A stretch of 63,652 nucleotides of DNA, filler included, from Bigelowiella natans CCMP2755 (lineage: Eukaryota; Protista; Cercozoa), in the NCBI GenBank assembly GCA_000320545.1. It is 5 parts of 5 records of this genome, joined end to end, with 100 filler letters (N's around TTAATTAATTAA, not from the genome) between each part and the next. Parts side by side here need not be neighbours in the genome. Positions count along the whole stretch, not along the records: positions 1 to 28,304 come from ADNK01001803.1; 4 more parts are not named here. The stretch is one strand, 5' to 3'. Made by a program: the position numbers and the translations under genes. Positions 1-63,652 of this stretch are shown piece by piece (position 1 is the first letter of the stretch; each line of letters opens with the position of its first letter). The notes below the pieces were generated by a model. The model was not told where the DNA came from. It searched no databases and was given only the letters and a program-made list of their open reading frames with translations.

Positions 1-155
1 TAAATGAAAGGGTGGGAAGGAGAGGATAGAAACTAGGAACAACCATGCTGGATGGAAAGGTACAAAAGGATGGCAGGGGCCGGGGCGTGTTGGGGGGGGG
101 GGGGTTAGGAATCATATCGTATCATCATACTCTATTTCTTTGATTCTGCCTTCAG

Positions 156-915
156 ATACCAGGAAACATTTCTTCGGGACATTTTCTACGCCGCCAACAC
201 GTTTGCGAACGTGTCGCTCACCTCGAAAAGGGCCAGTCGAGCCCCTCTTTCCTTGCAGCTTGAGCAAGAGGAGAATGAAAGGTTAGTGATCATCCAATGG
301 CCGCTATGCTCAAATCACAGTTATTGTCTCGAATGATGGCCGTTCATCTTCAACTCGACGCTCAATCCAATCCCAAGAAAATCGCGAAAGTCATTGAGAG
401 ATTTTGTAGATTTATAACCTTTCCACCGCCTGTAGGTCGCTGTGCCGCATCATTGGAGTGACTTTGGAAACGAGGTGATAAATCAAAAACACATAGCATA
501 GATACTGCATTATCACTCCTCCCCCCTTATTGAAACGATAAACGTCACAACCAAACAGACCTGACTCGATCTGTGGAGAGGAGATTCGGCGCATGAGGAG
601 GCTTGGGTGCACACGTGTGCAACTAGGAATACAGCATACGAACGACCTCATTCTGAAGAAAATCAATCGAGGATGTATGTGCGATTACTGTCAACTTAGA
701 GGGGCATTGCTACTACATGTATACAAACCAGAACTTACCATGTGATGGGAGTATAGCATGGGGGGGAGGGCGCGGAAGTGAGGCTAAATTTGCATATTAT
801 TGACGGTCCTGTAGGTACGACAAAGCAAGCAATTCAAGCAGTCAGAATGCTTAAAGACTCGGGATTTAAGGTAATCACTGGCTTTCTTCTTCTTCTTCTT
901 CTCTGTCTCTCTCTC

Positions 916-947
<32 letters not shown>

Positions 948-2153
948 CCCCTCTCCCTTCACAATCCAGAAGAGGTTAGTAGAGTTATAAATCTTATATT
1001 AGATTAAATCTTATATTAGAATATGGTCGTTTCATTCCTCTTCCTATTCTTCCTCATTTTTTTTTTTCTTGCCTTAATGCTTGTCCTTCGTCGTCTCCCT
1101 GAAACGGCTTTTTATTCTCTGTTGTTGCTCCTTTACCAGATCGACTTCCATTTAATGCCAGACCTCCCCGGTAGTAGCTGCAACCATTGCCGTACGCACC
1201 TCTCACACCTTTTTTCTCCAAGCTTTGTCTTGCAAAGATACATGCGGTCTAATGTGTATTTCTCCTTTTGATATTGCCTGAGTATGCGGTATTACCATGT
1301 CTAGGCTCTACTGCGGAGAAAGACCGAGAAATGTTTGATTTCGTGCTTAATACTCCACACTTACAGGGTTATTACTGGCTAATCTCTACTGTCCTACTTC
1401 TTCTCACTCATCCCCCCACCCCCTCCCCATGTCTTCGATGATTTCAAACCGTTGCAGTAACTGAGAATGATATGTGTTGCTTCCAATTTGATAGCTGACC
1501 AATGGAAGATCTACCCCTGCCAAGTCACACCTTGGACTGTTATTTCCAAATGGTTTGAGCAGAAGCTCTACACGCCGTATCCTCCCAACGGTAAGTTGTC
1601 TTGTGGTGACGATTTTAGACTCGTAATTCACGTTAGAACGGGCCTGTTGCCTCTACCTATATTAGCCTTCGATCCTTTGTCCAAAACGTTGGATTAAATC
1701 ATATGATGACATGCCGCGAGACTCCGTTAATCCTCCTCCTCTTTTCTCCCCGCATACTCTGATCATCGCCTTGTTGCTGGTGCTATCATCTGAGCTCAAA
1801 CACTATATGCATTTGTCGGCAGAGTTGTTGGAGCTGATAGTGTGGGTGAAAGCTCGTGTGCCTCCATGGGTTCGCCTTAATCGCATCATTCGAGATATTC
1901 CCTCCTCGTACGTACTTGGAGGTACTTCGCATCAATTCGTGGATGATGTCATTTTGCTGTTGTTCATGTTGATTTCTCTGCCCTCTGTCTCTCCGTTGCA
2001 GGCAATAACGTTACGAATCTGCGCGAGGCCGCGCATAAGCTGCTGCTCTCCAGAGGAGGAAAATGCGTATGCATACGCTGTAGAGAAGTGCGAGATCAGA
2101 TTCAAAAGCACGATATCGATCGCAGCGAGTACTGTGTTATAACATAGATACAC

Positions 2154-2225
<72 letters not shown>

Positions 2226-2236
2226 AATATATATAC

Positions 2237-2273
<37 letters not shown>

Positions 2274-2496
2274 TGTCTACGATTTGTCTGTACTCGTCTA
2301 CAACAGGCTTGTGTCGCGCGAATACAATGCCTCTTTTGGCAAAGAAGTGTTCCTGTCGTTCGAGTCTGAGGATAGAAATAAAATTTATGGTTTTTGCCGC
2401 TTACGGCTCAGTAACAGCGCAGGAAGATTGGAAGGAAGTCAGTGTGCAAATTATAACTACGAATATAACGTGTGTGTATTTGTATTTATATGTGGA

Positions 2497-2537
<41 letters not shown>

Positions 2538-3031
2538 GCGTGTATATAAAATATGGTGTTGATTGGCTATACGGTAATTTCATAGCCTTTATTATTTTTT
2601 GACCGCTGTTTCATCTTCCTAATGTATCACTTCTATCCTTCACGTCCTCTCACTTTCCGCCATATTTATCATATGTAAACGCAGACACCGAATCGCCTTT
2701 ATCATCCTCCGTGCCACTATCATCTTCGAAACCTTTGTTCCCAACCTTAATCGGATGCGCACTGATCCGCGAATTGCATGTTTATGGTCGTGTTCAACGA
2801 GTAGCTCAGCATACATCAAGCAATGTTTCATCACTGCCATCGTTACCGCCATCATCGTCATCTCGCGCACAACATCTCGGTCTTGGCCGCCGTCTCATGG
2901 CTGCAGCGGAAGCCATCGCTACTGCAAACGGTTTTAAGAAATGCGCTGTGATCGCTGGGATTGGAGCTAGAGAATATTATCGAGGACTTGGATACAGACT
3001 TGAAGACACATACATGGTGAAGGATCTGTGA
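156..3031 (+). CDS. ELP3: Elongator-type radical SAM / lysine acetyltransferase ELP3, multi-exon, 5' end outside window
   Basis: Spliced exons read IIGVTLETR|PD...RRLGCTRVQLGIQH, IDFHLMPDLP, DQWKIYPC, VPPWVRLNRIIRDIP and ALIRELHVYG...QHLGLGRRLMAAAE...VIAGIGAREYYRGLGY...YMVKDL*. These are the ELP3 radical-SAM and KAT motifs. Junctions checked (e.g. 476/560) are GT-AG and keep frame. Confidence 0.95.
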
Positions 3032-3299
3032 CGGTGTGATTGGGCAAATTTGAATGCGAACCACTTCTAGCTTTATTGTTGTAGGTTCATGCATCATTAA
3101 TCGCATTGAATCGATTTCACTGCTGCATATGCTTTTCTGCGTCTACTTATGCACAGTATAAGCAGCTTATCTGCACACTCAGCAGACAATTTTAGATTCA
3201 ATTACAACACTGAAACGTCACCGTACAAGTCAAAAACGAGATTGACATCACGGACCAGATAAACAAGTGCAATACTAGAATAAGAGAACTAGGAGAATC

Positions 3300-4400
3300 C
3301 CGTTCCCATGTCATCCACGACACAGGATCGATCATGCTAGCATGCTAGCATGTCTCTAGTCATGCATGCCCTGAGCACATCTCTAGATCTGAGGTCAGCT
3401 ACACGTGTGCGTGTTTGGTTCATGTGTTGTTGACGTTCCACACGTGTAGCCATGCATGCCCACGCCATTGCATGTGAACTGCATCCGAACTGCGTGCATA
3501 TACCAAAACAAAGCAACACACGTGCAATGTTTGCATGTGCTGTTTGCCATGCACGTGTGGGAACCGAGCACATCTAGACATGCACACATGTGACGTGCTG
3601 CAAGCGCAGTCAAATGCTTGGTGTGCATGGCTCCGAACCATGTTCATTTGCCGTCAAACAAATTGACCCAACTGCCATCTAGCCTTGCTAGCACATTATG
3701 CATGTAGTGCTAGCGTGCGACAGTGCCTTCACATGCTGGCAACACACATCAGTTGTTCTCCCACCAGCCCACTTGAAAAGCTGAACGTGATCTTGAAGCG
3801 AGCTTTATTTGACATGCTGCCATGCATCTTCATTCGTTCATTTTCAAATCTGGAAATGCTAGAGTGCTGTGCTAGTGTGTTGCGTGGTTTTTGGAGTGAG
3901 TTGCGTTGGACGATGTGCGAGTCTTCCCCACTGGTGCGTGCAAAAGAGTGTTTTGCAGATGCACAATTGGAAGACAGAGCTTCTTGCAAGTGATCTAGCC
4001 GCTGGCCACAAGTGGAAAAGTCACAACTAGACAAGGACACAGTGATCACAGTGGTGTCACACGCACCATGCACACATTGCGTGTTGTGCATGTCTGTGAC
4101 GATCTTTCAGTCGCAGCTTTTTTTTGGCCGCGTTGTGATGCTCCGTCACCGACGCTAGGGCGCCCCCTGCCGCATGAGTGTGCTGACACATTCATGGTGC
4201 ACTCAACCCAAAAGCACACAATGTCGATCGCAGGGGCGTTGCAAGAGCACGCTGGCATGTGGCGGTCTAGCGGTGCCTCACCATCGTTTGAGCAAAGCTG
4301 GAAAGGGAAAACACATGTGTCGTCATGTGCATCTCATCACAGAAATGTAGTTGCCCAGACTGGTACATGCTAGCAGAAAGGAAAAAGTGATTTCATTTGG
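3300..4400. other. TpA-depleted, CTAG-retaining intergenic island A, probably decayed coding or repeat DNA
   Basis: About 24 TA dinucleotides in 3301-4380, about 15 of them inside CTAG. Rich in CATG/TGCA/CACA/TGTG. Fragments are protein-like but stop-interrupted. Confidence 0.8.
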
Positions 4401-4895
4401 AGTGACCACGGCATTGAAGCAGAACCATGAACAACGAACGTGGTGATGAACTGCACTTCTAAAGCACGAAACGCGACGCAGTGACGCGCCAATGTAACGG
4501 ATTGCCAGAAATCTCGTTCATTTTCAGGAAAAACAACATGCGTTTAAAAGTCTGCGACAACAAATAATTGTCGTTGTCATCAAATTCTCCTTTTTCTGCA
4601 GTACTGAAGCGATTGTGCTGCGCTTCCACCTGGAGTGTGAGGAACATTGTGCCGCATGTCAGTCAGAGTTCCAGATCTTGGAGCAGCGTAGTCCGCACGC
4701 TTTTCGAAAAGTGACAGGGAGTGGGGGAGAAGATGTCTTTGCTAATGCCAAAAGGAGCCACTCTTAGAAAACGTGGGAGATGACGAAGAAGTCACTACTT
4801 TTCATCCACTCTTCAGAAATCATTCTGCTGCGCTCTTCGCAGCAGCAATTCAAGGCTGCATTTGCAGGACTGAGATCAGAGCTACTTAAATTCGA

Positions 4896-7800
4896 ATGGC
4901 GGTCGCTGCAGAGCATTATAGCGGGGCGAAGGGAATCGTTAATCTCTCATTGATTGCATCATCTGCGATTCTCTTCTTCATAGAAGTCACTGTGCTACTG
5001 TCGAGACGAAGAATTAAGGTAGGTCATGGGCATGCAGGATTTAGGACTTTAGATGTTCGCGAAGCACATACGCACATATAGTCGTTCTACATTCGTCTAA
5101 TCGCTAAGCTGTGTTCATGGTAAAATTAATTTTGTCATTTCTTTTTTTAATTGCATGATCAGCCAAGTCCACAAATTGGAGTTCAAGTAGGTGTGACGAT
5201 TACAACAGCATTTTCAGTGGCACTGTTCGTATGGATGGACATAGGAATTGCATGGAGACCATGGATTATACTCTCTACCCTCACAACTGTGGTGCTCTAT
5301 GGAACAATTGCGACCTTTGGTAAGCGGCCAGTGCATTGTGCTTCGTTTCTACTAGATGAAAAATATTGACACACCTGTAAAAAAAAGAGAAGAAATACCT
5401 GAATTAGAAATTTACACGTTGACAGTATTCGTACTATTGTTTTCCTGTCGAAAGAATAAAACTATAAATGTACCAAACTCTGCTTCTATATTTTCTTTTG
5501 ACTCCTCTTAATGCGATTTTCCAGTTCAGACGATTTGCGTGGTGACAATGCCAATTATTAGCTCATAGCTGCTTTCATTCCATCACATCCCTTAGTTATG
5601 TCCTTAGTCAACGGTGTTGTAAAAAATCCTTTCGGCAAAAAGTGAGTCTCATTTTTTATGCAATGTCACCATCTTCTGCTTTATTATTTTTTAAATTCAA
5701 TGCCCCTTATCACCTTATCACCAATATCAATTTGCTTGGATATGCATTTTCGGATCTCAGATATCATCGTCATGAGTTTAGGATTTACCAAGACAGGCTT
5801 ATATTTGTACCTATCTTCCTTTATGCAACAGTCCAAGCTGTGCTTGTGGTGCTTGCTCTTGTGTACGACCAAAGCCTCTTCGTCGAATTGGTAAGTAGAT
5901 CATACCTGCTAATCCACCATCAACTCTTCATTTACACGAACGGTACTAAACTTCCTTAATTACTTTTCTTTAGCTTATTTAGTCTTCTCTTTTTCTTCAA
6001 CCAATAGTTTATCATTGCCATGATCAGATATTGCTTTGCCACGGTGCCATGCTCCTCTGTCTTACAATTGGTAATCTTCTCCGAAATTCTTTATTTCTTT
6101 GGTCTTGCATGTCATTAGATTTGTGATTGTTGAATATTGTCTAACTATATGTGTTTTAACTCTTTGATTTCAAATCACGGTGACAACATATTATTCCCGC
6201 CTTACATTAGTTGCTTCCCGAGTTCTCTATATAATCCGTATAATGGTTAAAGATGGAATCAAATCGCAGAAGGTATAAGACATACGTTTGTAATCTTTGA
6301 ATCTCATCTTCCGCTCGCTTAAGTAGCCACTTGAATTACTATCGCTATATAGTCATTTCTCTCTGGGAAAATGGGCGGTAGTAGCAACCGTCGCTGCGGC
6401 GACAGCAAATATAAAAGTAGCAAGAACACTACTCCAAATAATAACCAAGATAGAAATAGAAATAATATTTCATTCTTCGGTTATTGTTCTTCTACTCCTC
6501 GTAAGGGAGTAGCATTCGAGGTGAAGAAGGAAAATGTGAGCACCGAAAATGGCGACAAGGCTGCCGAGAACGACAAGAACCGGAAAAACCGCAAGGATAC
6601 TACTGCCCTCGCAGAACCATCTTCCGACATAAAAACCATTTCTAATGATGATGTCACACTACCTTCGGGTCATCCATATCGGGATTTCCAACATACAAAA
6701 GAGAGGGAATGGAAGCACCGGGATTCCAAACTAAAATCCGCTCATGCTTATCCCGTAGATACTGGAAGATGTAATGAAGCAAGAGCGTTTTCCTCTCAAA
6801 AAGAGATGACAACACCAGGACAAAATGCAATATCTTCCAAAGCATCAGTTGCAGCCTCCCAACACCGAGTATTAATTAAACCGCACCAAATCGGGACTAC
6901 AAAAATTGAAATAAAGGAATCAATGTTGGTAGCTACGACTTGTCAAGTAGCGGAAACAATTGTTACAGCTTCTATCACGAGGAAAAAAAGGACAGATTGT
7001 CAAGGTCCAAGTGGAGAGTCATCTAAATTAGATACATCATGTTCTAATGTCGCCGTTCGAAATGATGAACTAGACAATACTCTAACTGATAGAAAGCCAC
7101 CATTGTTGGAACAAACGTCAGTAATAACAGTACTTCAGACTACAGAAAATTGCAGCGATAGACCAATGGATTATAACGAAAATATAATCTTTCAAAAAGA
7201 TATTAAGAAAGAAAATTCGTCAGTGAATCAAACCCTGAACTGCGTTAGTCATGCCAGTACGAGGAACAATGAGAATGAAAATGGTAGGAAACGCCAACCT
7301 CCTCCTGGTTCGACAACGGGAACTAGTAGTTTTCAGTTGCCCGATGCAACTCTTCCCCCTGGGAAAGTCACTCAAGAAGATACTTCTATTTCTGCATGGA
7401 GAGAAGGGGGTATCTCGAACAGGAATCACTGTAACAGCATCAGTAATACTATTAGCTCTCCTCCAAGGATCATTGGAATTCAATCTGATCCCCCTCCCGC
7501 GCAAACTAATGCTAATGCCCCAAGGAAGCTCCAACTGCTAGAAGAAGACGAAACTGCCTTTCCCTTAACTTCTAATTCCTGCCATCAAAGCAGCTCCCGT
7601 GAAAAAGCGTGCCCTGACAATAATGGTGCTGATCAGACTGATCATAATGTGGGGAAAGATTGCCATACTAAAGGACAACGACAGCGACACTTTTCATTTG
7701 TAAAGCCGTGCACTAAAAATGGTGCTCCTGAGGAGGAAAAAAAAATAGCAGCTATCACAGAGAATAAAATTTTCACGAAGATGAAAGACAGTGAGAGACG

Positions 7801-10015
7801 TAGAGGGAGGGGAATGTCCTCACCAAATAGACAGACCCGAACTATAAACATGGCTGATAGCAGACTTCGTGCGTCATCGTATCGGGGTGGTGGCAGTGGG
7901 ATCGAAGCGAGTGGTTATGGTAGTAGCCGTTTTTCGCGTTATGTGAACAGACGAACGTCACATTGTTATAGCAGCAGAAGAGAGCGTGAAGCAAGAAATT
8001 TGCGACATGGGCAGCAACTGAAAGATGTCTCTACAAAGGTGATCGTGATGAATATTGTGAGGTTGTTTGAACAATATTTCAACTGCTTAAGCTTTTTATC
8101 CATTTAAATTTGAATGATGACATCTTCTCTTACAAGCAGTCGTGATTTGTAAATTGAGTTTGTCATTGTAATAACAGCTATGTAGGCTAATGTGGGGAAC
8201 CCTTTTTCTCGGAACTGTATTCTCAGGTTGCATTACTTGACTACAATCACATTATTGATTTAGACATGTTTACTGTTGTATCCTGCAGACTGCAGACTGC
8301 TCCTTATTAGTGTGATATTTTAGTAATATACATATGTTTGTTATAGATAATTTAATGATCCTAACTTTACTTACTCGACTTTGTAGCTGCGATGATATCC
8401 ATCGCTTGCTTGATGCTGTCGAAACTAGAAAGTAATGGGACCGAGTCTCGATTTAGCCAAAGCTTTCGAAACAACCAAGTAACTAAGAAGCTTTATAAGC
8501 ACATAAGCACAGAGTAAAAGCATACATAACAGTTCAATTTCTGATTTCAGGAGGACAATGACTATCCTCTCCAGCGGCTTCGCATTGAATTGTTCATGTT
8601 TCCATTCGTATCGGCAATATTGATGTACTATGCATGGGCTCCGGGGTCTACCATTATTTCGTCTTCAGTGTGTGGTCGTAGATGCTGGAATTCTCTCATC
8701 GGCGGTTGTCCATGGCTTTGGAAAAGGGGGAAGGATGCAGGAGATACAAAAAGCAGTCGCCGATGTTCCGCTGCATCTAGGTGTTGCATTGTCGCATTTA
8801 CTCTACCAAATTATTCATATAAGATGTATACCCAGTTGTTGTATTTTCGGTCTAATGTCCTCAAAGGATTTGTTTTGGCACGTAAACTCCAAGACTACAT
8901 TTCCTGCATAGAATACCCATATACATTGGTTCTTCATCATTTTTCAAACTACTTTACACACTCTAAAAATCACAGATGCAATTCGCAACACATCTTATTG
9001 ACATGTTGAACGATTGTGAATGCTCAGGGCAGCAATTGCTTCATCCCTACGAAGGACTAGGGAGGGTAGTGAATTTGCTAGACATTATGAAACCAAAATC
9101 GGTTTCGTTTCGAAAAATCCCCAGTTCGGATCGCAATTTGTGCATCAACATCGTCGGAACACATTTTTGGATAACGGAAAAGGCAACGCTATAGTTTCAC
9201 CATCTACACCAGCCGGTTTTGTCCCTACTGGAGGAATCAAATCCCCATTTCATAGGAAGCAGACCACCTCTAAACCCCCCTTACAATTGCCATTTGCCAG
9301 CTCTGTGAGAAAATTAGCCAGCACTACAACTTCGTACCCAAGCCACAATGATGTTATAAGTGAAAAAAAATCAGAAAATGTAGCAGCACTGGGCGAAAAT
9401 AGGGGAACAGAGAAGGCAGAAATCCGGGACATAGATCCCTCTATCAACGGAAACACCTCGAGGAGAAAGTCTTCCGCTCTGTTCTCAAATTCTGTAATTC
9501 CTCCTGGGAAAAAAGGAAGGATTCGATGCAGTAGTTCATCATCGATAACTATGTCCACTAGCTTTCCACCACCTCTCGTCAGACGCACAAGTAGCTCTAC
9601 TAACATTTATAATCATGGGTCATGTACTCGACTCACTAATACTTCTGGTGCCAACCTTTGTAGTTCTACAATTGCATCTGCAGATAATCACTCAACAACG
9701 GAAATATCTTCCAATGTTCGAGATGATCCAATTGCTTTGTCTGTAACCCGAGATTCTACGCACTGTTTACCTTCAAATCATCGAAATAGTGACAGCAACA
9801 ATGGAAATTTTGTTAACAATAAGCCGTCGCTTAAATTGCACTGTCTTCGTTCTTCCTCTTCTCTGCAGTGTAAATCATCACCATACTCCGATCATATGTC
9901 TCCACCGTCACCAAATTTACAGCCAATGTCTTCTGGCAACATGGAATCGAATGCCAGTCTTTTTCATTTTGCAGCGATCAGCAATACCACAAGTAAATCA
10001 GGTGATTCAAAATGA
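4896..10015 (+). CDS. Hypothetical multi-pass membrane protein with long Ser/Thr/Asn-rich disordered regions, multi-exon
   Basis: Hydrophobic exons at about 4896-5020, 5160-5318 and 5750-5890. Exon 6211-6273 (ASRVLYIIRIMVKDGIKSQK) splices in phase to 6353, which runs into the 578-aa ORF. Further exons lie at about 8550-9060, then terminal exon 9124-10015. Start and some internal junctions are uncertain. Confidence 0.6.
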
Positions 10016-10259
10016 AAACTGGAATCAACACACCGAACGATATTTTTTCTGAATCATTGAATCACTGAATCACATGTTGGTAGGGCGCTAATTTGACTTT
10101 CTAATCCTCGTTAGCACTGGCAATTTTATCGGAAAATCAGCCAATGAAAACTTCTGAGACACATCTTCTCAACAATTCCATCACTGAGATGAAACACGTT
10201 TCAAAAGAAACTTGTATGGGCTCTAGCAGCACTGTTGATTGAAGGAACGTTGATGAAAT

Positions 10260-11340
10260 GTGCATCTGGACATGCTAGAATAGCACATGAAATCTTGCAA
10301 CATGCGCTGCCATCGATCTTCTGGTGTGCATCTCAAATTGATTCATTTCAAATTGCATCATTGTTGCTTTAACTGGTCTGAAAATGAGAATGTCCAAATA
10401 GACCATGTGCGAAATGACCAGAATAAGATGCTGTCAATCCTAGACACGTGTGAACAGCACAGCGTGCACGTGTCAGGCGCACTCATTTCGATCACTTGGT
10501 GCGCAGTCCGGTCACAGCATGCAGTGCTGCGCACAGGTCGTGCTCACGGCTGTCCCTCATCACGATTGAGCGAACGTCTAGCATCCAAAGCATGCTAGCA
10601 TGTGCATGATCAGACGTGCTGTGGGGCACGTAACGTCAACAACATGCCAGCATGACTGCGCCCAAAGAAAGGTTGGGCAGCTGTTCATGCGCACACAGGG
10701 CAAGCTAGCTAGCTAGCAAGTTCGTGGCACAGCATGTCGATCTCGAGCACTTCTAGATCTAGAGATTTCCAGACTTGGCATGGTCTCCAGGCTGCGTTTG
10801 GTGCAATCTTGGTCAAAACACCCCCTTGTTCATTGTGCGCAGCTGGCAGGTCTGCAATTCACAACACACAGCTTGTTTTGCACCGGCACCGGCCTGGGCA
10901 TTTCTAGCGTTTGCGCACAGCAACGCTCACAAACAAAATCATTGCGAGGACTTCTGAACTTATCAGCACCCCACTGTTGTTGGTTGTCGAAAAGCCAGCA
11001 ACGTGTAGCTGTTCTGGCGTTGGGAACGATCGAAACAAGGACGAAACACTGAACGACGTTGAACGTTGAACTGAGCAACACCAAACCGGTGCAAAACAAC
11101 GTGCGCAAGGACCACATGGGAGACACACACTTGCACACAGCAGCACCTAGAGGCAAAAACCATTGCGAGGACTTGTCAGCACCCTGTTGAAGGTGAGTGA
11201 AGGCTGGCATCAGTTGATTGTGAAGCATTGGTGCAAAACCACGTGAGCGCAAGAACCACATGGGAGACAAGGACAAAAGGACCTGGTTGGTCAACTGCGA
11301 CATCTTTCTTGTGCTGGCGCAAGGAAATGCTGGCCTTTGT
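10260..11340 (+). pseudogene. TpA-depleted island B containing a degenerate ankyrin-repeat relic
   Basis: About 18 TA in 10261-11340, about 11 in CTAG. 11089-11160 reads VQNNVRKDHMGDTHLHTAAPRG (ankyrin G-x-T-x-L-H-x-A-A-x-x-G pattern). Internal direct repeats: CATTGCGAGGACTT at about 10940 and 11161, ACCACATGGGAGACA at about 11111 and 11256. Frameshifts and stops present. Confidence 0.6.
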
Positions 11341-11611
11341 TTTGAAGACATCAGCAATCCGTATGTGAATTAGATCTTCTGGGAAATTTCAATTGAGTAG
11401 TAGATCTATCTCCGATGGAATAAGTCCGCAATCAATTGAAACTTACTCATTTCCCTCCGTTCAGCCCGTTGTGTAGGGCATGTCCATGTGGGCATCCCAT
11501 GCGGGAAACATCTTTTATTTTTACACTCACAATGATTTTGCACAGCCGCACGGTTTGTAAGAAGTTTCCCCGAAGGAAGATAAACCAAAAAGGCGCAGGA
11601 AGCTTGGCAGG

Positions 11612-13244
11612 ATGGGGGTTGCTGCGAGTACGTCGGCTGGATGGACGTGCACCGCCCTGGCCCAGGGAGGGAAAAGGGAGCCAGGAGACGAAATCAAGTT
11701 CTCCGATCTGTTTGCAGATGAAATGGTATACTGGCAACGGGTCACTGCTTATATCCTCGCGATTTGACACACGTGTGGTGTGCGTGTGATGCCTGCAGTT
11801 GCAGGAGGCCCAGCCTAAGAGATCTCGCGCAGGTCTTATCGCCCTTGGCGGCATCGGCACAGTTGTTACTGGGGTGATTGTAGGTAGAAAATGCTCAGTC
11901 ACGCTACGTGCGCATACTATTGTTGGCGATAGAAGAAGAAGATTTGCCCCCCCCCCCCCCCCCCCCCCTTAAACCCTTGGTGCCCTGAGCATGAACCCCT
12001 GGCCCGAGCCTGGGTCATTCCCAATGCCCGGAATTGGGGGGGCCGTGTTCATTTTGCACGTTTCAGGAATGCTACTGATGGGCGTTAAATACAAATAACT
12101 TTATTTTTTAAGGAAGACCTCCCCTCAACCCTGGGGGGTTTCCACGGGCCCCCCCACCCAATGCCCCGGATCATTTTTTGTTGATTGTAAACCTATTTCG
12201 GGGGGTAGACTTTGTGAGTCCAAGGGATCTTTTTCCAACACTGTCCTCCTTTTGTTCCTTTTCTTCGCGGGCACCCTAAAAAAAAATAAAAAGGTTTTAA
12301 AACCCCCGAAAGGGGGTCTTGGAATTTTTTGGGGTGGTGGTATTTCCCCGACCAGAGGGGTTTCGGAAAAATCAAAAGCCCATAAAAACCGGGAAACCGG
12401 GGCTGAACAAAAAGTTTCCAATTAAAAACAGCCCTTCCAAAAAGCCGCGCGGCCCCAAAGGGCCCCAAAATTTGAAATTTGGGAAAAAGTTTTTTAGTGC
12501 CCGGTTTTAAAGGGGTTTTGTTTTTTTTTTCCCCCCCCCCCCCCCCCCCCCCCTCTCTCTCTCTCTCTCTTTCTCTTTCTTCCTTTCTCTTTTCTCATTG
12601 CGATTTCGTTGCGAAGGGCTCTGGAGATGGCAGGGTTGTGATTCAGGCAGCCAAAAAAGGGTGAGAAAAGGAAATTAATGGAATCTGAAAATGTGGAGGA
12701 AGAAGGGAATGGGCGGTCGTAGATCTGTATGGAAAGATAGTGCATATATGTTATAAGTGGAATAAGAACGTAACTACTAATCTGATAATGTGTAAAATAC
12801 ATCTGTATGTGAAGGGGAGGGGGAGAGGGTCTGCTTCTCTCTCTCTCTACCTCTCTCTCTATCTCTCTTTCCCTCTGTGCGTGTGGCATGCATCATGAAC
12901 ATTGTTGCTTGCTTATTGCTACCGTCAGGATACGGTCAAAAGGCTACGAAATAAATTCGGTTGTGCAACATATTTATAACATATTTATATAGTTTTCCAT
13001 CTCTAATCATTTATCATAGCTCATGATTTATCACAACCATTTCATCGTCCAATTTGTTACGTTCCCCCCCCCCTCCCCCTCCCCCTTTCCCTCCAACCTG
13101 CAATGTCGTCGATCGGCACAAAAGTGGCTCGTTGTCTACAGTATGTACAGCGCCTGGCGGCAGGGGTTATCGCGCTTGGCCTCTTTTCACCGGAAAAATC
13201 TGTCAGTTCCTATATTTTTCTATTATTTTGTTGTTCTTGTGTAC

Positions 13245-13281
<37 letters not shown>

Positions 13282-13768
13282 TTGATGGTTCGACTGATAT
13301 TCCATTCGTTTCTCTCCCATTTCGCCGAATGCATCAATAAATGCATATATAGGTGGAAAGCCAGTCTATCAGAATTCGACTATATCGTTCTATTTGGAGC
13401 TAAAGATGCCACATCGTAAGACAGACAAAGAGCGCATACAATAGCCAGACAACAACCGAGAGCACCACCTTTCAACCATCATGAGCAATATCGATGATAT
13501 ATATTGGGACAAGAACTCTTGTGTTGCAAATATCTCGGCGATTTTGAGAAGAATGGTGATTTTCGTCTTGCAATGCGACATTTTGCTGTGTTGAAGGAGG
13601 GGTCAGTAACAGTTTTGGAGACTTGAGATCTTGATTGGTGCGTCTCCCATCTCTTAGGTTTATGGAAGATCTTGAGGATAAGCTCATAGAGGAAGAGACT
13701 AAGGTGGCGTGATGATCTATCGTCAATAGGATGAGAGATTTGGTGTAGTCATTATTTATTGCAATATC

Positions 13769-13808
<40 letters not shown>

Positions 13809-14187
13809 TCAATTGCTGTTCTTCGCTTTGTGAATGCAACTGCAGGAAGGGGCGAAGGTGATTGCTTGCCGTTTCCCGATGTCCACCTTCACGCCTATCT
13901 ATGAGGAGGTACACCTTGGGAGAGACCGCCGTATCGAACGCATGCCAACAGCGAGGGGCAAATATACAGTTGGGCCGAATGCGATTATTTTTATATTTTA
14001 ATGATTTCCACACATTGGGGTCCAGCACGAGAATATCTGGTGTACTTAGTGAAAATGCAAAATTCTATCGATGCAGGTCGATCCGGCTGGAGAGAAAGGC
14101 TTGGAGAGCGTGTGGGTCTACGACTTAGACGCCGAGAAGGCTAAGTTCCGAGAGCTCGAAGAGGACGACTATACTGCGTCAAGTTAA
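11612..14187 (+). CDS. FAM173-family (ATPSCKMT/ANTKMT-like) class I SAM-dependent lysine methyltransferase, multi-exon
   Basis: Exons: TM segment AGLIALGGIGTVVTGVI (about 11805-11880); GSGDGRVVIQAAKKG|IRSKGYEINS|WLVVYSMYSAWRQGLSRLASFHRKNL|WKASLSEFDYIVLFG; FMEDLEDKL; AKVIACRFPM; GLESVWVYD. Motif order matches FAM173. One or more exons are hidden in garbled sequence at 11950-12550. Confidence 0.85.
11947..12553. other. Low-quality, homopolymer-inflated sequence (probable read degradation)
   Basis: Bounded by two poly-C runs. Almost every base occurs in inflated runs, and it interrupts an otherwise coherent gene. Confidence 0.8.
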
Positions 14188-14890
14188 AGCAGTAGTGTAG
14201 GGACGACGAGACACCGACTAAAAAACCATGCTTCTACATGTCTACCTGATGTGTGCAGCCGTGCTGTGCTGTAACTAGTTTGTAGAAAAGGGGCTGTTAC
14301 AAATAATCGATTAATCTTGCTTTCACATACCGTCCACATCTATATTGGCAAGTGCCGTTGTTTACTTTCATTTTCTGTTGCGCAAGCTCTGCTGAATAAG
14401 CGTGCATGTGGTCGAAGATAATTTAAATTGACTATAACGACGAGCGACAGATGGCGAGCAGTTGGCTGCGCGCGCACTCTAGCACCATACCACGCTACAT
14501 GTGCATGTAGTGCGACGATCGATGTGCGCATCTTGTGGCATGCATGCAAAAAATATTGGCACCCCATCGTGCATGCATATGCTATGCTAGCACTGGAGCA
14601 TGCTCATAGTGCTGGATGATTAAAGCTAGAACACTACGATGCTTCGGCAACAACGTGTGTATGCGTTTGCATAATTCTCATACTAAGCGATTCGGATCTC
14701 AATAATATAAAAACATGCAATGGCGTGCAATACGAAACGGTCAAAGCGACGATGTTATTGAATAATTACAATGCATATATGCTCTTGGCGCAGGATTGGA
14801 TATCCTTTTACCGTTCTCTCATCATCGACCATTTCTAATAAAACGTCGATCGAGGGTGAGATGGCGATGATCTTTCACTTTGCTATTCTC

Positions 14891-17800
14891 CTAAGCATCA
14901 GCATGCACGAATTCGTCGTTGTTGACGAGGGTGTTGAAGTAGCGGCGGGTAGAGAGCTTCCTTCCAAGGGCGCGGTTGACCTTGTTCTCGAGGCCAGCTT
15001 GCAGCATCAGGTTCATATGTCTCTTCAGCTTAGGGAAATCGTGCGCATCAGGCTCCCTAGAAGATACGAGGAAGATGCGGTCGTCAGGAAGGCCGGTGTT
15101 GGCTCGGAGGTCCTCACGAATAACTTGCTTCGTCTCCTCAGGCGACAAGCCCATGTCCCACTCCGCGTTCTCTATCTCCAAGTCGATCTTGGTCCGCACA
15201 GCGAAGAAGGGCACGTTGTTGCGCGTCATCTCCTTCATCAACGTCAGGTCCGTTTCGGTGTAGCGCCCGGCTGCGATGACGATCACCAGGTCGAAGTACT
15301 TGATGCTGGAGAACAAAACAACGGCAACACACACACACACACACGCATCGCAGTTTTTATCAGCTATCACAGGAACATTGCCGTGTGCATGCAGCAGAGC
15401 GCGCGCACCAGCGCACGCCACATGCATCGTCAGAGGGGGAGGAATCAATAACAGCCGCACTTACCCCATCACGCGTAAGTAGGAGTTGAGAGGGAACTTT
15501 GGCGTTCCTGCACCGGGAAGGTCCCACAGTCGGAAGTGCTCTTGCCCGCTGCACGCAATGCCGTCGTCCTCCATTAGCTGGCAAGCTGCGTCTGTGAAGG
15601 TGTACGGGGTTGCAACCATCGTAGTCTCGACGTTTCCGACATTCGCGGCGCCGGCGTCATGGGAGTCGATCCCACGCATAGCGTTCATGAAAGAGCTCTT
15701 TCCGGTTCCTAAGGGCGTTCGTAGGGGGGGGGGGGTGAGAGAGTGGGCGGCGGCGTCCACCGTTAGGCCATTATGAAAATTGGCACGGAGAGAAGAGAGC
15801 ACACACTCACTCAAGAGTCACGCGAGCTTCGTTGTCTCGATCTCACCAATCTCACTTCGATACGACTAATTTCAGAATCCTCTTCTCTCCCCGCCCCGCC
15901 CCCCCCCGCCCGCTGATCGAGCGAATATCAAATACTGCGAATGTTGATAAAAGGAATTGATCCATCGCACTAAGCCCACACGCTGCTAATTTGTTGTTGT
16001 CATTGTTGGTTGAAGCGTTGTTATCGATGATATCTATATTACCTGAGCAACCACTGATAGCCAAGTTGCCCGTGCCTTTGTACCCAGCTTCTCGCATCCA
16101 TTGAGGCATGGGGTAAGCCAAAACCTGAAAGAGAGAGGGAGAGAAGAGAGATTGCGTTGGTTGAAGTGTGAGCGTGAGGAAGGTGTAACGCTCAATGTGA
16201 CATTTTAACTCCCCTCGGGTATGTTTACGCGCACAACGATTTCCTGCTGTATATGTGAGTCGCTAGCTGCACGCGCACCTCTCCGCCAGCCAAGTCAGCC
16301 GAATCTCCCCTGCATTCTTCGTCGAGCTTGGTGATGGGGAACAGGGTCATATCGACAGTGTCCATGCCTGTCATCGAGTACACACACAACGCACACAGTC
16401 GTAATCGTAAGGGGGGGCGAGAGGGTGCGAGAGAGAGAGAGAGAGAAGCGAGCGAGCGGATGCGAGAGACAGGGCACAGAAGTAAAAGCGTTCCAGTGGT
16501 GTTGAATATGCCAAAACGAATTTCATTTCACGGAAGCTCTTTCTCCCCCCCCCCCCCCCTGATCTCTCCCTGTCTACTTCGTACCGCCAACGAAGTGTTC
16601 TCGGGCCACCTGTCGCATCTGGCGAGGCTCTGGATCTCCGATGTAGCCGAAGGAGCAGTTGATGCAGACGATATCAGACGACTGTGTGCGCGATGCAACC
16701 TCCTACGGAGAGCAGCAGCCAGGGAAAGGACCAGGAAGGAGGACATTGTTAGGACATTGTTACATATTCATTGTTAGTATATTGTTACATATTCCATCCC
16801 TCACACTTCAGTATCATTATTATTATTATTATTAATAATAATAGTAGTAATAGTAGTAGTATTAGTAGTAGTAGTAGTAGTAGTAGTAGTACCTTGAGGA
16901 ACTCAATGCGGTTGGGGGCATTGACGTCTGCCCCATAAACGAAGAGTCGCTTAGCAGCTCCGAAATCAACAGGCTCCCCGATCCGCGCAACCACCCAGTT
17001 GGGGCCTAGATTGATGTTTTCCTGGTCGAAGGGCACACTAGGGTCCAGGAGGAGAGCGTTCACTTCACCAGTCTTTTCACCGTACTCCTTCAGAATCTGC
17101 ATACGCATGTACAGGTCGGAGAACGTCCACCACGGCATCGGGTCAAGCTCGAAGGCCGTGGCGAGCAGCCTTGGGCCGTTGACTTGCTCGGTGAGAATAG
17201 TGCGAAGAGAGTCTGTCGCTGAGGTCACAGCGTTAGCAACCTAAAGGTTTGATGAAAAAGGAAAGACGATGGTAAGAGTGCGTTTTAAGGGTAGAGCTGA
17301 AGGGAGGGAGGAGGAATAATAATAATAACAATAATTCTATATGAGAATCGTCACTACGTTCGCTTGCCCTCTATTTACGGAGAAATTACGTGGATTGTGA
17401 ATGCACAATACGGCATCATGTGTTTAATATATATGTACATACATCGGTAGGCAGTCCTCGATGATCACGGGTGACGATGTCGTCCCAAAATCCAGCGTCG
17501 CTGTGGCTAAATTCTTCCACTCCATTTCTGGAGTCAATGACGGAAGCTGCACGGTCCCTGATCCAGTAATCCGACTGGCTATTAATGGCAATGTTACGTC
17601 TACTGAGCTTATTGCACAGTGCAGCAGCGCCTTGGCGGAAGCCGATGCGGGGCAAGAACGTACGAGCAGCCTGATGAGTATGTAACACAATTTTCATCAT
17701 TAAATTTTTAATATTCTCCAGTCATTGCGTGGCATTAGGGTTTAGGGGGGAACAAACAATAAACGCTTCTAAATAATCTATTTTAAATGAACAACCGATC

Positions 17801-17903
17801 TCTGCGCAATTGGTGCGGACAGCGTCGACGAACTGCGCGATACGAAGACGGCAACCATTGCCAAGAGGCCCAGGCCAGCCATGAATAAAAACGACGATTT
17901 CAT
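14891..17903 (-). CDS. Immunity-related GTPase (IRG/p47/IIGP-like) with N-terminal signal peptide plus transit-like peptide, 8 exons
   Basis: All seven introns are GT-AG and phase-consistent by hand. First three exons are 17903-17796, 17670-17443 and 17240-about 16893. G1 ISGCSG|TGKSSFMNAMRG, G2 region VGNVETTM, G3 WDLPGAGT, YFDLVIVIAAGRY, G4 FFAVRTKID, G5 IFLVSS...DFPKL. These are IRG hallmarks of the GKS type. Confidence 0.9.
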
Positions 17904-19646
17904 ACTGGTCTTACTACTGCGACTCTGTCTGCTGACTTGGAATTGGTGACAATACAGGAGGCATATAACAAGCAATAAAACTAAGTCAAACGCTGGAGGA
18001 ATAAGCACATCTTCTTTCGAAAATCAGCCCTCGTTACAAAGAGCTATGCCTGCTTTCAGAAGAGCTAATGGAAGCTGAAAGGCCCCGGTGCACGTCTGGC
18101 TAACATCTCAACTAGAACCCCCCAAAAATAGCTCTACCACTACTTCTAACTGCTCTGACGGCAGACTACTGCCACGAAACTACAGTCCCACCCCTTCGCG
18201 CCAACCTGTTCGCGAGCTTTGTATTTTTCTGTCACGTCGATTGCGGCGATTTACAGGGTCCAGACTACAAACATTCTAGATTCGCGTCTGAATCCCATGC
18301 GTTTTTGTTACTTTTAGTTAAGCAAATAAGAGATTTCTTCTATGGCGACCTTTATAACCCATTAGGTTGTAATCGTATGACGAAAGGAGTAAATGGATTT
18401 TAATCTATGAATTTAAGGATAAATACCGGGATTAAAATACGTAATTTTTGCCCTGGAGCAACCCTATGCGATGGAGTCGTACCCCATCGAATATTTAAGA
18501 CTCATAAAATATTCTACATCTGCATAATCGCAAGTAAATTTCAAATATATTTTATCAGAATATGACTATTTATATAGTCTTTCGTCTCATATTAACACCC
18601 TCAGCAGGATCAATGGTCAAACATCCACTCTAAATAAATGTTGTTAGATATATTTCGAAAGGAAGGAAATTGCAAATCGTTTCAACTGCAACATATTTTT
18701 AATAAAAATCGACAATATTCTCTGTCTCCCGTATGATATGCATCTGTGAAATTAGTTAAGAGTTGGGCCGTTAAAACTGTGTCTGTTACAGCCGAAGAGG
18801 AAATGTACCGGTTCGCTAAATGAGAAAATGCATGGCGTTTATCTAGATCTATGGAATTCTTCTTTTAATCAGCCAACCGATGTTCCGAACAGCGAAGATC
18901 GTGATTCGGAGCCAACGAAAAAAAAATGCGCGAAAGGATTTTCTTTGTTGCATCAGAGGAACTTGTGATGCCAAAGGGCTGCAGAAAGAAGAATTTAACC
19001 TTACGACAATTATAAATATTTGACGTAAGTAAAACTTACCTGTGCATATTGTTAAACCCTGACTTTTTATACTCGCCCTCTGGTATGATTGCTTCTCGAC
19101 GACGTTCGGAATATTATGGTGGTTGGCTTCTCTCATGCAACCCCTAACTTCCGAGGTTGAACCGATTTTGAAGGCACATTCAGTGTAAGGTTGGGAGCTA
19201 AAAGATTTTGTAGCCAACTGACTTCCGTATTTATTCTCTTCCGTGACAATATACTGCTAAACCCGCTGTCATATGAACCTCGATCATTCACCCGTTACGT
19301 CCATGATTGAAGCAGGATAATGAGGACAAGAACTCGAAGCGCCGGCATTAAGCCAGTGGTATCCATTCAACGTCATAAGGTTAGTCCCCATTTGGTTGGG
19401 AGGTTCATCGGTTCTATGAGAGAGAGCGAAACTATACATCACACACGTCACCGTACCTAATCTGCAAGCTTAATGCAAAAAGAGGGATGCTTACGTCCTG
19501 ACGTACATAAACCGTTTGGGGAATTGAGGTGGGCGGGGAATTTGATTATTTGCTAATAAATGCTCTTACAGCCTCTCCATGCTTCCTCTGCAAGAAACCC
19601 ATCGCTACCAATACCTGAGCGTGGGGAAAATTCGAAGAGCGCAGCC

Positions 19647-21135
19647 ATGGTTAGGAGAAACAAAGTTTTGGCTGAGGCGGTGAGGGGAAAGCTCAATCGA
19701 CCTCAAGTGCGAAAGCCTAGAAGGAATCAAAAGCCTGGTGTAATGAAGACGGGGGGAGGAAGCAACGCTCTGGTTTTAGCAAAGGATAGGAAGGTTGGCT
19801 ACTATCATTCCACTACCTAGTATCCCCACACTGCCTTTTATCCACTGATTGTTACCATTTGATTCTTTTAAAAAATGGATTTTCATAGACCGCATTGACT
19901 ATCAGCGAAGCGATCGAGAGAGCGTATCGAACGTAAGAAAATAACATGTGCAGTTGAGATAGATCTCATCAAAAGGATGTTGCATATCATCGTTGGCTTC
20001 ACAGAGAATTTAGACTTGCCGACATTATCCAGGAAGCGAAACTTAGCGAATCGAAACCATCTTCTAGAAGCAAAGGTAATATTAAATATGGCCATGAGCT
20101 CACTAGTTCGTGATGAAATGTGTCAAAGCAATTGAATAACCGCATTTGCAATATCTTCACGGAATCTCTTCCTCCCCCATCCTCTCCTCACACCGTCAAG
20201 ATTCGACGAGCACGGGGGCAGGCGTCTAAGCTACTTCACTCAAACTCCAAAGCTTCTTCTAAGTCCGAGAAAAAAAAACCTAGGAAAAGAACGCAAGGAC
20301 GCGCATGGAACCCTGCCATGACCAAAGGCCCCATCGTAACTACCGGTGGTGGTGGGAGCTTTCGTGTTGAGAAGCGATCAATTGCACAGCCAAACGATGA
20401 TGGAGGCAGTGCTTTTGGCGACGATGGCAAGGCGACGAAAGGGACGAAAAATCAAGCACAGCAACCTGAGCCAAACCCCCCCCCACGCCCCTCGCATTTA
20501 CAGGTTGTGGGATTTCCTGTACTTTGCAATGCATTCGAAAATGGCTACACGTGTTGATCAGAGCATTGCTGTGTCGCCTGTACTAGCACTGAAAGTGAGA
20601 CACATTATTTGCCGTATTGATCCCCCCCCCAAGAAATTCAATCGGTATTTATGAATTGATGTTGTGCGAGTCCCGCGACACCATTGATTATGCCTCGGGA
20701 TGGGTACCACCCGTGGGTTTTGTTTGATTTCATTTAAATATTCTTCGATATCGCACACCATCCGCACAACTATATATGAACGAATATCCCTAATTCAGCC
20801 CCCCGGCATCGACGAGGGGAGAAAAGAAGGCGACGGCGGTCGAGGCGATATGACGCGGAGGGGGGGAAGCCGTTCCTCTAGTCGCAAGGTTTCAATCTCC
20901 TCGCGTGACGAAAACACCGGCTTTGTCGCCGACAGGGGCAGCAACAGCAAGAAGCAAAACAAGCTCTACGGCAGCATGTCTCAGCCTAGTGCGGCGGACC
21001 CTGCCTCTGTGCCCCAATTCGAGTCCAAAGCAGCAGCCATAGCTGCAGCAGCAGCAGCATTATCATCAAAGCAACCTCAAGGAGATTCACGTCTTGCCGG
21101 CCCACACTCGTCCAAACTCCAGCCTACTACTACTG

Positions 21136-21168
<33 letters not shown>

Positions 21169-22972
21169 TTAAGGCGACAAGAACGACACCTGGAGGGCAG
21201 GGACTGGCAAGTGGTGACCCTGTATTGCGACGGATCGCTCACAAAATCGCATATCCTTCTCCCAGCCCCCAGCAGCCGCCACAATCATCATCATCGTCTA
21301 ACAGTGCTGCAGTGAGCAAAACGGCAACGGCGGCTGCTGCGAAGCAGAAGAACACCAAACGGCGAAAGAGCAGCAGCGCCTATTCAACATCATCACATCA
21401 GCCGCTCGCCCCCCCCCCAACCCGGGAGCAACTATCGTCATCTGATACGCGTGCGATGAGAGCGCGAAAGCTTATGTTCCCCAATCCAGAGGGGAAGAGT
21501 AAGGACGGCGGCGAAAAGAGTAAGCATCCTATCGAAGCAGTCGAAGAAGAAAGAAAGAAGGCTCTGGAGGAGATGAGGCAATGGGAACGGCGACGGCAAG
21601 AAGGTTTTCTCTAGATTCGATGTCACTTACAATACTGAATATGTATTCTCTCGCCCCCCCCCCCCCCCCCCCCCTTACACAAATTGTTAGCATACATCCC
21701 CAGTACATATAGCCCTCTAGTGCACGATCAGCAGCAAGCATTACAACAAATATCCTTTCTTCTCCTACCTGCAGCACTACCCCCTCCGGAAACACCCCTC
21801 CGGAACGCGAGCCCTTTGCCTCCCCGCGACAACAGGGCCAACCGGAAAGCAGTCGCCCCCGACTACGAGGAGGACCCGTACTTCTCGGCGCACCTTGACT
21901 CCCCGGAGCGAGTCTCCGCCGCGCTCACAACGCACGAGATCGACACGCTGAAACAGCTGTTGAACCGGAAACTCCCAGAGCTGGATGGCCGCTATCGAGG
22001 CGCGCTGAAGCGGATAGGCCCAGGAGGAGGGAGGGGCGGCACCGCTGATTACACGTCTCCGCTGGGCGTGCTTGCCGCGGCGCGGGAAGATTTCCGTCAT
22101 TCGGCTTCGCTCCTAAATCCCAGCTTCGACTACCATACGCTGCATAAAGATCATTTCTCGCTCTTGCAGACCCTGGGCTCGCTTACCCCCTCCCCTCTCC
22201 AGTCGATCCTCAGCGCGAAAGGGAGGGGGCTGGATCCTTCCGCGGCGGTGGCGGCGGCAATTAGCGGCCAGGGAGAAGCTGCTGCTTCAGGGCGGGGTAG
22301 GTTCTCCCTCAATGAGCCTGTTGTTCTTGTTGGGCTGTCGAGCAAGGCGCCAGCATTTGATGGAAGGGTTGGGCGTGTGCGAGGTCCTCCCGGCCCAAGT
22401 GGGAGAATCCCGGTAGTAAATGCACCCCAACGGACGGAAACTGCTTTTTTCTCCTCCTCCTCCTCCTCCTCCTCCTCCTCCTTGCTCTGCTTCTTTTTCT
22501 TCTTCTCTTTCTTCTTGTTCTTGCTCCCCTTCCACGTTTGGCTTGTTGTTCTTGTCTTTCTTTCTCCTTGTCGTTCCTCGTCTCGATCTTCGTCGGAAAC
22601 TGTGCGTAGTAGAGTAGTAATAGTAGTAGTAGTAGTAGTAGTAGCAGCAGTACCAATAGCTTGCAAGGGGCCTGTTATCGTGTGTTAACTGATAGCCCAT
22701 TTGCAGGTGTTCTTGGCGGCGGCGGATGAGCACAACGACGATGACGACTACAGCAGTGCGACTGATAGTGGGGGGGGAGGTAAAGCAGGCCGAGGAGGGA
22801 ACACGGTGTACGTGAAACCTGAGAACTTGGCGAAACCGCACACTCTTAACGCGCTGCAAGGCGCGGGGGCAGCTGCCACTGATAGCATATCGAAGCTGGT
22901 AATCTTAGCGATGCAACCCAGCTTTTTCCTTGCCAGCTCAGCAAATTTCATCCGCACGCCAATCCCACGCTG

Positions 22973-23003
<31 letters not shown>

Positions 23004-23032
23004 AGCACACGCGCGGGCGCGCCCACGCCACG

Positions 23033-23088
<56 letters not shown>

Positions 23089-25027
23089 TCTGAACTCCTG
23101 CTTACATGATTGTTTCGTGCATTGGTATTGCTACTACTACTCTACTACTACTCTACTACTACTACTACTCTACTACTACTACTTCTACTACTATTGATTG
23201 AAAGGTTGATGTCGCGGTCTCAAAAGCCGACAAGGCCGTTTTGGAAGGGTGGCGTGCGGACAGAGGCAGTGACCGCAAGGGCCGGCGCGGCAAAGGCAAA
23301 AAGAAAAGCATCACCCTTGCAATCCCTGGTTCTTCCTCTTCCGCAGTAGCAGGCCTGAAGTCTGACAGGAAGCACCGCGACGAGAAGGAAGGAGGCGGCA
23401 GCCCCCGGGGTAGAAGGAGGGCGCGCAAAGCAGATGGCGGCGAGGGGGGGGGGGAGGAGCACTTCTCCTGGTGGTTCTCCTATCTCCAGAAAGTCGAAGA
23501 GTATACGAGGATGTACTCACCCGAAGACCCCCCTCTTCCCACCGAGCGTCCCGCCGCGGGAGTAGATCATGAAATGGCTCTCGCACTAGTGACCCAGCAG
23601 CAATCGCCGCCGCAGCAGCAGCAGCAGCAGCAAGTTGCCGTTTTGAAGGAGGAGGAGCATGCGCAGCACAGCTCTCCGTCGTATCAAAACCCTAAAATGT
23701 CGCGTCACAGGCCCGAGAATCTGCTGAACCTGACAACCAAACCGGAGATGCTGACCCCTCCCCCTTCTCCGCTGAAGAGTCGAGGCGATGGTAGCAATGG
23801 GGGGGCGGCATCGAAGCAGGCTCCCACTTCGCAACGTAAGCCCTTCTTTCTAAAGCACCAATTTAATGATGTATAACTTGGCCGTCTCCCTCCTCCTCCT
23901 CCTCCTCCTCCTCTTCCTCCTCCTCCTCCTCTTCCCGCTCATTTTCCTTTCTTCTTCTTCTTCTTCTTCTTCTTCTTCTTCTTCTGCTTCATCGTCATCT
24001 TCTTCATCTTCTTCTTCCTCTCTGTGCCCCGTCATCCCATCGCCGTTGTCGTTCTTTACACGGATCCCCCAAATCGTTGTTTCCTACCGTCGCCGCGCAG
24101 AAGGGTATTATTCTCGAGAGGGGAAGGAGTTTACCAAGGTTGCTGATATCGCCCCCCCTCCAAACCTGCTCGTGGGTGCTGCTGCTGCTGCTGATGATGA
24201 TGATGACAAAGCGTCGCTACCAGTGGCAGCAGGACGATACCAAGACTTCGCTTATCCGAGCAGGTAAGTAGAAATTAGGTGAACACTATCACTCTGATGA
24301 TGATGGAAATGATGATGATGGAAATGATGATGTTGTTGCAGTCAAAATAACGATGATGATGGTGATGATGACGAGGATTGATGATGGTGGTGATGTGGTA
24401 CTTTGCAGTCCTCCGTTGGAGGGAAGGAGTGCAGGGTGGTTGCGAAACCAAATGGAATATGAGATCAGAAAGTAGCAGCAGCCAATAGTAGTCGTAGTCG
24501 TAGTGGGAACACCTAGAGGATGAGAGAGGGGGAAGGAGAAACAAGAAGAATCGTAGATGTTACACTTGGAGTCGTCGTAGCATTAGTGGAGACAGGGGGC
24601 GGAGAGAGGGGGGGGTGGGGGGATAATGTAAAATTTAGTAATATTATTAGCTTCTCAACTTCATTTTCTATTCGAATACTTGTTTCTTTACATCATGAGT
24701 TCTCATCACTCTGGTGGCTTCTACTTGTACTCTCGCTCTCTCTATCTCTCTTTCTCTCTCTCTCTTTCTCTCCACCATTTTACTTTTTCATTTCTACGAG
24801 TGCATCTTTGTGTGGATGCATGCGTGTGTGTGTGTGTGCGTGTGTGTGTATGTGCGTGATACGATTCTCCACGATGCCCTTGTGTAAGCTGCTGTGCTGT
24901 GTATGATGCGTGTATTCGCAGCATGGCTGATAAGCAGACGAAAGAGGAAAAGGTACTTCTCCTCATTGTCTTCCAACACATATATGTTGTGGCACAAACT
25001 CGTAGCACAGATACCTACTACGCACAC

Positions 25028-25079
<52 letters not shown>

Positions 25080-27062
25080 GCATACTCTCGCAATATGTCG
25101 CAATATGACACTCTCTCGCTTGTTTCCCTCGCTTTCTCGTGACGCAACGATTTCGTGGGTGTGCAAGGTTCGGAATGCTCTGGATGAGAGTCTAAGAGAA
25201 GAAAGGGAGAGAAAGGTGATGATGAGCTTATTGGATAGCCGCCATATTATACGACCGCGTGGATTGTTGACCATTGCTTGTGTTTTATGAACGGTTTTGC
25301 CGCCAAGAGAGAGAGGGGGGGGGGGAGGGGGTTAGGGCGAGAGAGAGATCGAGAGGTGAAGGCCAGGGGAGGAAAGTTTCTTTCCTACGATACAGCTACT
25401 TCTAAAGTTTGCATTACATTATTAAAAATTGCGTATCACTGAGCGGTACCACCTGTTGTTCGAAAATATGATCATGTAATTCCGTACCTGGTGGGGGGCA
25501 GGCCATTGAAAACGAGCAATCTCGCGTGCTCCACCGGCTGCGGCAGAGGAAGTTTGATATGCTTATTGAAAAGGTATTTTTGCTGCTATATGCTAACAAT
25601 TAGAGAAGATAGCCCTTTGCGTTGTATCTAGAAATAATACGAGCACAACTTTCTCATTATGCTGTCAACCTCCCCCCCCCCCCCCCTGTGTTTCTCCAGG
25701 AACAGAAAGAACTCGCTCTGATTCCCGACCAGAATATCTTAGAGAACCAAAGGTATTTGCGATAGGGAGCAGCGTGTGTGCGGTGCATGTGTGCATGTGT
25801 GTGTGTGTGTGTGTGTGTGTATTGTGCACGTGTACATATGTGCGTGTGCGTGGAAGGCATGATGGCCGATAAATATCGTTCAAATATCATATCGTTCAAA
25901 TATCATAAATATCGTTTCTCTTATCTATTTGCGACATCGCCCCATCCCCACCCCCCCCCCCCTTCTCCTCCTCCTTCTCCTCCTTTCCCATACGACCCCT
26001 CTCCCGCATCTAGACGCGTGGCTGTCAGGAGAGCTCTGATGGAAGAAGCAGAATCTGCCAGAGAGGCCGCACGGCGCGCTGAGACCGCACGCAAGCTTCG
26101 GCAAAAGCAGCACCAGCAAGAACAGGAGGCGATGGAGGCAGAGGCGGAGGCTAAAAAGGCGAAGGAGAAACTCAGGGGATCGAGGAGGAAAGATCGGCCG
26201 ACAGCAGCGACAGATGCAAAGACCTCGCCCAATCGCAGCCCTGATGCGAAGGAGAAAGAAGGGGATAACGATGTTGATGATGACAACAACAACAACAATC
26301 CTCTCCATGAGCTGCTAGCGTATGCCAAAGGGGGGAGGCGGAACAACGGCGGGTCAGTTGGTTTGCCACTTCGGTCTCTCGCCTTCTTCTCCACCAGCAT
26401 GCTATCATTTATCGCCATCACCTCCGCAGTATGAATATACCATAACAATGCTGCGCTGCTGCTGCTGCTGCTGTGGCTTGTTGCATCTTTATTTGGGTCA
26501 TTTAGAGGCGGCGGCGCGACGGAGAATGACTGGCACTGGGGTGGAGGGCCGGGAATGATCGTTCCCCAGTTGTATGCTGATGGGCCGATGTCCTTGATTC
26601 ATCCACGGTGATAAATGATACCGTCTTATATAAACATGTTAGGGAGAGAGGGGGAGAGTAGTGATGGGGAGGAAGAAAAATAACCCTCTGAGTTCTCGTT
26701 TCTAGGAGTTTTTTTTAAACGCTCCCCCCCCTCCCCTCCCCCTGCTGATTGCTGTCACAGGCCGTCCAATCGACCGGATGAAAAGGGAAAACATCTTGCG
26801 GAAGAAGAAGCCCGGCAGCAGATGCGCGCGAAGGTGCTGTTGCATTGCATTCTCCTCCGTAACAAAATAACATCTAAAAAAAAGCGGTCATAAGCGATGG
26901 AAAAATTAAACAAAAACTAGCCGGCCTTCCTTGATTTTCTCCTCTTCCCAATTGAAAGAGCTTTGTGCATGTTTTTGTGTTGGCCGGCAGGGCAATAGCA
27001 AACCAAATGCGATTTTTTTTTCCCTTAAACAAGATCTTGTGATATGCATGCATCGGTGTGTG

Positions 27063-27102
<40 letters not shown>

Positions 27103-27830
27103 GCTTGCATTTATTACGTGCGACTTGTTATAGGCACGAGAGAAGCTAGTCCTTACTCTTGCCGGGGACGATTCGAAGATCATACAGGGTACCTTTGCGT
27201 GTGCGTGGGTGTTTGTGAGTGAGTGAGTGAGAGAGGGGGAGGGGGGATAGGAGGAATTCAACCTCTTTGCGACGTGCAATATCAGGAAAGAAATACATTT
27301 AGACTGCTATCATCAATATTGAGAAACTTCATCGTAAAAAATCAATCTGTTGGAATACCGAATAAATATTTATTGTGCTATTTCCCCTTCTCCTCCTCAT
27401 TACATCAACAGGAGAGCTTGGCATTGCATTGGAAATAGGGGTAAGCTTAAAGGAAGGGGGGGGGGGGGGGTTAGGGAGGAGAGGTCGAAGAGGGTTTTTG
27501 GGGGAGTGATTTAAGACTACGCTGCTTTTTAGATCTCATCGTTGTTGCTATGAAAGCGTTTGAGTGAATGTACTTATACCTCGAGTTCTGCCTGAAAAAA
27601 ACGATTGATTTTTGCCAGAAAGCAAAGACAATCGATGTTAGCAATCGGGGAAGTTTCTTCCAATCGATTCCTGGAGTGATTATCCTTGCCCCTCCTCCCC
27701 CCCTCCTCCCGTTGCATTCCCCATTCGCCTGTTTTCATAGATTCCAGAGGGTGACAATGTGATCCAAGCTGCCCGGCAGAGAATCCGGGCTCTGGAAGCG
27801 ATTTGCGAGGAAAAGTCAAAGGAAGAGAAA
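19647..27830 (+). CDS. Large low-complexity hypothetical protein (coiled-coil and disordered; one SH3-like barrel motif), many exons
   Basis: Consecutive plus-strand exons with GT-AG borders (e.g. 20798-21600, 21770-22410, 23250-23836, 25700-25750, 26000-26350, 26760-26833). Motif VVLVGLSSKAPAFDGRVGRV...GRIPV...YVKPENL. Both ends are uncertain and it may be more than one gene. Confidence 0.45.
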
Positions 27831-27942
27831 AAAAAACTGCTGGTGAGACTTTTGGCTTTTGTCATGCAAACTACCCTAATGCCTGCGTATATGCGATTGG
27901 CTTCTTACTAAGTGCTGCTGCTGCTGTTGTGTCCTTCCCTCC

Positions 27943-27976
<34 letters not shown>

Positions 27977-28304
27977 CCTGTGTGTGTGTGTGCGCGCACG
28001 CGCCCAACTATTTGTTTCTTGCTTTCTCTCTGCTCTGTAATAATCTTTTGATTTTGCATTCGCGACTTGTTTTGTGATACGCGTTTGACCGACTTCGTTG
28101 GACATTCTCGCCAATCTTCCATGGTTCGGGCATCACGGTACATGCTGTGCTTCTCTTCAACAGAAGGCAAAACTCGAAAAGGTCACTATGAGCACGGGAG
28201 CGCATCGTCCACGGATATAGCCGCGCGCGTTTGCATGTGCCTTTTGCGCGGCGTCCCTATTGAGCGATTCGTGGAAATAAAACGTAATACATCAATCGAA
28301 AACG

Positions 28305-28404
28305 NNNNNNNNNNNNNNNNNNNNNNNNNNNNNNNNNNNNNNNNNNNNTTAATTAATTAANNNNNNNNNNNNNNNNNNNNNNNNNNNNNNNNNNNNNNNN
28401 NNNN
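28305..28404. other. Assembly gap with artificial six-frame-stop linker
   Basis: 100 nt of N with TTAATTAATTAA at 28349-28360. Confidence 0.97.
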
Positions 28405-28628
28405 ACCGGCAGTGGTGTGGATGATGACGTCCTTCAGTTCATGGTATTGCAACCTCCCATTCAGGTCCTAGAGTATGGAGGGAGGGGGGGGGGGGGGGGG
28501 ACCTGAGGTTGGGAAAAATGATCTCGTCTGCGTTTTGGCGATAGTTTGTATGAAAAAAAGATTAAGGGGGGAAGGTGGAGGATGCCAGTGGGAGTGGAGA
28601 GAGAGTAAAGAGGAGCCCGAGGGGGTAA

Positions 28629-28673
<45 letters not shown>

Positions 28674-28745
28674 AGAGAGAGAAAGAGAGCAACAGGAGCA
28701 GCGAAAGCGGAGGAAAAAAAAAAGAAAAATGAGAATGAGAGGAAA

Positions 28746-28789
<44 letters not shown>

Positions 28790-29672
28790 AGAGAAAGAGA
28801 AAGAAAGAGAGAGGAGAGGAACGCAAACGAGAGTTTCAACAAAGCAAGAACTATAAACACGAAAAGCAGCAGCAGCCAGCAGCAGCATCATCAGCAGCAG
28901 CCGCACATGATAAATGAACCTTGTCGAAGCGCTGGAAGATCTGATTGGACATTTCCACTTCACTTAAGGGTTTCGAGTAGCTAAAGGTGGGTCCATAGTT
29001 GAGGCTCACTTTCAGCTCAGCACCTGCCAGGCTAACGCTAGGATATATCATCTCCTTGCCCTCTGAAAATGAAGGCAGCTTGTGCGCAACACCCATATGA
29101 ACGCCATTCCACGTGTAGAAGGCAGTCCCGGCTTGCTCGTCGATGCCGACACCTAAAACATCGCCGCTGCGCCAAGTGTGCAGGCTCGGCCGCGAGCGGC
29201 CATCCTTATGCGAGCGGAGATCGTCACTATGAATGCCAAAGCTGCCCTTATCCAGTCCGATAAGCATATTCGCGTTTGCAGTTTTCGGAGCGTACCCCAC
29301 GGCTGCCACTCCATTGAGCAAGGAATCATCACTCACTCCCCATCCATTTATACTTCCTGCAGCTCCTTCTCCCTTTCTTCCAACGTTTTGGATTACAACC
29401 TCAAAGTACTTTGAACCCCGGGCCATCTGCAGCATGGCAGGTTTGCCGTTGGGGATGTAGCTGTATGTGTAAGGGCCTTGCTGCATGAGGTTGCCAAAGG
29501 CCCGCACCATGTTCGGATGAGGGGAAGGAAGTAGGAGGGAATCTACAATGTGGCAATCTGGTTTACCACCTGAGTCAGCAAGGATGATGGGTGAGGTCCA
29601 AGAGAATAATGGCATGGGGTTAGCATAGAGAGGAAGATAAGGCGAGAAGAAAGCTTCCACAATTTCATGCAT
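28405..29672 (-). CDS. SPRY-domain protein followed by an EF-hand, 3'-truncated by the gap; 5' exons unresolved
   Basis: SPRY motifs KYFEVVI...VAAVGY...GSFGIHSDD...GDVLGVGID...AFYTWNG...IYPSVSL...LNYG. IFQRFDK splices to DLNGRLQYHELKDVI (about 28468-28405), giving a canonical 12-residue EF loop DKDLNGRLQYHE. Confidence 0.85.
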
Positions 29673-31239
29673 AAGCTAGCCCTAGTATCCAACCTTTATT
29701 GATGCAGATTGTCCTTTCGATCAGCTTTTCACTCCTCTTAATTTCTTCGAAGGGAAATATTTTGATCGAGGCGGCCTCCAATCTCGGTAAGTAGAGGGCT
29801 TGGAAAAAGATCATAGCAACGGAGAGGGGGAGATGCATGTTTATAATTTTCCTCTTGATGTATTCCTTTACGTTTCTTTCTGTGGGAGTTTGATTGGCAG
29901 TCGTCCCTCTAGTTTTCAGCTGTCAAGGATTCTATCGCCTTCTGAGTGCTTCCTGAATGCACACATGAAAGATGCCACGAGTCAACATCAGCAGCCACAT
30001 GTAAAAGAGCATGGACAAACATGGAAGATCATCTTACAATATACTTATGAATTTATCAGGTGGAGGTTGGAGCCTCCAAGACTCACCTTGAGGGTGGGTG
30101 CGAGTTGAATCGAAGAATGAGCAATGGTAGGCCAAGTTAACCAGTTTTCCTCGCACGCTCTCTACCCAGCTCGAGCAAGAGCATCAGACAGCCTTGATCC
30201 CTGCAAAATTACCGATCTTTTACATAACTGCGTCAACAATCTTCATTTGACTTAGGGATGAAATTACCCCCTTTTCAGAAAATCAGTCTTGAGTTTCTGC
30301 CATTTGAAAGTTGAGAAGAATGGACATGTGACAATTAATCCGGTATTTATCCGCCATTAGCGGGCATTCAATTCAGAAGGGTTTTTTATTCTTTTTATGG
30401 CACGAAGTTTATGTCGTATATCAATAACATACTGCAATGATGACTATTTTTTTAAATACTAACGCTGCTTGCTCACCGAAGTTTTAAGTTTTTGCTTGAT
30501 GGCTCCTGCCGAGAAAGAAAGTTACCTTGGTAGTAGAAGTTTGTAGAACTGCAATGCAGGCGAAATACCATCTAATACAAAAAAATGTTCTCTAAAACAA
30601 AGGCCATTTTCACTCATAAATAGAACGATTTCAAAGATAACGGCATTGATTTTATCGTAGTATTGTAAAAAATCGGGTATTGACTGAGACACATTTGGGG
30701 CCGAATGGGATCGAGGGATCGGTTTTCAAATTCGAAATAGCAAATTAAACAGCAAATTATGACCGTTTCCGAACAAAAAATTAAAAAAAAAAACCTATGT
30801 CTATGTCAGGATTAAATTTTCGGTAGCAAAAATAGATCATGAATATCATGCTTTCTTGTAGTACGACAACTATTCAGTTTCAAATTGAAGTACGAAAGGC
30901 GGTGAATGGGGGCCTTCCTGTTCGCCGGTGTGATCAATCTACAAATAAACCTCGGTAGAAAGAGCATCACCCTACGGTAATAAAGGCTGTCCATTTTCTC
31001 CTTATGTTGGCCTCTCACTAGGCATGAATGCTCTCACGAATAATAACGAAGGAGATAATGATTCTGTTTTGTTCAGCAGTGAATGTATGCTCTCATGTTT
31101 TTCCATATTTTCGACAACCCTTTCTTCTCCTCTCATCGGTCTTCTTTTCTATCATTCTGGCTGTCCGTCAGTCTATCGACCTACTAGCTGTGTACCTAAT
31201 TCAAACACATTTAATAATCAGTGAACTGTATGTAAATAT

Positions 31240-32739
31240 TAGGTCCCAAACCAAAGCCAGATCCTTTACTGATGAATAACTTATGAGAGCAGCGAAGCGC
31301 AATGGAGGTGCGTTTCGGCTTCCGAGGATTCAAAACTACCAGAATCTTTGTCACTAGGAATACATTTATTCTTTCTTCAATTACTTTCTCATCGATGCCC
31401 CTTAGGAATACAAGCGAAAAGCAGCCGAAAAGTACCGTATCAGAAAGGAGGCCTTGAGGCAAAATGGAGATACTTCTGTTGAGCATGAGGTGAAAGTCGA
31501 AAGTCGGAACAAGCCGATCGAGGGAAATAATCTGAATGGGATAAGTGCAGATGAACAAATATGTACAGCGAAATTACCTAACGACGTCCCTCCGGACGGC
31601 CAGAAGCGGTCCACTGGAGTCACAGAAGATATTGATATCAAAACCTCAGTGAGTAAGAGTCAAGATGGAGCTGATTTTAGGCTAGCTACCTCCGAGCAGC
31701 AAAAGCAGATATTATCTAGACTGCAAGAGGTTCGGTGAAATGAAGCTGTCGCCTTCGAAAGGAAATCCGAGCCACAATCGTGATTAAATTCGTGATTGTA
31801 TGCAGGCACAGGATCTTATGCTGAAAAGAGACTCTACGAGAAATGATTCTCAAAGTTCTAAAAGCTTTGCTCCAATTTCAAAAGAAATGAAAACGTTAAT
31901 GATAAAAAAAAGAGCGGAGCTATTTCAGATGGCAATGAAGGTTTTGCAATTCTACTCAATATTTAGTTCATCTTGCTAGTCTGTGATGCTTTGAGTCTAT
32001 AGGAAAGGTCGAGAAGACTGGCACAATTTCCGAAAGCTCCGCGTCTATTCACAGGGGCTGCGAACTATGACTTGACGTGGTTTCGAACAACGTACTTATA
32101 TATTCTTCATCGTATAAGTTTCTTCAAATTCTTGGATAATCTCTCAGATATGAAGAGGAATTTGACTCCGACTCTGATGAGATGTTCTATAACAAACTCG
32201 AAAACAACGGGAAAAGGTAGCTGCAACTTAGTAAAACCTCGCCTTACTACCCTTACAGGACACGAAATATTGATTCTTTGGATTGCTGCGGACTAAAATT
32301 TAATTCCGCGAATCCTCTGTAGATCGGTGTGGTCCATGATCCCTGACATCAAGATCGATGCCAATTTTCTCTCGAAACTTTGCAAGGTTGAGAATTTTCC
32401 TGCACCACTGAACAGCTCCTTCCAGAAATCATGACGATTATTGAATACATTAAGGATCCGGTTTGTGCGATTTGCCTGGATATCCTGCGGGAGAAGGAAG
32501 AGATTAAAGCGATTCAGTGCGGGCACATATTCCACAAGGAATGCTGCAAACCTTGGTTTCACAAGAAGGACACGGTACAGCAAGATACTGTCGTTTCTGT
32601 CGTTTAACGGAGTCTAAGTTCTCTCGATACTCTGCATATCTTTTGTCAGTGTCCCCTATGTCGGCAGTGTGCATGGAAGGACAAAAACGTAGCCCTAAAC
32701 GCTTTCGAAGGCGAGCGTGAACGCATCATACCCAATTAG
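31240..32739 (+). CDS. RING-H2 finger protein (putative E3 ubiquitin ligase), multi-exon; 5' end uncertain
   Basis: CAICLDILREKEEIKAIQCGHIFHKECCKPWFHKKDT|CPLCRQ gives C-x2-C...C-x-H-x2-H-x2-C...C-x2-C. Stop TAG at 32737-32739. Confidence 0.85.
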
Positions 32740-33146
32740 GACTCATATTCTACATCTTCTTTAAGCCTAGCTGCCTCTTGCTTGGCTCCGATCTGCGCAC
32801 GCCATGTTCCATTTAGTACGCATACGTGAGATACGAAGGCTTCCCGATTTTCTCATGGATAGAGTACGTACATCGCATTGGAAGAGGGGTCCTTTCTAGA
32901 GCGCATCGCATATGTGTCACATGTACGGCACTAGGGCAGCAAGTGCGCACATGCAGTGTGCACATATGTACATGTGATGCTGTGCATGCATGATGAAGAT
33001 CAGAATAAATGAAAACACATTGCACCCATATCGATTAATCCGTCGGCCGGCGATGCGTGTATCTAATACATTATGTTGCTATGACTTACATGGCATGCCC
33101 TTGGCTAGATACGATGCAAGCAACACAGCAACAAATGTCTAGATGT

Positions 33147-33184
<38 letters not shown>

Positions 33185-33433
33185 ACGTGTAAAATCAAAG
33201 TTATTTCTCATTGTTATTATGCTAACATATGTACATTGCAACTTTTGAATACTTGCAGCACTTGCTAATAATACAAGGTATCTGATCTGTAGCTATCGGA
33301 CAGCTTGCTCGTCTCCTGGGCTGTGTTTTCGACTATAGGCTATTCTAACGTTCACATGCGGGCACACATCTGCACGCGTACACTAATAATGTTAATTTCG
33401 CTCTGACTAACACACCATCACAATAAATGATAC

Positions 33434-33967
33434 TTATTTCTTCTTTTTTGCTCTTCTCTTCACAGTGACAATTTTCCATGTCACATACTGTTGCGATGAC
33501 TTATTCTCATCACAGCTAAGTGCTTCATTGAACAATTCTAAGTCCCCCCCTGCCTTGGGACCAAGCCCACAGGACAACACTCCATCCTCGGGCTTGTGGA
33601 ATCTCTTGAAAAGATCGTCAATCAGAGCTGTAGGGGCATCAAACTCAACCACAGTTGTCGGGTTTGTGTTGACTTTCTTGTGCCCCTTCAGGTACTTTTC
33701 CGAATAAATCCGTCCAGGTTCACCACGAATAATAGCCTGATAAGGCTGGGTGTCTGGAAGCTGATTATTCTCCCTAAGATAGCTCAACTCCGCATCACCC
33801 ATGGGACGGTAGACGAGCGTCCGCCCTTTGCCGGCAGATTTGGATTTAGCTTCGAGCCAAATAGAGGAGGACTGTGAGTGAGACACATTGCGTAGCTTCC
33901 CCTGCTCCAACAAAGCCTTCTCGTGAGGCAAGAGCTTCGGTTTCGAATGTTTTCTCACTTTGCGCAT
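33434..33967 (-). CDS. Hypothetical protein resembling bacterial polymorphic-toxin (ADP-ribosyltransferase-like) C-terminal domains
   Basis: Uninterrupted 177-aa ORF with globular composition: LVYRPMGDAEL...LPDTQPYQ...YSEKYL...VVEFDAP...KPEDGVLSCGLG...LELFNEAL. Family assignment is from recalled motif similarity only. An in-frame acceptor at 34005-34004 allows an extra upstream exon. Confidence 0.6.
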   Translation of the reverse strand: MRKVRKHSKPKLLPHEKALLEQGKLRNVSHSQSSSIWLEAKSKSAGKGRTLVYRPMGDAELSYLRENNQLPDTQPYQAIIRGEPGRIYSEKYLKGHKKVNTNPTTVVEFDAPTALIDDLFKRFHKPEDGVLSCGLGPKAGGDLELFNEALSCDENKSSQQYVTWKIVTVKRRAKKKK

Positions 33968-34573
33968 GTAATCTTGAGTTGGGTTTTGGGCCGGAGAACG
34001 ATACTACAAAGAATGTTCCACGAAACTTCGGCAAGTCAAGCGTCATTGCTCACTAAAGTAGTAGATATTTTCGGGTAATAAAAAAATGCAAACGAGCACC
34101 TCCTAGCAACACAAATAACAACCAGCGTAGTGAGTCGACCGTCCTTCTCCTTCGGCACACCGCCGAAAATCCCCCCCAGACCGAAGTGAGACAAGGGTTC
34201 AAGCTTGTTTTTGTGCAGAAATCACCTTTGTTACATGAGAGGATCGCGTTTGCAGAGGAGCACTCAAAGCACCGAGTTGGGCAAAAATTTTGCAGATGTT
34301 CTTGGCTGATGTCAGAATTGTTGATGCAGCGTAGAAATGACATTTTTTGGACTGAAATCTTAGCGAGAAACTTCCAAACTTTGAAACCACCATGGCACTT
34401 AAGTTTCATACGAGCACCGCCCTCCCGCGTTGTTACCGTTGACGGGAACGAAACGCCGTCCTGTTCGGGGGAGGAGGGGAGATCCTGCTGTTCGACGAGA
34501 AGAAGAACAGCGGTAGGAAATGTGCAAGCGCTGAGCCGCAAGGAGAAAGTTTCTTGCGGTGGGCAGAAGGGAG

Positions 34574-34969
34574 ATGGGAACGCATGATAGTGGGCAGCAG
34601 AACATGGCCAACGACGGTTATAGGACAGCAAAATATGCTGCCTTTATGCTCGTCTTTGCATCCATTGTGGTCCTACAACTGCTCACACATGGTGATACGA
34701 GTCATCGTCAATGCCTCCTCCCCTCCCCTTCCCCTCCGGAGCAAACACAACCTGTAGTAGCAGCCGACGAAAGCGGTAGTCCGGCGCGGAAATACTCTCC
34801 ATCTCCGCTAACTCGAGCATCCGAAGTAAGAGTCAATTCCCGGGGTTTTGGTGAGGATCATCCTGTAGATCCTAAGAAGCTTGAAAGAAAGGAGAAGAGC
34901 AAGGAGACGACATCGATGCTGCAGGAACTCACTGCTACTGGCGAGGAGGATAGGGAAGAAGGAGAAGAG

Positions 34970-35000
<31 letters not shown>

Positions 35001-35118
35001 AAGAAGATAAGGAAACGGTGCCTACTCCCTGCCCTTTCTCCTTTGTCTTCCATTTTTCTTTTCAACCCAAATATTACATCCACACACACATTTTCTATGT
35101 ATATAAATCTACACAAAA

Positions 35119-35161
<43 letters not shown>

Positions 35162-35425
35162 ATATTGATATTTATTATATGCGACATTTGTTGTATAATC
35201 GTACTAAAAATAGCATGCCTTTGTCTATGGCCTTGCTCTCTGCCTAGGTTGACAGTCGTTGGGAAGCGGAACGACGTCGCCTCATTAAGCAAAGGAAAGG
35301 AACTATCGGAGATGATGAGGAAAAAAGAGCTAAATTCAGGTCAACGTTGCTGCAGTATTTTCAAGTTTACAGACAACAACAACAACACACACACACACAG
35401 AGAGAGAGATATATATAAATATATA

Positions 35426-35466
<41 letters not shown>

Positions 35467-36387
35467 TTATATTTAATATGCCAGGTTTCTACGTCAGAAG
35501 AGGCGCGAAGAGCGTGAAGCTCTGGACGCGGAACGAAGAAAGTTTCGAGAGAAGTACCGAGGAACAGAAAAGACTCCGGCCCTATTTCACAGAAAGAAGT
35601 TTAGAGACCTGGTGCACGACCTCGAAAACAGGTTATCTTCATCATTCTCTCTTCGTGCATGTTTCTTGCCCCTCGGTGTGCTCTCCTCCTCCTCTCCTCA
35701 GCGCATACGCGTTGTTCCTCAGGTATGGGCAGGAGGACAAGCCCGGCCCTGCCTCTTCTTCTTCTTCATCATCGAGGGAGGCCGGTGGTCGAATCGCCAG
35801 CTCGGCGAAGAAGCAGAACGACGAGAAACGGAGCGCGGGGAAGGCTAGGGAATCAGCATCGTCGCGAACAAGTGTTAACGACGATGATGGCAATGGTGTA
35901 GAAGGGTCGGAGGATGACGAGTCGTATAACACCGGCGCACGAAGTAAAGGAACAGCTTCGGCCACTACTAGACGTGAGTGCTCTACTACTCTATCGCTTT
36001 TCCCCCTCTCCGACCCCCCCTATTCTTTTAAAAAAAAACTAAATGCCTCCCGCACACATAGCGAGCATCGATAGCAATGGTATCATCTAAGGCTGACATG
36101 CACATACTTTAAATCTCCGCGCGACAATCAGAAGATGGAAGTGGAAAGCGCGTAACGGAGGCAGAACAAGGGGAAAGGGGGGACAACGAGAAAAAGAAGA
36201 AGAGGGGGAAGCATCGTCATCGTCGTCGTCGCCATAGGCATCGTCATCGGCGGAGCAGCACAGATAGACATCGAAGGGAAGATCCATTCGGTCAAGTAGG
36301 AGGAGACTCTGGCGGGGGGGACGCCATCTTCGGGAAGAAGCGCAGCCGCAGGTATATTGCGGACCTCAACCTCTGGTAAGTGAATGA

Positions 36388-36425
<38 letters not shown>

Positions 36426-36505
36426 TGCCCCAACATGTAGAAGAGTGAAATGGAAGAAGAGGGCCGAGAAGAATCAACAGCAGCACGCACAAACACGCAC
36501 AAACT

Positions 36506-36549
<44 letters not shown>

Positions 36550-37395
36550 CTGTCCTCCGATTACATGCCTTACCTTGGGCGGCTACGAAGAGCACGGGAC
36601 TGGTGGGGGAATGCTACAGCTTCTCTCGTACGCGTGGTGACGACTCTGTGGGCTGCTCGCAACATGGGGCCAGAATTCCCAAATGCGTGGATTTCAGCAG
36701 CAGAAGGTTGTAGTTGCAGTAGTAGTCGTAGTAGTAGTAGTAGTAGTAGTAGTAAGTAAGTAATATACGCGGTGGTGATGGAAGCAGTAATTCGTAATGG
36801 TAGGCTGGGAGGATATTAAGCAGTAGCGTCGATATAATGAGAATGATGGTGATGATGATGATGATGATGATGACGGACGACGACAAACAAGTATGAAGTG
36901 GGTGGTAGACTTCCCCCCCCCCCCCTCCCCTATGTCATCCTCCCCTCCCCTTCTCCCATCAAAGACCGACCGAAAGAATATCCCGAACGTTCTACAGGTA
37001 CAACCCCGGCCCTGCAGTGGCTCGATGGTTATCTTGCAAAGGGGGGCCTGGGAGAGGGGCGCGTGCGCGAGGATGGAGAAGCAGCCATCGTAAGGCACGT
37101 TTACGCCTCCCTGATCAAAGGATGGCAAATGCCTCGAGGAGAAGAGATGGTGGGGGGGGCACCGTTCCTTTCGCGCTCCTCGGATGATGATTCCAGGGAG
37201 GCAGCCGGCAGTCAAAGCAGGGGGAGTCACTTGAGAAGGGAGGGGGGAAGGGAAGAGGAAGACCTTGTCAGATCACGACAACGGCAATCGCTGCGGCGGC
37301 AGGAGATCCAGAATCAAGGGCTGCCTTTACCGCCCCCCATCGGGGACTGCGCGGGTAGTTATGTGCGTGTGTGTGTTGCGCGCGAGCGCGCGCGC

Positions 37396-37431
<36 letters not shown>

Positions 37432-37661
37432 CCGTGAGTTCTGCTCTCTCTCCGCAAGTAGGAGAGTATTCCTTCAGTGAAGAGGGAGAGGGGGGAGGCG
37501 TGACCTTCACCTCACCCTTCGATTCGGCGGCTAGCCTTCTAATGCCGTCGCAGTGTGAGGCGGCATCGGAGAGGAGGGCACGACGGTTGCAGGAGAAGCA
37601 GGTAATACACCCTACCAGCACGCCATCGTTGTTACTGTAGCTGTCATTGGTTTGTCTCCGG

Positions 37662-37696
<35 letters not shown>

Positions 37697-38635
37697 GGTG
37701 GCATTCCTTCTTCCCGTCTCAATCATCCCGCAGGAGGACTGGCGTCTTCGCAATGCCTCTCGCTGGCCAGGTGCAGTGGTTGCAGCGCTGCGGCGGGCGG
37801 GCGACGAGGAGGGTTCATGGGGGGGGGGGGGAGGGGCGCATGGCAGCGGTGATCGTCGTGCTAGCGTTGCGGCATCAACAAGAAGAGCAGCAGCAGCCTC
37901 TGTTCTGAAAGAGCGACTAGGACTTGATTCTCTTCCCCCACTCTCCCCCTCCGCGGCCCGCTCTCGCTCTTCGTCGCCACAAACGACGAGGAGATCGTCG
38001 TCGTCATCGCCATCACTTCGGGAGGGGGGGGAGGCGGAATGGATGGCTGGACCCGACCACGACCACGACGGCGATGGGAGGAAAGAAGGAGAAGAACCAG
38101 GGATAAAAGCTGCTGCTGCAGCAGCAGCCGCACCATCAGAATCGGTGCTACGGCTCTTAGTATCCGGGAACGTCAGCTTGCCAGAACTTGTGAGACAGCT
38201 CGAAGCCACGGCGTGCGCCCCCAACAACACCTTCCTCATCGACGACTTCCGACTGCTCGGGGGGCAGGGGGGAGGGCAGGTACTGCTGCGCTGATAGCAT
38301 GTGTTTGCACGTGTGCATATTGTCGGAGGGATCATACAATTGTTCCCGCCCTGATGATTTTGCGCCACAGGTCCGCGGGGCTGCCCCCCCCCCCCCTGCT
38401 ACCTTTGCTGTGGTCGAATTGAGCGAGATGTGCATGTCGGCGGCGGCTGCGAGCGGTGATGGCACGGAGGAGAACCACGCCTACATCCACCGCTTGTATA
38501 AGGAGCTCAAGAAACAGAAGGGGGGGGAGGCTGCTGCTGGCAACATGTAAGTCAGATTGGAGCAAAATCGTCTGTGCGTGTGCGTGTGCGTGTGCGTGTG
38601 CGTGTGTATGCGGATGAAAGAAAGACTGACGGAGA

Positions 38636-38686
<51 letters not shown>

Positions 38687-39209
38687 AGGAAAGAAAAAGG
38701 AAGAGGACAGAGGAGGAGGAGGAGCTAGGAGATTCGAGCCCGCCCCGTAGTTTCCCGCAATCGCCTTTTCTCTCCACACGATAATACAATTAGCAGTGGC
38801 CTTTGTTACTTGACCGGGATTGTTGTATTTGCGTATGTAGGGTGCATGCTGTGCTGGGAGGCTGCCCTCTCGCGAGGCACATCCCGCTCAATGGAACGAC
38901 GACGAGGAATAGCAGCAGAAAGAGCGGGAACCACGACAGGTCGGAACGCGGTTTGCAGCGTGATGATGATGATGATGACGATGATGGTGACGATAATGAT
39001 CATTATCATCCTGATAGTCAATAATCATACGCAGGGGGTTGATGATGGAGAGCGGCGAAGGGGCGCATTCTTCGGTGCTACCGCTGGCGCTTCTGCGGCC
39101 GCTGCTTTGGGTAGGGCGCCTCGCCGATTAGTAGAGCTGCTGGTGATGATTTATTCAAACTGCGTGTTTGGTATTTTCGCACAATGAGGATGCTTAACGT
39201 AGCTATACT

Positions 39210-39258
<49 letters not shown>

Positions 39259-40069
39259 CCCCTTTAACCCCGCCCCAATACGCTAAAAGGTGGGATTTGG
39301 TTTGGACGGGCAACGGCGCGACTTCTGGCTCGAGCTCCTTGGCAAGAATAGCGGGAAGAAGAAGGCGAGGGCCGAGCTCACACATGACGGCGATGCAAAC
39401 CCCACCGACAGCACGAAGAAGATGCGGAATGAAACGAGTGGAGAGACGCCGAGCAACAGACACGATGGCAAGGATGATGATGGTGATGATGATGATGATG
39501 AGGAAGAGGAGGAGGAGGAGGAGGAGGAGGATACCGGCAATGATATAGACGATGCCGAGGCCGGCGACCGACTTTTAGAACCGATGATAGAGCAGATGAT
39601 TCGCACCAGTCCTCGACATTGGATGAAGGCGCTATGGTAGCAGCAGCAGTAGCAGCAGCAGCAGTAGCAGTAGTAGGATAAAATGGTTAAAATGCGACCT
39701 GCAGCTTCTTCTGCGTAACGCACCATAAGCCTCTTCAGCAGCAGATGCTGCAAAGCTCCCAAAACGCGCCTTACACACACACGCTTATATACACACACAC
39801 ACACACAGAAAACATATACGTGCGGAAAATCTTCACCTTCAGTCTTACCCTCCCGTTGTAACCTTCTTTTCTCCTCGCCAGGCAATGCTTTGAGCACTTC
39901 GCCAACTTCCTCGGCCGGGACCTCTACACGCAGTATGCACACCTCGTCCCCGGCCCATTTAGCAGCAGCGCCATCCAGATGTTTTCCCGACTGAAAGCGC
40001 CCCCGTCGCGTGGGTGGCCGCTACACATCGCCGAATTCCGCCCAAAGACTAAGGGCCACAACGAAGCCA

Positions 40070-40119
<50 letters not shown>

Positions 40120-40240
40120 CTGTGTGTGTGTGTGTGCATGCAAGCAAGCCACCGCATACGCACACAGAGAATAAGAGGAAGAGAAAGATAGGGAGAAACA
40201 TATGATCGAGTTTAACGTAGAGCACACAATCTCGATGCGA

Positions 40241-40281
<41 letters not shown>

Positions 40282-40624
40282 TATATAAATTGAGTTGATC
40301 CCCAACCGTCGGCACCAGAACTTATTTCTCCCACCCGCACCCCCCACCCCCACCAGGACGTCGAGATGCTGTCGCGGCGTCTCTCTGCCTGCACGCTCAT
40401 GCACAAGGGCGATCCCCGAGCCCATGTCCTTGGGGAGGGGGGGAGGGCGGCGGCATATGATTCTTCCAAATATCATATTCTGGACGGCTATCAGGACGAT
40501 GCTGCTGACGGGGGAGGCGGGGCCGGCATGGAAGGGGTCTGGATACCGTCGCCCGTTGCTCGCAGGGGAATGATGAAAATCGATCGAAGTGGACGCGCAC
40601 CGCGGTGTGGAACATACACAGACG

Positions 40625-40657
<33 letters not shown>

Positions 40658-40686
40658 CACACAACACAAATACACAAACAGAAGAG

Positions 40687-40727
<41 letters not shown>

Positions 40728-41045
40728 AAGACGTACATCATGCACTGAATCATCACGTGTGTGCTGTGCCGCCCAAATCAACAAACTCAACCCGCAGGAA
40801 GGACTCGCTACGGAGACTGGTAGCTCGGGCAGGGGATGGCTACATCCAGAGTCTTTTCCTCAACCAAATTCGTAGCCGCGGTGTCCATGACCGCTCGTTC
40901 CCCCACTCGTTCAGCACGCCTCACAGCACCCTGCCGATGTTTCCTCGAGGTAGGACTACGCCAAAGTTTGGCAGATATATGTCGTTGCTGCGGTCGGGGG
41001 TTGATGAATTTGCAGCCGCAGCACGAATAAAAATACATATGTATT

Positions 41046-41080
<35 letters not shown>

Positions 41081-41691
41081 TTACATGTAGATATCAACAT
41101 ACGACTGACAATCAACCTCCTCAGGATATCAGAGCGGCCGTGGCGGCGACAGCAGCGACATGGAAGGTGGCGCGATGAAGGAAACGGCCCTCACGCGACT
41201 TAGGAGGCAATTGGAGGGGCTTGCCCGTCGGCGCCAGGCTGCTGCGCGCGAAAGAGAAGTGAAAGACGCTAAGGATCTCACGGCGTATATGAAAGAACAC
41301 CTGCATCAGCGATGGACAAACCGTGATAAGGTGTCTCCCGTGTTTGGAATTGATGAGTTTTGCGTCCCTTATCCTCACATGTACTGCTCTGCTGGCTGTG
41401 GTCTACCCGCCCCCTCCCCCGTCCTCTGTTTTAAGCATCGTGGGAACATGGAAAGAATCCAGATACCGCGCAATTTCGAGCTGGAGTGCAGTGAGGATAA
41501 TGATGATGATGATGGTGATGGTGGTATAGAGTGGATGATGGGGGGGAAGAAGAAGAAGAAGAAGATGAAGAAAGACCGACAGCCTGGAGAGCTTCCCTCC
41601 CTCTCTAGTTCGGATGCTGACGACGCTGAAAAGAGGAGGCAGCTCGACGAGATCGCAATGCGGGCCAATGCTCCTCTGTACGTACCCTTTG

Positions 41692-41749
<58 letters not shown>

Positions 41750-41901
41750 TGCGTCGTGCGTTAACAACAACTCTTGTGATCTCTCAGCTTCGAGGATAAC
41801 AGCGAGAGGAGGAATAGGGTTTGGGAAAAACAGGGAGTGCTCCGTGCGCCCCCCTACCACATACACCCCAACGGGACGATCGTCTTCCAAAGGTTTCTCG
41901 C

Positions 41902-41932
<31 letters not shown>

Positions 41933-42175
41933 CTTCTGAACAACAAACACGCCATCAACATCAACACCAATAACCCAACCACCATACTACCGCAGAGCCG
42001 CCTCTGCTCGCACGAGGGGATTGGACTTTGATGCCAAGGCGGAACTAGTCCGGCTGCTCGGTACGATCGTAAGACCAAGGGCCTTCATAGTAGCGATGTT
42101 CAGTAGATTCTTCGATGTTGCTACGCACTATAAGCCGCTGGAAAGTGTGGCTGTGTTGGAGAGACAGAGACACAC

Positions 42176-42231
<56 letters not shown>

Positions 42232-44365
42232 GCGGCGTATTACATCTCCGGCAAAGCGCAGAACTCCGTCGCCCCTCCCCCCCCCCCTTAAAACGTCTTC
42301 AAATCGCTGAGGCCATGCATTTAGTGATGCATGTAGTATACCCCCCGGTCGTCCTCACAAAGACTACACTATAATAGGCAACTCGCACGTTGACGATAGC
42401 TTCCTTCGGAGCTAAAGAAGCGGCATGCGGGGGTATTTTTCCGTTTTCTTCCCCCTTTCCAAAGGGGGGTTTGGGGGGGGGGGCGCTCTGCCCACTCATA
42501 CCACTTAAAAGATGCATTTGTGTCCTCAATTAACGCTAACCCGCTCACCCAGGGAGTGCGGAGGGAGAGGCGCTTGTTACTAGGCCAAGATGCGGACGGC
42601 GGACATCTGAGCCGTCGGGATGCTGACGTGGAGGGCCGCGAGGGAGAGGAAGAGCGCTTCTCTTCGATTTCCCTGGTCAAAATTGTCGTCGCCATCCTGC
42701 TGTGCGCTGCTACGCGGCCCCCTCCCGCACCAGCTCATGTTAAATCATACTTGGTCCCTGCGTGGGTGTGTGTGAAAAAAGAAAAAAAAAGAGGGGGGGG
42801 GGGGGGGGGGGGGGGCGAGATCTTGATATCTTATGCCTTTTAAGCGCACACAAAACTCGTCAGTTATTTTTTTATATTCATTTTCCGGCGAGTTCCCCCC
42901 TCTGATCCCCCCTGCTTCCTCCAAAGAACGAAGGACGGATTCAGTGGCAAAGGGGGAGGAAGAAGAAGCGGCGGGGACAGCTGTCCGTGGATGGCGTCTC
43001 CCAGGAAACCTCGGTGGTGGATCTACGTTGCAGCTCTGCCGCTATGGACGACGATGGTAATTATACTGCGAAATTAGAGCATTGTCATGTTTTGGCTATA
43101 TCTCTGTGTGCTATGTGGTATAAATACATTTGTGTGTGTGTGTGCGTGCGTCCGTGTAAGTAGAAGGCAGCCGCTGGAACAACGAGAGTCTTGGTAGCCT
43201 GAAGAGCTTCATCGTTGATGATGAGGACGATGCTGACGACGGCGAAGACCGCCGCAGAAAGAAGGAGAAGGGGGCGGGGAGAGACGGTGGAACGAAGAGG
43301 ATCAAGTCAACGACATCAGCTACAACAACAACGAAAATGACATCCTCGAGAAAGAAGAAACAAGGAGGGGGGGGTAGTGGGGACAGCCGGTCAAAAGCAC
43401 CCACTCGAGAAGAGGTAGATGCGGAGGAGGGAAAGGCCTGGGAGGAACGAGCAGCATACGAAGAGGCGACGAAGGGAGAGGAGAAGAAGAAGAAAAAGAA
43501 AAAGAAAAACCACCAGCAGCAGCAGCAGCACCGAGAGATGCGGAGAATGAAGCCTAATCAAAAAGAGGGTTATAAGGCCGCCTCCTCTTCAAGTTCCTCT
43601 TCCTCTTCCTCCTCCTCCTCATCATCATTATCACTTACCACGAGGCTAAAGCGAGCTAAGAGGAAGATGCAGCAAGTAAGGGGCCACCCATTCATTAGAG
43701 CTCGAAGAGACTTTGGCCTCGATGGCGGAGTTGTTGTTGTTGATGATGATGATGATGAGAAGCAACGGCCACGTCGCGACGCGAAGGAGCGGGGGGGCGG
43801 GGATGATGAGCTTGCATCGTCGCTGTCGGCATCGCTCTTCTCCAGCCGCATAGGGGACGACGAGGGGGGGGGGAGGCAGAGGCCCGAGTGGTATGATGAT
43901 GAAGACGTAAGCGACCTTCTCGCGAATGCTGAAGCGCAACTCGAAGGGCAGGGCAATAGAGAAGGCGGGGATCGAGGGGAGGAGGCGGGGATGGGGGAGA
44001 GGAGGAGGAGGAGGAGGAGAGACCGCGAGGAGAAAAGGGGTGGGAAAATGAGGACGCTTCTTGAGAGGCAAAAAGAATACCGGGAAGAGATACAGCAGCA
44101 CCAGCAGGAGGAAAGAAATAGGGCAACGGTATAGCAAGAGAGGGGGGGGGGGGGTTGGGGGAGAGGGAAGTGCACTGCACTAGTTGGTGGAAGAGTCTTT
44201 GCGTGCATCTGTTCTTTAGTGCGTGTGTGTATGTGTGTGTGTGTGTGTGTGCGTGTGTGTGTGTGTGTGTGCGTATGCGCATGGATGATTCTCCAGCAGG
44301 AGCCCTACCCAGCTCTTCAACATCATATACACACACACACACACACATACACATACACATACACA
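34574..44365 (+). CDS. Very long multi-exon hypothetical gene or genes: N-terminal TM anchor then acidic/low-complexity and coiled regions, truncated by gap
   Basis: N-terminal hydrophobic helix YAAFMLVFASIVVLQLL. A chain of plus-strand exons with GT-AG borders and natural-looking peptide (e.g. 39290-39635, 39862-40070, 40357-40540, 41123-41330, 43150-44130). No family recognised. May be two genes. Confidence 0.45.
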
Positions 44366-44465
44366 NNNNNNNNNNNNNNNNNNNNNNNNNNNNNNNNNNN
44401 NNNNNNNNNTTAATTAATTAANNNNNNNNNNNNNNNNNNNNNNNNNNNNNNNNNNNNNNNNNNNN
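44366..44465. other. Assembly gap with artificial linker
   Basis: N run with TTAATTAATTAA at 44410-44421. Confidence 0.97.
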
Positions 44466-44866
44466 CTTCCCACCCCCCCCTCCGCCCCCTGTTTTTTCCA
44501 TCCACCAATCTCTCCCCCTGCTGATCCTCCCCCCACCCCTCATCCCTCCTATCGTCGTGGTCGCGATCTCCCCTTTCCCCCCTCCCCCTCTTCTTCCCCC
44601 CCACCATCTCCCCCCATCGCTGAGTGGTAGTATTTTACATCTGCACATGATCCTCCACAGGTGCGTCCCCGCAGCACCACCCTCACCTCCTCCTCCCCCT
44701 CCCCCTCCCCTCCCCCTCCCCCTCCCCCTCACCCCTTCTTCTCCCCATCGATCTCGTCGCCATTGTCAATCCCGTGCATTTTGGACATAAGAGCATTAAT
44801 TGCATCGTGTGGGCGGAGTGTGCGTGGTGACGATGAAGATGCCAAGTGTAGCCTGCATATAAATAG

Positions 44867-44909
44867 GCGTTTCCAACTATGAAGTCGCGATGCTGAAGGA
44901 AATGGACTC

Positions 44910-44941
<32 letters not shown>

Positions 44942-45374
44942 AAGAAGGAGGAGGAGGAGGAGGAGGAGAAGAGGAGGAGGAAGACGAGCTTGCAATGTGA
45001 CTGCTGCCCCGTGGCCACTCATGTGCAAAATCACCTGTACACATATTACTACTCACACTCACAGATATGCGAAGATTGAGCCTGCAGTCAATCAGTTGGA
45101 GCTGCATCCTTTAAGGCAGATGCGAGTAATTGCCTTCCCTCCCATAATCAGCACGTATATCACAACGAGCGCCTTCCTCCTCATTTCCCCCCCCATTTTC
45201 CTCCTCCTCCTCCTCCTCTTCCTTCTCCATCTATTGCGAAATCCAGGAGGTCCAGAGCTATTGTCAGGAGAAAGGAATAGCTGTGATTGGGTATTAGTAC
45301 TTGTACTTGTTAGTAGTAGCGGCCGCATGCTAGAAGATCATTTGCCGAAGTAGGGATACAATCGTGCACATATA

Positions 45375-45415
<41 letters not shown>

Positions 45416-45673
45416 CTCATTTCTCTCGATCTCGCTCACTCACCTTTACCTCCACCTTCATTCCCTCCTTGCTCTCCAAGGTACGGTACCGAGATGTTGG
45501 CCAACCACACGGCTATTCGTGAGATTGCCCATAAGCATCGAAGCACCCCCTTCCAGGTGGTGGTGGACTCCTCGTCGTGATGACGTGAAAGATGGGTTCA
45601 GATGGTAATGGATGGATTTGATGGTGTTCTCAGGTGATACTGCGTTGGCGGATCCAAAAGGGTACAAGATCCC

Positions 45674-45705
<32 letters not shown>

Positions 45706-46375
45706 CAATCATCATTATTATTATTACCCATAAATGTCTGCATGTTTCCACGCCCTCAACCCTTGATTCCCCTCTCCCTCCTTAATCGTTTCTCAGGAAT
45801 GGTGTCGATCCCGCGTTCAACCCAGTAATTCATGCAAATAAATAAACACATAAATATCAAAATAACTGCACCAAATTACGCTTCAGTGGTATTAAAGTCC
45901 TCTCCTCCCCCCCTCCCCTCCACCACCTCCTCCTCCCCTCCCCCTCTCTTGACCCAACCGACCGTTGTAAAAGCTGGGAACATCTCCGAGAAAACCTGTT
46001 AGTAACGAATAGTAACCTCCTACACCTTGACCGCGGCGACATGGAGGTAGCAGGAGAGGAAAGGAGAAAGGGAGGGGGAGGAGGAGGAGCACGCAGAAAG
46101 CCATTCAAGATATAAACCCTAGCCGCAGTTTCAAAACCACCGCCATCATCCACCCACTTGGCAAGTACATGCAGCATAACTACTACTAGGTGCTGAAGGC
46201 CTTGGACGAAGGCCGCAGCTTCTACTGGCAAACGAAAAACCTCGAAACGGGGGTCGTGAAGGCGAGTAACTCTACGAGCAAGAAGAGGCATGGAAGGCAA
46301 ACAAAGCACCGAGAGGTAGATGGCAGACAGCATGGTGGGGTGGGATGTGAGTGGTCCTCTGTTCTTGGCGGATAA
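44867..46375 (+). CDS. Aldo-keto reductase family protein, C-terminal half; 5' part lost in gap
   Basis: Exons GVSNYE|YAKIEPAVNQLELHPL|EVQSYCQEKGIAVIG|AIREIAHKHRSTPFQ|VILRWRIQKG|MVSIPRST|SWEHLRENL...LDRGDME|VLKALDEG follow the AKR C-terminal motif order. The 3' end is uncertain. Confidence 0.9.
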
Positions 46376-46486
46376 TAACGTCAGGATGGTCATTATTAGG
46401 GAAGAGGAAAATCCAAAGTAGAAGGATGATGAGATAATGAGCGTCGTACATGCAAGAGTGCGTGCGTGAGTGTTAGTGTTAGTGTT

Positions 46487-46523
<37 letters not shown>

Positions 46524-47441
46524 CTTTTTTTTTAAACTTTTGCTGTGCCGCCACTGCTCCCAAATGCCAGGATGAGCTCTAGCGGCCGCCTTTCCCCGTC
46601 TGTCTATCTATGAGGAACGAGATCGATCGCGCACTGCCAGGAGGCATGCATGTGGAGGCTTGTGCACGAATAGCACATCTTCATAATCTTCTAGCGATGT
46701 GCTAGCTCAATCAGCGTATCGACACATGTTAATAATTAGGTTATGACGATGTGCAGGTTGTCATTTATCACACAAGCGTATACGCTGTCTATTATGAACA
46801 TGAATGTGCATCATGTATACCTTTGTCTATACTGTAAAGTTGATACAATGTAGTCATCTGCTCTTGTTCATAGAGCGTTGATGTTCGATTATTTCGAGCA
46901 CGGCCGCAGTGCGAAATTAAGGGTGATGATAGTACGTGCTGTAAGCGTGATGGCTATGTGCAAAGAACATATGATGGAACAAAGAGGTTGCGTTATAGCG
47001 ATGGTGCCAAATCATTGATAAATTGCATGCTATGCCAGCATGTCACATTTCGCTTGTTATTGTGCGGTCGCGATGAGACACGTTGTTTGCTCGCATGCGT
47101 GGGACGGATGGAATGAAATGGTAGCGCATTGCTTTTCAATGGTCATCAAATATATAGCTATGCAGAGCGGCGGCCACAGCGCTTATAACTTGGATTTATT
47201 CGTTTCTGCAATGACTGTGTTCTATGCTAGCAATCGATGTGGAATATATAGTAAGGAATTGATCGATGAACTACATACGATCGATTAGCAGATGATCCAC
47301 ATTGCTGTGCTGGACATTCTGGAGAATATACTACCATGCATGAAAGGCAGCTCAACACATCGTAGTCGTCATCCGCCTGTATGCACATTCTGTTGGGTTT
47401 GAGCTTATGCGCTTCGATGCTCGGCGTTGCTGGATGCGGTG

Positions 47442-48098
47442 TCACTTACTAGCTGCTTCCTCGTCTTGCGGATGGCTGCGGACAAATTCGTCGTATTCCG
47501 CCTGCACAAGTTGAGAGAAGGGAAAGGGAAGAAGAAGACGAAGAAGAAGAAGAAGAGAAACAAGCAGATGATGAGGAACAACAAGAATGCCAGTAACAAG
47601 AAGATTGCTGTGTGTGTGCGTGTGTGTGTGTGTGTGCGTGTGTGCGCGCGCGTCTGCAACATGCGAGAATAGTTTTATCCTGTCTCTATTCTCTTTTTTC
47701 CCAAACAAGAGGTGACGGTGCAAAAATAATGTGTCAAGGGACTGCAAGACAAGAGTAGGAGGGGAGGTGGGGGGGAAGGAAAGCAAAGCGCTTATTACTA
47801 GTAGTAATTCGCAGAAAGCTTTGGCTTCATCTAACGTCTCGGGCACTTTATACTGAAAAACAACAAAACAGATGCAGCGCAATGAGGGACAAGGAAGAAG
47901 CAGATGATCGAGGTCTGTCGTTGTATTAAGCGATGGCAAGCTGAAGTTTGAAGCACTGCACATCTCGTGGCGAGGTCGAGATGAAAGCGACAACTAAGAC
48001 AGCTGCGAATTGGTGTATGGAGACACACACACACACACGTGCACACGCCGAACACACATACACGTCAAGTCGGTTGGGTTTCTGTGCTGCTGCTGCTG

Positions 48099-48134
<36 letters not shown>

Positions 48135-48515
48135 GTGTGTGTGTGAATGGTTGTGGTAGGCGGGGTAACTAAGTAATGTGCCCTCACCTTGCGGCTTTTA
48201 AGCGCCTCTCGTACCGTTTCAGGGTTCTCCGCCTCCAACTACCATCGATATACAAGTCACATTAGCATGGGAAACACGAAGAGGTAGGAAGAACGACAGA
48301 GGATGCTCCTCTTTGCGTCGGTACAACGACGATTTTGCAACTTTACCATCTCCAAGTCCTCACGAGCGAATACGTATCCTAGATCCGCGCTCACACAGAG
48401 GTACTTGAGGGCCTTGTTCAAATCCTAAGAGGAGGAGGGAGGGAGGAGGAGGAGGAGGACGAGAAAGTAACTTGATCAGGCATTTGAGCTGAGAAAATGA
48501 TTGACACACACACAT

Positions 48516-48546
<31 letters not shown>

Positions 48547-49373
48547 TGCGCTCGCGGCACGCATACCTTCGTAACTCCAACACCTTTTTCGTAACAATAT
48601 CCTACACACACACACACAGAGAGAGAGAGAGAGCGTAAATTTGTGGGAAAATGAAGAGCAGGGTCATAATCCGTAGCTTATTGGTGCAATATCCCACGAA
48701 TTACTATCTTTCCGGCCAGGATCGTTATCGATGTCGAATCTTAAAGATTCCCCCCCCCCCCCCCCCCATTCCCTCTTCCTCATCGTGGCAACCATTCTGA
48801 TAGCCATCACATCAGAAGTACTACCAAGGCTGTAAAGGGCCACACAATGTCCCTGAAGTGCTGCACGGAAATAGAATTCCACAGCCTGAGAGCATATGAA
48901 AATTGAGCATACTTTCAACGAGAAGCCGCCGCCCCCCCTCCCCTCCTTGTTTTTGTCTCCAGTGACCTTCGTGAGCGACGCTTCAATGCCATGACCGAAC
49001 TGGTAGCACGACCTACAAAGTAGGAGTATGGGTGCTCATTAATATGCTCTCTCTTCTTCGTGTGTTTGCAGGCAAAGAGATATGCGTTCGCATTTGTATT
49101 GTTGTCACTCCTTCTCATCAGCCCACAAGGAGCTGGAGCAGATAAAGGCTGTACCCGAGGCAGCGCATGGCCGTTGGGTTGTTCTCCTCGACTCCCGCTT
49201 TGTACCACCGCACCTACGAAAGGAATAGGAACGAGAAGCGACGGTTATTCCTTGCGTGTAGCTCAAGGGCGATTCGAATTGCATGGGCAGAAAGCAGCAG
49301 TAGAAGGGCTCGAGACGGATGCAAAGTTATTCGTAATGGAAGGTCTTGTCAATTTTTGCCCGATGCCATGTGT

Positions 49374-49444
<71 letters not shown>

Positions 49445-49509
49445 TGTGTGCCCAACAACGGGTGTACCTCTGCCCCATCCTCCTCCCCTAGTTTACACGC
49501 ACCCGCACG

Positions 49510-49550
<41 letters not shown>

Positions 49551-49845
49551 GATATGTATTACCGCTTGTTCGCACGATTTTTTGACTCCGATTCCAACAT
49601 GATAGCAATGGCCGAGCTGCACCTGTGTACAGCAATGTTACTGCAACGAGTACCGCAATATATAGGGAGGGGGGAAGAAAAAGGAGCACAGCAGCGACTC
49701 TAGCCTCCGCATACTTCCTAGCGAAATTTCACGACGTCCATTGGTTATTAGTGCGATGTACCATGGCGAAGGAGTTTCCCATCTCCACGCCTTTACGGTA
49801 GCACCGAACGGCCTTTCCTGGGCTGACGCGCTTCGATATCAGGCC

Positions 49846-49892
<47 letters not shown>

Positions 49893-50750
49893 ATATTTAC
49901 ATGCTTGTATTGACTTCGTATGTGTGTCCGTGCGTGTGGAGCGAGATGGGCAAACGAACCAGATGATGCATAATTCCCTCCGCAGTGATACTGCCTTCTT
50001 TGGAAGCCTACGCGTGGGCAGATGCCAGATTATGCGATCGTGAATGAAACGTGCACACATTATCTTGCGTTGGGTTGTGTCTGTGTGCGAATCAATTGAC
50101 TTGGACACACTTGAGGGAGATGAATTGACGAGTCTCTTTTATTGGCCCTCATCACTCATATCGTATCAGCTCGAAAAGGCAAAATTCATATTCATGAAGG
50201 GGGCGGCTTGGTTGGGGTTGTGCTAAGTGCAAAGCTACAAATTGGACACTAACAACGATAACAACGCATACGCGGCAAGACCTCTTCCATCAACGCCATT
50301 CCCTTCTGATGATCGATCACCTTTTCAAGGAGGGGGGTACGAGGGCACAGGAAATGCAAGATCAACGGAATGACGCTCGGCTTCCAACATTCATCGAGAG
50401 GCGAGGCAGGGATAATTCGGATTTCGTTCTAATTCTTCCGGAAGAAGACAAAATCTTAATCTTTTTAGGAAACATTTAGACTTTTGTTCCGCGACGAGAC
50501 AGGGATGTCTAAAGCTTAATCGTCATTATTAGTTATTTTCTGATGAAACTTTTCGACCTTGAAGTGGATTCCATGGAAAATGCTGTACCCTTCTTCAAGC
50601 TTTTGTTGAGCCCTCTCAAGTCGCGTTTTGACGGGAGGCCGTTTCTTCTCCTCCTCCTTCTTTTCTCTTTCCTCCTTCTTTTCTCCTTCCTCCTCAACTT
50701 GATCGACGCCGAAGTTGCTCTGCTGGCCGACCTTTTCAGCCGTCACCTGT
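47442..50750 (-). CDS. Sel1-like repeat (SLR/TPR) protein, multi-exon; 5' end may extend to about 51900
   Basis: Spliced repeats AVRCYRKGVEMGNSFAM|VQLGHCYHVGIGVKKSCEQA|VRWYKAGVEENNPTAMRCLG|SCYQFGHGIEASLTK|AVEFYFRAALQGHCVALYSLG|YCYEKGVGVTK|DLNKALKYL. Stop TGA at 47444-47442. Confidence 0.88.
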
Positions 50751-51100
50751 AGGCATAACGCCCGGACAACAAAGCAACTTCAAATAATGACAAAATAATT
50801 GCAAGAAATCCTGATGTTTATCAAGTGGAGAGAGATGTATTCTGTTGCGTGATTTAGAAGTTGCGCCCATACACCTTTTGTTCCTCCTCTCTTTTGACAC
50901 GGACAATTGCAGGCGTTTTCTTCACCTGTAGGCATAATACCAAGACAGCAAAGCAACTTCAAATATTGACAAAACAATTGGAAGAAATCCTGATGTTCAT
51001 CAAGTAGATACGCATTCTTCTGCGTGATGTAGATGTTGCCCTAACGCACCCCACGTTCCTTTCTTTTGACTCGATCACTCGCAGCGGTTTTCTTCGGGGA
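50743..51100 (-). repeat. Imperfect tandem duplication of an exon+intron unit (about 179 bp x2)
   Basis: TCACCTGTAGGCATAA starts at 50743 and 50922. AAAGCAACTTCAAATA and AAGAAATCCTGATGTT occur in both copies. Confidence 0.85.
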
Positions 51101-52170
51101 ACTACCGCGTCTAATTTTCCAGTAGGATCTCAAATTAATCGACGACAACAAATACGTTTGAAATAAAATTGGATTGCAGCAGGAGTGCCACACCAAAATA
51201 AAAATTAGCAATATCGTCGGACTTCAAAATGTCATGCAAAAAGGTTACTATTGCTAAAGCAAAGGACAAAAAAATCGTAAGACTTGAGCCAATCTTCAAT
51301 CCTCGCCTCAGAATTGCGGAAATCATCGTCCATCCAATATTGCAGTGAGGGCCTTGTTTCTCTGATTGAAAAGGAGGCGAATGAGATGGAGAAAGACCTG
51401 CAGAGTTGAGGCGTCACAGAATTCACGATGAACCTGCTAGTAGACTTCAGTTGGGTTTTCTCAGCCACTGGCCTTAGCCTGGCGTTTCTTAACCTCCGCT
51501 TTTTTTTCATACCCAGTCTCTTCTTCTGCAACGAAGTGATTATGTGAGGCGCGAACACGTTTTTATCTGGATCGCCACCACCTTCACCACCACCACCACC
51601 ACAACCAGAGGTAAAAGGAATCCCACTAAGCCTTCTTCGGGACCTTCATTCTGTTTCTCACCTTCTGCCCTCGTGCAGGCATGGTGGATGGAAGCCGCGA
51701 CTTGTATCGGTCCCTTCTGTGCGTGCAGCAGGCATTCCCCATCCTGAAGCTTGCTTCCAAGTCTGAAGATCTCTGTCCGTCGTCGTCGTCGTCGGTGTTG
51801 TCGTCCTCACGTGGGCCAATTTTTATGCGGAATACATCCTAAACTTCTCGCAATGGAATCCTGCAGTCAGCAGCAGCAGCAGCAGCAGAAGCAACCAGCA
51901 GCGACGAAGACCATTCAAGACGTGTGTAACGTAGGTCATCAGAGCTTAGATCTACTGAGAATTTCCACCTGCGACATGTCCACTTTGATGTCGCAGGGTA
52001 CAGAACAATTTCTTTTATTTAAAATCGGGAAAAATATCTAAATTTAGCCCGTTTCAGGTAAGAAACTTAGAAAACTTCATACAGAGCCTTGTCGCTTTTA
52101 CTGCTTTGCATGCGATTTTGGTGCAGTGATTGGAAGATCTTTTTGTTCTGAATATTCTCCCGACAAAAAA

Positions 52171-52823
52171 ATGGCTGCCGGGACTCTGGGCGCGGGTGAC
52201 GGTTGGATCCAGAGGGAGAGGAGGAATGCGCCTGCTTGGGTGTTCCACACCGCCATTGGTTTATGGATATTGTTAGTGATGGTAGTCGTACTATCAACGG
52301 TCACACCATTCCCCTCGCGGCTTTCTTTGGGGCTCAGGATGCGCTCTATTTCCCCTCCCTCTGCACAAGCGTCGGGGACCACGTATAAACAGCCAGCACC
52401 TATGCGGTTCAACAAACGACTGTTCAATAGGATTACCTGCTCTGAACCTCTCACCACTATTCCAGCTCGAAGTGTGGGCAGGTCGGATGGCAGAGCCACT
52501 GCTTTCAAAATTCGCGTCGCAGGTACTGGTCCATTAAACTGATCTCTTTGGTTCATTAAACTGATCTCTTGTGCACGGCCATCATCGACTGTCCAATCAG
52601 ATGAAGAAGTTGACCTAATGAGAAACCGACTGATTGATTCTGAGCCAAAGGTATTAATTGACTAAATTTCGTTCAGTGTGCCCTGGGTGATGGCGATAGC
52701 CTTTAAGAGCCTGAACACATCACCTCCTAATTGAGCAGATTACTGGTGAAATGATTATGACTCTACTTATGGCAAAGTAAGTGTCGAGGAAAATAGGGAG
52801 GCGGGGTAGGCAATATGTATATA

Positions 52824-52868
<45 letters not shown>

Positions 52869-53500
52869 CAATATATGTATATAGAGAGAAAGTTGGAGGT
52901 AACTCTCCGTTGTGTGGAAACTCGATGTAATTGAAAGATTTACGGAAGTACGCAATCATTTGTCGTAGGTACGGACGGGCTTATGATGTGAGACTCTGCA
53001 AGAGGAGAGACGCTTTCGGGAATTCGAAAGTAATAAATAAAAAGTTTCGATCATTGCCATACTCGTTCGCGAACCTGCGACGACGGAAAATATTGCAATA
53101 AAACATGTGCGTATGATCATGGTGCATGGTGTAATTTCCTCCAGGTTTACTTGCAGATTATGTGGAAATTTCTTGGACAACGAGGATTTATGGTATTTCA
53201 CGTCGAATCCGTCATATTTACACCATTGACTACTAATACCAATGTACATCATCACTATAATACCGCCCCTATCATGAAGGCGCAGCTGTCGTTTGTGGTT
53301 TGAATGAGATGAAAATGATACATCAGAGCGAAGAAAGCTATTTAGCGCAACTAGACTCTGTAGCAGCCAAAGTAAATGAATGGGGGTGTGCCACCGATGT
53401 GCTTGACGGCATCGAGAAGTGCAAACAAAGACCTAAAGTAGACACTGCTGGAGCGAACGCAATCATGATTCCGCTGAATATTGACACAGAAGTCTTATGA
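52171..53500 (+). CDS. DUF3067-family protein (cyanobacterial/plastid family) with bipartite plastid-type leader
   Basis: Leader has hydrophobic AIGLWILLVMVVVLS then an S/R-rich stretch. Phase-consistent exons give MAK|YGRAYDVRL...VYLQIMWKFLGQRGF...SEESYLAQLDSVAAKVNEWG...QRPKV...IMIPL, matching the recalled DUF3067 pattern. Confidence 0.85.
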
Positions 53501-54119
53501 GATAGAAGCAAATTAGATGGTGTGTAACTCCTGACGACGAATGTGAATTCGAGTGTAAAGTGCAGGTCGGGACAAATGATTGGCAGTGAAAAACATGGCA
53601 ACTGCAGAGATGGTGGCTGTGTATGTCTGGTGTACGATCATGTGTTCAGCAATGCAAACCCTTTGATCAAATCAAACAGACCACAACAGATGCGATTGCC
53701 CAAATGTGAGTGCCAATTTTGGGCATCATCGCGGCGTCCATTCTGTAGGCGCAAATGACAACTGCGTGACGAGAGAGCGCATGATGGTGGCATCAAAATG
53801 GACTCAATCGGCTCGCAAATGACAATGAATGGTTCTTGCATAATTTGCGCCCGCCCGGTTTGTGCACACATGGCCCAATGCAAGGAAATCAGCAACGCAA
53901 CTGTGCAAAAAAAGTGACACACCTTCAGTTGTTTTGCCAACGTGCATGCACCACATGCATGCAACACGTGAAAAATGAAGCATGAAAATGAATGATGATG
54001 GTCATCCCAACATGCAGCCACGCACGTGTGTGCAAACATGCGAGCGATCGCGCTTGTGGCAGATGACAGCCAACGTGAGCTGATGACAGACAACGTGATG
54101 TTGCACACGTGATGCCCAC

Positions 54120-54358
54120 TTGGGAACTCCAAAGCAACGGCGTCTGACCGCCACAGTCCTTCGCCTCGACGTTTGCCTTCTCACCAACCAGACACTTGAC
54201 GATCTCCAAACAAACATTGTGAGAAGCCCAAGTCAACGGCGTGCGACCGTGTTTGCGCTGTCCCCATCATCGACATCTGCCTTTTGCTCAATGAGACGCT
54301 TGAATTGAAGAAGGTCGTTGTCGCTAATCACCGCATTGATGAGCGCAGAATCAGACAT
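54120..54358 (-). pseudogene. Ankyrin-repeat pseudogene exon inside TpA-free island C (53640-54360)
   Basis: MSDSALINAV...LIEQKADVDDGD, then a frameshift, then GRTPLTWASHNVCLEIVKCLVGEKANVEAKDCGGQTPLLWSSQ followed by a GTGGGC donor. Only about 3 TA in 53641-54360. Confidence 0.85.

Positions 54359-63652: not shown

What the first reader, a model, noticed from the sequence alone, without database searches (positions are those of the whole stretch)
14891..17903. IRG/p47 immunity-type GTPase apparently targeted to the secondary plastid
Seen: the spliced N-terminus MKSSFLFMAGLGLLAMVAVFVSRSSSTLSAPIAQRS|AARTFLPRIGFRQGAAALCNKLSRRNIAINSQS has a hydrophobic signal, then an S/R/A-rich stretch with no Asp/Glu in the first 69 residues. 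It is joined in phase to a full GKS-type IRG domain. Established: vertebrate IRGs are cytosolic dynamin-superfamily-related GTPases that load onto and rupture pathogen vacuoles, and chlorarachniophyte plastid or periplastid proteins use signal + transit-like leaders. Inference: an IRG-like membrane remodeller acting on or within the endosymbiont-derived compartment. I know of no such reported case.
Basis: partly seen in the sequence, partly recalled or inferred. Interest (0 to 1): 0.8.

Follow-up and report, generated by a model that had tools for sequence, protein, structure and literature searches.

The report
Plastid-targeted IRG-like GTPase, already described
This is a real, expressed Bigelowiella natans gene (JGI protein 89051) for a GTPase with an immunity-type (IRG) G domain behind a plastid-targeting leader, but the protein was already found in the plastid proteome in 2012 and its family was localised to the pyrenoid matrix of a sister alga in 2024.

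Summary
An 8-exon minus-strand gene (17903 to 14891, 543 aa, all introns GT..AG) is confirmed intron by intron by transcript contigs from three studies. It encodes a hydrophobic N-terminal signal, a basic stretch with no Asp/Glu up to residue 69, and a C-terminal IIGP/IRG-type G domain (Pfam PF05049, E 1.5e-38).

- Only the G domain is IRG-like. The IRG helical domains are absent.

The protein is identical to JGI Bigna1 89051. Hopkins et al. 2012 detected 89051 in isolated plastid-nucleomorph complexes and noted its bipartite leader and GTPase-like C-terminal half. Moromizato et al. 2024 (PNAS) described the same family in Amorphochlora amoebiformis (PPAP3/6/8): signal plus transit peptide, unknown N-region, IRG-like G domain. 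They showed pyrenoid-matrix localisation, measured GTPase activity for PPAP8, and found orthologues across chlorarachniophytes.

In my tree this gene groups with an A. amoebiformis orthologue (support 100) inside a monophyletic chlorarachniophyte family. Plastid targeting is therefore supported. The "membrane remodeller" idea and the claim of no prior report are not. Verdict: real but already known, so low interest for the scan.

The parts
14735..18289 (-). Transcribed region of the gene (mRNA). The 5' end lies about 18220-18289 and the poly(A) site at about 14735.
   Evidence: RNA contigs cover 14750-18220/18238, a cluster of molecule ends lies at 18289, and poly-T loose ends lie before 14734/14735.
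17904..18220 (-). 5' UTR of at least 317 nt with short upstream ORFs, all of which end before the main ATG. An in-frame stop lies upstream of the ATG at 17903.
   Evidence: X2 contig 9 runs unspliced 17795-18220; sequence reading.
17796..17903 (-). Exon 1 (residues 1-36): signal-peptide-like h-region FMAGLGLLAMVAVFV (residues 7-21) and the start of the transit-like stretch.
   Evidence: maximum Kyte-Doolittle 2.53 over 15 residues; joint 17670|17796.
17572..17670 (-). Exon 2, first part (residues 37-69): the rest of the transit-peptide-like stretch. Residues 22-69 hold 8 K+R, 19 S/T/A and no D/E.
   Evidence: Sequence conservation with orthologues begins only at SDYW (residues 69-72).
16330..17493 (-). 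Family-specific N-domain (residues about 96-280, exons 2-5, introns included). It is an alpha/beta fold with the conserved DPMPWW motif.
   Evidence: Alignment A2. AlphaFold pLDDT is above 90 over residues 100-280. Outside the family there were no sequence relatives among 1.84 billion representatives.
15014..16067 (-). IIGP/IRG-type G domain (residues 317-503, exons 6-8, introns included).
   Evidence: Pfam PF05049 E 1.5e-38. PDB Irgb6/Irga6 E about 5e-23. The top 38 Foldseek hits are all IRG structures.
15695..15708 (-). Second part of the G1 P-loop GCSGTGKS (residues 322-329). The first part lies at 16043-16052, so the motif is split by intron 6.
   Evidence: invariant columns G322 G325 G327 K328 S329.
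15512..15523 (-). G3 motif DLPG (residues 387-390).
   Evidence: invariant.
15182..15193 (-). G4 motif TKID (residues 444-447).
   Evidence: K445 and D447 are nearly invariant.
14891..15013 (-). Short C-terminal tail (residues 504-543, the end of helix 496-519 plus one strand) and the stop codon. It stands in place of the roughly 160-residue IRG C-terminal helical domain.
14735..14890 (-). 3' UTR, about 156 nt.

Best explanation
The gene is Bigelowiella natans nuclear gene Bigna1 89051. It belongs to the chlorarachniophyte-specific 'unique GTPase' family, whose A. amoebiformis members are PPAP3, PPAP6, PPAP8 and PPAP93.

How it most likely works: the preprotein enters the ER through its signal peptide, and the acid-free, basic transit-peptide-like part (to about residue 69) carries it across the inner plastid membranes. 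The presequence is then removed. The mature protein of about 475 residues has two parts. One is a family-specific alpha/beta N-domain, which in the homologues is needed for pyrenoid localisation. The other is an IRG-type G domain that hydrolyses GTP. It most likely resides in the plastid stroma, concentrated in the pyrenoid matrix.

Shown here: the gene model, expression and splicing; the domain make-up; identity with 89051; orthology with an A. amoebiformis family member.
Shown by others: 89051 is present in the plastid-nucleomorph fraction; homologues localise to the pyrenoid matrix; PPAP8 has GTPase activity.
Inferred: the import route, the cleavage near residue 69, the pyrenoid location in B. 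natans, and any nucleotide-dependent self-association like that of IRGs.
For: Gene model and all introns confirmed by RNA contigs. The model is identical to P0072 = jgi/Bigna1/89051. Hopkins 2012: IDs 89051 and 237242 were found in the plastid-nucleomorph proteome, both with predicted bipartite leaders and GTPase-like C-terminal halves (prediction methods). Moromizato 2024: SP plus TP, uncharacterised N-region and IRG-like G domain; PPAP3/6/8 in the pyrenoid matrix by GFP, and PPAP3 and PPAP8 also by immunogold; PPAP8 has GTPase activity; orthologues in nine species. Pfam IIGP E 1.5e-38. Structural matches to IRG crystal structures. Tree: the family is monophyletic (SH-aLRT 96) and this gene groups with A. 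amoebiformis AAMO2058_000503200 (100). Leaders of the same character but unrelated sequence occur in most of the full-length family members examined, and conservation starts at SDYW. The paralogue on C225 also has upstream exons that encode a signal plus basic stretch. The leader is predicted disordered.
Against: No localisation experiment exists for the B. natans protein itself. The 2012 proteome could not separate stroma from the periplastidal compartment (PPC). I could not tell which of PPAP3/6/8/93 is the orthologue of this gene, because the supplements are not held; PPAP93 was only a low-rank proteome hit and its localisation is not reported in the text I could read. The family also exists in pyrenoid-less Partenskyella, so its role need not be pyrenoid-specific. 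No SignalP or ChloroP was available here; my leader analysis is heuristic and otherwise relies on the published predictions. The 5' UTR carries short uORFs, which is unusual but does not move the main start.
Confidence: 0.85

Rival explanations
1. The protein stops in the periplastidal compartment (the remnant endosymbiont cytoplasm around the nucleomorph) instead of crossing into the stroma or pyrenoid.
For: Hopkins 2012 explicitly left plastid versus PPC open for 89051. PPC proteins of chlorarachniophytes also use signal plus transit-like leaders. In A. amoebiformis the PPC penetrates the pyrenoid.
Against: Three of the four A. amoebiformis paralogues were localised to the pyrenoid matrix by GFP, two of them also by immunogold, and not to the PPC. 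The leader is long, strongly basic and acid-free like those of its paralogues.
Confidence: 0.1
2. One reading: an IRG-like membrane remodeller that loads onto and deforms endosymbiont-derived membranes.
For: The G domain is truly IRG-type. IRGs and their dynamin-like relatives act on membranes (my knowledge of the vertebrate family). The inner plastid membranes and the PPC invaginate into chlorarachniophyte pyrenoids.
Against: The N-terminal and C-terminal helical domains of IRGs are absent: the Pfam match stops at profile position 213 of 375, and only about 40 residues follow the G domain. No amphipathic or transmembrane segment is evident after the leader. The homologues are matrix proteins by immunogold.
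Confidence: 0.04
3. The hydrophobic N-terminus is an uncleaved signal anchor or an ordinary secretory signal, and the protein works in the ER or secretory pathway.
For: A hydrophobic N-terminus alone cannot distinguish these fates.
Against: The protein was recovered in the plastid-nucleomorph fraction. A 48-residue basic, acid-free stretch follows the h-region (P about 1.6e-5). The same two-part design recurs across the family with unrelated sequence. Homologues were localised experimentally to the plastid.
Confidence: 0.02

Closest known systems
Amorphochlora amoebiformis 'unique GTPases' PPAP3, PPAP6, PPAP8 (and PPAP93), Moromizato et al. 2024, PNAS 121:e2318542121 (PMC10927497)
   Same: Same three-part design: signal plus transit peptide, an N-region without known relatives, and a C-terminal IRG-like G domain. 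Same monophyletic family. A direct A. amoebiformis orthologue (AAMO2058_000503200, P0076) is about 70% identical over the mature part.
   Different: Different species. No localisation or enzymology exists for the B. natans protein. Which PPAP number is the orthologue could not be established. The paper calls the N-regions 'diverse'; my alignment shows a common alpha/beta domain with a DPMPWW motif in all four clades.
Vertebrate immunity-related GTPases (IRG/p47; Irga6/IIGP1, Irgb6/Tgtp2, Irgb10, IRGC), Pfam PF05049
   Same: G domain: GKS-type P-loop, DxxG, TKxD. About 30% identity over some 185 residues, phmmer E about 5e-23. The best structural matches are all IRG crystal structures.
   Different: No IRG helical domains. 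An unrelated alpha/beta N-domain instead. An organelle presequence. A 15-residue insert between switch I and G3. A plastid location instead of cytosol or pathogen vacuole. No link to interferon.
IRG-type G-domain proteins of dinoflagellates (Symbiodiniaceae 'IRGC'/'Iigp1', Alexandrium)
   Same: Nearest non-chlorarachniophyte relatives of the G domain, 40-44% identity. They fall on the same side of a well-supported split (97) away from the animal and bacterial sequences.
   Different: The alignments cover the G domain only. They show no similarity to the N-domain or the leader.

Membership tests
IRG / p47 GTPases (Pfam IIGP, PF05049) | G domain scores above the family's curated cut-off | tested here: met
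   133.3 bits against a cut-off of 24, E 1.5e-38, residues 317-503.
IRG / p47 GTPases (Pfam IIGP, PF05049) | GKS-type P-loop (GxxxxGKS) with DxxG and TKxD motifs | tested here: met
   GCSGTGKS 322-329, DLPG 387-390, TKID 444-447. These are invariant or nearly so across 52 relatives.
IRG / p47 GTPases (Pfam IIGP, PF05049) | G-domain fold closest to solved IRG structures | tested here: met
   The top 38 Foldseek hits are all Irga6, Irgb6, Irgb10 or GM4951, E down to 8e-14.
IRG / p47 GTPases (Pfam IIGP, PF05049) | N-terminal helices plus the roughly 160-residue C-terminal helical domain flanking the G domain | tested here: not met
   The Pfam match covers profile positions 37-213 of 375 only. PDB alignments cover Irga6 70-244 of 413. 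Only one helix and one strand follow the G domain.
IRG / p47 GTPases (Pfam IIGP, PF05049) | Interferon-induced, cytosolic, loads onto pathogen vacuoles | not testable with these tools
   The organism is an alga. The published location of the homologues is the pyrenoid matrix.
Chlorarachniophyte 'unique' pyrenoid GTPases (PPAP3/6/8 family) | Groups inside the chlorarachniophyte clade together with A. amoebiformis members | tested here: met
   Family is one side of a branch with SH-aLRT 96. The subclade with AAMO2058_000503200 has support 100 (quick LG+G4 tree).
Chlorarachniophyte 'unique' pyrenoid GTPases (PPAP3/6/8 family) | Signal peptide plus transit peptide at the N-terminus | tested here: met
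   Hydrophobic core at residues 7-21, then 48 acid-free residues with 8 K+R. These are heuristics only; a bipartite leader for 89051 was predicted with SignalP, ChloroP and other tools by Hopkins 2012.
Chlorarachniophyte 'unique' pyrenoid GTPases (PPAP3/6/8 family) | Uncharacterised N-region before a C-terminal IRG-like G domain | tested here: met
   Alignment A2; no Pfam family; no outside relatives.
Chlorarachniophyte 'unique' pyrenoid GTPases (PPAP3/6/8 family) | Pyrenoid-matrix localisation | not testable with these tools
   Published for A. amoebiformis PPAP3/6/8 only. For 89051 only the plastid-nucleomorph fraction is known.
Chlorarachniophyte 'unique' pyrenoid GTPases (PPAP3/6/8 family) | GTP hydrolysis | not testable with these tools
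   Measured for recombinant PPAP8. The motifs are intact here.

The most novel reading that the evidence does not exclude
The conserved N-domain (residues about 96-280, DPMPWW motif) has a P-loop-NTPase/RecA-like alpha/beta topology but no Walker A motif. It may be a degenerate nucleotide-binding (pseudo-NTPase) module that pairs with the IRG-type G domain within one chain. In that reading it would regulate nucleotide-dependent assembly in the pyrenoid and double as the pyrenoid-targeting element. This point is not made in the 2024 paper, which treats the N-regions as diverse and unknown.
Probability: 0.12. Interest if true: 0.5.

Novelty: already known. Interest (0 to 1): 0.22.

Why it matters
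An immunity-type GTPase domain working inside a secondary plastid is a striking reuse of a fold known from vertebrate cell-autonomous defence. These GTPases are among the ten most abundant proteins of the A. amoebiformis pyrenoid proteome, yet their function there is unknown. That story has already been published, so for this scan the value is confirmation.
- the exact RNA-supported gene model;
- the link between JGI protein 89051 and the PPAP family;
- the observation that all four paralogue clades share one confidently folded alpha/beta N-domain.

Tried and rejected
- Exon 3 of the N-domain gave nothing useful against PDB sequences (best E 0.44) or in the ESM Atlas feature search.
- phmmer of exon 3 against 1.84 billion representatives gave one true hit (P0001, an A. 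amoebiformis orthologue). The other three hits were long tandem-repeat proteins, which I reject as repeat artefacts.
- N-domain model: Foldseek against PDB had no hit at E <= 0.001. VIA-align gave only RecA/helicase-like matches at Z 8.5 or below, within the range the tool calls common arrangement.
- The top Atlas row was DUF1995 (TM 0.52/0.60). No family member hits PF09353, or any other Pfam family consistently, at E <= 1, so I do not claim it.
- The idea that the N-domain is a duplicated G domain is not supported: hhalign probability 0.3%.
- Supplements of both key papers and of the diurnal-expression paper are not held, and Hirakawa 2009 is not held. I therefore could not map PPAP numbers or ID 237242 to sequences, nor quote the stroma-versus-PPC rules.
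- Neighbouring long ORFs in the window have no Pfam family.

Full report
**1. The observation**

Reading the minus strand of 14800-18100 and assembling exons by GT..AG boundaries gives an 8-exon coding sequence:
- 17903-17796
- 17670-17443
- 17240-16893
- 16702-16585
- 16367-16279
- 16124-16043
- 15708-15465
- 15305-14891 (stop codon included)

It totals 1632 nt and encodes 543 aa. A hydrophobic core FMAGLGLLAMVAVFV (residues 7-21, mean Kyte-Doolittle 2.53) is followed by 48 residues with 8 Lys/Arg, 19 Ser/Thr/Ala and no Asp/Glu. The rest of the protein holds 14.8% Asp+Glu, so an acid-free run of 69 residues has a chance probability of about 1.6e-5.

**2. Expression and splicing**

The stretch 14400-18500 was laid against four public runs. 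Contigs from three different studies (X1, X2, X3) show six introns as listed joints at my positions. The seventh (16702|16893) lies in a microsatellite that the tool skips, but it follows from the coordinates of X2 contig 9.

That same contig continues unspliced from 17795 to 18220. The ATG at 17903 therefore sits behind a 5' UTR of at least 317 nt. The reading frame is closed upstream by a stop, and there is no in-frame ATG between that stop and 17903. Raw 3'-biased RNA reads (X21) end in poly(A) at about 14735.

The UTR contains several short upstream ORFs, each ending before the main ATG. Low-depth contigs spanning intron 6, and database proteins that stop at residue 406 (P0008, ending RVMG and then a stop inside intron 7), point to a minor unspliced fraction.

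**3. What the protein is**

- Pfam places residues 317-503 in IIGP (PF05049): 133 bits, E 1.5e-38. Only profile positions 37-213 of 375 are covered.
- Against PDB sequences the best matches are mouse Irgb6 (residues 60-236 of 417), Irga6 (70-244 of 413) and Irgb10, at E about 5e-23 to 4e-21.
- An AlphaFold model built on a 52-sequence alignment (mean pLDDT 78.7, pTM 0.70) was searched with Foldseek. The top 38 hits are all IRG crystal structures.
- The G1 (GCSGTGKS), G3 (DLPG) and G4 (TKID) motifs are intact, and they are invariant or nearly so across relatives. The P-loop is of the GKS type.
- After the G domain only one helix and one strand remain. The IRG helical domains are absent, so this is an IRG-type G domain and not a full IRG.

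**4. The overlooked middle part**

Residues 20-93 are predicted disordered, as expected of a presequence and linker. Residues about 100-280 fold with pLDDT above 90 into an alpha/beta domain.

The domain is conserved in all family members (alignment A2: 19 sequences, invariant MP within a DPMPWW motif, mean column identity 38%). It has no Pfam family. phmmer of its largest exon against 1.84 billion cluster representatives found only a family member plus three repeat artefacts.

Structure searches give only generic RecA/helicase-like P-loop-NTPase topology (Z 8.5 or below; no Foldseek hit at E <= 0.001). A DUF1995 resemblance in the Atlas (TM 0.52/0.60) is not backed by sequence. A profile comparison with the G domain is not significant (probability 0.3%).

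In the genome the domain occurs only next to an IRG-type G domain: on C1934 (this gene), C225 and C2833, plus fragments on C990-C992.

**5. Identity and literature**

The spliced model is identical to P0072, which is jgi/Bigna1/89051 of Bigelowiella natans. The genome size of 91.4 Mb fits, from memory, the published B. natans assembly.

Hopkins et al. 2012 (PMC3542566) analysed isolated plastid-nucleomorph complexes by mass spectrometry. [quoted passage not shown] Both resemble GTPases in their C-terminal half, and plastid versus PPC location was left open (prediction methods).

Moromizato et al. 2024 (PMC10927497) describe 'unique GTPases' PPAP3, PPAP6 and PPAP8 of Amorphochlora amoebiformis. 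These carry a signal peptide plus transit peptide, an N-region with no known relatives, and a C-terminal G domain similar to immunity-related GTPases. All three localise to the pyrenoid matrix by GFP, and PPAP3 and PPAP8 also by immunogold. Recombinant PPAP8 hydrolyses GTP. Deletions implicate the N-region in pyrenoid localisation. A fourth paralogue, PPAP93, is in the proteome. Orthologues exist in nine chlorarachniophyte species, including pyrenoid-less Partenskyella.

**6. Tying this gene to that family**

A word-index search with the A. amoebiformis orthologue returned chlorarachniophyte proteins from Lotharella, Gymnochlora, Partenskyella, Amorphochlora and Bigelowiella longifila. These align over both the N-domain and the G domain. 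Fish, bivalve, dinoflagellate and bacterial proteins align over the G domain only.

A quick maximum-likelihood tree of the G domain (LG+G4, SH-aLRT support) makes the 19 chlorarachniophyte sequences one group (96) with four subclades. This gene sits with B. longifila (98% identical over the G-domain columns), L. oceanica and A. amoebiformis AAMO2058_000503200 (support 100). B. natans 91951 and 132569 fall in two other subclades, each with an A. amoebiformis partner. A. amoebiformis has four members, matching the four PPAPs. Dinoflagellate proteins are the nearest outsiders.

I could not assign PPAP numbers to sequences because the supplements are not held.

**7. The leader as a targeting signal**

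Most full-length family members examined have the same two-part N-terminus, a hydrophobic core followed by a basic, acid-poor stretch, but with unrelated sequence. Within this gene's clade, alignable conservation starts only at SDYW (residues 69-72 here). That is the usual signature of a cleaved presequence.

The JGI model of paralogue 91951 starts at an internal Met. On C225, however, an upstream exon (L006:354-476), together with a 5' extension of the next exon, encodes MRSSGYVGTLAMLALSATSALLFF... followed by a basic stretch, in phase with the annotated start. This matches the leaders of its orthologues.

SignalP and ChloroP were not available here. The formal prediction for 89051 is the one published by Hopkins et al.

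**8. Mechanism and rivals**

- Best explanation (0.85): a nucleus-encoded GTPase imported through the ER and the inner plastid membranes, then processed near residue 69. It acts in the stroma, most probably concentrated in the pyrenoid matrix by its N-domain, and cycles GTP on an IRG-type G domain. What it does there is unknown even in the published system.
- PPC residence (0.10) cannot be excluded for the B. natans protein.
It also conflicts with the matrix location of the homologues.
- An ordinary secretory or ER fate (0.02) conflicts with the proteome and with the transit-like stretch.

**9. Verdict**

Novelty: already known.

Noticed in passing
L006:354-476 and L006:660-716 (G000:C225, about 15034-15396): The JGI model of paralogue Bigna1 91951 (P0075) starts at an internal Met (MRACATEEF...). 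An upstream exon plus a 5' extension of the next exon encode a signal-like segment and a basic stretch in phase, as in its orthologues. The annotated model is probably N-terminally truncated.
   Followed up: partly
G000 contigs C990, C991, C992 (e.g. C992:2388-2516, C990:20-151): Fragments on three small contigs are 55-79% identical to the fourth family clade (Partenskyella P0011 type). This suggests a fourth B. natans paralogue broken up in the assembly. It may be the second proteome ID, 237242.
   Followed up: partly
window 17904-18290 (- strand): The long 5' UTR (at least 317 nt) holds several short upstream ORFs of 7-16 codons, each ending before the main ATG. This could mean translational control.
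   Followed up: no
window 15466-15464/intron 7 and 15709-16042/intron 6: Low-depth RNA contigs (about 1% of exon depth) run through intron 6. Database proteins P0008 and P0073 end at residue 406 with a stop just inside intron 7. Together these indicate a minor intron-retaining transcript fraction.
   Followed up: partly
window 16836-16891, 15317-15352, 16411-16460, 15725-15737, 16541-16556: The introns carry microsatellites and homopolymer tracts: (TAG)n / TAATAGTAGTAG x4.7 in intron 3, (CA)n in intron 7, (GA)n and poly-G/C runs in introns 4 to 6.
   Followed up: no
window 6371-8107 (+), 9020-10015 (+), 20700-22688 (+): Long open frames elsewhere in the piece (578, 331, 304 and 334 aa) have no Pfam family at E <= 0.001. 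They were not examined further.
   Followed up: partly
window 14771-15451 (+): A 226-aa open frame lies antisense to exon 8 and intron 7. Stranded 3'-end reads are almost all from the other strand, so it is most likely a shadow frame.
   Followed up: partly
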